A stretch of 64,000 bases of DNA. Origin: Eutreptiella sp. 'Long Island Sound 2002' (taxonomy: Eukaryota; Protista; Euglenida). Positions 1-64,000 of the stretch are shown piece after piece. The notes under the pieces are model-generated. The model ran no database searches. It saw only the letters and a program-made list of their open reading frames with translations, and was not told where the DNA came from. The translations under genes were made by a program, and so were the position numbers. The stretch is from NCBI GenBank assembly GCA_964036045.1, contig OZ038378.1, forward strand, positions 125,798,001 through 125,862,000, read 5' to 3'. Each line of letters opens with the position of its first letter. Position 1 is the stretch's first letter.

Positions 1-2030
1 CTATATCTTCTAAAATTCTTAGCTGACCCGAAAGCTTGCAAACAGTGGTTGCTTAGCCTATCTAATGGCACTAGAAAAGTTTCAAAAATGCTCCCATTCC
101 CAAATCTTGTGTCCTTCATCGGATGGGTTTGGTTGGTCATTCCATGAAATTAGGTGAACTTAAGGACGCTTGGAGACCTATGCACCGGCCACTTGGCGCC
201 TGTAGCATGGACCAACTTCACCCCAAACGCCTCGAAGTTGTTGTGGATTAGGATGTTAGGTGGCTCGTAAAATTCTTGAATCGCGTTTTGAAACACTTTT
301 GGTGCTCTTAAGATGGGTGTGGGGGGTCATTTCGTGACAATATCTGTAGTGTAATCGCACTCAAAATGGTTGGACAATTTACCTTTTGGATTCTCAGTTG
401 CATCTATGATATATTAGCATTTCATATGTTGTAAATCTCGTTTTTTATTGCCCCTTGGATGGTGTTTTCTGGTCATTTGATAGGCAATATGATTGTCTCA
501 TCATCCATGGGCACCAACGCCGTGGCCGCTAGTCCCATTTAGCCCGAGCGCGGCGGCCACTACGCGGGTCCCCATGGGTTCTTTAATACCAAAATTGCCA
601 TGACATGACAAAGCAAACCCGTCGCATGGGTTGCAAAAGCGTTTCCAAAAGAAGCAGACATCCCAAAGTTGTATGTGCCAATAGATTGCCTAAGCAACAG
701 CTATTTTGGGGTGCCGATGGCCCGGAAATGGCTATTGTTCATGCTATCTAGTGGGGCCTCAAAAAAGTCGAAAATCTGCCTTTTTGGAAAACCTTCGTTC
801 CCCTCCATAATAGGTTGGGTTGTTCATTTGCTAGGAATACAGGTACTTGAGCAACCAAGGTGAGCCACGACCCACGTAGTGGCCGTTACGTCCATGTAGC
901 CAAGGCCACAGGCTCTCCTAAAGCCCCGAAATTGCTGGTGGTGAGCATTTTTAGTGACCCGCAAAAGTTTCTGAACATCCTCCTCTTCTCGCAACCCTTG
1001 TATCACACCTAGGGTCGTTTGGGGAGGTCATTTGTGACGAATGGGTACCGAAGCACTCAAGATGAGGGCTACAGTCACCGAGCTGGTGGAACCACGCTTG
1101 GTTTTATGGCCCTCTTTAGTTTCCGGGGTGAACCCACTAGGTTTAGCAAGCACCAAGCAAGCGAAAATGGGCAAAAGTCACAGCTACGTCGTGGTGCTTC
1201 AGATTGGCCCAAAATTTTGGTGGATGCTCCCTATGGGTGTGAGAAACAACAGCACCAAGTATGAGCTAGAAACTCAACAGTGGTTTCCCGGAACGGTTGT
1301 CGCAAGTGTTGGACCTCCGTTTCAAGATCTGCAATTTAGGCCCCAAAGCAGCCTTTGTTTGCCCAAAAGATCTAGAAGCCGTTGGACACGGCCAAATGAA
1401 GGGTAATACTGCCTACGCTACACATGCAACTAGACTTCTGCGTGCCGAAGGTCCCTCTAGGGCCCTCTAAAAAAAGAGTGCGTTGTTTGTGAAACCCCTC
1501 CATCCATCCAAGGTTGAGTTTGATTGGCCATCTTAGGACGTTACGGGTACTCAAGTGGACTCACATAGTGGCCGCTAGGTCCATGTCCCCGAAGCCATGG
1601 CTCCCAATAAAGTTACCAAAAACAACCATATGGGCGTTTCGGGGGGTATTGACCCGCGCTACATGGGCCTAGCGGCTACTGCATGGATCCCCGCAGGTTT
1701 TGGATCCTAGTATAGTGACGAGTGACAAACCGCACCAATACTAGGGGGGACACACGGGCTCCGTATGAAGGCAAATTTTCCAAAGCTTTTATGCACCACT
1801 ACATAGCCTAAAGAGCAGCCGCTTCTGATCTTTTGAGGCGCGCATGGCCCCGGCCCCAAAAGCGTTGTAGGCACTACATGGTGCCTTGGGCACGTGAGTG
1901 CTTACATTGTCACCAAATGACCACGCAAACCCGTCTCGGGGACGAACAAAGCGTGTTGAAAAGAGGTGAATGCCGGAAATCTTTGAAGTGCCAATACACA
2001 ACCTAAGACTTAGGAGGCCTTAATTGCCCA
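1..2030. repeat. Degenerate, internally repetitive sequence (left arm) related to 8571-10000
   Basis: Recurring motifs GTGGCCGCTAG (about 522, 1569) and ATTGTCACCAAATGACC (about 1906; also about 9728). 121-150 is the approximate reverse complement of 8944-8972. 2009-2030 is the reverse complement of 8571-8592 with 2 mismatches. Confidence 0.5.
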
Positions 2031-2615
2031 GGGGTCGGGGGGGGGTATGCGAAAGGACGGCCATTCATGGGGTAAAAAAAAAGGCAAATTACTACCCCCC
2101 AATTGCACACAGCGCACAACGAGTGAGATCTTCGACTGAAATCATGCCCCTATTTGTCCATTTTGCCCTTTCCACCTGCAATTGAGCACACTTGTAAACC
2201 ATTCGAAACATGCATCCAAATTCAAAGAAATAGCAGTGAAGGACAAATTGCATTGTCCACTGAAGGGTTTCCGTGGCGCACATGTGACATTGCACTGATG
2301 CATGGTGAAATAGACCCCCTCTATCCGTGAATTGCAATCAGACGCGAAATTTCGCCACATTTGGCGAAATCTAGCATAATTGGGTACAAAATCGTGTAAG
2401 TCCATTGGCTCCTTGCCAGAGTATGAGATCGATACATAACATCTGAATAATATGAATTGAACCATAAGGAAGTGTTTATAATCAATCAATACACCAACAT
2501 ACACCACAGAAACTACCAAATGCAGCTTACAAAAGGCACTCCAATGTGCCATCGTCGAGAAATGGTGAGTCTGAATAACAAATCAAGCAAAGTCAGGCAT
2601 AAATTGAAATTCAAG

Positions 2616-3074
2616 TCAGCTGCTCACATGATGGTGGTTCTGCTGGTACCAATGTCTCATCATAGCAGTTATTCCCCAATCACCGTCGTCGTTTGTGCCC
2701 CAATCGAGTTCCTTTCGAGGTTTGCTGATGTGATTGGGCTGCTGGTGCGGTCCCACCGTGAAATTTGCAAAGTTCTCCAATCCCTCTGGTGACGGTGACT
2801 GTCCTTTCGGCTCCAACGTTGGACTCCTTTTTTCTTTGTGTGGCATGACCAATTGTTGACTCTCCTGTTGTGTTTGTTCCTCATCACCATGCGCCGCCGG
2901 GGCCTCATCAGACGGTGATCGAGCCCTTTTCACGGGTGTTGCTTGAGGTTCGTTGCTGCCACTTGCATCGACACCAGGGGCACTGCTGGCTGCGCTCTTC
3001 TTGGGCTTTGGCTGAGCAACCTTAGGCTTTGGCTTTGCCTTGGGCTTTGCATCCACGTCCACCATACTATCCAT
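2616..3074 (-). pseudogene. Lys/Pro/Ala-rich low-complexity ORF, possibly the C-terminal tail of the upstream DDE remnant
   Basis: ORF track KPKAKPKPKVAQPKPKKSAASS; lies just downstream of the DDE-like remnant on the same strand; no recognisable domain. Confidence 0.25.
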
Positions 3075-3169
3075 GCATCCTGTTCATCAAGGTCATCAGG
3101 TAGATACGCCATTCCAGTCGTGTCAACAAGCAGACCCTTGCCCTGCTACGGCAACACAAATTACCTGTA

Positions 3170-5421
3170 GATTGGGGCCACGGAGTCAGCTTCTTTTAAA
3201 GTACGGGTTGTGAGCTCAATAGTTTCCTTTGGAAATTCGTTAACCACGGCTTTGAGCAAACCAAATACAACTTCAATTTCAGACCTCAGACGAATTTGCA
3301 ATCGAACAGCCATATTTGGGGATTGAGACCCCAACAAGAAAATAGTTTGTCAAATTCATTGGGATTTTGAGACCCTCCAACACCCATTAAATAGCCTCAA
3401 GACACAGGATACTGGGCAACAGGCCTTCACTAAACTTGATGTACATTGGCAGCTAATCAACTGGTACAAATTGGACAAACAGACGGCAGTGGCGAAATTT
3501 CGCTCGAGTTTGAGATTCCGGTGTTTTCGGGTTATCATTTACAAGGGGCAATACACCTTTCTTGGAATCGGACTCAACGTGATTGATGTCATCACTAATT
3601 GCAATCACAGTGAAATTGGGAATGTGGCTACCAGTGTCGTATACCATGACACTCGCCCCATTCACTCCCTCCTCAACTAGATCAGCCTGCAACTGACTCA
3701 TTATGATCCGAACGTCAGCCAATTCATCAGTAACCACCAATGGTTTCCCCATTGAAACATGTCACACAGCAAGAGGTGGTGGACCCATGGACCACCTTTT
3801 GGAATCTCAATGACAGCAAATATGAACGGCAACCCAACGACATTGGCATTTAAAATGGTAGTGGAATTCAGCAAAAAAAGCTGAAAGGGGGACCCATGCC
3901 AATAGCATCTGCATCAGAAGAAGAAAATGCCTTCAAGTGGACCACATTCCATTCGGAGCTCGAAATGTCAAAGGAATTACGCGGTGTGGCAACGTGGCTC
4001 CTGAAGTCTACATATTGTGAGGATGTCCAAAATTCGGCCTTGCATACAGAGTCCCAGGGAGGCATAGGCAAGTCATGGGTATACACCCAGTGTGTATGGC
4101 GGAGCTAGAGTGTAGCAATCCCCTTGATATGACGCTGGAATGTAGCAATCTCGGATGCATTTCCTATTAGCAAGGAAAGCTGGGTGTTCATGACATAATG
4201 GGAAAGGAGACGCGAAAAATTCGCCACAATGGACGGATTGGACGATTCAACGGTGCGTTTTACGATGCCTGTACGACATACTTCGGGTAGGGTGAACCAA
4301 CTCCTTGGGACAATCGGGATGCATAACGATCGCATGTCCCTTTAGCATTTAAGTGCCACTTTAGCCAGTCCTGCAACAGTAGCTCGTGGGGTCTCCATGT
4401 ATCTTGCACACTGTCCCAGGAATGGTGCAACGAGGCCTTGCAATAGTTTGAATGATCCAAGTGCCAAGGGGATCCTCCTATTCTCGAAATTGCGTGTTCC
4501 ATCAATTGCTGTATAGCCAGTTGCCTCAATTATTCTTGCCGAAGGCAAGCATCTTCGTGCCACAGGATCGTATTGTGTATAGGAGCAACGTTCTTCGGGA
4601 CCACGAAGACGATGCGCATCACAGGCACATTGACATACCAGGCTTCCTTCGTCAGCTGTTTGTCAAGCCTCCTCCCACATCACACGGCACACGTCAATGA
4701 GACTGAGATCAGCATTCTTAGGCGCCTCCAAGTTCTCCATTAGCGGCATTGCCCTTTCAATCATGCATGCTCCTGTGCCTGAGGGTTGTGTTGTCTTTTG
4801 ATGGCCGGCTAGGCGTCTCCTCTGTCGCAATGGGGTATCCCACTTCAAAACGATACACTGAAACTCTAGCTGCCACCTCAATAGGTCCAGATTCTTTTTG
4901 TCGCGTTCAGCCGCAAGTCTCCGTGCCGCACAAGACACATGTTGTCCACCAATGATCCACAAATTGCACACTGCATCAATGGCACAGAATATACACCCCC
5001 ACGAGAGAATAGAAACGATAGCCTATAGGTGCACGTGCAGTAACATACGACTGTCAGGCGATACCAACAAGCCTTTGATGATCCCCGGAGGAGGTACCCT
5101 TGCCAAATCCTCCGGCTGCATCTTCAGTCGGGTGTCGCTGACCTTCCTGATTTGCCCATACTCGCGGTACAGATCAACCAGCAGGACCTTCTGCGATAAC
5201 ACCACTGTCTTGTGGAGGCGCCTCTGCTAGAGCCATTGTTTTCGAGAATCCCTTCTTGTTTGCACTGTTGTGTGGCGTCTGTTGAATGGGGCCCTCGGAG
5301 GACCCCTGCGATGGTTTTCATAATGAGGCTGGCTCTGGTGCCACGGGCACATTGTTATTTGATTTTGGGGGCACAAATGACATGACAACGGGGCCTGTAG
5401 GAAATCAGTGTGCTCTGGCAA
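3170..5421 (-). pseudogene. Degenerate DDE transposase-like ORF chain (IS4/IS5/Harbinger-like clan, tentative)
   Basis: GKPLVVTDELADVRIIMSQL...ASVMVYDTG (ORF 3453-3752) resembles the D1-D2 segment. My translation of about 3235-3315 gives RLRSEIEVVFGLLK, matching the R-x2-IE-x2-FG-x-LK catalytic-Glu motif. Several ORF pieces are joined in frame across single stops (5227, 5023, 4105); there are also frameshifts. Confidence 0.4.
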
Positions 5422-5829
5422 TGGATCCTAGTGCCAAATGGCAGTGATTTGTTGTTTTTAGTGCCCAGCATTCCTCATTTATAGTCTGTTCAGAAGAAAA
5501 ACAAGTACAATCACATAATGTACGCTCAGTCACACATCGTGACACTGTCAACAAAAGATAGTGCATCACATTAGCAAATCGGGAGAACACACAGAAAAAT
5601 AGTAGCACATCCTTGGTGGAGCTGGGTGCAGCCCAACATTACCTGTTACCATGCAGGCTCCGAACATACAAAATAGCAAAACCCTGCGAAATTTCACGTC
5701 TCAATGCAAAAATGGGAAATCAACTACTGGAAACACCAATCATGGAAGATGTGGCGAAATTTCGCCACTTAATGCAGAAATCAACAATCAGAGTACAAGT
5801 TCTGCTACATTCCAAGGACAATAGGTCTG

Positions 5830-7681
5830 TTAGTCCCATGTTAAAGTGTCTTGTCCAAATACCTTCCCTTCATCCAAAATGGCCACTATATCATCATTGT
5901 CCGACACGCTATTGTCTTCATTGTCACTATTGAATGCAAAAAGGGCCTCCTCAGGGCTATTGTCCTCGTCATCGCTCGCATTATCCGCACCTTGCCGTTC
6001 GCCCCCGATTAGATGCTGAAACCTATTCTGCGCTAGTGGTCGCTTTGGACCAGCTTTGGGTGCAGCGTTTGGAATCCTTGGGGCTGATTTGGGAATGGTT
6101 GGAGCTTGGCTTGGGGGAGGGTGGGGGGCAGCTGGTTTTGCAACTAGTTTCCCCGGTTTTGGTTTTGGTTTGTGTTTCGGACTAGGCGGGCGGGTAATTT
6201 GCATCACTCTTGGGATATCCACATTATGTTGCCCTGCAATCATTGAATGAGGCACTATTTACTACAGACTTGTAAGAAGGTCGTCGCTTGGGGGGTTCTT
6301 GCGAAGCAGGGTCCTAATATATTTGTGGTGTACAGTGAAAAGAAAACTGCGGGATGGAACAACCGCAAATGTTCCGCAAAAACGAAGGTCATGTGCGCTA
6401 CGCAACACAACTGCTTCTGCAACCCGAAGGGGTGGGGGCTTCCCTTGCACACTAGCCAAGGATGCAATACAAACGCGAAGAATTAACTTCGTCCGATTGG
6501 ACCCATACCGCATATCCGACTTGTCTGTTAGTGAGAACTGTAGGTTCGTCCTCCCCGGCCGGGTCTGAGTCAGTGCCGCTAAGGGATGTGATGGTAGTCC
6601 AAACCCGGTATTGTGCACACAACCTGCTCAACATTGCCTCCCCTTATTCCTCACTGTGAATACACCCGGGCGTTCGAGAGTGCCAACGCTACCATGTCAC
6701 CAGAGCAGCCATCCATGTCTCCATGTACTGCACATTCTCCCGCTGGTCCCCCACGAAAGAAAGCACAACCAGCAAACAGGACTCCAGCACTGCTAAGGCA
6801 TTCTTCCCACGGCCCGGATCTCTGCCAGCCCAATTGCAGTCCCGCACAAGGACACCAAACCTAAATGCAGTTGGGCAATACGACTTCAACAACACCTTCA
6901 ACCACAAAGGTAGCTCCTGCACGTCCGTCATTGGTCCATTCCGCGCCGCAATAGCAAAGATGCTTCAAGTTTTGCCTAAACTCGTGCTAGGTAAGTGCCT
7001 GCATTTAGACACGGCGGTAGCATGGTCTTCTCGATATGAAGGAGCTTCACCTTTGTTGGTATTGTGTCCCCTTCCTTGAAATCGGTGTGTATTCTCTCAA
7101 TCAAAGAGATAATAGGCATCAAGTTGCGTAACAGCCTAGTGATCATATGCTTGTATGAGTGCGAACCCCCATAAACGAGAGGTAGGCTTGACCAGTGCAA
7201 CTAGAAATTCCAAGAAATGTAACTCTGCCCATGTAGGTACTTCATTAGCTCGTAGTGAATCTTGATATCAACACACAGAGGCAAAACATGCCGCGTTGCT
7301 TGCTGCACAAGCCGAATCATATTCTGAAGTTTAAGATGATCCAGTTTGGTTCCACACCTTAGTTGAGACAAAGCATCATTGGTTGCCAACGGAGAGATGG
7401 CACATTCCGGGGAACAATGTCCGGGGGAACTCTAACAAAGGTACGGTGGATCATGCCAAGAAGAGCATAACCCGCCGAAACAAATCCGCATGACGTAGTT
7501 GCAAAGCATCAACACGTGCCCCAATTGTCAAGACGGCATGAATTGGTGAGACGTGCCCCGGAAATGGTGGTAGGGCTGGCAAATGCGGGACGGCCATAGC
7601 CGTGCAATTTATGGAGTGGTCAGGATGTTGTGGGTCTACGCCATAATTCTTTTTAACCCCATTGTCGAACCAAAGCGGCAT
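5830..7681 (-). pseudogene. Second degenerate ORF chain of unknown product with Pro/Lys-rich and acidic tail
   Basis: ORFs 7201-7389 and 6976-7200 are in frame across one TAG; 5830-6255 ends in KPKPKPG...DNASDDEDNS. No domain recognised. Confidence 0.25.
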
Positions 7682-8570
7682 CTGGGGGCCCTGCGTGCTT
7701 TGCCAAAGCCAAGTTGCTTGTCGCCGTGCATTGGTTGTAAGTCAGCGCATAGCTGCATGCACAAGTCCTATCGCGGCCAAACAGTCGGCTTGTCCTCCGG
7801 CTCAACGAAACAAGCATTGGTACATCCTGGGATCATGCATGAGGGGCTGCCATCTTTCTCAGAAGTCGCCACAAGCATATCAATTGATTTGAGAAAACAG
7901 TTTAGCAACGGGGCTTCGGCCGTATTCCATAAGCAAACAGCAAATGTCTAAGATTCTTCCGTGAGCGTCGATTCGTTCGCATTGCCAAGGCCCTAACAGC
8001 CAATAGCCTTGCAGAACCCCCATTGGCAACGTCCGTCATTGGGTCATCAACGTTCTGAAACTCACGACTTGCAACAACCACCCGTAGCACTGTAGGATCC
8101 ATGTCCTGCGTTCACCTCACAACAAAGAATCAGATTATTGCCTTAGAACAATGAACACACTGCATACCAAGATTGTCTGAATGGTCATAAATCTCATCAA
8201 GAGCGCAAATTTCGGTACAGATCAAATCAACTAAACATACACAAATGCAAATAGAGAATAAGGGCATTAATTCATCAATCAAGGAAGGAGAGACGAAACT
8301 TCGCATCTCATTGAAGAATAAATGCACGAAAAAAGGGTATGATATCGGCCAATTTCAAATGAGTGGCGAATTTTCGCTTCAGTTTTGGAATTTGGCGGAT
8401 TCGGGGGTTGAAATTGACTATTTGAAATTGCAACATTGGCAGGTTGAAACAATGGCTTTTAAAACACAGTATGAAATAGTGACTCGCCCCCCCCCCCCCC
8501 CGCATTTGACACCTTTAAAAAAACACCCCAGTACGGGGTAACAAATTTGACTTCTTGAGGGTCGTCAGGG

Positions 8571-10000
8571 TGGGCAACTAAGGCCGCCTAAGTAATAGCA
8601 GCGATGTCTGGATTTTGGAGGGGTTTCGGACTAAGGAAAATATCAAAAACTTTTCAATACCTCTAAACATCCTGAAAAACACGAGTATCCATGGGTTTGC
8701 ATGGGCCTCCCCGTCACTACATGGAATCCCATAGGTAGTCAAGTGCGGAGAGTGTAACCAAATAACCAAGCAAAACCATCCCAAAGCTGACGGAAGCAAT
8801 TTTCGTAGAAGGCTAACTTCGAAAACTTTTCCAGATCCGTTAGGTAGCGTAAACAATGGCTATTGTGGGGCCTTTGGTGGCACATGTCCCAAACAGCCTA
8901 GCAGCCACTATGCAGGTGCCCAACGGTGCTTGGGTACCTATATTCTCATGAAATGACGAACCAAGCCCATCCAAGAAACGACAAAAGGTCTTTTAAAACA
9001 GTGCAATGTTGAACAATTTATGGGTGCTTCTAAAGAAACAAGATGCCTTTCAAGGCTTTCTAGGGCCGCATGGCCTAATGTGCACAAGGCCAAGCAGCAA
9101 CTCCTTTGGACCCCTTGGGTGAAAAAATAACTATATTGTCACCAAGTACGCGGCCAACCCAATACCAAGGGCAACATAGCCACTTCCGACAAAGGGAACA
9201 CTGAAAAAATCTTCATAGGCGATTGCACCTCCTAAACAACCACAACTTCGGGGCTTTGAGGTGTTTATGGTCTGAGTTACACGTCCCGAGAAACGGCTAC
9301 TTGGGTCACAGTGGGTGCTTCAGTACCCGCATTGTGTCTCAACAACCAACCATAGCTAAACCTTCAGCAAAGGAAGTATCTTGTAAACAAGAAGATTTTC
9401 ACAAACTTGTAAGTGCCTCTAAATGTGCGAAACATTGGGCACTTGGTAGGCTTTTTTTTTGGGAGGGGGGGGATTGGTCCGGAGTGAACGGGCCTAGCAG
9501 GCACTATGTGGGTCTTCATGGATGCTTGAGTGCCGGTTTTTCACGAAATGACAACGGCAACCCATCGTATAGGCAATCGAATGGTTCAGAAAAGTCAAGA
9601 TTGGGAAATTTTTGGCGCATAATAATAAGCCGACTAAACAACCGCGACATCCGGACTTTCCATAGGACCGCGGCCTGACTCGGCCCGACAAGCACTGGGT
9701 GGGCCTCCAGGGATGCAGGGTACCTACATTGTCACCAAATGACCACGAAATTGCAACGCTAAGGCGATAGAGAGTTTTCCATACAGGTGAATTTTGGAGG
9801 TAGCACATGGCTGTCTGAAAGAATGTCAATCCTGGACAGCAAGGACCCATATGGGCAGCGGGATATCCAGAGCTTGGACACAACAGCTTGGCTTTTGGTG
9901 AGGGAGGCCATGAAAGAAAAAACACCCTAAGGACGCAAGACAATATTCATAAAAAACAGGCTGTGTAGAAAAAATAGTTTTTATCATCAACTTCCCCACC
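8571..10000. repeat. Degenerate, internally repetitive sequence (right arm) related to 1-2030
   Basis: Shares the motifs listed for 1-2030, partly in inverted orientation. The right boundary is uncertain. Confidence 0.45.
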
Positions 10001-11432
10001 CCAAAAGGGATACCCAAGTAGCGGTAGGGTGGGTGGCGCATTTTAAAAATGTATGCGGATCAGTTTGTCTCATATGTCCATCAGGCACCCATTTCCTCAT
10101 CTCAAGGACGAGTGCCCACATTTGATAAATGTCCGTAACTGTGGTAACCTGTTGACACCTACTCACACCCATGCTTAATATTGGTGCACCATGCCCTACT
10201 CCCACTCAACCTGGATTTTGCTTGGTGGGCGTCCCACCCTCAAGGGAGCAAGGGTTGCACGGCACCTTGACAGTACCCAGGAAAAGACAATTTTCGTGTG
10301 GTGAATCTTGGAGTGGGGGTAGGGGTGGCAGGGGGGCAATGGCAACTGCGTGAGGAACTCACACAATGCGATGCCGGTGTACAGTGAGTACGACATATGT
10401 CACAAAGACTATGTTAGGTTTGCTGCTACGGCATGAGAACTTGACCACTCATGGTTGAAGTACCCATTTGCTCTTATTTGTTGCTTGGGTGTACTTGAGG
10501 GTATCTGTATGACAAGCCAGCAAGAATCACCAAATGAAAGACACGAAAATATTTCTGGGGCCAATTTCGCGCAATTTGTGAACCAAAAGACCGGCAGTAG
10601 TGTGCCCTTTGCAAACAGACGGTAAAGCAACTTTTGAATGCGTAGCAAAAATGGCGCGAATATGGGTGCTCGAACCAAAGGTGTTTCTCGGAAAGGGGTT
10701 TGTGAATAGGTTGGGTTGGGTAGCCATCCTTTAAAAAAATGAAGAAAAATGTTTGATAGGGGTGCCTACAAAAACAAACTGCCCATTTCCGACAAGATAT
10801 GTTGCCATGGTGGGCCATCAATATCTCTGTTGACACTGTACAATTTGCCTGTGTCTTCCGCGACATTACATGGGCACATATTCGCAATATTTGGGCAAAC
10901 TTCGCGCGACTTACACACTAATATTATGCATATGCTCGCACGTGTTCACCATAGTGTGCAAAAGAGCAAGTCTCGAGTGCCAACTACAACCATGGTGGAG
11001 CCCTAATGTCCTATGGTTGCCACTTGCCCATTCCAAAACGTTGCACAGAAACATTTACATAGTTGAGGTCACTAAGTGCCTTGTTGCGGGCCGGGCTAGC
11101 CAACAGCCACACAGTCAACAGCCCTTGTCCACACATGGACCTCTTGGTGACATCCCAACCCTTTTGCCAGAAGTCGTCATCGATTGTGTGGTTGTCAACC
11201 ACAACATACACACGTAAGTGGCCGCATAGAAGGCTTAGGCCCCTGTTGTTGCGCAATATGTATTGCAGCCTATGATGGCTGCCTTCCGTGGCACAACATG
11301 AAAATTGGTGACTTTGGTGAGGATTTTCCACTTACGGACAAAAGCAAATATATGTGGTAAATGTACCATTGCGACCACGAGAGCTTAGGCCATTGTAAGA
11401 GTAAGTGGGTAGGCCCACTCTTATAGTACAAT

Positions 11433-11500
11433 CCCTAGAGACCTAGATTAAAAGCAAATTTTTTGGATATTTGCACCAAAAAATCATTTAATTGTTTACG
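11433..11500 (+). repeat. Solo TIR-like end of the CCCTAGAGACC family
   Basis: CCCTAGAGACCTAGATTAAAAGCAA resembles 37719 CCCTAGAGACCCAAATTAAATCCAA. Confidence 0.5.
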
Positions 11501-11983
11501 TTTGTTGTGTAGCGCCAAACCAGGCACATCGGGTCCTTGGAGGGACCCTCGTACCTGACGACCCCGTCGCAGGGTCCCATACCTTTGGAAGTCCAGATTT
11601 GGGGGTAGCGCCGGTAGCAGGTTGGTTGCGCTAGAGGCCTACGCTAAATCCAATACGGGAAATATGCAAATTTAATTTTGGGAGGTGTTAAATGTTAAAC
11701 CGAAAAATTATAACATGTTAAACGGACTGCCTAGTATTTTCTAGATGTTAAACTATTTGCGACGTTAATTGCATGCGTATGCTAGGGTCTTGAGGGGGTT
11801 CTTTGTGGTAGAATGTTGCATAATAATTTGTAGAAATGATGGAGTGCTTAAGGGTTGGGGGTCCAACCCTTAGTACTCTTCTTTAGGTCCACCGCCAACC
11901 CCACTCAATACCCCCTTTTGTCTTGTGTGGCACTTGTTATGCCTTTCCCTTGAGACACTATTCTCCGGCTTAGCATAACGATT

Positions 11984-13692
11984 GTGCGTTTGACTAGGGC
12001 CAAGAGTTTTCAGGACCCTTGGGTTTCCCAACTTCTTGGTGAGTGGGTGGCTTCGTCTCCCTTGGCCAAAGCCCGTTGGGTGGAGGCCATGGACGTTGGC
12101 TACCCCTCCCTTGTTCGTACTAAGCAAGTGGAGGCGGTGAAGCAATATGCCTCCTCCCTTTTTCCCGCGCCCGAGTTTATTGGGCTACTCCTGGACCTCA
12201 ATGTCACAAAGATGGGGTTCCGCCTCTGCTCCTAGTTTATGACTCGGCGAGGCATTGAGTATACGGCCGCTACAAGCCACACTTTCCCGCGACCCATCCC
12301 AACGCGGCAAGCCTTCTTGGACACGTGCAAGGAAATGGCTAAGCCGCTAGAGTTGCGCCCCCCCGTCACCATGGACTACCCACCCGCTAGTGGCCGCAGT
12401 TGGCCCGTGCACTCATGCGCCCGCTATATTCAATCGCGTCCACCACTAGTGGACACCATTCATTGGGGCCAGCCCCTCGCCCTTATTGGGCGCGGCGATG
12501 CGCACCCATGTGCCGGTGGGAGTTGGACCCAATTGTCCAGTGCACTCCTCAACCACGGCAAACGGGGCCGCACACCCGCCTACTTGGGGGTCATTGGGAC
12601 GGCCGCGTGCGGCCACAAGGACACGGCCCCTTTGGCCCCAGAACCTTGAGGTACTTGGCGCTTTTGTGTTGCATTGAATTCGGGCTCGCTTCATTTGTTG
12701 GGTGCCTGCTACGCTGGTCCTTGCAGGTAACCCGCCGTTTATTCGCCGCCTGATTGGGGTATCCACATCGCCCAAAGTGGGGTGTATTTACAATATGGGA
12801 GTGTGGGACAAGGCGGCGGCGACGTGGTTGCGGGTGGACATGCGCCGGACTTTGTAGAACGAGGCGGCCGCCCGTCACCAATATGAGGTGACAGCTCGGA
12901 GCTGGCATAATGAGGGGTACGTAGAAGAACCTCGGATTTGTGGTTGAACAGTGTTGGGTTTTCCTATGCATCCTCCACTGTTGTGTGGCCATTGGACAGC
13001 TTCACGTCGCTGTCGTACCGAGCACGCACGGGGGTGAATGTTGGTGCCACCGCTACACCCGATGGGGAGGAGGCCAGGTCCCTCTTCCTTGCGTGGGAGG
13101 AGATGGGCCCACTATTGGCCTATGCACCGGGGGACCCCGAATGGCAAGCCGTTGTTGCAATGTGGAATGTATTTCGGGACTTGTACCACGACACGCCCCC
13201 TCTCAATGACCTCGGGGCGTGTGCTCTCGCCCGGCAGTACTGTGCACATTGCGGCGAGACCGCCTGCCAGTCCAACTACCTCCTCTACATGGAGTAGGAT
13301 GTGACCACGGCGGTGGCTAATGCGCCACGTTTGGGGGTGGGGTTAGGGGCGTGTGTGGATGTGGTAGAAAGCCTAAAAGCCATTTTAAAATGGGCGTACA
13401 ACGATCACACGGCCCGGGGGGGGGGGTGTATGCCGGGGGCCACATCCCCAGATAGGGAGGTGGAGGTTGTTTTGCAATATGAGAATGGGGGTTTTTGAAA
13501 TTTGATCTACCCCTTAGGGCCCTAGGAACCGCCCATGTGGCCCCATGTACGATGGCCGCGCTCCTGTCTAACCATAGCCCCCCACCCATGTCCCTTTCCC
13601 TTGCACCCGCAGCTCTTGTGAGCCCAATCCATGGACCCCCCGCAATGGAGCAGTTGATGAAGAACATGATGGAAAAGATGACCAAAAAAGTG
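11984..13692 (+). pseudogene. RAG1/Transib-like DDE transposase, disrupted
   Basis: GRGDAHPCAGGSWTQLSSALLNHG (first Asp); LAGNPPFIRRLIG (GGDQPFIRRLIG in copy B, second Asp); LCILHC; PDGEEARSLF (compare Transib NDGNxARxFF and RAG1 NGNFARKL); VDVVESLKAILKWAYNDHTARGGG (catalytic Glu region). In-frame TAG at 12233 and 13295 plus frameshifts. Confidence 0.7.
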
Positions 13693-13919
13693 GTATGTGC
13701 GCGCGTGTCCGTGTGTGTGTGTGTGTGTTTCTTTGCCTATGAATTGCATTTGTTGTCGGTTGTGTTCGTTTAAATTTTAACCGGGGCGTCGCTTTTTTTT
13801 GTTTAATGTTAACACCGGCGGTGGTAAAACATTTAAAATTTAAGCCAAAAACGGAGTGTTAAAAATGAAACAAAAACCTTTAAACCCAGGTTAATTTTTC
13901 CATATGTTTTCGTTTTCAG
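13693..13919 (+). other. Probable GT-AG spliceosomal intron
   Basis: GTG|GTATGT donor, internal (GT)n, TTTTCGTTTTCAG acceptor; phase 0 joins ...KMTKKV to MEPVEDRM... Confidence 0.55.
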
Positions 13920-15005
13920 ATGGAACCTGTGGAGGACCGTATGCAGAAGGCTGGAGCGGCGCCTGGCAGAGCAGTTCCAGCTCCTGCGGCATCAGCTCCA
14001 GCTCCACAAGCTGCTGCAGCCAGCGATCCCCCCACCCGGAGGGGGAGGGGGGGGCGGCGCCCTCCGTCCCCGCCTCCTTTGAAAATTGACGCCGAATCAA
14101 GGAGGAGCGGCGGCGCCACAAAGAGGAGCGGCGCAGGGAGAGGGAGGACAGGTGGGCAAGGGAGGAGAGGAGGGCCAGCCTGGGGCAGGGGTTGAGGATA
14201 AGGCAGAGCAGGGGGACGTGGTGCTGCCAAAGGGTGGGGACGGGGAGGGGGATGGGGATGGGGATGGGGGTGAGGTCCAGGAATAAACCCCCCCAAACAC
14301 CTGCTTTACCCCTTCCTGAGTGGCTGCAAAAGTCCCGCGGGAAAGACTCAGCGGTCTGCTGCGAGGCGGCCGCTGCCCCCCGGTTTGCCGTAGTCTTTGA
14401 ATAGGGATGTGGGCCAGACGAACGAATTTTTTTTGACTCCAGTAAGGGTCACTACACCTTGCGCTGGGTCATGCGCCGACTTTTCCGGTGCCTAATGAAG
14501 AAAAATGGGGAGGGTAAGCAGGAGTGGCGGAAAGATGCAGCAAAAAGGGGCGCTTGGCACTGGGAGCGAGTGCTGGGTGGTCCCCTTTGCCACCTGGGGG
14601 AGTAAGTCAGCTCGGCGGCGTTCGGGGCCCTCAACTTGTTGAGCGGACCCAGGGGTAAGGTTTGGCACCAACCACTACCTGATGTGCCTACATCACCGGG
14701 TAGCCCTTGGCTGGTGCCAACAATGGCGCTAGGGCAAATCGGTGCAAATTTTGTCCCGTCTGGTCTGCGTGCTCGCCCTGCCCACCCCCCCCTACAATCC
14801 CGGCGCCCATCACACCTACGAGGGGTTGGTGCCTGGGTCACGGACAACCCGCGGGTTGGCCGCCGTCAATCGGACAGCACCCCCGGTGGCCGCCATCGCC
14901 GCCAACGCCTCCGTCGCTAACCCCGTAGAGGCTCCAAGGGCGGCTTCCAACTTGTGGCAGGCGATAGGGGTCTTGCATCCCCTGGAGTGTGCACAATTTT
15001 AGAAG

Positions 15006-15201
15006 GTGTGTGTGTATGTCCGTGTGCTTGCGTGCGTGTAACTTTTCAGACGCTTTGTTTAAAACTTTTGGTTTAATATTCAAATTTTCGATCGGCGCTG
15101 CAAAAATCAAAAATCTACGTTCAAAAGGCAAAGATTGAAAAAAGTTGTCCGAAAAATTTAGTTTCTGCCCCGGACCACGGCCTTCGCCTCTTTTGTTGCA
15201 G
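15006..15201 (+). other. GT-AG intron conserved between copies A and B
   Basis: AGAAG|GTGTGT...TTTTGTTGCAG|GTCAAGG here; the same junctions occur in copy B (39348 to 39142, minus strand). Confidence 0.7.
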
Positions 15202-15815
15202 GTCAAGGAGCTAGTGGTCTGCAAGGACAATGTTCGCCCCGTACGTGTCGTTTGGAGCCACAAGGACGGGGAGAAGAGCGTGGGGTTGGGGGGTTTGCAC
15301 AAGCTCCTCGCCCAAGACCCCGCGCTTGGGTTGGCCGTGCTCCGCGGCGTGAAGGAGTGAAAGCACAGCCGCCGGTGCTCGGAGCTGTGGGGCCCATCGA
15401 GGCCCTACAAGCCTAGTCAATGGGCACACTTTGGGGGAGGTGGGGTGGTTGGGGTGTGAGATGGAGGGCTTTGGCGGGCGATGGGAGGTGGGGAGGCAAA
15501 GGAGGTGAAGGAGGAAAGGGAGGGGGCAAGCACCACCACCACCCCAAAACCCCCCCACTCCAAGCCTAAGCCCCCGCCCCAAGAAAGGGAAGGGGGCCAA
15601 AGTCCCGACCGCAAAGAAGGGGAAGCGGTTCGCGTCGCACTCGGACGACAAGGCTGACAACTCCGCCTCTTCCTCTTTGTCCTCCTCCGGCGAGGACACC
15701 CCCCCCGGATTAAGAAAGCCCCGAGGCAAAGACAAAGGCCCCCCCCCGCCCCAAAAGTGAAGGGGCGGGAGAAGAAGGCGGAGGGGGGTGGGAAAGATGC
15801 GGGGGGGGAGGGGGG

Positions 15816-18800
15816 TTGCATTGGGTTGGGTTGGACTCTCCCGACTTGAAAAACGCGACGGACCCGTCAACGGAAAAGGTTGGGCCCCCCGGGAGCGGCG
15901 CAATCATGGGAGTAGTCTGAGCACACTCCGCCACCAGAAAGAGGACGACCGCACAACACATCTGCCTGCTGCACTTGGCGCATACTGCGTGCATCGCTCC
16001 TTGGTCAGCCACTGCTGGCGTGGGGCAGCCCCACCGAGCCCTGAGTGCGGCGCCCACACGGTTGGGCCGCCGCTCTCGACGCTCGCGGGATCACTCCGAC
16101 GCTGCCGGGCCCGAACCCCCGGGAGGGGCCTCGGGGTCTCCTCTGGCGCGGACCACTGTGGAGCTGCCGGGCAGCACTGCTCATAGGGCTGTTAGCGCCG
16201 CCGCCAGCCCGTGCGGCACTGTGCCTTCTAGCGCAGACATCCACAATCGGTCTCCAACTCGAACATGCACATGTTCTGGCTGGGATTCGGCCCGCGCCAG
16301 GCTCCAGTGGTGTACAGCGGCACCTTCCCAGGCAGGCGCCTGACCACCACCAATGACGACAAGCACTGAACATATCTGCCCGTCTGAACCCAGAGGGAAC
16401 TCTGGCTCCGCCACGGCCGCCACGCCCACACCTGGGGACTCCGCCACTGCTGTGACAGCGGTCATACATTTGCAACAATGCAGACAAGCACGCGGCGTGT
16501 TGCCACAACAGCCCATGCGTCCACCCGCTCACCGGACCATTGGATCCAGACGGGAACACATCCCAAGCTGCTGACCAGGCATATGTGGGCAGTGCCTCCA
16601 GGTAGACGCTGGCCAGGCTGCCTCGACGAGCCGCTGTAAGCCCGCGTGAGGCTTCCGCGCATGTGCCCATGAGCATCCCCGACCACGTGAGGTATACTGT
16701 GTGGGGGCGCGCTGGTGGCCACGTCACTGTCACCTGATGATCGGCTCGCAGGACCAGGTGCACGCTGTCACCACCGGGAAGGCCCAGGCGTACCCACGCA
16801 GTGGTCATCCACTCTGGCACTGTTGCAACGGGCGCAGCCGCGAGTATCAGCGCATGAAAGCCAGCTTGTACGGCCAGAGCCACTTTGCCACATGCTGCCA
16901 GTAGGTGCGGGCCCCATCCGGCACACGGCAGCTCGCAGAACGGGCAATTGAAGACGTTGTGTGGGGCTTTCGCCGTCGTCCGGGCTGCCTGAAGCCACGT
17001 GGCAACGTTGAGGGCGTCCTTGGATAAACGGGCCTTCTGAACCACTCGCTCCCACGATGTCCCAGCCGCTGGGTCGCGGCGCAAGAGGGCATCGAAGTGC
17101 GGCATCGCTGGAGCTAACTGCTCGTACCGGCGCTCCATGGCCACAGAGTGACGCAGATACGGCACGCCCCCCGTCTTGAGTACCGCCACGCCTCCGACGT
17201 CCGCTGCGAACGGCATGGGGCCCTGTTCCACGTCCGACATCCGCGACGTCGCCAGACTGTGCGCCCTGTGCTAAGGGCTGGCTAGCCCCGGCGCGGGGCT
17301 AGGGGCACCGCTCGCGAAGTCCTGCTCAGCTGGCATGTACACTTCGTCTGCTTGCCAGAGGTGCAGTCCGGCATTGTACTGGACCCGCAGGTTATCGACA
17401 TACGCGTCCGACACGGCGTGATCCTCCCCTTCTGTGGTGACGTGGGTGTTGTCCGCCAGAGCCAGCACTCGCGTGGTCAGAGGAAAGTGCATCTCACGGA
17501 GTACAGCGAGACCCAGGTATCGACCGAACCATTCCGCTGCCCATGGGTACGGGTCCTCTACTGCCACTGCAGACCAAGCATCCGCAAACACACCGCGGGC
17601 ATCTGCAAGGGCTGCTGCATACGCCAGCGATCGCTGGCCACATGCCCCATCAGAGGCCACCACGACATGACGGCCTTCCGGGGCCCAGTGCCGGCACACA
17701 TGCATGGCTGCCGGCGGCACGTGTGCCGCCGGTAGCAGGACCAGCTGTAGCTGCCACGCCTCGAGGAGTGCGTGCAACACGTGGGCGTCGGAGTATGCTT
17801 GCGGGACCCACAACTTATGGCGCAACTCATGTGGCAGAAGGTGAGCGACATACCTACTGCGGCTGTTGAGGGCGGCCAATAAGGTGTGAACAAACCGGAC
17901 CGCGTGACGGTCCTGCAGCCGGGGCGCATGCAGGCCCAGCATATGTAGCGGTCGATAGAGCAGGGTTCTGGGGAAGCTGCGGGGCAGCCCCAGAGCACGC
18001 CTGTGGATGCCATCCGATAGCCGCTGGCATGCCTCCAGATTGAGACCCACCGCTGGGACAACGTCCAGGACGAAATCCGCCTTGGTCGGCGCGAAGGTGG
18101 TCACCACTCGCAGAGCTAAGGCATACACTGGCTCCGTCCGCGGCACTGCCCAGTGCAGGTGGCGCAGTGCCGCCTCGTATTTGACCAGTACTGCTCTGGG
18201 TGGTTCACCCATGACGACGGGAATCTTCACCATGGCGAGGTCGGCTGAGTCCGTCTTTATGACGGCGAGGACGGTCGACGGTTGGCTCGAGGCGCAGCCC
18301 AGGGCGCCCCCTTTGTCCACCACGAGGTACCCCTTCAACTTGGACCGGTTGATAGCCCCACCTCCGGCCAGACATGTTTTCTGGCTGACCCGCAGTACGT
18401 GGGCTGCTCCTGCGTCAGTGTATGCGAAGATGCGCCTGTCGTCACTGGATGAGACCTCCGGGACGTACTCGGCTGCACACGCCGGGTGCACAGGACACCG
18501 GTCGGCTGGGTGTGGCCCGCCTGGACCTCCAGTTTCTCGGCGCAGCGCGTTGGCAACAATGGCCGCGTTCACTCTGGATGGCACGAAGCCCAGTTCTTTG
18601 AACCCTCCGACTGCCATGCTGTCACCCTGGGCCCCACCGTGGAGCATGCGGTAGGGGCCCACCAGCCCGGACGGCGACTGCAGGTAGATGCTTAGCTTGC
18701 CGTAGAAGGACTGGTACCACGGGTCCACACGGATGCCGTCAGGGCACACCTGCTGCAGCTAGTCGCGGTGCACGTTACAGAACGTGTTGCTCTCGTCCTA

Positions 18801-19043
18801 GTCGAATACCCACAGACGGCCGGGCTCTCGTATCCATACCGGAATGGCCCAGCGACAGAAGATGGCCACCAGATGGCTGCTAAACTCTTTGCGGTAGGCG
18901 AAGGCTGAGGGCGGGTCGAGTCCCTGCACTGTGAATACCATCTTGAGGCGGTGGAATATCGCCGTGGATTCCTTCCGCCGCACCGGCTCCTCTAGCATGA
19001 CCGGCCGGCTCATGTGCACCAGCCATTGCGGCTCCTTTCTCAA
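15816..19043 (-). mobile_element. 5'-truncated non-LTR retrotransposon (LINE-A) inserted in a poly-G tract
   Basis: Flanked by G-runs (15801-15815, 19044-19055). Copy B is continuous across the equivalent site. The 3' end on the minus strand is ...CCAACCCAACCCAATGCAA. Confidence 0.85.
16005..19043 (-). pseudogene. RT - RNase H - CCHC zinc finger polyprotein (one frame, three TAG interruptions)
   Basis: RT: RPVMLEEPVRRK, HGGAQGDS, VSSSDDRRIF, INRSKLKGY. RNase H: VVASDG, AAEW, LADN. Zinc finger: CPFCELPCAGWGPHLLAAC. TAG at 18798, 18759 and 17271 are all in frame; terminal TGA at 16005. Confidence 0.85.
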
Positions 19044-20025
19044 GGGGGGGGGGGGTGAAGAAGGAGGAGGGGGGGGGACCCCGATCCCCACGTGGGGACC
19101 CCCGCCCATGTCCCGTACGGGGGCGGGGTAGACGTGGGGACCGTCACCGGTGTCCACAACCGCAAGAGCGGGATAATTGGGTGCGATACCAAAACGACCC
19201 CAGGCTCTATGAGGTGGAGCGCCACCTTGTCTTCGGCACGGCCGAAGCCGCGGACACGCACCTCCAAAGGTCCGCAGGGGCAACACGCCCACCACCAAAC
19301 CCCCCCCAACAACGACAACGCCGGCTAACCCCCCTGCCAACCCCAAGGAAAACCTCAACCCAACCAAATTACCCCCACTAACTCACCTAACCCCCCAACC
19401 GGAACCCAAGCTACCCCGGCACTATGGGACCCGGAAACGGGCTACCAGAAGGTGTAACACGCGAGCAATGGCCCGAATGGCCACGGACAAAAGCCGCGAA
19501 GGCTAATGGTTATGTTCTATATGTTGTTGTGCTTCTGTAGGGAGGCTTTACTTTTTGGAAACTTGATTTAAATTTTGTTGGTTTAATTTGTAATCTTGGC
19601 GACACATAATATCTCCAATTTGCAAACTTAAACTAAAAATTAGTCTCTAATTTGAAAGCCGAGAGCCATTTTACTATTTACACATCAACACGGATGGATC
19701 CCAGGGCTGTGTATAAAGTCTGATGTCTGATGTCTGATAAGGGATGTTGTGTGTGCGGTCTGTCCAAAAAGATGTCTGATACTCTTGTCTATTGGAGGTG
19801 GGTCTAGGGGTCTAATGCCTAGAGGAACTTGGAATAAACTATGCCTAAATCAAATCTGCCCCCCCCCCCAAATTAAAAAAACAAACAGGGAGGACACAAT
19901 TGAAAAATCATTGGGGAACCACCTTGGACAATCAGAAACATGGGAGTAAAAAAGTAAAAAAGACTTTGAACACCAAAATGGGAAAATGGAGAAAATGTGT
20001 GAGCAGGGAAAGTGGCAAAAATAAA

Positions 20026-23000
20026 AGGTGCCGATAGGTCCCCATAGGCCCCCACAGGCCCCCAAAGGTGCCCATGGGTCCCCAAAGGTGCCAATAGGCC
20101 CCCATAGGCCCCCATAGGTCCCCAAAGGTGCCCATAGGTCCCCAAAGGTGCCCATAGGTCCCCAAAGGTGCCCATAGGTCCCCATGGGCCCCCATAGGCC
20201 CCCACAAGCCCCCATAGGTCCCATAGAATCCCAGGGCTCCCCAGAGGTGCCAGTAGGTGCTCATACATCCCCAAAGGTGCCAATAGGCCCCCATAGGTCC
20301 CCATGGGCCTCCATAGGCCCCCATAGGTCCCCATGGGCCCACATAGGCCCATATAGGCCCCCATAGGTGCCCATAGGCCCCCATAGGTCCCCAAAGGTGC
20401 CCATAGGTGCCCATAGGTCCCCAAAGGTGCCGATAGGCCCCCATAGGTCCCCATAGGCCCCCATAGGCCCCCAAAGGTCCCCATAGGCCCCCATAGGCCC
20501 CCGTAGGTCCCCATAGGCCCCCATAGGTCCCAAAAGGTGCCCAAAGGTGCCCATAGGTCCCCATAGGTCCCCAAAGGTCCGCATAGGCCCCGATAGGTCC
20601 CCAAAGGTGCCCATAGGTCCCCATAGGTCCCCAAAGGCCCCCATAGGCCCCCACAAGCCCCCATAGGTCCCATACATTCCCGGGGGTCCCCAAAGGTGCC
20701 CATAGGTGCCCATAGGTCCCCAAAGGTGCCAATAGGCCCCCATAGGTCCCCATAGACCCCCATAGGTCCCCAAAGGTGCCCATAGGTCCCCAAAGGTGCC
20801 AATGGGCCCCCGTAGGCCCCCATAGGGCCCCATAGGCCCCCATAGGCCCCCATAGGCCGCCGTAGGTGCACATAGGTCCCCATAGGCCCCCATAGGCCCC
20901 CATAGGTCCCCAAAGGCCCCCATAGGACACCATAGGCCACCATAGGTCCCCAAAGGTGCCTATAGGTCCCCAAAGGCGCCACTGGGCCCCCATTGGGCCC
21001 CATAGGCCCCCATAGGCCCCCATAGGCCCCCATACGTCCCCAAAGCCCCCATAGGCCCCCATAGGCCCCCATAGGCCCCCATACGTCCCCAAAGCCCCCA
21101 CAGGCCCCCAAAGGTGCCCATAGGTCCCCAAAGGTGCCAATAGGCCCCCGTAGGCCCCCATAGGCCCCCTAAGGTCCCCAAAGGTGCCCATAGGTCCCCA
21201 AAGGTGCCCATAGGTCCCCATAGGTCCCCACAGGCCCCCATAGGCCCCCACAAGCCCCCATAGGTCCCATAGATTCCCAGGGGTCCCCAAAGGTGCCGAT
21301 AGGTGCTCATAGATGCCCAAAGGTGCCAATAGGCCCCCATAGGTCCCCATGCGCCTCCATGGGGCCCCATAGGTCCCCATAGGCCCCCATAGGCCCCCAT
21401 CGGCCCCCATAGGCCCCCATAGGTGCCCATAGGCCCCCATAGGCCCCCATAGGTCCACATAGGGCACCATAGGTCCCCAAAGGTGCCCACGAGTGCCCAT
21501 AGGTCCCCAAAGGTGCCAATAGGCCCCCACAGGTCCCCATAGGCCCCCATAGGCCCCCATAGGTCCCCATAGGCCCCCATAGGTCCCCAAAGGTGCCCAA
21601 AGGTGCCCATAGGTCCCCATAAGTCCCCAAAGGTCCGCATAGGCCCCGATAGGTCCCCAAAGGTGCCCACAGGTCCCCATAGGTCCCCAAAGGCCCCCAT
21701 AAGCCCCCACAAGCCCCCATAGGTCCCATAGATGCCCGGGGGTCCCCAAAGGTGCCCATAGGTGCCCATAGGTCCCCAAAGGTGCCAATAGGCCCCATAG
21801 GTCCCCATAGGCCCCCATAGACTCCCATAGGCCCCCATAGGCCCCCAAAGGTCCCCATAGGCCCCCATAGGTCCCCATAGGTGCCAATAGGCCCCCAATG
21901 GTGCCCTAAGGTCCCCAAAAGTGCCCATAGGCCCCCATAGGTCCCCAAAGATCCCCATAGGTTCCCAGAGGTCCCCATAGGCCCCCATAGGTCCCAAGAG
22001 GTGCCCATAGGTCCCCAAAGGCGCCAATGGGCCCCCGTAGGCCCCCATAGGTCCCCATAGGCCCCCATAGACCCTCATAGGTCCCCAAAGGTCCCAATAG
22101 GCGCCCATGGGCCCCGATCGGCCCCCATAGGCCCCCATAGGCCCCCATAGGCCCCCATGGGTTCCCATAGGCCCCCATAGGTCCCCATAGGCCCCCATAG
22201 GCCCCCATGGGTCCCCATAGGCCCCCATAGGTCCCCAAAGGTGCCCATAGGTCCCCAAAGGTGCCAATGGGCCCCCGTAGGCCCCCATAGGGCCGCATAG
22301 GCCCCCACAGGTCCCCATAGGGCCCCATAGGCCCCCAAAGGTGCACAGAGGTCCCCATAGGCCCCCATAGGCCTCCATAGGTCCCCAAAGGCCCCCATAG
22401 GACACCATAGGCCCCCATAGGTCCCCAAAGGTGCCTATAGGTCCCCAAAGGTGCCACTGGGGCCCCATGGGGGCCCATAGGCCCCCATAGGCCCCAATGG
22501 GCCCCCATAGGCCCCCATACGTCCGCAAAGCCCCCATAGGCCCCCATAGGTCCCCATAGGCCCCTATAGGCGCCCATAGGTCCCCAAAGGCCCCCATAGG
22601 TCCCCAAAGGTGCCCAAAGGTGTCCATAGGCCCCCATAGGTCCCCATAGGCCCCCATAGGTCCCCATAGGCCCCCATAGGTCCCCAAAGGTGCCCATACG
22701 TCCCCAAAGGTGCCAATGGGCCCCCATAGGCCCCCATAGACCCCCATAGGCCCCCATAGGTCCCCATAGGCCCCCGTAGGCCGCCATAGGTGCACATAGG
22801 TCCCCATAGGCCCCCATAGGTCCCCATAGGTCCCCAAAGGCCCCCATGGGACACCATAGGCCCCCATAGGTCTCCGAAGGTGCCTATAGGTCCCCAAAGG
22901 TGCCACCGGGCCCCCGTAGGCCCCCATAGGGCCCCATAGGCCCCCATAGGGCCCCATAGGGCCCCATAGGCCCCCATAGGCCCCCGAAAGTGCACATAGG

Positions 23001-23415
23001 TCCCCACAGGCCCCCAGAGGCCCCCATAGGTCCCCAAAGGCCCCCATAGGTCCCCATAGGTCCCCAAAGGTGCCCATAGGTCCCCAACTGTGCCAATGGG
23101 CCCCCGTAGGCCACCCTCGGCCCCCATAGGCCCCCATAGGCCCCCATAGGCCCCTATAGGCCCCCATAGGTCCCCACAAGCCCCCAAAGGTCCCCAAAGG
23201 CCCCCATAGGTCCCCAAAGGTGCCCAGAGTTCCCCAAAGGAGCCCATGGGCCCCCATAGGTCCCCATAGGCCCCCATAGTTCCCCAAAGGTGCGCAAGGG
23301 TCCCCAAAAGTGCCCAAAGGTCCCCAAAGGTGCCAATCGGCCCCCGCAGGCCCCCATAGGTCCCCATAGGTACCCAAAGGTACCAATGGGCCCCCAAAGG
23401 TGCCCATAGGTCCCC
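20026..23415. repeat. 10-bp satellite GG(T/C)CCCCA(T/A)A / GGTGCCCATA
   Basis: Continuous 10-mer array, C-rich on the + strand; diagnostic variant blocks recur about 1.05 kb apart (about 20200 and 21250; about 20650 and 21710). Confidence 0.97.
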
Positions 23416-23439
23416 GTGTATTATTTAGGGGGTGTAGGC

Positions 23440-26400
23440 CATGCGTCAATTATTTTGGGGGGTCTAGACCCCCCAAACAATTGCGCATGCCCATGCGTCC
23501 AGTCCTAGGGGGGTCTAGACTCCCAAAAGAACTGACGCATGCCCACGAGTCAATTATTTGACGCATGCCCGTGCGTCGATTCCTAAGGGGGTCTAGACCC
23601 CCAAAATAATTGACGCATGCCCATGCGTCAATTCCTAGGGGGGTCTAGACCCCTCTAATAATTGACGCAAGCCCATGCGTCAATTATTTGAGGGGTCTAG
23701 ACCCCGAAAATAATTGACGCATGCCCATGCGTCAATTATTTGGGGGGTGTAGACCCCTTGGATAATTGACGCATGCCCATGCGTCAATTATTTCGGGGGA
23801 CTACACCCCTCAAATAATTGACGCATGGGCATGCGCAAATTTTTTGGGGGGTCTAGACCCGCCTAGGAAGTGACGCATGGGTGTGCGTCAATCATTTTGC
23901 GGGTCTATACCCCCCAAATAATTGACGCATGGGCATGCGTCCCTTATTTTGGGGGTCTAGACCCCTCAAATAATGGACGCATGGGCTTGCGTCATATATT
24001 TTTGGGGTCCAGACCCCCAAACAGTTGACGCATGCCCATGCGTCAATTGTTTGGGGGGTCAAGACCCCCAAAATAATTGATGCATGCCCATGCGTTAGTT
24101 ATTTGAGGGGTCTAGACCCCCAAAATGATCGACGCACGCCCATGCGTCAATTATTTGACCCATGCCCATGCGTCAATTCCTAGAGGGGTCTAGACCCCCA
24201 AAATAACTGACGCATGCCCATGCGTCAATTATTTGACGCATGTCCATGCGTCAATTATCTTAGGGGTGTAGACCCCCAAAATAATTGACGCATACCCATG
24301 CGTCAATTATTTGACGCATGCCCATGCGTCAATTCCTAGGGGGGCCTAGACCCCGAAAATAATTGACGCATGTCCATGCGTCAATTATTTGACGCATGCC
24401 CATGCGTCTATTCCTAGGGGGCCTAGACCCCCAAAATAATTGACGCACGCCCATGCGTCAATTATTTGACGCATGCCCATGCGTCAATTCCTAGGGGGGT
24501 CTAGGCCCGGAAGATTATTGACGCAACCCTATGCGTCAATTATTTGGGGGGTGTAGACCCCCAAAATAATTGACGCATGCCCATGCGTCAATTATTTGAG
24601 GGGTCTAGACCCCCAAAAGAATTCACGCATGCCCATGCGTCAATTATTTGACGCATGCCGATGCATCAATCATCTGGGGGGTGTAGACCCCCAACATAAT
24701 TGACGCATGCCCATGCGTCAATTATTTGACGCATGCCCGTGCGTCAATTCCTAGGGGGGTCTAGACCCCCAAAATAATTGACGCCACCCTATGCGTCAAT
24801 TATTTGAGGGGTCTAGACCCCCAAAAAAATTGACACATGCCCATGCGTCAATTCCTAGGGGGTCTAGACCCCCGAAATAATTGACGGAACCCTATGCGTC
24901 AATTATTTGAGGGGTGTAGACCCCCCAAATAATTGACGCATGCCCATGCGTCAATTGTTTGGGGGGTGTAGACCCCCAAAGTATTTGACGCATGCCCATG
25001 CGTCAATTATTTGAGGGGTCTAGACCCCCGAAATATTTCACGCATGCCCATGTGTCAATTATTTGACGCATGCCCATGCATCAATTCCTAGGGGGGTCTA
25101 GACCCCCAAAATAATTGAACCATGCCCATGCGTCAATTATTTTTGGGGTCCAGACCCCCAAATAGTTGACGCATGCCCATGCGTCAATTATTTGGGGGGT
25201 CAAGAGCCCCGAAATGATTGATGCATGCCCATGCGTCAGTTATTTGGGGGGTCTAGACGCCCAAAACAATTGACGCATTCCCATGCGTCAATTATTTGAC
25301 CCATGCCCATGCGTCAATTTCTAGGGGGGTCTAGACCCCGAAAATAACTGACGCATGCCCATGCGTCAATTATTTCACGCATGTCCATGCGTCAATTATC
25401 TGAGGGGTGCAGACCCCCAAAATAATTGACGCATACCCATGCGTCAATTATTTGACGCATGCCCATGCGTCAATTCCTAGGGGGGTCTAGATCCCGAAAA
25501 AAATTGACGCATGCCCCTGCGTCAATTATTTGACGCATGCCCATGCGTCTATTCCTAGGGGGCATGGACCCCTGAAATAATTGACGCATGCCCATGCGTC
25601 AATTCCTAGGGGGGTCTAGGCCCCGAAAATGATGGACGCAACCCTATGCGTCAATTATTTGGGGGTTGTAGACCCCCAGAATAATTGACGCATGCCCATG
25701 CGTCAATTATTTGTGGGGTGTTGACCCCCAAAATTATTCACGCATGCCCATGCGTCTATTCCTAGGGGGCCTAGACCCCCAAAGTGATTGACACACGCCC
25801 ATGCGTCAATTATTTGACGCATGCCATGCGTCAACTCCTAGGGGGGTCTAGGCCCCGAAAATTATTGACGCAACCCTATGCGTCAATTATTTGGGGGTTG
25901 TAGACCCCGAGAATAATTGACGCATGCCCATGCGTCAATTATTTGAGGGGTGTAGACCCCCAAAATTATTCACGCATGCCCGTGCGTCAATTATTTGACG
26001 CATTCCCATGCGTCAATTATCTGGGGGGTTGTAGACCCCCAACATAATTGACACATGCCCATGCGTCAATTATTTGACGCATGCCCGTGCGTCAAATCCT
26101 GGGGGGGTCTAGACCCCCAAAATAATTGACGCAACCCTATGCGTCAATTATTTGGGGGGTGTAGACCCCCAAAATAATTGACGCATGCCCATGCGTCAAA
26201 TATTTGGGGGGTGTAGACCCCCAAAATAATTGACGCATGCCCATGCGTCAATTATTTGAGGGGTCTAGACCCCCAAAATAATTGAGGCACGCCCATGCGT
26301 CAATTATTTGACGCATGGCCGTGCGTCAATTCCCAGGGGGGTTCGGACCCCCAAAATAATTGACGCAACCCTATGCGTCAATTATTTGGGGGGTGTAGAC

Positions 26401-27335
26401 CCCCAAAATAATTGACGCATGCCCATGCGTCAATTATTTGAGGGGTCTAGACCCCCAAAATAATTGACGCACGCCCATGCGTCAATTATTTGACGCATGC
26501 CCGTGCGTCAATTCCTAGGGGGGTTCGGACCCCCAAAAAAATTGACGCAACCCTATGCGTCAATTATTTGGGGGGTGTAGACCCCCAAAATAATTGACGC
26601 ATGCCCATGCGTCAATTATTTGAGGGGTCTAGACCCCCAAAATAATTGACGCACGCCCATGCGTCAATTCTTTGACGCATGCCCGTGCGTCACTTCCTAG
26701 GGGGGTTCGGACCCCCAAAATAATTGACGCAACCCTATGCGTCAATTATTTGGGGGGTGTAGACCCCCAAAAGAATTGACGCATGCCCATGCGTCAAATA
26801 TTTGGGGGGTGTAGACCCCCAAAATAATTGACGCATGCCCATGCTTCAATTATTTGAGGGGTCTAGACCCCCCAAAAAATTGACGCATGCCCATGCGTCA
26901 ATTCCTAGGGGGGTCTAGACCCCCGAAATAATTGACGGAACCCTATGCGGCAATTATTTGAGGGGTCTAGACCCCCCAAATAATTGACACATGCCCATGC
27001 GTCAATTGTTTGGGGGGTGTAGACCCCCAAAAATATTTGACGCATGCCAATGCGTCAATTATTTGACGCATGCCCATGCATCAATTCCTAGGGGGGTCTA
27101 GACCCCCAAAATAATTGAACCATGCCCACGCGTCAATTATTTGAGGGGTCTAGACCCCCAAAATATTTGACGCGTGCCCATGCGTCAATTATTTTGGGGG
27201 TCTGGACCCCCCAAATAAGACCCCTCTAGGAATCAGCGTGTGCCTAGGCGCCAATTCCTAATAGGGGCTACACCCCTCTAGGAATTGGCGCGTGCCCACG
27301 CGCCAATTCCTAAGAGGGGTCTACACCCCTCTGTG
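23440..27335. repeat. 52-bp (with 78-bp variants) satellite made of two alternating palindromes
   Basis: AATAATTGACGCATG-CC-CATGCGTCAATTATT alternates with GGGGTCTAGACCCC; period 52 measured at 24911, 24963, 25015. The ORF track has no ORF of 60 aa or more across most of the array. Confidence 0.97.
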
Positions 27336-27343
27336 AATCAATG

Positions 27344-28010
27344 GGGGGGCGCTATGAAGTCGAGGGGGGGGGGGGGCTATGAAATCGATTGGTGGGGGGG
27401 CTATGAAATTGATAAGGGGGGGGTTATGAAATTGATAGGGCAGGGGGCTATGAAATCGATGGAGGGGTCTATGAAATTGAATGGGGGGAACCTATGAAAT
27501 TGATGGGGGTGGTGCTACGAAATTGATGGGGGGTAGGGCTATGAAATCGATGGGGGGGGGCTATGAAATTGATGGGGGGGGGCTATGTAATGGATGGGGG
27601 GGGGCTATGAAATTGATAGGGGAGCATATGAAATTGATGGGGGGGCTATGAAATGGATGGGGGGGGGCTACAAAATTGATGGGGGAGGGGCTATGAAATT
27701 GATAAAGGGGGGGTTATGAAATTGATAGGGTAGGGGGCTATGAAATCGATGGGGGGGGCTATGAAATTGAATGAGGGGGACCTATGAAATTGATGGGGGT
27801 TGGGCTATGAAATTGATGGGGCGTAGGGCTATGAAATTGATAGCGGGGGGGCTATGAAATTGATGGGGGGGGGGCTATGAAATTGATAGGGTAGGGGCTA
27901 TGAAATTGATAGGGCGGCACATGAAATTGATGGGGCGGGCTATGAAATTGATGGGGGAGGGGCTATGAAATTGATGGGGGAGGGGCTATGAAATTGATTG
28001 GGGGGGCTTC
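27344..28010. repeat. About 20-22 bp G-rich minisatellite GGGGGCTATGAAATTGAT
   Basis: About 30 tandem units with variable G-run length, visible directly. Confidence 0.95.
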
Positions 28011-28321
28011 TAACCAGCTTACGGACCTACGGGGACCTACGGAGACACACCACAACACGGCACGGCATAGCATGGCACACCTGCAAGTTGTGAAATGATT
28101 ATTTTGACTGTTGTCAGTTTTTTTGCATGAAAAGAAACACCTGTGAGACAAAGAAAAGAACACCCTCCCGTACCCGTGACTAAACTCCCCCCCCCCGGCA
28201 GTTCTCTCAAGTCTCCCCCCTCCCGGCTGAAAAACATGTAAAGAAAGGAGAGGCACCCCCCCCCGAAGCAAGGCTTGAAGGAAGGGCACCCCTTCAGTGC
28301 CTACGCTATGTCAACGTGTGC

Positions 28322-28383
28322 GTGCGTGCGCAAGTGTGTGTGTGTGCGCGTGTGTGTATGTGTGTGTGTGTGTGTGTGTGTGG
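28322..28383. repeat. (TG)n microsatellite
   Basis: Direct reading. Confidence 0.9.
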
Positions 28384-28923
28384 GAGAACGTATGCTTATA
28401 AATGCGGCAAATCTGTTGGTTTACTTTGCAATGGTGTATGATGGCCCTACAACGCTAGGGTTGAGGCCACAGAACGAAAATCTACATCTCAGGGGGGGAA
28501 GGGGGAGGTGGGTTTATGGTTAGGGTATTGATGGTCCATAAAGGTCTGATGTCTGATGTCTGATGTCTGATAGCCGACTAGGTCGCTATACACATAGCTG
28601 ATGGATCCCCCCCCCCCCAAACCAAGGGGTAAAATGGTGGACAAACACACAAGGCACCCCGTGGGGGTAAAAACTTTCCAAAGCAACGCCCCTAACTAAC
28701 CCCCCCCCCCAAAAAAAAAGTGCAAACTTTGGTTTAATCAATTAAGTTTTGGCCAAGAATGAAATATATTGCATTTAATTATGGGTCTCTGGGGTGGTGT
28801 CGGCATTAGTCTTGGGGTAGAATCGGGGGGTTATTCCGTGGGTGATTGGTGGCTAGGAGTTGGAGTTTGGAATTCTTCTTCCCCGCACCTCTCCGCACAC
28901 CTTCGCGATGTGCCTCGGCCCCC

Positions 28924-28925
<2 letters not shown>

Positions 28926-28955
<30 letters not shown>
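28926..28955. repeat. (CA)n microsatellite
   Basis: Direct reading. Confidence 0.9.
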
Positions 28956-28958
<3 letters not shown>

Positions 28959-29689
28959 GATATTGCGACTCTGGCGCACCCATCCCCGCTCACACACCTT
29001 GTTTCCTCCTTCCTTAGGACCCCTGTCTTTTTGCAGGTTGTTCATACCACATGGGTGTTATGTTAACAATACGCTTTGAAGGATCAAGGTTACTAGGCCT
29101 GTTAGCCCTCCTTTGCAATCATCCCCCCCCTTGATACAGTGGTATGTGGGGGTGTGGTCTACGGCATTGTGGTGTGGGTGTGTGTGGGTTATGGGGCTGT
29201 GGTGTGTGGGGCTTTGCTGTGTGGGTCTGTGGTCACCCGGGCGCTAGTGTGGGGGGTTGTGTTGTGTGCTGCCCTGGTGTACCGTGCTGTGCGGGGCTTT
29301 GTTGTCTGGTGGTGTGGTCGATGCAGGTGTTGTGTGTGGGGTTGTGTCGTGTGGGGGGAATGCAGTATTGTGATACTTTGTGGTGTGTTATGGGTGAAGA
29401 GAAATAGGGGGGAACTGAAGGGCAGGGTTAATTTTTGGAACGTCTTCTTTCTTTTTGTGCTGTTAATTTTTGGGCATTAATGTCTCATATTTCGAGCGGC
29501 GCTCCAAAAAAAAAATTGACCTCCAAAAAATACAAAACACGGTCGAAAAAATTAACAGAAAGATTGGGGGCATGCGTCAAAGCCTTTTGCCCCCCCCCCC
29601 TCCCCGGATGGGACAGCCCCCAATGGTTATTCTAAACTTGGTGGAGGTGGGGCTTGCACCGGGTCCGTGCAAGGTGGAATACACCGGGG

Positions 29690-29830
29690 CACTGTTGTTG
29701 TTCTTGCTTGTGTTTTTGCTTTGTTGTTGTTGTTGTTGTTGTTGTTGTTTTTGTTGTTGTTGTTGTTGTTGTTCTTGTTGTTGTTCTTGTTGTTGTTGTC
29801 GTTGATGTTGTTGTGGTTGTTGTTGTTGGC
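29690..29830. repeat. (TTG)n microsatellite within a TG-rich cryptic repeat region
   Basis: Direct reading; flanked by GTGGTGTGGGG-type simple sequence (about 29130-30260). Confidence 0.9.
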
Positions 29831-30329
29831 CGCTTTGCCACAGGCGGCGGGGTGTGTGGGGTGTGAGGGGCTATGGGCCGCGGGGTTGTGGTGTGCGGGG
29901 CGGTAGTTTGTGGGGTTGTGGGACGTGGGTGTGTGCTGTGTGGGGAAGTGGCGAATGGTCTTGTGGTCGGTGGAGCTTTGGGTCATGTCGCTGTGGGGTG
30001 TAGGGTGGTGGGGTGTGGGGTGGAGTGGTGTACGGTTGTGGGGTGTGGGGCTTTGGTGTGTGAGGCTCTAGTATCTGAATGTTTGCGGTGTAGGGCTAGC
30101 ATGTGTGCAGATGTGAGGTGGTGGGTGGTGGTTTGCAGGGCTCTCCTGTCTCACGTCGTTATATTTGAGGCAGTGGTGTGTGCGCCACGTGTGTGGGGGG
30201 GGGGGGCATTTGGGCCTGGGAGGTGCGGGCTTCTGGTGTGTAGCAGTGTGTGCCTCCTCCCCCGCCCCGCACCGCCCACCTATTGAATTGGGGCAGGGGG
30301 AAGATAAAGAATGGCTCCACTTGCGCCAT

Positions 30330-30830
30330 CTAGAAAAACAAAAAGGTAACATAGATTTTGTATGTATGAGGGAATTTCCTGAAATTCAGATTTGCAGGCC
30401 AAGGAGATATTTTCCCAGTTGGGAGAAGTTCTTGGACACATGGAACGCAACAGCCAAGAACGTTGAGTTGGGGTCGCGGGTGTCGGCTTCAACCCCCCAA
30501 AGAGCGGCTGCTTTCGGCCGCTACAATCTTGGTTCTGGCACATCTAATTCCATCCCTTTTTAGTGGACACCATCGATAGGAAGAGGCCCCTCACCTTCAT
30601 TTTGCGTGGGGATGCTAACCTTTGTGCCACAGGTAGTTGGAGCCAACTCTCCATTGGGCTGCTCCAGCATGGCACACGGGGCCACACACCCATGTCTTTG
30701 TGGGTGATTGGCATGGCTGTGTGTGATAAAGACATGCAGCAACAATATGGGCCAGAAACCTGTGGGTATTTGGCCGATTTCTTATTGGATTTTTGGGGGG
30801 GTTTGGTGTTAATATGTGCAAGTTAATATC
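30330..30830 (+). pseudogene. Third, more diverged fragment of the RAG1/Transib-like transposase
   Basis: YFPSWEKFLDTWNATAKNVELG and DTIDRKRPLTFILRGDANLCATGSWSQLSIGLLQHG...LWVIGMAVCDKDM align with copies A and B. Confidence 0.75.
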
Positions 30831-31989
30831 CGAAAAAGCGTTGATGTTAAAGACGGAAAAAAATAAAGTTAATGCCAACCTCGAAAACCAATTCAAATTT
30901 CGACCCCAGTTTCTTTTTCTTGGTATTGTTGCCTCTTCATGACTGCAAGAAGTTTGACTGGGCAACATGATGGCTGCTTGGTGCTGTGGTTGATGGGGGG
31001 TGTGCTACCTCTTTCACGTGGTCCATGCTGTGTTTTACATATGAGATGAACAACATCAATGTACCTTTCTCTTTAGTACCGTTCCGAGAAACACATACCA
31101 ACACGCACACACACACACACAGACGATGATAGAGGGATCCCCCTCACCTCGATGCCCTCCAACACACATCCCTGCTGCCTCTCTTCTCTGTCACGTACTT
31201 TTGCCCTTGTGGTCAAGGTTACGGAGGGGATGCCCTTTTCATTTTGGTGGTTTTTATAAGTTTTCGCAGATTTTTGGTGTGTTGTTCGTCGCAACCAGTT
31301 ATGTTACTCCTCCCCTTGCACCCCCCCCCCTTCTTTGCACTATGGTATGTGGGGGTATCGTCTATGGGGCTCAGGGGGGTAAACCCTAACCCAACACACC
31401 ACAACTCCACACCCCATAGCCCAACACACCACACCCTACACACCACAGCCCTGAACACCACAACCCCACACGCTACCCCGCCACACACCAACACGCCGCT
31501 CACGACATTCCCTTCCACCAGAGCCCTTCGCACTGCCCCACAACCCCATAGGCTCTTTGTGTGTGAGGCTATGTTGGGCCATGATGTGTGGGATGTGGTG
31601 TGTCATGTTGTGTTCTAAGGGGCTCTTGTATGTGGGCGTGTCTTGTGTGGGGGCGGTGCAGCATATTGTGCACATGTTTTTGTTGGTGACCCTGTGCCGC
31701 CGCACAACCTGCCCCCCCCCCCCCTTGGCCCCATATAGTTAGGCACAACAGCAATGCCTTGCCCGTGTAACGTGCAGCCTTTTGTTACACATGTGTTTGT
31801 TTGGAATGATTTTTCGGAGCGGTCGAACTAATTTTTCTCACGTTGATGTTCACGATCGAGTTTGCCAATCATTGATATAATGGCCGGGGGAATAGGTACC
31901 CTGTTCGGTTGAGTAGGCAACCCCTGGCGGATGATAAACTTAGGCAATTGCCAGAAGACGGTCTTGGAGACTTTTGTAAGGGAGAAGCA

Positions 31990-32640
31990 GATCATATCAA
32001 CACATCATCCTTTGCGCATCAACAGCAAAACTCAGTATGAAGCTGTATGGAACCGGGCATCGTCGGCCATCGTACACACAACCCGCCTTCGGGTGGGCAG
32101 GCGGTGAATTCGCTGAGGCCTCACAACCCGGGTGGGTAGGCGGGCAAGCAGAGTAAGACAAAAACAATTGTTTATAAATACACATCACACAAGACTACGC
32201 ACCCCGCAAACAACACAATAAAGAAAACTACTGATCGTAAGCGATCTAGAATTTTGAAAACTACCAGCGGAGCATTTAAAGACATCATCCACGGCGCATC
32301 AGCACCGTCTATTGGTATGCAACTGTGTGGAAGTAGATGATCTCGTCGATCGTACACAAAACCCACTTGTGGGTGAACGGGAGGGAATAAAGAATGAATT
32401 TGCGCAGCCCCAAAAACCTAGGTGGGTGGAAAAGCACAGTAAAAAAAAAGTTTATAAAACATAACACACATGCTTAGGCACATCGCAAACAACATATGGA
32501 GCACAGCTACTAATCGTAAGCGACTGTAATTTCGCTAATCACACGCAGAGCATTTGGACACATAATCCTCAGCATATCAACACCGTCTCCATGCTTCAAC
32601 CCGTCACCCGCCCCAAACACCCTATCACAATCACATCGGT
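31990..32640. repeat. Diverged tandem repeat, period about 279 bp
   Basis: CTACT(G/A)ATCGTAAGCGA at 32228 and 32507 with matching flanks. Confidence 0.55.
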
Positions 32641-33539
32641 ACACGGAAAACTAAAATGGAATTGCCGCGGGTCGGGGCCTCAACACGCAATAACGCCACG
32701 CCATACACACATAAACTAAAAGAAAAAACCAAAAAAAATAGTTCAACGACAGGGTTAGGAATCGTTCAATTGAATACGGCAGCAATATCCCATACAACAG
32801 CGGGGGACCCATGTATCCAAGGTTAGGGAACCGGCTATCCATCCGCCTTGTGGTAGTGGGAAAGTTATGTGGTGAGGGGCCATGTGCTACGCACCAAGCT
32901 GCAAGACCCACCTATGGCAGCACATGTGGCCACTGCCCTTCTTAATTATCACGGACCCGTTATAGGTCACCTGGTGCTATCCCCACCAATCCAATGGGAG
33001 ACATCGATTCTTGCCTTGCACAGCATGCTCCGGGCCTCCTCCATGGTGACTCGCACGCCCATGTACATGGGCGCATGGGGGCCGACGTAGATGCGGTGCA
33101 CCAGCAGCCCCGCCAGCACGTGCACAAATTGGTTCAGAGCTTCAGTCCTTAGCATTTTTTGCGCTTGCGAGCAACTGCAACCGGCTTACGCTTTTGTTTG
33201 CCCTTGAGGCGTGTGGGCGAAGCGGCACGGTGCATAGATGGAAATAAGAGGCTAAGGCAGCACATGGACACAAATGCAAGCACCATAGGTTGGAGATTAA
33301 TCCTCCGCTATTACATAGCAGCGTCCGCTACCGGAGTGATTCAAAAAACCAAAATTGTGACAATGAAGCCCCTTAGGCTGGGAAGTCGAACATATCTCAT
33401 TCCCCTAGGCTCGTGGTAGCAAGAAAGGGCCAACCCGAAGGCTCACTGACCGAATGGAAATAGATTTACTTCCCGGCAGCCGCCCCAAGGCCTCCATTCA
33501 CGCATGCACAAAAGCCAATGTCGCCAGCCTATCGCTACG

Positions 33540-34761
33540 GCATGCAGACCCCCGTCTACCACGGATATCTGTAGGATGAAAGCCACCGCGAGCCTAGTGA
33601 ACGTATATCTTATCATACAAGCCCTTGCTCAGCAAGCTCCACAGAAACGGCCGTGACGGATTAAGAGTGCCATCGTCCCCACGAAGCGAGGAGGCGGATG
33701 GTTAGGCCAAGCCATTGCAACGCTGCCGCGCCACCACAGTGCCATGCATGCCTTCAGACTTTCTCCGCCTCCGATCTACGTAGGGAGCATGCTAGGGCAT
33801 ATTGCAAGTAGTGGGTTCCCCGTGGTGAAAAGAGGATTGTTTGTACAGAACCGGTGCATACTTCCTCGGCGAGCTATCATAGCCATGCACGCAGCAATGG
33901 ACCTAAGGCTCGGACCGCTGGCCGCGGGTCATTCTTGACCGTATCAAAAGGGAGCCCCCGGGCTCGGGAGTCTCCCCGTCGCAAGGGCATGGCCTCACCC
34001 AGTGCCAATAGGCACGAGAGAGATAGCACCACCAGCGCAAAGACCGTCCAGTGGCTGCGGGTGGAGAATACTGGTGCGACGAAGCGTAGTCCCTCCAATC
34101 GGATGTGTGGCCCACATGCGCCTCTTTACCTCGGTTGCTGGCCACATCGCCGCACCTTTTTGGGGAACATTCTCGGTATCAAACCCATGGCCTCCCCGGC
34201 CTGTAGGGCGGACAAAGCCACGTGGAGGAAGCTGGTCGCGTGGCCTCGGCCCTAAATGCACAAAAGGTAGCGGCAAGGTGTAATTCCCATATCCGCGACT
34301 AAGTTTATTCCACACCACATGCAAAATTCGTGGTAATGAGTGTAGTGCGTACCCATCGTGCCTGTGGACCATCAGAAAGCGGTCAGGGCGTCATAGCCGT
34401 TCATGGCCCCCGACTTCCAAAATTGCCGCCATGCTCGCCACACCCACAACCAAAACCTTCGTGCATTATGGCCAAAGCCTGCCGGGCGCAAGGGGCTCCA
34501 AGTTCCCCTGCCATGTTGCCCGGGGCGCATATCACCCGACAGCGGGTCACTGATGCGGTTGGTGTCACTCGTTTCCACAAGCCCCGTTCGTACAAGACAG
34601 TCACGCTGGCGTGCGTGCGTCAGTGGGACCGATTGGCGTTTGCAGAACGTGTAATACCTCTTTCCATCTTTCATCAAGGTCTTCTCCGCAAGTGCAAAAA
34701 GCCGTCTACTCAAGTCCTTCACAGGGCTAACCCTTGTGGCTCTTTGTGGCCCTTGTGGCAA
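33540..34761 (-). pseudogene. Degenerate tyrosine recombinase (DIRS/VIPER/TATE/Crypton-type element remnant)
   Basis: AEKTLMKDGKRYYTFCK (N-terminal SAM-like helix); SLSCLLALGEAMPLRRGD...LPFDTVKND (box I region); my translation of about 33560-33680 gives WHS*SVTAVSVELAEQGLV**DIRSLGSRWLS (box II H...G...I..LGRW.S pattern). Heavily decayed. Confidence 0.5.
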
Positions 34762-35109
34762 CCCATCTCCGCACTCTGACGGCGCATCCGAGGAAGACTT
34801 TGATGCTCCTTCGGATTCCTTTTTCTACCAACCGTGCTTGCTCCTGTATGCTGCAACGCTGGCCGTGCCCACGGCCAACATACCCTGGACAAATGAGTTC
34901 AACCCATCAATTTCGGAGTCGTCCGTCCCTTCAACTCTCAGACATCAAAGTCTACATCGTCTGCATCATTGACCCGTAGGGGACTGTCCCAGTCGCCTTA
35001 TGCGACCTTACCCTTCTTATAGTGTGCCGAGACGTATCCATGTTCTTACGTGTTACGGCTGAAGAGCAACGAGAGGGGGCCTAAAGGGAGAATGAAATAT
35101 ATTGGGGCT

Positions 35110-35584
35110 TGTTTTATAGCACCCGAAGACCAAACACTTCTGCCTTAGTCAGGGCCGGAATTGACCGGAACTTCCGTGCCGATTCTGCACTCAGCGTCGC
35201 AATCAACACCTGGAGGGCTAGCAGAAGGTTGGCTTTCGTCTCGTCCTACGCGGTCAGCAAAGAGCATAGCTCCTCGTTCTCCACCGTGGGGGGCATCTGT
35301 GCTGGCTGTGCGCGCTTAAATGACGGGCGACGCACATTCACGTCAACCCGCGCAAAAACCATGTAAACGGCGAGGGTCTCCACAAAAGTCGCAAGCCCTT
35401 CCTTGGAGAAAGCTTGGTTCTTGGCGAAGAGCTCCTCCGACCTACCACCTGTTTCCCCAACCATGCTCTTGGCCATCTCAAGAGTTGCATTGTTGCGCAC
35501 AACTTGCGACATGGGAAGAATATCAATGATATTGCGGCACACGTCCCCTTTACAGAAGATGTCAAAACAAATCGGACTACTCAC
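35110..35584 (-). pseudogene. Unknown ORF upstream of the YR remnant, possibly gag-like
   Basis: ORF 35246-35584 continues in frame past a TAG (DETKANLLLALQVLIATL...). Position is suggestive; no domain recognised. Confidence 0.25.
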
Positions 35585-38240
35585 ACTTGACAGCTAACGT
35601 CTGTTGGGCAATGCCGAGCGTACTTCAATCAGCATCTTGTTCAAACATGTATAAAAGAAAAAAGAATTGTTTACAAAGACACAACACACAATACGAGGCA
35701 CACCACAAACAACACGGTGAGCAAAACTACACATCACAAGCGATGTACACATTCAACTCCATGAGAAGCCAGATGAAGACATGCACATGAAAGAGGAGGG
35801 AGGCATGTTGCCTAGCAGGCTCCACTTGGTTGAGGGAGGTGGGCAACCTCGGTGGCCTTGGACCATGGTGCCCGAGCAAAAGGGGAGGAAGTCACCCAAC
35901 TCGCATCTCGCTAACGAGCGCGGAGACCCGAGAGTCACGCAATCTAGTGGCACCACTGAAGTGCGTAAGCGTAATGCTTGGCTCGAGAGGAATGTCCCGA
36001 GAGAAACACATTACAAGACCGACACAAGCGGAAGGAATGGGGTGGAGTAAGATGGATGCGGGGGGCGGGAAGGGGGGGATGTCCTACATACCCAACCACA
36101 TAGCAATTACACCGCTCTACCATCCCGCTGCACCACAATGTACCACATTACAACCCCTAGAGAAAATGGTATGCGCACCAAAATTACAAACAAGGCTAAC
36201 CTGTTACTTTTGGGGGGTTAATCAATGTACCCTTACATAAATGCAAAAATGAAATTTGACATATTGGTTTTAATCTAGGTCTCCGGGGTTTGTGCTACCT
36301 TCCTACATTGCGCCCGGACAGCCCTCCCATTTGCCATGCAGACAAGTACAGCTTGGCAACATTGTCCCACCAGTCCCTACCAACATGCCTCCATACTCTT
36401 CCTCCCACACGCTTGTTATTGAGTCCAACGTCCTCAAGGCACAAGGCAATGAGAGCCTTGAACCTCCGGCTGCGCATGAATTGCATAGCCACCGAACAGG
36501 CCAACCTAACCTTTCGCTTCCCGTGTGCCTTTCAATTGTTCAATAGGCACTTTGTTACTGCTTTTGCTTGAATGCGGGCGGCATCTAGGATGGGTTGACA
36601 AAAAAAATACAAACAGCCATAGCTATGGACTTGCCAGTGGGGAACACCGCGTCCCGCATGCCCGATATGCCACAAATCGTGACACGTAGCAGTATTTGGA
36701 ACTTGTAGTCGGAAATGTGACAGTTGTCTGGGATGCGTCTGCATATGGCTTCAATCGGGAACACGTCTTCCAACCCGCCATCTGCTTTGTTGCGTGCTCA
36801 ATGCCAACATCATGGGGCTTGAGGACCCTCGGCTTTGCAATTATTACGATTTGCCATTCAAAGGTGTGCCTTGCTACCGGCACACAGGAAGAAAATTGGT
36901 TGCCGGTGAGCAATTGGAGGTATCCTTCACAAGAACGCCAACAAATTGCAGCGCCGCGATGCCTCCTCGGCAACATGCGTGCCATTTGAAGTTCTCCAGC
37001 CCCGTTCCGTGAAATGACCATGCAAAACTTCGCAGGTAGTGGGCGCCTTATGGGTAGAACAACGCTAAAGTATAGACCCGGTCTGATCTAACTCTTCCAA
37101 TTGCCGCAGCCATGCACGCCGCCCCGGACCAAGGGCGTGGACCACTAGCCGCGGGTGATGCTTGACAATACAATAAATAGAGTCCTTACAACTAGGAGCA
37201 ACCACTATGCAATGGCGCTGTTTTCCCCATCCATGGCGGGGAAGCGAAAGACTTGCCCCACAAAAACGGAGCCTGGCGGAAGGCCTTTGAACCACTTGAT
37301 GGATGTTTCCATGGTTCAATCATTTTCCGGTTCTCAATAGTCGTCTTGTGTTTTTGGATCGTTGTTGCCCCCCGTTGCCCTCCAATTCATCGCACTACAA
37401 CCCCCGCTTGCAAAACTATCCCCACCTTCGTCCAATTGCCGCCCCCTACGAGCAGGGCTTGCACTGTCATGCCGCAAGAGAGGCGCGGTGGCCACGTGAG
37501 CCACACGTCCGCAACCGCATGATGGAAAAAAGTTTCCGACAACAAACGGCCCCCAAAATCATCTCAAGGACACAAAAAGTTGGCCCTCAAAATGACCGCA
37601 CCGACGAGGTACATTGCATGGTCATCTTTGTCGTGTGTCATCACGTGGATTGCAAAAGGACATCAAGGTCGAAAATGGAGCTTCGTCCAAAGAACGCCCG
37701 GGAATTCATACATGCGTACCCTAGAGACCCAAATTAAATCCAATGTGTTTCATTTTTGGCCAAAATCTAATTGTTTAAACCAAAATATTACACTTTTTGC
37801 GGGGTTTAGGGACGTCCCTTGGGAAAATCTACAAGGTGCCTTGTGTGTGTGAACCACTTTACGCCTTGGTTTGGGGGGGTTAACCCGTCTTGATGTGTAA
37901 AAATATTAAAATGGCTCTTGGCATTAAAATGTGTGATTAATTTTTGGTTTAAATTTTGTAAATTTGAAAAATTATGTGTCGCCGGAATTAAAATTTAAAA
38001 CAACAAAATTTTAACAAACTTTCCAAAAATGAAACCTCCCTACGCAAGCACAAAAGAAAATAGAACATACCCTTTAGCCTTCGCGGCTCATGTCCTTGGC
38101 CATTCCGGCCATTGTTGCCGTGCTAAACCACCAGGGAGCCCGTTTCCGGGTCCCATAGTGCCGGAGTAGCTTGGGTTTCCCTTCGGAGGTTAGGTGGGTT
38201 AGTGGGGGTATTGGGGTTGGGTTGAGGATTTTTTGGGGGG

Positions 38241-39547
38241 TTAGTCGGGGGTTAGCCGGCTTTGTGTGGGGGGGGGGCGGTTCGTGGTGGGTGTCTTGCC
38301 CTTGCGCACCTTTTGGAGGTGCGCCTCCGTGGCTTCAGCCCTGCCGAAGATGAGGTAGCGCTCCACCTCATAGAGCTTGGGGTTGTTTGGGTATCTCACC
38401 CAAACAACCCCGCTCTTGCGGTTGTGGACATCGGTGACTGTGCCCACCTCTACCCCACCCCCGCATGGGACGTGGGGGGGGGGTCCCACGTGGGGATACG
38501 GGGTACCCCCCCCGTTCCTCCTTCTTCGCCGCCTCCGCTTTTTTCCGACCCCCGTCCGCCTTCTTCTCCCGCCCCTTCTCTTTTGGGGCGGGGACGGCCT
38601 TTGACTTTGGGGGGGATTCTTGTTCGGGGGGGGGGGGGGGGGGGTTGTCTTCGCTAGAGGACGACGAAGAGGAAGAAGCGGGGTTGTCGGACTCGGCGTC
38701 CGAATCCGTCTCGAACCGCTTCCGCTCCGGGGGGGAGGGGGGGGGGGGGGTTGCCCTTGTTTTTTTCGGGGGGGCTTTACGTTTGGAGGGGGGCGGTTGG
38801 GGGTGGTGGTGGTGCTTGCCCCCTCCCTTTCTTCCTTCACCTCCCTTCCCTCCCCACCTTCCATCCCCCGCCAAAGCGCCGCATCCTCACACTCTAACCA
38901 CCCTACCTCCACTAACTGCCCACGAAGTGGGCTTGTAGGGCCTCGAGGGGCCCCACAGCTCCAAGCACCGGCGGCGGTGCTCCCACTCCTTCAAGCCGCG
39001 GAGCACGGCCAGCCCCAGCGCGGGGTCTTGGGCGAGGAACTTGTGGAGCCCCCCCAACCCCATGCTCCGCTGCCCGTCCTTGTCGCTCCAAACGACATGG
39101 ACGGGGCGCACATCGTCTCCGCAGACAGCCACGTCCTTGACCTGCAACAAAGCATGAGGTGGCCCTGATTGGGGTAACAAACTAAATTTTTTGGACGGCT
39201 TTTTTTCAAAAAAAAATTTTCGTTTAATTCTTAACGTTCATTTTTACTTTTTGAAGCGCCGGTCGAAATCATTAAAATGAACCCAAAACTTTTAAACGAA
39301 GCGGCCTAAAAAGTAAACACACGCAAACACACGCATACACACACATACCTTCTGAAATTCTGGGCACCCAGAGCGTGCCGCACCCCGATCGCCTGCTTGA
39401 AGCTCGAGGCAGGGCTGGGGGCCTCTACGGGATCGGTGGCGTTGGCGGTGTTGGCGGTGGTGGCCGCCGGTGGGGCCTTCTGAGTGACGGGCACCAAGCC
39501 CCGGGTTGTGCGCGATCCAGGCAGCAGCCGCTCGTAGGTGTACTGGG
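38241..39547 (-). pseudogene. Accessory gene of copy B with C-terminal Tudor/SH3-like segment
   Basis: EVGTVTDVHNRKSGVVWVRYPNNPKLYEVERYLIFG at about 38360-38460; intron 39142-39348. Confidence 0.55.
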
Positions 39548-40760
39548 CTGTGGTCACATCCTCCTCCAGGTAGGATAGGAGTTGGACTAGCAGGCGGCTT
39601 TGCCGCAATGTGGACGGTACTGCCGCGCAACATCGGAAGCCCCCACGTCATTGAACGGGGGGGTGTCCCTGTACAAGTCCCAAAGGAGATCCCTCATGGC
39701 AACAACGGCTTGCCATTCGGGGTCCTGTGGCGCGTAGGCCAATGTTGGGCCCATCTCCTCCCATGCAAGGAAGAGAGCCCTAGCCTCCTCCCCATCGGGT
39801 GCGGCGGTGACACCCAAGTTCAGCCCCGCGGGTGTCCGGTACACCAACTGTTGCACGGCCTCCACATTCTCCTTGGGGATTGACTCCAGGCGGGCCTCAA
39901 CAAAAGCGACCTGCAGCCACCCAATGGCCATGCAACAGTGGAGGATGCATAGACACCGGTCAACCACGATGTGAGGTTCCGCTATACACCCCCCATTATC
40001 CAAGCTGCGACCAGTCACCTGGTATTGGTGACGCCCGCCCCCACATTGTCCAAAGTCCGGCGCACGTCCACCCGCCACCACGCAGCCACCGCCTTGTACC
40101 ACACGCCCATAGTGTAAAAAGACCCCACTTGGGGTGATGTGGAGACCCCAATGAGGCGACGAATGAACGGTTGGTCGCCCCCAAGGCGTAGCGCAGCTGG
40201 CATCCAACGGGATGCCTAGCAGAAACTTTTGCAGTCATGAATCGGCTGCAACACCTACAAAAGAGTGTGTACATTGATATCCGAGCATCACTTTTTCGTT
40301 TAAATTTCACCTTCATGTTTTGTTCGGCTTAAATTATAAACAATTTTTCGCTTTTAAACGAGAAAATTTGAAACGAAGTGAGCCCAAATTCAATGCGACA
40401 GAAAAGCACCTGGTACCTGAAGGTTCTCGGCGCAAATAGTGGCCAAAGCGGCCATGTCTTTGTCGCCGCACACGGCCATCTCGATGACCCACAAGTAGGC
40501 GGGTGTAGGGCCCCGTTTGCCGTGGTTGAGGAGCCCAATAGACCATTGGGTCCAACTCCCACCGGCACACGGATAGGCATCCCCGCACACAATAAACGTG
40601 CTGGGCCGGTCCCAATCAATGGTGTCCACTAGTGGTGGACACGTTTGAACGTAGCAGGCCCATGAGTGCACCGGCCAACTGCGGCCACTAGCAGGTGGGT
40701 TGTCTGGACCATCGGGCCCGGGCCAAGGGAGATGAAGCCACCCACTCACCAACGAGTTGA
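39548..40760 (-). pseudogene. RAG1/Transib-like transposase of copy B, spliced, lacking the catalytic-Glu segment
   Basis: GDAYPCAGGSWTQWSIGLLNHG...GDKDMAAL...ENLQ, probable intron 40416-40255, then VLQPIHDCKSFC*ASRWMPAALRLGGDQPFIRRLIG, CLCILHCCMAIG, PDGEEARALF, ending at LEEDVTTA. Confidence 0.72.
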
Positions 40761-43700
40761 GAGACTAAAGGGTCCCGCAAACTCTTCGCTCTAGTCAAAC
40801 GCACAAGCGTCATGCTAAGCTCCAGAATAGTGTCTCAAGGAAAAGGCATAACAAGTGCTACACAAGAGAAAAGGGGGTATGGAGTGGGGTTGGCAGTGGG
40901 CACAAAGAAGAGGACTAAGGGTTCGACACCCAACCCTTAGGCAATCCAATATCTCAACAAACCCATTGGGCAACATTCTACAACATTAAACCGCCTCCAG
41001 ACCCTAGCATATGCATGCAATGAACGGCACAAATAGTTTAAAATCTAGAAAATACTAGGTATTCTCGCTTAACACGTTAAAATTTATCGGTTTAACATTT
41101 AACACCTTTCAAAAATTTCAATTGAACATTTGACATATTGGATGTAACGTGGGTCTCTAGGGTAGGGACCGCATCGGAAGCTGCAGTGGCAAAATTCGGA
41201 GGCCCACAAAACATCATGTATAACTTTGAGGCATGAAATCCTAAGAAATTGAATCCCTACGTCAACCCGTTGATAGCACTAGTAACTGCGATGTGCCCAA
41301 ATGTGGGCATGCTCTCAAGCTGTACTATTTCGAAAAAATGTGGGAAGCAATCAGAACTTGTTCCGATGGCGTCAATGGCAACAACTGCTAGTTCCTTATG
41401 TAGGGCCTTGGCCCGTGCATAAGTACGGTCGGCCTTGACCTGTGTGTGGCAACGAAATACTTGCACGGCTCGACGGGACACCTTGTTTATTTATGGTTTT
41501 ACAAGGTCAACGAGAACATCAAAAAAGAGATGGTCATTGGCCCAACGGCAATACCGGTGCCACTAGTCACATTTAACAATCGTTGCCGCTAGCATAACCA
41601 TAAATACCGCAAAGGCACAATAAACCGCTGCTCCACATTGGTGGTACACAACAACTAACGCGTGCCGCAATAGTCATAACACACCATTGGCGGTTCGATA
41701 TATTTGTTTTGTGGATGCATTCAATGAGTGCAAAGTGTGTGTCTTTGATGTTTCTGCAACTCAGATGAAAATGCAGGGACCATGGATGCACTCATTAGGT
41801 GTTGGCGCCCCAATGTTGCGGGCATACAATCTCGATGATAGGTGAAACATGCTCAGAGGCGTAAGGCAAGCAATCCATCCCAAATTGCAGTGCGGAAGCC
41901 CAGGTATGCAAACCTTGCGCACGCGACCTACAGATGTGAGGCATGTATATTCGGCATACATGGTCACGCTCTCATACAGCACCTCTATATCTTGTATCAT
42001 GCTTGCGATGCTGAGCAAAGATCCTCTGTAGACATGTGTATGTTACGTAGTCTTTGTGTGTGTGAGCCTCCACGATCGCATACAATCCAACCCAATTCAC
42101 GATCGCATGTGCCTTGCAAATCAGCTTGAGCGACAAGCGTTGAACAGGGCAAATTATGCATCATAGTGCCGGCCTGTTGTGGCCGGCACCAGAGCCAGAG
42201 TTGTACTGTGGGCATCAACTTGGGGACATGATTCATGACGCCCATCCATATGGCGTGGCGAACACTTGATTCCGAGGATTGTGCCCCGGCTCCTCTGAGT
42301 GACTAATGTGCGGTGCAACATTGCTTATGGTGGCAGTGTTCTCGTATCGCGTGAGTAAATCACCATGCGATGCAACAAGTTTGCAAGCGACTTCCCAAGT
42401 GTTTAGGAGCAGTGAAAATGGTGCTAGGAAAGTGGACTAGGGTTGATACAAGCCCTATGCCAAGCTGGTAGAGGGCACCACTTTCGCCATTTCGATGCCC
42501 AACGGTGACAAACCATTTTGTACTCTTCTGGTGCAACCACATATGTGGTCAAAAGAAGTGCCCCGACCTGAGTTCTATGTGCATCCGCTCCATCACGGGG
42601 CAAGTTCTACCCAATGGTTGTTTACATCGCGCCATCCGGAGTTGCTATTGCTCGTGCTGTGACACGACGCGCCAGTGCTATTTTCATGTGAACCAATTCA
42701 TCATCTTGAAGTGTCCACCAATCTAGGAGTTGCATGCCTAGATGTGACAAATCATGCTTTTGTACTCCAGGTTTTCGTGTAGTGTAGGATGGAACAATGA
42801 GAGCATAGTCACCCGTTGGTCTTGAAGGATGCTGGCAAGCTGGTGCCTTTGGCAATTGGAGGAGTGGCGCGCAACCATAAATTTTGGGTTAATTAGTTGC
42901 GCCACTTTGAGAAGTGTGGGAGTTGGCAATATTAAATGACAACATTCTTTGGTCGGGCGGTAGGCTGCCCGAGTTCCGTTTGAGGAGGAAACAATTGGTT
43001 TTTGTGGCTGAGACAAGTTCACAATGAAGTTCCGAAGCCTTTTTATTTGCGAACAAGGGAAATATAGCAGCACCTTTGGTTTGCCAGCAAGTGGCTGGGT
43101 CCCGGGTGCGCTTGTCGTGATTGCCCAACAGAAGCAAGAGCTCCCGGACGCGATCAAGAGTCAATGTATGAACTGAGGGTGTGCCTTCTGACATACTGGG
43201 CAAGTTTGCTAGCACAAGATTTTTCGCGCCTTGCCGAGAGTACATGTATTGACCCATGATTCATAAAACATCAAGGTTTGTTCAATGACCTTTGCGAACA
43301 AACAGTAGCCCATGTGCAAGACATGGAGTGCATGTGCGTCATCGATAGGGATGTGTCGCTCCCAAGGGTGGGGGAACGTTGTCCCGTCGCTATCACACCA
43401 TCCAAGAATGACGAGGACGGGGGGCGGGGGGTGACGTGGACCCTGAAGAGTAGGAGGAGGTAACCCAGCAAGAGGTCGGTGGCGATAGCAAATAGAAGGC
43501 CACAACCTCGAAGAACCGTCCCCATTCCGTGGATGATGGGAATAGTAACGACGAGTTCCCGCAAAAGCCAACACAAAAACTGAAGGATAGCGCCCCGTTC
43601 AGGATGTTCCATGGCCAAGGGGGGGCGCCTGAGGGCAAGAGCCCCCTTCGCTGCCGAAGAAAAAATGCCTTAGGAGGACCTTTTGTTGAGCATGTTTCCC

Positions 43701-44069
43701 TCTATATTGATCCCAACATAACACTTTGTTGTGTACTGTGCCACAACGATGTGAGATTGGCGTCATTTTCCTTGTTTTGCTAATTTTGGGCTTTGCATGT
43801 TCCAAAATATGCGACATGCCATTTATGATGCCCATCGGGGAGAGTTTTGTTTTGGGTAGTGCCGCTCATTTCTTGTAATTTTTGTCTACGTTGTAACAAC
43901 CGAGGGGCTCCTTGGCGGCAATAGGCGTGCAAAATGTGATCACCTCTCGTACACAATGCACATGGGTCAGCAGACAACAAGAAAAATTCAAACCCGAGTT
44001 TTCCATGCCATTGCCTATCTGCAACAGTGCTACTTTCGTGACGTTGGGTCTTTAAAAAACAGTTTGCAT

Positions 44070-46924
44070 GGGTTGGGGAAAATTGGCTTGCGCAACGGGG
44101 GGGGGGGGGGTCGTTGGAGCCCCTTTTCCGGACCCCCCCCCCTCCTTGGCTCCCGTGATGGGGACTTTAAAAAGGTCATAGATGGTGGCAAATAAAGTTG
44201 AACTTCCATTGAGGGGGGGGGGGGGGCAGCAGTGGTGGTATTTATGCCCGGTCACTTCGGGCTACATCCCATAGCACAAAAAAAAATTGAGGAGATGTAG
44301 CGTCCCACCTGGCCTCCTACTGCCACAGACGACTGAGAGGCAGAAGTCAAAGACGACACATCAGAGGAATCGGAATCAGAACTTGAGGTGTCATTGGTTG
44401 AGTCAGAGCTAGTGTTGGAGTCCGGTTCAGATGCAGACCTAGACGCGGAGCATGTGGAAGGGGCTGAAGTGGTAGGATGTGATGAAGGAGCACAGTTTAG
44501 AGCAGCCAATTCCGAAGCAACGTCGCGTCTTTTTGAGGAACGCTCTGAACAAAACCAGGAAGAATCAGGGATGCAGGCAACAGGGGGGACACAACATTGC
44601 TGATGATAGCCCACAGTGGTACTATGGTCACCATCACAGAGCAAGATATCATTCCCCTCGGATGTCTCTCCGCTCAAACAGATTGCGCAGACAATATCCG
44701 AGCCATCAGAGTCCAGTTGATTTTCCAGGACATCTTGCACATGGGCCATTTCAACACTCTCCACAGGCAAGCCTTTAGCCTCCGCAATAATTTGAATGTA
44801 GTTGTACACCCGCTGCACCAACTCAGGTTTTGGGCCATTGCTACACAACCCCTGGTTCATGAGTACTCGCTTCAAATTACTAACAGTGCACTGTCCATTG
44901 ATCCCCAATGAACCACGCAACTCTCGCAAGAGGCGTTCCACATCAGCCAAAACACCAAGAGTCACCTGTCCGCAACGCCCCGCTTTCACCGAGCCTCACT
45001 CTTCAAAAACTCAAGGCTGCGGCGATGTGCAAACCACTTCGCAATCTGTGCCACTTTGGAGACATTTCCCAAAGCAGTTTGGGCCAAATCTTCCATCTGT
45101 TTCTCCGTAGGATGTTGTGTAACACGGTACAGATTTTTACAGTGCACAGAGGGAGGGTCAACCTTCAACACAGGGACACCCTTTTTTTGCCTTTCCTCCT
45201 CCACAGAATCAGGTGACATGAAATTACCATCTTCAGCATAGATGGGGTCATTCAGAAAACCAGAGACTGCATCGTTGGAGATCGACAAATCAGAGCATAT
45301 TTGGAATGAGGGCGGGCTACTGTAATCTGCCGCTGTGCACAAACGGTTCAAATGACGCACACATGCCATGCGACGCAACTGAAAATCGAAAAACCCGGCT
45401 GCATGGTGCAGCTCATGGTACCGTAGGGCATTCGCAATGGAGAAGCGTGCGCTGAGGGGAAGCTCCTCAGGCGTACCATCCAGCACAATGCGACAGTACA
45501 TCCTGAAATCTTGCGAGAAGGTGTCCGACCCCTCAACACCAGGGTGCGACATGAGACTGATGATGGGTTTTTTACTGTACGTCGCACCGGCAATGGCATT
45601 GGCCAGCACAGATTGAAACCGGGGCTGACGGACCGCAAGCACTTCAGCACGCGGAAGGGAGGCATCACTGTCAAGCAACACAGCCTGTTTTAATTTTCCC
45701 TTTTGCACAGAACGGGTCTCAGCACCATTTACCCTTTCAGCCTCATTGAGGGAGGAGAGTCCTGCTGCCCTGCAACATGCCATGGTGAAAGGTCTTTGGT
45801 TGTGCAAGTGCTCAAATGTCACTGCCAACCGCACCTCTGTATTTCTGGGATTATGATCCCAACCACCATCAGACACAAATGTGATTTCCCCTCCAGTTGC
45901 AAACTGTGAAGCCACTGCATGTTGACATACAAGCAGGAAATCATTGACAGATTGAAATGGGGTGGAACGACGTTCAGCCACTACCTTGGTGACTGCAAAG
46001 GCCTACTTGCGTACAGGGAGGTCATACTTTTTTTGTGCATGATTCTCATCAGCTGCAACAAGCCAGTAGAACAGGAGACTATTGGTGACACATTTGAAAA
46101 GGCCAGTCAACCGATTGGCATCATTGTAGGGTGCAGTTTTGTGCAACTATGATGTGGGGCCGGGGTGCTGAAGTTGGGGTATGGGGTACGGATGAGGAGT
46201 GTGTGGAGGAACTTTGGGATGCGGGCGTGAAAAAAATCTGTGATGGTAGCCCGCTTTGACCTGGCTGGTGTCTTGGGGCTTTCCTGGCTTCAAACACAAG
46301 TCCATGTTCTGAGTTCCAAAACTCTTTATAAGCGTTGTGAGGAACTGGAAAACACTTGCATGGAAGGGGTATGATGCTTGACATTTTCACTGGTAAAATG
46401 CAGAAAACCCAGATCTGGTGCGTGAAAAAAGATACTTTTTTTCCCCTTGGGTGAGGGTGGGTGGGAGTAAGGAAAGGAGAGGTCGTGTCAACCTTTTTAG
46501 CCACCAGGGGAATAGGGTGGGGTCTGAGTGTGTATTTCGCTTAGCCCACTTTATCAGGGGGTCGGGCATTGCGAGTCCTGAGGAGGAGCCCCGGGCGCCC
46601 CCAGTCCTCGGTTTTTTCTTTTTCCCCCTCCCCTTCGGATCTGCCACAAGGGTGTCACACCTGTGAAACATCAAAACCCTAGCATCATGGTTGAGCGCAC
46701 TAGGGAACTGCCCCCTAGGCCCTGCCCGTGCCCCTTTTATACCCCGTAGGGACCGGCGGGAGTTAGTTCCGGAATTCAGTGAAAAAATGGCAAAAATGGA
46801 AAAAAAATTGGGACTTTACCATGGTTTCTGTCACAGGAGCCCCATTGCCAGACCACCCCCCCCTCGTTCGGGGGGCTCCCGTGACCCCCCCCCCCCCCCG
46901 CGCAAGCCAATTTTCCCCTTGCCC
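44070..46924 (-). mobile_element. TIR DNA transposon with Zator-like transposase
   Basis: Inverted ends GGGTTGGGGAAAATTGGCTTGCGC...GGGG and GCGCAAGCCAATTTTCCCCTTGCCC; flanked by AT (or ATG) on both sides; removing the element restores an open frame (LKNSLH-VALRRWLKLEGHYEW). Confidence 0.75.
44252..46140 (-). pseudogene. Zator-like DDE core + homeodomain-like + SAP + PHD finger + Ser-rich tail (one TAG, one frameshift)
   Basis: FVSDGGWDHNPRN...AAGLSSLNEAERVN (compare the Zator-type DGGPDENP...PGxSAxNxVERR motif, recalled); HPTEKQMEDLAQTALGNVSKVAQIAKWFAHRR; SNLKRVLMNQGLCSNGPKPELVQRV; CAICLSGETSEGNDILLCDGDHSTTVGYHQQCCVPPVACIPDSSWFCSER. TAG at 46003; frame change near 44990. Confidence 0.7.
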
Positions 46925-48030
46925 ATGTAGCGTTGCGGAGGTGGCTCAAACTTGAAGGCCACTACGAGTGGGCACTCCAGCGCACAAAAGTGAAAGAGAC
47001 ACATGGGTTACTGTGAATGTGCATGACCCCTACAACCATTTATGTGACACATGACAGTGTTTCAAGGGTGCGTTTTCCGGCGAACAAAAGTCAAAGATTT
47101 AAAAATGTTTTTTTCTGCACGTGTTTTGGAGTGGCACCTAGTTGCGAACTTTGCCATTTTTGCCACATGCTTACAAGAAAGCCTAATTCAATTTCACTAT
47201 GTTCCGTTTGGGTGGAAGTTTTCGTCAGGGGTAGCACAAAATACATTGGTTGTGATGCTACACAACACGCGAGAGACCTAAATTACTACAACTTGCGCTG
47301 CTTGGGCGATGTACTCATCTCATGCGAAGATGGGACGACATTTGAGCACATGTCGTCCATGCTTGGTACTATAATGACGAACAAAAGGCTGAGAACATCC
47401 AAATAGTTGTGCCTAGGTCCGCACCATGAAGTCTTTTGGTTGGGAAATAGTTTGAACCCTATTAAGGGTGAGATCGAGCACACGGACAAGAGGCTGTACA
47501 ATGGTCCCGTCTGCTAGAGAAGACAAGGGGCTCAACGATCTGGCCCAAAGTGGTGGAGACGGTGAGTGGCAAGATGCAATGGGCATTTGGCCCAGAAAAT
47601 GGGGTTCTTGATGGGATGGCACCGCTTCAGATGGGGCCAACGGAGATTTCAACACCACTTGGCCACAACACGAGCATGTGCGCTATTTGATGCCATCAGC
47701 ACTTCATGTGTGTGGGCCATGGCGGACAAATTCCCCGACAAATTTGCCTTTTCATCATATCCTGCAGCTTATGCGACTAAATTCAGTATTGGGTAAAGGC
47801 CGCACATTAGCGCAAGGAATCAGGTGTTGAGCACAGTTATGCAACTAAGATACCACAAACAAGTAAAACTTTTGGAGGTCTTGCATGCTTGCAAACTTAT
47901 AATGAACCCCGAATGACAACAAACTATGACTTGTTGAGAAGTCCACGTGTCGCAAAACACCACGACTCGAACTTTGTTTTTGTTTTTTCAGATCAGAACT
48001 GCTAAGCACTTCTTTGACGACGGAAAGCAT

Positions 48031-48615
48031 CCCCCCCCCCCCCGTGTCCAACGAATGCCATGTCCAACGAACACCTCCGTTCGGACAGTGTTTTTTGTGG
48101 ACATCATTAGTTACGTACGTAATTATGTTACGAGCTTCAGAATCTAGATTTCAGGCAGAAGGATTGGGGAAACGAGGGGTTGTAGTGAACAGTGGCGCGT
48201 AAAATTGCCAAGCAGGATTTGGGAGAATTGTGTCCCTCAACTACAGGACCTCTATTCCCCACCATGATTGATTCTCTGCTTGCACCTGGCTAGGAAGTGC
48301 TATACAAGGGGTGTCCGTCCCCAAGGTGCCTAAGCCAGATCACGCTGCCAATTCTTCCTCTGCCAAGAACAAGGAGGCCCAAGGCCCGGGGAGCATGTTC
48401 AGCTTTTCCACAAGGACTGGGACCGCAACAAGGGCTTTTACTCTGAAACGCACAAATTGGAAACCTCCATCGGTTTGTACTTTGAATGGGCTAGGTGTCT
48501 TGTGCCTGGGACTGTGTTTCGCAATATTACCACGTGCACCGAACGGCGTGTCCAACGAACACACCCGTTGGGGCTGTATTTTTTTTAGGACAAAATTATT
48601 CGTTGGACACGGGGG
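48031..48615. mobile_element. MITE with TIR (C)nCGTGTCCAACGAAT
   Basis: CCCGTGTCCAACGAAT at 48041 and ATTCGTTGGACACGGGGG ending at 48615; AT on both sides; internal GTGTCCAACGAAC subrepeats. Confidence 0.75.
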
Positions 48616-49340
48616 ATACCAGACGTGACAAAGTTTTTGAGATGGGGCTCAAATTTGTTGAGCCCAAAATAGGGAGCTAACAAATTTTGCTAGCAAAAAC
48701 AGAGGGGGCTGTTCTTGCCAAAAAAAATGGTGGGGAAACTGTTGGTGGGGCCACGGGCCGGGGAAAAAGCTTGAAAATTTCACCAACAAAAACGGAGGAG
48801 GTTGTACCTGCCACAACGTGCTTGCAATAGCACAAGCAACTGGAGGAAAAGTGATTGAAAATTTTCCTCGGAACAATGGAGGGGCTGTCACAAAGAATCG
48901 TGATGTCGCCGGCTTCTTTTGGTGGGGCCACGGGCTGGGAATGTGGTCTGAAAAAATTGCTCGGGAAAATGGAGGGGCTCTTGGCTTGCTTAGCTGCTGG
49001 CAAATTTGGAAGTGGTTGCACGGCTGCAAAGAAGGGTCCGGCAAACTGGAGGGGGATTGGTTCCCCTTAGACTTGAGGACTACTGGTAGGCCTTGCGATG
49101 ATGGGACACAAGACAGCTACAATTTACAGGGTTGTCGCACTATACAATACAATACATGTAGTGTTCTTCAGGTGGTGTGCATGGTTGCATTTGCAATTAG
49201 TTCTCTCTTCTGGGCCCTGCATGCATCCCTTGTACCTGTGCGACCTATAATCAGCCCTATATACCATGCTTTCATGGTACACATTGTGCGAATCATGCGG
49301 TGTACTATTTGCGTTTGTGCTTATCCTCCTCGTGTGCATG

Positions 49341-49341
<1 letters not shown>

Positions 49342-49430
<89 letters not shown>

Positions 49431-50630
49431 CTACACCCCTCTCCCCTTAAATTTAGCTAACAAGCAACAACAAGCAACAAGCAACAACAAGCAACAACAC
49501 GTCTCCTTGCCGCTTTGGCCATTGCTCCGTCCCAACGCTTCGGATCATTTGCCCATGTAGCCATCTTGGAGCCTAGGTGGTGGCCTTGCCAAATCCAAGT
49601 TTTGAGCCGAAAACTCAGCGGTGGCGGCCCGGGGCGGTGGCGCCAAGTCGGGAGGTGCCCTCCCAAATCTGCGCAGTTTTGGGCCAAAAACAGCCATTTT
49701 TCGCCCAAAACAGCCCTAGTAAGGGTTCAAAGCAGCCAAACGAAGGCAAACGGCTGCTACACTCCACGTGCGGCTTGACTTTCTCGCGACCAAGGGACCT
49801 TTGGTGCCCTCTAACTCCACGATATGTCCGAGAAACGGCCCCAAAAGGCGCCAAAAAGCCCGGAAAACGGCGCAATGTGCACCAGCACCCCGAAACCAAG
49901 AACGAGCCGTATCTTGGGCTACGTGGCTCAAAAACGAATTCCGAGGGCACCTAGTCCACCCGCAACCCCCCACTTTTTATGGTTTCCAAGCCTCAGAATC
50001 GCCCAACGAGACACGTAGAACCCCGTACCAGTGGTCACTTGGTGCAGCCGGAGGGCCGGCCAGCCCACGCACAGTGGGGGCCAACGGTGGGTCCACCAGG
50101 GTCCCCAGGGCGAAAAAAATGATTTTTTCGAAAGTTGTTCCTAGACCACTTGGGATGCTCAAACAAGTGTTTTTGGGCCATTTTGAGCCCGGGGTGGCGC
50201 GTTTTGGGCCATGGAAAATCCCAAAATGCCTTGAAAATGGGCCGTTTTGGGACCAACAAAGGGTCAAAAATGGGTCAAAAACGCGTTTTTCCAAAAATGA
50301 TCCTGGACCATTTATGACGCTCAAACAAGTGGTTTTGGCCCATTTTGAGCCCGTGGGGACGGGTTTTGGCTCCTGGAACCTCCCAAAATGCCTTGAAAAT
50401 TAGCCATTTTGGGACCAAAAATGGGTCAAAAATGGGTCAAAAACGCTTTTTTCCAAAAGTGATCCCGGACCATTTGCGATGCTCAAACAAGTGTTTTTAG
50501 CCCGTTTTAAGCCCGTTTTGACCGAGTTTAGCCCCTTCCGGCACATGTATGCACCACTTTGTGCCCTTCGCACGTACCTTAGAGCCCTGTGGTGGAGCCA
50601 CCTAGAGTTGGGAGAGGGGTGTAGATTGGA

Positions 50631-50676
<46 letters not shown>
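49342..50676. mobile_element. (TA)n-capped element with asymmetric inverted repeats
   Basis: (TA)n 49342-49430; CTACACCCCTCTCCC at 49431; its inverse at 50610-50624; 8-nt spacer; (AT)n 50633-50676; internal 162-bp repeat x3 (GCTCAAACAAGTG at 50157, 50319, 50481); whole cassette flanked by CATGT (49337-49341, 50677-50681). Confidence 0.75.
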
Positions 50677-50678
<2 letters not shown>

Positions 50679-51794
50679 TGTGATGAGGTTTGTATGCGGA
50701 ATGCTGCACCGAACTTCTATTTTGTACGTATTGTTCTACCATTGGTGCCAATGTCAAAGTGTGTCCTCAAGTGTTTCCCTCGTTTGCCTTGCATTGTACA
50801 ATTGTACTCCACAAAGTCCTCCTCACTTCCATCCCACTTCTCCCCAACATGCTTGTGCGTTGTGCTGGGCATATTTGTCTCACAGTTGCTACAACCATTT
50901 TTTGTCTTGGACACATCAAGCGCCGTGCGCAGTTCAGTTTGCGGTTTGTCCTATCTACCGGGCGCTACATGTGCCCCTCTAAGCGGTGTCCCTCCGGTGA
51001 GTATTAGCGGCAAGGTCTGCTGCAAGAAATGAAAAAAAACAAAAAAAATCCAAAGGCCAATCCGAAACAGTAGCTGCCATGCGGAAAACGGTCTACTAAT
51101 TCCAGACACCACCGGCATGTGTGTGGACACCAAGAGATAATATTCAGGTAAAGCCTAGAAAGAGTCTAGTAACACCGTGTACTTATGCACCACGGCAAGG
51201 CGGTCTGTGGTTTCTAGGCACTGTTTACCAGAAATGGGGGCGGTGTGCAAATTGCACAAACATACTCAATGACAGTATGCGGTGCGTGTGAAGTGCCGAA
51301 ATTTGGGAAGGCTCCAATACCCCCAAAGTGCTACCATTGTTTACTTGTGCACCACAAGAAGGGGCTTTGTGGTCTTCATGTGCCTAACAGAAGTGGACAA
51401 TGGGCTCCGAGCTTTTTTTTACCCACTGCGGGGGAGGGGGGTGGGTGCAAAATGGGAAAGCAGGCACCCACCTTTGGCAGGCAGGCACACCACTTGTCAA
51501 ACGCCCACCCCAAGGGGCACCCAAGGGGCAGCCTCCAATCCACCAACCACAAAAACCAACGTGCACCTCTGACGGCTGGAGCTAATCGTTTTGCTGATCA
51601 CTTTGGCGGTTTCCGCAAAATGGCACCAAATTGTCGCAACACACTTTCCAGTGTTCCGGTGTGGCATTGGCATGGTCGGAAATGTGCATGCCACATTGAC
51701 GCAAAACTTTCATGTCGAGTTGTCACAGCGAGCCAAACGGCTGTAGGGCAAAATGGGACTGGAAGTGTAACATTGAGGTATTCTACTCCTTGGA
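50677..51794 (+). repeat. 1118-bp direct repeat, copy 1 (left flank of LINE-B)
   Basis: Same length as 58258-59375; I saw five substitutions and no indel. Confidence 0.95.
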
Positions 51795-51806
51795 CTCCAT
51801 TCGATT

Positions 51807-54800
51807 ATGGTGTACCTGAACCCAGGGGACACGGCGGCCCCATGGGTATGCTTACGTGCCAAGGGCACGGTACCATACTTGGGCCTGCGCCTCGATCCCA
51901 GGGGGATGGCGACCATGAAGGAGAAACATGTACTCCGGTGCGAAGCTCTGCTGGGCTGGTGCAAGAACACGTTAGGGCCGGCGTCGGTGCCTCATGAGGT
52001 GATGGCGGCTGTGGTTGGAGGCATCGTGCGGTACGCGGCGCCCTACCTGTCCGACACGGCGGAGGCGGTGGTCAAGCTGAATACTGCCATCAAGGCTGCG
52101 GCCCTGCAGTTCGAGAAGCTGCCCAAGGACCTGTCCAACGTGGCGGTGCGGTCAGGTCATGGGCTACGGCTGGCGGATGTCCAGGTTATATGCCGCGACT
52201 CCGTCGTGGCGACCATGGCTCAGCTCACCCACCACAGGTCGACGACAGTCCGGGATGAGCTGCGGGCCATGCTCCGAGACATGCACGTGCAGTACGGAGT
52301 GTGCGGGTAGTTCATGGTGCCCTCTGCGTCATTCGCCACACACGCTGGCAATACGTGGGTGGACAGGGTACTCAGGGCGATGGGGACGTTGCGCGTAGGA
52401 CTTCTCATGCCATCGTCGGTGTACTCGTGTGTACACGCCCATCTGCCGCAGGTGCAGTGGGCGGGGCGGAAGTGGGTGTCCCAATCCTATTCCTTCAAGG
52501 GTAGGGACATATGCATTCTCTCGGGGCCCCGCACAGATGCGACAGTACAGTCCCTGACTGATCCCGCAAATGACCTCCTGCATGCGCGGCTCCCCTGCCC
52601 TGCGCCTGAGCACTGGGCTGTCCAGCTTCAGGAGTGCCATGAGGACCACCTGCACCTTCCGCACGCGGGAGTAGGGCCCCACCAGCTGGACCATGTGTGG
52701 CTCACGGGGCTCCGCGACGTCTTCCGGCCGCAGCTGCCCGGTCCGTTGACTCACCGGCTAATACACCCGATGCGCCGAAAGAAGGCCAGCAAACGCAATA
52801 GACAGTCCGCTGCGGGGGACGTGTATGTGGTGGGCGGATACAGGGAGGAAGAATGGGACCCGGCCAACCCGGGGCTGTCCATGCCGTTCGTCCCGCTAGC
52901 CGCCCTCCTGTTTATATTGGGGGACGTCTTTGAGGGCTACCAACAGCAAGACGATCCGGCGTCCGTCCCCCTGCTCACTCCTCACGCCGGGGGCGGCATA
53001 AGCCCGCCACCACTGTGGGTTGTGCACGGGCGGCCAGCGTTTTCCAGGGCGTGCGCGGCGGTGCACAAGTGCAGCGAGTGGGCAATTGTTCTTCTGCTGC
53101 CAGCAGGCCCAATCCCGGATCCGGATGAGTACTCGGTCCCGGAAGTGGTCCGGATGTCCAACGTGCCGCATGATCCGCACGTCGCCGTCACGTCGTTGCG
53201 TGATGGCGGCGCAGTGGAGCAGGGGTCTGTGGTGGTATACCAGCCTTCCTGCTCCGCAACAGTTTGGGGAGCGGAGTATACCACCGCCCTGGACGCCATA
53301 AAGTCAGTCTGCGGATGTGACCTGGCCTGGAGACCACATGCGGTGTATCGACCGAGGGTGGTCCTGTCCCCGGAGCGCACGGCCTCCAGTGCGGCGCCCC
53401 TGGGAAAGGTGGTGCAGAGCCCCCACTCCGACGTGGCGTGGCTGAAGCCCCACCGGTACTGCTGGGTGCTGGTGGCGACTAAAGTCACATCGTCTGACGC
53501 GTCGCCCCAGGGAGACGACGCCACAAACGTGGCGGTGGCCAGCCACGGAATCCCCACGTGGACGGGTGCCATCTACGGCACGGTCCCGGAGGCAGAGATC
53601 ATTGGCGCGGCGGCGTACTTGTTGCACACGCCCCCGTCAGCGTGCACGGTGCACGTGGTGGATGCGTCCGTCATAGGAGCGCATCTCCGCAGGGCGCAGG
53701 AGGCCCTGTACCGTGGCATCAAGGGGCCGACATCACATCTGGTCAATCAGCACGCACTGAGCTGGATAGTGGAGGGGCTGCGGCGCCTGCCGCGCCGAGT
53801 TGGGGGGCCGCACCACTGGGTGGTGAGGCAGAGCTCGCACTTGGCGGCGGTCCCGCTCGAGGCACCGGACTCTGCCGCGGCCCGCGCAATGGCCCCGCCT
53901 GTCCATCTCGTCCTGCCAAAGGAGCACGCCATCCTCTTGGTGCCGGGGGATAATGGTGAGCTCGAGCCGCGTGTGCCATCCATGCAAGCCCTTCAGCAAG
54001 TCCGGGAGATGGAGTGGCGCTCGCTAGCGGCTCGCACCAGGGCGCACACGCCACTGGCTGGCGCCTGCGAGGCGATGCCCCTGGGAGCTGTGCACCACGG
54101 CCCAACGCACAGGAATATGCTGCGGGCACGTGACGGTCGCTTGTCCACCATGCAGGTCATGCGACGGTGGAGACAGAAGCTCACGCGTATGGCAATACCA
54201 GCCCACCCCTGTATCTTCTGTGGGGGGCCGGAGGAGGACATTGGCCACATGCGCCTACTGTGTGCACAGGATGAGGAGGTGGCTGGGCTCCTGTGCAGGC
54301 GTGTGGAGGAGTTCACGGCGGAGCTACCGCTGACAGACAGGGCGGTGGACTTCGTGGCGTGGAGGGAGCACGGCTGCAGGTGGACTGAATCCCTGATGGC
54401 GGGTGTCGTCCCCGGGGACCTGAAGCGGCTGTTCGCTGCGGTGCGAGCGGCGTCGTCTCGGGGCCCTGCCAAGGCCAGGCTCTTTGTGGAGGACATGGTC
54501 CAGATTGGGGAAGATGTGTATGCCAGCAGGAACCATCGGCTCACCCAGATCATGCAGCTGCCGATGCAAGATCGAAGGAGAGCGGTATACGCGTTCCTGC
54601 GCGGTGACACACCCTTCTGCCCGCCGGCAGGGAGGATCCTGCAGCGTCCGCCGTGGAACCCGTTTGCCGGCCTCCCCGGCGACCTGCGGGCAACCTTTCA
54701 GAGGGCACCGCTGCACGCACTGCTGGTGTCGCGGTCGTGCATCGAGCATGAAGAGGCCCTGTCCTTGTTCCCTCACTGGATGGCGGCGGTGGCGCAGGCC

Positions 54801-55997
54801 TTCGACCTGTGGATCGGTTCCTGGGTGGCGCGGGACATCACGACATTCAGGGAGTGGTCCCGCGTGGTGTTGGTGCAGTCGTGGGCCCAGGTGCGTGGTA
54901 CCAAGGTGAGAAGCCCTGACGGCCAGAGTGATCCCTGGCTTCAGGTGTACGCCAACCATCCAGCTGTGGGGAACGTCATGGGCTGGCCTCGCGAGGTGCT
55001 GCCGGTCCTTCAGCAACCTCTGTGCAGTCTCCCAATCCTGGCGGTGGCTGTCGTACTTGTCGTGGGTACGTTGTGGCTGTATGACCGGCAGCTGCGACGA
55101 GTCGTACCAGCGGTCACGGAGCAGCGGTCCATGGCGGTGTTAATGGGCTCCAAGCAGCTGGCACGGGTACAGGGCGACGACGCGCAGGGCCACGTCACGG
55201 AGGCCATGTTCTCTCTGCCAGAGGGGGACGACCACGTGGCTGCCGATGCCCGTCACACCCTTGACACCCTAGGCCTCGAGGCGGTCATTGAGGCTCGGGC
55301 GGGAGGACAACGCTTGGTTCTGGCATCCGCCAGGGGCCCGGAGCAGGACGGGGTTGATGTCATCGGGGAGGTCTTACAGGACTACGGTTGGGAGCTCCTG
55401 GCGCATGGCACACACAGTCCCAAAGTGGCGCGGTGGCCCCGGCTGCTTGAGAGCCTGCCGGTGATGCCCGACGGGCGACCGATACTCCGCCCGGTGTCCA
55501 CGTGGGAGGAAGCGAGGCGCAGCCTCCTCAGTAGTGCCACAGCACGCACGCTGGCGGGTGCCTTGCTCGGACTCCAGGACGCGTGCTGCGATGTATGGCA
55601 GGACCTGTGGTCGCAGTGCTGTGATGGTAGCTGCGTTCCGTCGCGGTCTGTGCTTCTGCAGCGATGCCACGGGTGCGGGGAAACGGTGTCAGTTTGGGTT
55701 CATCAGTGTGCCTCCATCCCGCTGTGCGGGACCTGCAAGGAGCGTGCCGATAGGGGATGGCCTAAGGCGAGGTGGGCACTGCGGCACTCTGGGCAGATGT
55801 CCTCTAGCGCCTGGAAGACTATCCAGGGTGGCCTGAAGAGCGTCCGAGTGGAAGGGGTACGGTGCCCTGGAGCGCCGTCTGCGGCCCTGCCCCTGATGCT
55901 GTGGTGCGCGGCTCTGGAGGGCGACTCACGGATACTCTGGTTGTGGCATCGCGGAGGAATTGGTGACGGCGTGGTGGGGGCCGGGGGTGCAGGTTGA
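51807..55997 (+). pseudogene. RT thumb - RNase H-like - CCHC zinc finger - long C-terminal extension (single in-frame TAG at 52308)
   Basis: VPYLGLRLD (RT thumb YLG); EAEIIGA, VHVVDAS, WVVRQSSH (RNase H-like); CIFCGGPEEDIGHMRLLC (CCHC). ORFs 51807-52310 and 52314-55997 are in frame. Confidence 0.8.
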
Positions 55998-56609
55998 TGG
56001 GGTTGGGAATTGTGGGTGCACCAGCTACCGTCCCTACGCTGGACGCAGCGGAGGGGGTAGCGCCTGAGAAGCAGTGCCTTCACGGCCTGATTGTGCGGTA
56101 CTGGCAGGCGGCGTATGACGGCAAACGCGATGTGACAGGTCGTGCCGGCTTGATGGTGAGCCGTACTGCCCCCGTGCATGAGGGTCGCACAGGGATGCTT
56201 CACCCGCCTGCCCCGGGTCGCCGCATACAACAGTGAGGTGTCATGGGTCGTCCCGACCAGGGTAATAAGGCCCAAACCCCTGTAGGGTATTCCCATGACA
56301 CCGGGGTCTCTACTGGCGGCCCAGCTACGGCAGTATTGGGAGTGGTTGCTCGGGATACACCGGGGGTGCACGGAGTTGTCTGGGGGTTACGGCGTCGCGG
56401 CGCCCCCTGGGAGTGTTACAAGGGGTTACGGGGACGGCCTGCAGGCCCCGGGAGCGGCGACGAGGCGAAGATGTGTGCGTAAAAGGGTATGGCAGTGGGG
56501 TCGTCAGGGGGACAGTATGGCGGGCGTCGTGGAGACGGCGTGGCAGCCTGGGAGGAGCGCTCACGGGGGGCACGTGGAGTTCCAGGTGACGGAGTACTAG
56601 GGTCTTGGG

Positions 56610-56825
56610 GGTAAACACGGCGGTACTGGGATCCGTACGGTGGGAGTACGCGGCGGTACTGGGGAACCGTACAGTGGGGGAGCCGCGGGGAAGTTCCAGA
56701 TGACGGTGTACTGGCATCGTGGGGGTATACGCGGCGGTACTGGGGACCGTATGCTGGGGGTACGCGGCGGTACTGGAGGGCCGTACAGTGAAGGCGCTAC
56801 GGGGTTGCATGGCGGTACTGGGGTG
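56610..56825 (+). repeat. Short tandem repeat (about 31-34 bp, core GGCGGTACTGGGG) in the LINE-B 3' region
   Basis: About six copies of the core visible. Confidence 0.75.
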
Positions 56826-58223
56826 TCCCCTTGACCCCTCTAACAACTCAGGGGGAGCGCGGGGGCATCCCCTGGCCCCGTTAACAAACTAGAGGGACCG
56901 TGCCTGCGGGCATGTACATAGTCTAACCTCTGACCATGGCCTTGTGGTTGCGGTGGTGCGTGTCGTGGCGGCTCGCAGGTGGCGTCGGCGTGGCAACAGC
57001 GGTACTGCGTGGCGTCGTAGCGAAGAGTATGCGGTCGCCACACCACTGAAACGGCTTACCCCTGGGGGGCGCCAGTCCGGTCGGCTAGAGGCGAGGGGGG
57101 AAGAGGAGCGGCATGCTGAGTGGTCCGGGGGGTGGCGCGCGGGCCAATGCTATAAGTAGGCTCGCCACGTCGTCGGTGGGGGCCGAACCTGCGGCCTGGC
57201 CGCTGCTGTGGCGGAAGAGGCGCAACCACGGGAGCTGGCCAATCAGTGCAGGTAAGGGTCAAGGGTAGGCGCCAGGGCAAAGTATGTGGGCCAGATGAGG
57301 TGCACCTGGTTACCACAGCCCGGAGCGAGCCTCTGGTGGGTACCCCTACAGGGGGTCGATAACCAAGCTACGGCACCCACCAGCCCGAATCCCAGCCAGC
57401 GATATTCACGGGTTGCGCCACTCCCGTCACGTAGCGGCCGGCGTCCCCCCCTGAAGACCCTCAAGTTATATTATACGTGGGCAAGTGGATGCCTCGAAGC
57501 CGATTGGGTGCTGGCCCCTGACATGGAGTGCCGGCATGGTATATATCAGGGGTGTGGGAGCAGCTCAGGGTCACGGGGACGTGGAATTGGTATCATGTCT
57601 CTGTACTATACTAAGGGGATGGTGCGGTGGGTCGGTGGCGTACATTGTGGAGACATGGGGGCGATGAAAGCTGAGGGCCAAGCTAGGCTGGAGCCTCCCA
57701 GAAATCCTGGCAATGCACAAACGGGCTATTGCGTGCTGGCAGTGGGGTACGTGGAGTCAGGGGTGGTGGGCAATTTCGAGAACGCAGACGGCAATGGATT
57801 CCAGGGGGTCATGGGTGATGGATGTCTCCACGGTGGCGGGGGTACGCGAACGACGGAGGGTCAGCTCTCGCTTTACCGCATGCGTGCTGCTTTGTTCCTT
57901 GGTTGCCGCTTTGCGACGGACAGAGAAGCCCTTGCTTTCTACTTGTTGCGATGCTGCTGTGTTGCTTTGCCTTGCCCCCATACCCCCGGCGAACAAACGG
58001 GCCAGCGCCCGTCGCCGTTGCTAATGCTAACGCCATGCAGTTGCCACTGCCCCCAAAGCCTGGTTGACCGGTATCCCCGGTCCTCTGGGTCCTCCGTCAT
58101 GCTGTGGGCCACCTCAGGCAGCCCTGGGACCCACGGGATCGAGCGAGGCAGGAACCACCTGTCGGCGCGAGATGCCCGGTAACTCCAGTAGACGGCATGA
58201 TAAGTGGTTATGACTATGACTAT

Positions 58224-58257
<34 letters not shown>

Positions 58258-58259
<2 letters not shown>

Positions 58260-59375
58260 TGTGATGAGGTTTGTATGCAGAATGATGCACCGAACTTCTA
58301 TTTTGTACGTATTGTTCTACCATTGGTGCCAATGTCAAAGTGTGTCCTCAAGTGTTTCCCTCGTTTGCCTTGCATTGTACAATTGTACTCCACAAAGTCC
58401 TCCTCACTTCCATCCCACTTCTCCCCAACATGCTTGTGCGTTGTGCTGGGCATATTTGTCTCACAGTTGCTACAACCATTTTTTGTCTTGGACACATCAA
58501 GCGCCGTGCGCAGTTCAGTTTGCGGTTTGTCCTATCTACCGGGCGCTACATGTGCCCCTCTAAACGGTGTCCCTCCGGTGAGTATTAGCGGCAAGGTCTG
58601 CTGCAAGAAATGAAAAAAAACAAAAATAATCCAAAGGCCAATCCGAAACAGTAGCTGCCATGCGGAAAACGGTCTACTAATTCCAGACACCACCGGCATG
58701 TGTGTGGACACCAAGAGATAATATTCAGGTAAAGCCTAGAAAGAGTCTAGTAACACCGTGTACTTATGCACCACGGCAAGGCGGTCTGTGGTTTCTAGGC
58801 ACTGTTTACCAGAAATGGGGGCGGTGTGCAAATTGCACAAACATACTCAATGACAGTATGCGGTGCGTGTGAAGTGCCGAAATTTGGGAAGGCTCCAATA
58901 CCCCCAAAGTGCTACCATTGTTTACTTGTGCACCACAAGAAGGGGCTTTGTGGTCTTCATGTGCCTAACAGAAGTGGACAATGGGCTCCGAGCTTTTTTT
59001 TACCCACTGCGGGGGAGGGGGGTGGGTGCAAAATGGGAAAGCAGGCACCCACCTTTGGCAGGCAGGCACACCACTTGTCAAATGCCCACCCCAAGGGGCA
59101 CCCAAGGGGCAGCCTCCAATCCACCAACCACAAAAACCAACGTGCACCTCTGACGGCTGGAGCTAATCGTTTTGCTGATCACTTTGGCGGTTTCCGCAAA
59201 ATGGCACCAAATTGTCGCAACACACTTTCCAGTGTTCCGGTGTGGCATTGGCATGGTCGGAAATGTGCATGCCACATTGACGCAAAACTTTCATGTCGAG
59301 TTGTCACAGCGAGCCAAACGGCTGTAGGGCAAAATGGGACTGGAAGTGTAACATTGAGGTATTCTACTCCTTGGA
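58258..59375 (+). repeat. 1118-bp direct repeat, copy 2 (right flank of LINE-B)
   Basis: Matches 50677-51794; both copies are preceded by (TA)n and end at TTCTACTCCTTGGA. Confidence 0.95.
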
Positions 59376-60627
59376 ATTAAACGCAACCCTCCCACTATGG
59401 ACCCGATCCCCCCCCCCTGGGGGGGGGTCTCAAAAAAGGCGCTGACAGTTTTGAAAAAGGCAAGCAACCCCCCTTTTGGGGGATGGTGTGTGAGGAACTT
59501 CAAAAAAGGCTTAGCTTGGCTACTAATTGTCGACATCGTTAGCATGTGGTAAGCAACAAGTGCAAAAATGTGGAAAGGGGGCCTTCGACCCGCCTTCGGG
59601 TGGACTAAGACGGCCTACTTGTGCACATGTGCATGTCTCTCGAGCGAGCGAAGAGAGTGGGAAGGGTGTGTAGATGCAGGCCTTGAGCGAGCGAAGCCGG
59701 CGAGGAAGGCACGAGGGGTGGGGCTCAAGTGAGCGGAGCAAGCGACGACATAGCCAAGGGCGGAGGAGGGCGGTTACGCATGCACACAAGGAGGCAATCT
59801 TCAGTCCGTAGACACTGCCAGCCACAAATAGACACTTATAGACACTGTCATCATTTGGTAGACGCGAAGTGCCAATAGTTGGGAAGGGGCCCCTTGCCCC
59901 AAAAAGAGCTTGTTACCGGAATTGCTTACCCGTAATCTCTCGGGCGAGCGAGGTGAGCGAGGAAGGTGCATGGATCCAAGTCTCTGGTGAGAGAAGCGAG
60001 GGAGGAAAGTGCGCGGGCCAATCTCGAGTCAACACGACAAGCGACAAGGTGGACACGCAGAGGGGAGGTGTGGGGACGGGGTGAGGGGGGGGGATACGGG
60101 GATGTGGGAGGGGGAGGGGAGGGACGGACGGATGGATCGATCGATGAGAAGCATTTTGCGCATCACATCCCGAGGACACAAGCTTATAGCTCAGGTGGCT
60201 TCTAGCCCCTGAGCAAGCAAAGAGGTGTGTGGTGGGCAGTGACGGTACTCTGGACCCCGGAGCACCTATGTGGGCAGTGACAGCACACTTAGCACACTCA
60301 GACAGTGGGAGCGACTTCATCTGTCCCTGGAACACATGTGGTTTGCCATGCCTTTTCTGCCGCTGTATGGTGCCTATGTCGCGTCCTGTATGTATTTGCC
60401 GGCCATTGTAGTCTGATATGTGCCTTGTGGTTACTTGCCGGCATTGCACTCATGTCATGGTGTAACATTGTTTTGTGTTTGTTGGAGTCCCATACACCGA
60501 TCGTTTGGTGATAGTTTGGTGATGAGGGGAGGGGTGTGGGGGGGGGGGGGGGCTTCGTGTCAACTTTCTAAAACTTATGAACTTTTCTTTTTCAAACTTT
60601 GCACATCACATTTTGCTGACCATAAAA

Positions 60628-60793
60628 GGGGGGTGGGTTGGCAGATCTGAGGACGTTTCTAGAAATTTCTAGAAATGTGCTCATTTCTGTGAACACATTG
60701 TCCAAACGCTTGGTGTCGGATCTGAGCACATTTCTAGAAATTTCTGGAAATATGCTCCTTTGTAGAGGTGTTCAGATCTGCGACCCCCCCCCC
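60628..60793. mobile_element. Small fold-back MITE
   Basis: GGG...GCAGATCTGA and TCAGATCTGC...CCC inverted ends; two internal copies of GATCTGAG.AC.TTTCTAGAAATTTCT.GAAAT.TGCTC. Confidence 0.6.
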
Positions 60794-61409
60794 TTCTCTC
60801 TCTTCTTTCCCCCAGCCCCACCCATCCGTCCTTAGTCCCTCACGAGCTGTTCCTCTTACCCACTCGAGTTGCACAACCCCAATGCCACCACATCCCCCTG
60901 TTGCCATGGAATGGATGCCCTGTACTCACACATGTCGTGCAACGCATCATATCCTGCAGCTTTCATAGGGCTGTTGTATAGCACTGCTGCAGCGCAGCTT
61001 TTTTGAACCCCTAGACAGGGACGAGAGTGAAAAGTGCAAGGCACATGAACAGATGACGGCGAAGGAAGTCCAGATCTCATGGTATGCGCATGGTGTTATG
61101 CCCTTTCCCGTCGCTCCATGGCGTCTTGGTCGCAGAACACGCTCTCAGAACAGAGCGCGCTCTCCACATGCGGTCTGCCAGTGCAACGAAGGGCCGTGTC
61201 CAGGCCTTTACACAGTGCAGCGGAACGTGTGCTCTCTCTGGGAGACGAAGGCCCACCGATAGGCACCACCATTGCCCCTCCCACATACCTTGTGCCCCTC
61301 CGCCTCTGCCCTGGGACCACACCCTGGGTGCAGGCACTCGTCCTGTAGGCAGGCTGGGCCACAAGCCCCTGGGGCGCAAGGGGGCTGGGCGTCAGCGAGG
61401 AGAGTGCGG

Positions 61410-61510
61410 CGCTTGGAGACACTGATACCTGAGTACTGCACCAGGAAGGCCATGCACTGCCCCCCAGCCCCGAGTTTCTTCAGCTTCTTCACTTTGTTGG
61501 GATCCACATT
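61410..61510 (-). pseudogene. Possible protein kinase subdomain I fragment
   Basis: VKKLKKLGAGGQCMAFLVQYSGISVSK resembles the GxGxxG loop and beta3; no downstream HRD/DFG motif was found. Confidence 0.3.
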
Positions 61511-62749
61511 AATGAACGTGGGCTGAAGCTGTTGCTTGACTGCAAACCTATGAAGCCATGGTGAGAACACCAGAGGAGCTTGCGCACTGGGATGAGGTGG
61601 CATGTGCCAAGCCCCGCAGAGGCCATCCGGGCGGGCAGGTGTGTGTGGGGGGGGGGGGGGGGGGAGGGGGGGCTGATCTTGCAGGATTTGTCGGCCTCCA
61701 CTGGGCAACTAAATTTTAAAAAAAAAATGAGGGGGCGTTGCGCCCACAGACCGGGCCCAGCCGATCCCCTGAGCTTCAAGCCGCTAGCAGCGGTTGGAGA
61801 GGGTGGGGGCGAGGGCACGCTCAACCCGCCTGCCCCCCGAGTGCCGCAAATGCACCTTTAGACGCTCATACCATTCACACAGTGAACGCCCATGTGGAAC
61901 GCAAAACGTCCCCACGCCGTTTTCTCAAACGCACACTGTTCCTGCATTTTGGTTCAAGACTGCCAAAGTGTGCACAGTGCCGTTCCCCTGTCATCCGTCA
62001 AGTCCACTCGAACATGCTCCGCAGGGCAATACAGCGTTGACAGACTTTCAGTTGGGGGGGAGAGGAGATAGAGCTCCGTCGCCAGGCGCTCCAGCCCCTC
62101 AAAAGACCGGTTCCACAACCCCGACTGAATTCCCCGGAACCCCAGCGTGCGAAAAAAAGGGTAAATGATATAGCTGGAGTCAGCAGGACCAAGACAAACC
62201 CCTCGGTTGTGTGGGAATGACTGAAAACTGTGGTACTTTTCCTCTCTCCAAAAAGTGTTTCTGGTGCCAGTGCATCGTGGCTGAAACATTGCCCATTCAA
62301 CCACTGGTGCCCCGCTCCCGTGTCTAGTGACGATGTTGCGGGCATATTGATTGTCGCAAAAGCGACAGCACAGGCACATGAGTAGCTGCAAGAAAATGAT
62401 CGGCTTGTCGGTGGGGGAATGATGTGTCCGCACTCCGGTCCGCAAACCATGTGTTTTTGTTTGCAGTGTGCATCCTCGCTTCCCCTGGGGTGCTGGGGAG
62501 ACCATATGGTATGGGGATCCGTTGGTCGCAGCTTGCTGCAACACGCTATGTGACCCAGGGGCCTCACTCTGGAAGAATTGGATTCTCTCTGCAATTCAGT
62601 GAATAGAGCACAAAAAATTTGGTGGTGTCCCACAAACGCTGGGTGAGTACAACGTCACACAACCCGGTGTCTGTACCATGTCTCTTGTGTGGCTTGCTCG
62701 GTGATGGAGGTCTTTTCTGGGAGGGCGATGAAAGGCACGCATGCATGTA

Positions 62750-63046
62750 CCGGGGGGGGGGGGTGCAACGGGATTTATTGGTATGACAAAATTTTCAACA
62801 CGGGTTTATTTTGCATGCAGTCCCCTTTCTGCTATGGGAAATTTCGCATCCACATGCTGTGAACCTGGCTTTGGCAAGGCTAGACTTGGAAAATGTAACT
62901 GTAGGACAAGCAATTTCGCCAAATTTCGACATACGTTTATTTGGCACAGCGGCCTGAAAATTGTGTGGGAAATTTCGCATGAAACTGAAATGTGAAATAT
63001 CCCACAGCGAAGACTTCCCCGTCGCGAAATCACCCCCCCCCCCTGG
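62750..63046. mobile_element. MITE with poly-G/poly-C TIRs and TA TSD (Tc1/mariner-like)
   Basis: TA|CCGGGGGGGGGGGGTG...CACCCCCCCCCCCTGG|TA; internal GAAATTTCGC motifs. Confidence 0.7.
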
Positions 63047-64000
63047 TACGGGCTCATGTACACGACAGTGACGACCGCAAAAGTTGCCTTGCCGAGAACA
63101 TATTGGTGGTGTGTACGGCAAGGATCTGTGGATGCCTGCCCATCAAAAGGGGCTGGCGATTGCCAACACGCGTCAATTGCATAGGCAACGGCCACCCGCG
63201 ATCGCCCTCACACGCATACAATGGCCGGTGTACGCCCAACCAACCACCTCGGAGGTACACTGCATCGCAACACGCGGCCAGGCACACACTTGTCAGGGAT
63301 CACATGCGTATTGCGGCGGGCCATCCTCCGGATTGCTGGCGCCGCGCTTCTGGCGAATGCACTGTGAGGCAGGAGCTTTGAATGCAGGAACTCACACAGC
63401 TCTTGCATCCGCAGTTTGCCCTTGGTCTGTGGACAGACGCATGGGGCATGGCAGTGGGAGCGGAGGGGGTGAATGGTTTGGATAGAACCAGCTGATGCCC
63501 AAATGCGGCGGGGGGGCATTTGCATTCGGAGGGGCCTGGGCCAATGCTCCCGGTCCGCAATACAGAGGGGGTGGAGGTGCCCTACGGGTTGTGGGGGTGT
63601 TGTCTTGGACAAGCCGTGGCTCACGCACGGCTCAAGGAGAGACATCTGCATGCAAAGCGACATCCAAAAACGGGAACCAGCGCCATACGGACCTCTTGGC
63701 CCGTGGAAATGGTGCAGGCGACCACAAAACACTGGCAGTTCACTTGCCTTTCGAACCACATAATGTCAGAATTGCACCAAAAAAAACACAAGGGGGGCCA
63801 TCGATTCGGTACAGGTACCAACAATATACGGCCCGGGCGGGTCGTGGCTCAGAAACGGCATAGTGTGGAGAGGGGCCAGGGGGGAGGGGGGGATGCAGAC
63901 CTGGGGCGACCATCACGGCGCAATGTGTCTGCATTCGCGGCCATTTGGACATGGTATCTCGCGACACACGTCCACGGCACAAATACCCCACGAGATTCTC

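What the first reader, a model, noticed from the sequence alone, without database searches (positions are those of the whole stretch)
44252..46140. Zator-like transposase fused to homeodomain-like, SAP and PHD modules
One TIR-bounded element encodes, in order, a DDE core, a helix-turn-helix ending in WFAHRR, a SAP motif and a PHD finger of the NDIILCDG type seen in plant PHD-homeodomain proteins. Only one TAG and one frameshift separate the parts; the last PHD ligand is Arg (CGT, one change from TGT). A cut-and-paste transposase with its own histone reader and two DNA-binding modules suggests chromatin-guided target choice or silencing evasion. I do not know this architecture from described Zators.
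Basis: partly seen in the sequence, partly recalled or inferred. Interest (0 to 1): 0.75.

Follow-up and report, generated by a model that had tools for sequence, protein, structure and literature searches.

The report
Dead Zator-like transposon with chromatin-reader tail
This is a broken copy of a jumping gene whose cutting enzyme carries, in one protein, two DNA-gripping modules and a histone-reading PHD finger; intact relatives show the design is old and widespread in protists and appears undescribed, which suggests these elements choose landing sites by reading chromatin.

Summary
Window 44070-46923 (minus strand) is a 2.85-kb DNA transposon copy. It has ~54-bp terminal inverted repeats and a 3-bp target-site duplication (CAT at 44067-9 and 46924-6).

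The copy is dead:
- The first ~160 codons (HTH and first catalytic Asp) are missing.
- There are two stops: TAG 46003-5 and TGA 44986-8.
- A GG insertion shifts the frame.
- The last PHD zinc ligand is Arg.

Intact siblings settle the architecture. P0022 (759 aa, one intronless ORF in a 3.4-kb element) reads HTH, DDE core, homeodomain-like, SAP, PHD and an acidic Ser-rich tail in a single frame. Seven copies carry the TIRs; five have perfect 3-bp TSDs.

The core has no Pfam or NCBIfam hit. It folds confidently (pLDDT 86) as an RNase H-like DDE transposase. The best solved match is Mos1 mariner (Z 9.5). The nearest named predicted folds are ISAzo13 (PF07592), the bacterial kin of Zator. With the 3-bp TSD, "Zator-like" is probable (~0.6) but unproven.

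Distant relatives (~30% identity, marine metagenomes) keep the tail, often with an added chromodomain, so this was not a one-off capture. Chromatin-guided integration is inferred, not shown.

First readers noted two further copies elsewhere in this genome.

The parts
44067..44069 (.). Target-site duplication, 3' side (CAT on the + strand; ATG in gene sense)
   Evidence: The same triplet lies at 46924-46926. The same 3-bp pattern appears in 7 copies, perfect in 5.
44070..44123 (-). 3' terminal inverted repeat. Read from the end inward: GGGTTGGGGAAAATTGGCTTGCGC, then a G-run, then TCGTTGGAGCCCC.
   Evidence: Homology with sibling L003 stops exactly here.
44252..44989 (-). ORF-C (245 aa): SAP motif (44795-44887), PHD finger (44540-44689) and a Ser/Asp-rich tail. 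The last zinc ligand is Arg (CGT 44542-44540).
   Evidence: Pfam PHD E 2.7e-4 and SAP E 0.004. Aligned to intact P0008 and P0022.
44978..44988 (-). Break between the homeodomain-like part and SAP: stop TGA 44986-44988 (TTA Leu in sibling L003), plus a 2-nt GG insertion in the G-run 44978-44981
   Evidence: DNA alignment to L003.
44989..45159 (-). Homeodomain-like three-helix module ending in KWFAHRR. Intact relatives have WFGNRR or WFANRR.
   Evidence: Pfam Homeodomain E 0.014-0.022, below threshold. The best PDB sequence hits are all TALE homeodomains (Exd, PBX1), E 0.04-0.1. The AF2 model shows three helices at pLDDT 71-85.
45160..46002 (-). Transposase core, C-terminal two thirds: second catalytic Asp (45870-45868), catalytic Glu (45738-45736) and a conserved alpha/beta C-terminal domain
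   Evidence: 70% identical to P0022 residues 161-547 without gaps. Triad defined in the 23-sequence alignment. Fold.
46003..46005 (-). In-frame stop TAG (CAG Gln in the intact L001 copy)
46006..46140 (-). Remnant of the core upstream of the TAG (beta2-beta3 region, P0022 residues 161-205). The deletion breakpoint lies at about 46140-46146.
   Evidence: tblastn of P0022 and P0010 starts at their residues 161 and 173. Nothing matches residues 1-160.
46147..46869 (-). Non-coding, rearranged 5' region of this deletion-derivative subfamily
   Evidence: 93-96% identical in pieces, some inverted, to sibling L003.
46870..46923 (-). 5' terminal inverted repeat (GGCAAGGGGAAAATTGGCTTGCGC, then a G-run, then TCACGGGAGCCCC)
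46924..46926 (.). Target-site duplication, 5' side (CAT on the + strand)

Best explanation
**What it is.** Window 44070-46923 is a dead, internally deleted (non-autonomous) copy of a cut-and-paste DNA transposon family.

**The intact element.** It is about 3.4 kb. It has ~50-bp TIRs that begin GG(G/C)..GG(C/G)GAAAATTGGCTTGCGC followed by a G-run, and it makes 3-bp target-site duplications. It encodes one intronless ~760-aa protein with this order:
1. N-terminal helix-turn-helix.
2. RNase H-like DDE catalytic core (Asp136, Asp251, Glu295 in P0022).
3. A conserved alpha/beta domain.
4. A TALE-homeodomain-like module.
5. A SAP motif.
6. A PHD finger.
7. An acidic Ser-rich tail.

**Classification.** The core is most likely a divergent member or sister of the Zator/ISAzo13 lineage of the IS630-Tc1-mariner group.

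**Shown**
- The anatomy of the element.
- Many copies, with TIRs and TSDs.
- The single reading frame in intact copies.
- The DDE fold.
- Conservation of the tail in relatives only ~30% identical, several of which add a chromodomain.

**Inferred mechanism**
- The HTH binds the TIRs, perhaps helped by the homeodomain-like and SAP modules.
- The DDE core cuts the element out and pastes it in with a 3-bp stagger.
- The PHD finger resembles readers of unmodified H3K4. In sister lineages a chromodomain sits next to it. Together they would tether the transpososome to a particular chromatin state, probably silent chromatin, and so bias target choice.

**Sub-claim probabilities**
- Transposon relic with this fused architecture: ~0.9.
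- Zator superfamily in the broad sense: ~0.6.
- Histone-guided targeting: ~0.35-0.4.
For: **Single frame in intact siblings**
- P0022 (759 aa; L001 6001-8280) and P0008, P0023, P0015 and P0016 read the homeodomain-like, SAP and PHD parts in one frame.

**Mobility**
- Seven copies (window, L001, L003, L128-L131) carry the same TIR.
- The 3-bp TSD is perfect in five copies (ATG, CCA, AGA, CAA, AAG) and has one mismatch in two.
- At least 11 contigs of one assembly carry members that are >=90% identical.
- Deletion derivatives have different breakpoints.

**Catalytic core**
- D/D/E is conserved across 23 divergent members.
- The AF2 model has pLDDT 86 and pTM 0.76, with the canonical b1-b2-b3-a1-b4-a2-b5-a4 order.
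- VIA-align: Mos1 catalytic domain Z 9.5 (165 residues, 3.3 A), Metnase Z 9.0, retroviral integrases Z 8-9, IstA Z 8.7, Sleeping Beauty Z 7.7.

**Zator/ISAzo13 link**
- Atlas search by shape: after three unnamed eukaryotic clusters, one mostly Mucoromycota, come PF07592 clusters at TM 0.49/0.58 over 307 residues and 0.42/0.75 over 236.
- Among fungi, Zator is concentrated in the mucoromycote Rhizophagus (PMC5751038).
- hhalign against verified ISAzo13 proteins aligns 188 co-linear columns. All three catalytic residues fall on the ISAzo13 D/D/E.
- Zator and ISAzo13 both make 3-bp TSDs (PMC10045372).

**Tail modules**
- PHD: 26.7 bits against a threshold of 24. Best solved relatives by sequence: KDM5/Lid PHD1 (E 4e-9), CHD4, BHC80, AIRE and BAZ2A/B. 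The fold matches PHD fingers at TMt 0.7-0.8.
- SAP: weak but repeated hits to SIZ1, MKL1 and THO1 SAP domains.
- Homeodomain-like: repeated Exd/PBX hits.

**Tail is ancestral**
- P0062 aligns through the homeodomain-like, SAP-like and PHD parts, shares the unusual CDGxH...GYH PHD variant, and adds a chromodomain.
- P0207 and the P0049 locus (L124) have PHD plus Chromo. P0162 has PHD.
- These lineages are separated on the core tree.

**Transcription**
- P0006 comes from a transcriptome (MMETSP).
Against: - No Pfam or NCBIfam transposase model hits any of 23 family members, even at E <= 10.
- The hhalign score against ISAzo13 is weak: 26.1, E 0.02, probability 2%. Column-shuffled controls give 16.1 +/- 2.5 and a reversed template gives 23.1.
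- The solved-structure Z-scores (8-9.5) do not separate mariner from retroviral integrases.
- No reference Zator sequence could be compared.
- SAP and homeodomain scores are below Pfam thresholds in every member.
- The AF2 model of the tail is poor (pLDDT 55).
- Nothing tests histone binding or target bias. PHD-like domains can bind DNA instead, as the piggyBac C-terminal domain does (my own knowledge).
- The seven TSD triplets show no consensus.
- I did not verify the host organism. Other agents' notes call it a euglenid.
Confidence: 0.8

Rival explanations
1. The core is not Zator. It founds a separate, undescribed superfamily of RNase H-like DDE transposons in protists that merely shares the general IS630/Tc1/integrase-like fold and, by coincidence, a 3-bp TSD. 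The tail architecture is as described.
For: - No sequence model of any transposase family hits it.
- Only 147 representatives among 1.84 billion proteins match the family profile, and none is named.
- hhalign against ISAzo13 gives only 2% probability.
- PIF/Harbinger and CACTA elements also make 3-bp TSDs (my own knowledge).
Against: - The only named transposase family among the nearest Atlas folds is PF07592. No DDE_1 or Transposase_1 mariner family and no rve family appears there.
- All three catalytic residues and the preceding HTH align co-linearly with ISAzo13. The D-to-E spacing is 44 residues against 43, and the G-x-S-x-[FW]-N-x-x-E motif is shared.
- Canonical Zator also lacks Pfam hits (PMC5751038), so that absence is uninformative.
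Confidence: 0.3
2. The homeodomain-like, SAP and PHD tail does not read chromatin. It serves DNA-end recognition or transpososome assembly, for example a cross-brace zinc module that binds the TIR like the piggyBac C-terminal domain. Alternatively it serves nuclear import or protein stability.
For: - The homeodomain-like and SAP folds are DNA binders.
- The PHD here is a variant in which the fourth ligand is His after a 3-residue insertion (CDGDH...GYH).
- No histone-binding data exist.
Against: - The closest solved relatives of the PHD, by sequence and by fold, are bona fide histone H3-tail readers at 33-41% identity.
- Several lineages add a chromodomain that scores well above the Pfam threshold: 35-45 bits against 25.1. 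A chromodomain has no obvious role in TIR binding.
Confidence: 0.25
3. The locus is a pseudogene of a domesticated host gene (a transposase-derived chromatin protein), not a mobile element.
For: - Fusions of a transposase with chromatin domains are typical of domesticated genes (for example SETMAR; my own knowledge).
- One relative is transcribed.
Against: - TIRs and 3-bp TSDs flank seven copies in unrelated flanks.
- There are many near-identical copies and deletion derivatives.
- The catalytic triad is intact in full-length members.
Confidence: 0.03

Closest known systems
Zator superfamily of eukaryotic DNA transposons (Repbase) and its bacterial relatives, the ISAzo13/TP36 family (Pfam PF07592)
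   Same: - Cut-and-paste element with TIRs, a single transposase ORF and 3-bp TSDs (PMC10045372).
- DDE RNase H-like core preceded by an HTH.
- The nearest named predicted folds are PF07592.
- Catalytic residues are co-linear with ISAzo13, with the same D-to-E spacing.
- Like Zator, it has no Pfam hit (PMC5751038).
   Different: - Sequence similarity to ISAzo13 is at the noise edge.
- The protein carries a ~270-aa C-terminal homeodomain-like, SAP and PHD tail, with an added chromodomain in some lineages. I found no paper that links such a tail to Zator.
- The hosts appear to be protists and marine plankton rather than animals or fungi.
Tc1/mariner transposases (Mos1, Metnase/SETMAR, Sleeping Beauty)
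   Same: Best solved structural matches of the catalytic domain: Z 9.5, 9.0 and 7.7. The layout is also N-terminal HTH followed by a DDE/D core.
   Different: - TSD is 3 bp rather than the 2-bp TA.
- D-to-E spacing is 44 rather than 34.
- There is a large extra domain after the core, and the chromatin-reader tail.
- No Pfam DDE_1, DDE_3 or Transposase_1 hit.
Mobile-element recombinases that carry or recruit histone readers: chromoviral Ty3/gypsy integrases and Maverick/Polinton integrases with chromodomains, and RAG1-RAG2/ProtoRAG, where the RAG2 PHD reads H3K4me3 (my own knowledge)
   Same: A DDE recombinase is physically coupled to a PHD and/or chromodomain, which in those systems directs or licenses integration or cleavage by chromatin state.
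   Different:
- The PHD looks like the unmodified-H3K4 class. It has no Trp two residues before the zinc-binding His, reading GYH (inference from the alignments).
- It is preceded by homeodomain-like and SAP modules.
- Function is untested.
KDM5 PHD1, BAZ2A/B, BHC80, AIRE PHD1 and CHD4/5 PHD2-chromodomain cassettes
   Same: Closest solved relatives of the PHD by sequence (E 4e-9 to 1e-3) and by fold (TMt 0.7-0.8). The PHD-then-chromodomain order of P0062, P0207 and L124 recalls CHD4/5.
   Different: - The fourth zinc ligand is His after a 3-residue insertion in the P0022 and P0062 lineages.
- The context is a transposase, not a chromatin enzyme.

Membership tests
Zator superfamily (Repbase) / ISAzo13-TP36 | Terminal inverted repeats bounding a single-ORF element | tested here: met
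   ~50-bp TIRs in 7 copies. The 19-mer occurs twice in the window against 0.04 expected.
Zator superfamily (Repbase) / ISAzo13-TP36 | 3-bp target-site duplication (PMC10045372) | tested here: met
   Perfect in 5 of 7 copies and one mismatch in 2. The window has CAT on both sides.
Zator superfamily (Repbase) / ISAzo13-TP36 | DDE transposase with an RNase H-like fold | tested here: met
   AF2 pLDDT 86. Mos1 Z 9.5 and integrases Z 8-9. D136, D251 and E295 are conserved. The window copy itself keeps only the second Asp and the Glu.
Zator superfamily (Repbase) / ISAzo13-TP36 | Detectable sequence or profile similarity of the transposase to TP36/ISAzo13 | tested here: inconclusive
   No PF07592 hit at E <= 10 in 23 members. 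hhalign gives E 0.02 and probability 2%, yet 188 co-linear columns with all three catalytic residues matched. PF07592 folds are the nearest named ones in the Atlas, TM 0.42-0.58.
Zator superfamily (Repbase) / ISAzo13-TP36 | Clusters with reference Zator transposases in a phylogeny | not testable with these tools
   No Repbase or Zator reference sequences were available. The original description (Bao et al. 2009) is not held in the paper library.
PHD finger (PF00628) | Score above the Pfam threshold and a cross-brace Cys4-His-Cys3 ligand set | tested here: met
   In the intact sibling P0022: 26.7 bits against 24, PDB E 4e-9, fold TMt 0.8. It is a variant, with ligand 4 as His after an insertion. 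In the window copy: 21.4 bits, below threshold, and ligand 8 is Arg.
SAP domain (PF02037) | Helix-extended-helix motif scoring above the Pfam threshold | tested here: inconclusive
   19.9 bits against 23.9 in P0022 and 17.1 in the window. The profile hits the SAP domains of SIZ1 (E 0.038), MKL1 (0.32) and THO1 (0.58) at the same place. AF2 gives two helices, but at pLDDT ~50-60.
Homeodomain (PF00046) | Three-helix fold with a WFxNRR recognition helix, scoring above the Pfam threshold | tested here: inconclusive
   15-15.7 bits against 22.9. Eight of nine PDB hits are TALE homeodomains (Exd, PBX1), E 0.04-0.12. WFGNRR or WFANRR occurs in intact members and WFAHRR in the window subfamily. AF2 gives three helices at pLDDT 71-85.
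Tc1/mariner superfamily | TA dinucleotide TSD and DD34E/D spacing | tested here: not met
   TSD is 3 bp of varied sequence. D251-E295 spacing is 44. There are no Pfam mariner or Tc1 hits.

The most novel reading that the evidence does not exclude
This is an undescribed, widespread protist clade of Zator-like cut-and-paste transposases. They have carried a built-in chromatin-reading cassette since before their main lineages split: a PHD of the unmodified-H3K4 type, often with a chromodomain, behind homeodomain-like and SAP DNA binders. They use it to steer integration into a defined chromatin state. As far as I know, it would be the first cut-and-paste DNA transposon with self-encoded histone-mark targeting.
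Probability: 0.35. Interest if true: 0.8.

Novelty: new variant of a known kind. Interest (0 to 1): 0.6.

Why it matters
How DNA transposons choose targets in chromatin is largely unknown. The known cases of self-encoded histone readers are LTR chromoviruses, Mavericks and RAG2.

- **A new test system.** This family fuses a compact single-ORF DDE transposase (3.4-kb element) to PHD and chromodomain readers. That makes a natural, testable system for chromatin-guided cut-and-paste integration.
- **A new family.** It adds a protein family with no Pfam model and a confidently predicted fold.
- **Classification and annotation.** It probably extends Zator/ISAzo13 into protists. It also supplies TIR, TSD and protein signatures for annotating a repeat family in this genome and in marine metagenomes.
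- **This copy.** The window copy itself is a dead relic of no functional consequence.

Tried and rejected
**Searches that found nothing useful**
- Pfam and NCBIfam on the window ORFs and on 23 family members: no transposase family, even at E <= 10.
- phmmer of P0022 against PDB sequences: only the PHD hits, nothing for the core.
- Foldseek of the 490-residue model against PDB: only weak global matches, with Mos1 at probability 0.66. VIA-align and the Atlas search were needed.
- ESM Atlas feature search: a lead only for the core (0.78), and no usable hit for the tail.
- Word searches with the tail (P0022 region 480-700, and P0016): only fragments of the same element family, no host gene with this tail. 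That search is length-limited, so it is not proof of absence.
- Rfam on the whole window: nothing.
- The original Zator paper is not held in the library.

**Weak results**
- The AF2 model of the tail came out at low confidence (pLDDT 55). Only its PHD and homeodomain-like parts are used, and with caution.

**Readings rejected**
- One-off gene capture: the tail is conserved in ~30%-identical relatives.
- Domesticated single-copy gene: TIRs and TSDs occur in 7 copies.
- Tc1/mariner membership: wrong TSD and wrong D-to-E spacing.

**Method notes**
The pieces were searched apart, and intact siblings were used instead.
Full report
**1. What is in the window**

On the minus strand, three collinear reading-frame pieces lie between 46146 and 44252.

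| Piece | Coordinates | Length | Content |
|---|---|---|---|
| ORF-A | 46146-46003 | 47 aa | Ends in TAG; in frame with ORF-B |
| ORF-B | 45981-44986 | 331 aa | Ends in TGA |
| ORF-C | 44989-44252 | 245 aa | In a shifted frame |

- ORF-B contains SDGGWDHNPRN and NEAERVNG. It ends with KWFAHRR.
- ORF-C contains a SAP-like motif, a PHD finger and a Ser/Asp-rich tail.
- Pfam gives Homeodomain E 0.022, SAP E 0.004 and PHD E 2.7e-4. All are below the gathering scores, and there is no transposase hit.
- A 49-nt inverted repeat (88% identical) lies at 44075-44123 and 46872-46918. Its exact 19-mer core occurs only at these two places in the window, against 0.04 expected by chance.

**2. Sibling copies settle the architecture**

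A word search with ORF-B found 11 relatives. Cluster look-ups found more.

- P0008 is 91% identical and reads the homeodomain-like, SAP and PHD parts in one frame. Its PHD end is intact (WFCPEC, where the window has WFCSER).
- P0022 (759 aa) is a complete protein encoded by one intronless ORF (L001 6001-8280).
- The order in P0022 is: N-terminal region, core, homeodomain-like, SAP, PHD, acidic Ser-rich tail.
- P0006 is a transcriptome (MMETSP) sequence of a deletion derivative.
- Members at >=90% identity sit on at least 11 different large contigs of one assembly.
- Two further copies in this same genome were noted by first readers. I did not examine them.

**3. It is a mobile element with TIRs and 3-bp TSDs**

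- DNA comparison with the 93%-identical sibling L003 shows homology ending exactly at window 46923 and 44069/44070.
- In seven copies (window, L001, L003, L128-L131) the same termini flank the gene: GG(G/C)..GG(C/G)GAAAATTGGCTTGCGC, then a G-run, then TCACGG.
- The three bases outside the two ends are identical in five copies (ATG, CCA, AGA, CAA, AAG). They differ at one base in the other two.
- In the window the duplication is CAT (+ strand) at 44067-44069 and 46924-46926.
- The intact element is about 3.4 kb (L001 5086-8513). The window copy is 2,854 bp.

**4. State of the window copy**

- tblastn of intact proteins starts at their residue 161 (window 46140). Nothing matches residues 1-160. 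The HTH region and the first catalytic Asp are therefore deleted.
- The 5' 780 bp is non-coding and rearranged. It is shared in pieces, some inverted, with L003.
- Further defects:
  - TAG at 46003-46005, where L001 has CAG.
  - TGA at 44986-44988, where L003 has TTA.
  - A GG insertion in the run 44978-44981.
  - Arg (CGT 44542-44540) in place of the last PHD cysteine.

**5. What the core is**

*Sequence.*
- No Pfam or NCBIfam family matches any of 23 divergent members, even at E <= 10.
- An exhaustive profile search found only 147 representatives (E <= 1e-3) among 1.84 billion proteins. All are unnamed, and many come from marine metagenomes.
- The alignment shows a conserved triad, numbered as in P0022: Asp136 (WDDHA), Asp251 (SDGGWDHN) and Glu295 (S-S-[FY]-N-E-A-E-R).

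*Structure.*
- AlphaFold2 on a 150-sequence alignment gave pLDDT 86 and pTM 0.76.
- The strand and helix order is that of RNase H-like transposases, and the three residues sit on b1, after b4 and on the following helix.
- VIA-align against 48,161 chains ranks the Mos1 mariner catalytic domain first (Z 9.5, 165 residues, 3.3 A). Metnase follows at 9.0, retroviral integrases at 8-9, IstA at 8.7 and Sleeping Beauty at 7.7.
- The ESM Atlas search by shape lists three unnamed eukaryotic clusters first (Cnidaria, Mucoromycota, Rotifera; TM 0.59-0.70). ISAzo13 clusters (PF07592) follow at TM 0.49/0.58 over 307 residues and 0.42/0.75 over 236.

*Comparison with ISAzo13.*
- I fetched real ISAzo13 genes with a degenerate DNA pattern and confirmed them with Pfam (E about 1e-115 to 1e-146).
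- hhalign of the family against them aligns 188 co-linear columns, from the HTH through all three catalytic residues.
- The D-to-E spacing is nearly the same (44 against 43), and the G-x-S-x-[FW]-N-x-x-E motif is shared.
- The statistics are weak: score 26.1, E 0.02, probability 2%. Column-shuffled templates give 16.1 +/- 2.5 and a reversed template gives 23.1.

*Literature.*
- Zator is related to ISAzo13/TP36, and both make 3-bp TSDs (PMC10045372; PMC7386202).
- Zator cores have no Pfam similarity. Among fungi they are concentrated in the mucoromycote Rhizophagus (PMC5751038).

*Reading.* This is a DDE cut-and-paste transposase, certainly. It is probably Zator/ISAzo13-like (about 0.6). Membership is not proven, because no reference Zator sequence was available.

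**6. The tail**

| Module | Pfam score | Solved-structure evidence | AF2 |
|---|---|---|---|
| PHD | P0022 passes (26.7 against 24) | KDM5/Lid PHD1 E 4e-9, KDM5A/B, CHD4, BRPF/JADE, BAZ2A/B, BHC80, AIRE | PHD part superposes on BAZ2A/B, BHC80 and KDM5 at TMt 0.7-0.8 and 33-41% identity, even in a low-confidence model |
| Homeodomain-like | Below threshold | Eight of nine hits are TALE homeodomains (Exd, PBX1), E 0.04-0.12. A family profile adds LASS5/6, Meis and PDF2 homeodomains | Three helices at pLDDT 71-85 |
| SAP | Below threshold | SIZ1 E 0.038, MKL1 and THO1 SAP domains, all at the same position | Two helices at low confidence |

- Most of the PHD relatives listed are known readers of the unmodified H3 tail or H3K4me0 (my own knowledge).
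- The finger has GYH rather than W-x-H before the zinc-binding His. It therefore lacks the usual methyl-lysine cage Trp (inference).
- The PHD is a variant: the fourth ligand is His after a 3-residue insertion (CDGDH...GYH).
- Intact members read WFGNRR or WFANRR in the homeodomain-like recognition helix.
- Overall, the homeodomain-like and SAP calls are weak but consistent.

**7. The tail is a family trait, not a capture**

- P0062 (1,261 aa, TARA scaffold, about 30% identical) aligns through the homeodomain-like, SAP-like and PHD parts. It shares the same CDGxH...GYH variant and adds a chromodomain at 35 bits.
- P0207 (1,294 aa) has PHD plus Chromo at 45 bits.
- The abundant marine P0049 locus has a PHD-plus-Chromo ORF directly downstream.
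- The deep-branching P0162 ends in a PHD.
- On a tree of the core, these lineages are separated by long, supported branches. Many rows without a tail are truncated gene calls, so absence there is uninformative.
- Searches with the tail alone found no host protein carrying it. Those searches are limited in reach.
- No paper in the library links Zator with PHD or chromodomains.

**8. Mechanism**

*Shown:* element anatomy, copy number, TSDs, fold, catalytic residues and the conserved fusion.

*Inferred:*
- The N-terminal HTH, perhaps with the homeodomain-like and SAP modules, binds the TIRs.
- The DDE core excises the element and integrates it with a 3-bp stagger.
- The PHD, with a chromodomain in sister lineages, tethers the complex to nucleosomes in a particular state. 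This is probably unmethylated-H3K4 or repressed chromatin. It would resemble chromoviral integrases and the RAG2 PHD.

*The main rival for the tail* is DNA-end binding by a PHD-like zinc module, as in piggyBac.

There is no genome baseline to judge this against.

**9. Limits**

- The organism was not verified. Other agents' notes call it a euglenid.

**10. Verdict**

The window copy is a dead relic. The family it belongs to looks like an undescribed variant of a known kind: a Zator-like transposon clade with a conserved chromatin-reader tail.

Noticed in passing
L124 2995-3251 (also L125-L127): In the marine P0049-type element, a ~260-bp stretch matches itself in reverse orientation (87%). It lies between two divergently oriented small ORFs upstream of the transposase. 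The shared block is at least 5.8 kb with different left flanks in four contigs, so this lineage's element is larger and carries extra ORFs of 119, 120 and 168 aa with no Pfam hit.
   Followed up: partly
window 44096-44110, 44131-44145, 44213-44226, 46851-46865, 46883-46900: Long G or C homopolymer runs (10-15 nt) are built into both TIRs and the subterminal regions. They are conserved as runs, with variable length, in all seven copies. Their role is unknown; candidates are a binding site, a slippage-prone spacer or a structure-forming tract.
   Followed up: no
L001, L128, L129, L131 flanks; window 50633-59375: Five of the seven insertions examined have a reverse-transcriptase-bearing element within about 4 kb. 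In L129 an RVT_1 ORF abuts the element's 3' end. This could reflect a repeat-rich genome or a preference for repeat chromatin; no baseline was available.
   Followed up: no
P0022 residues 300-480 (window about 45160-45720): After the catalytic Glu, the family has a ~180-residue domain predicted at pLDDT 94-98. It has conserved Cys and His residues (QLRR..C....L.RLC...DYP......C) and no match in Pfam. It may be a zinc-binding or dimerisation domain specific to this family.
   Followed up: no
P0164 about residues 900-940; P0162 about residues 1040-1075: Two distant family members with no Pfam chromodomain hit contain chromo-like motifs (Y.YLVRW....DD..W... and WWVKVRWL). Reader modules may therefore be even more widespread in the family than Pfam shows.
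   Followed up: partly
L128 3139-8473: This copy spans 5.3 kb between its TIRs, against 3.4 kb for the intact element. It probably carries a nested insertion upstream of the ORF. One terminal base and one TSD base are mutated.
   Followed up: no
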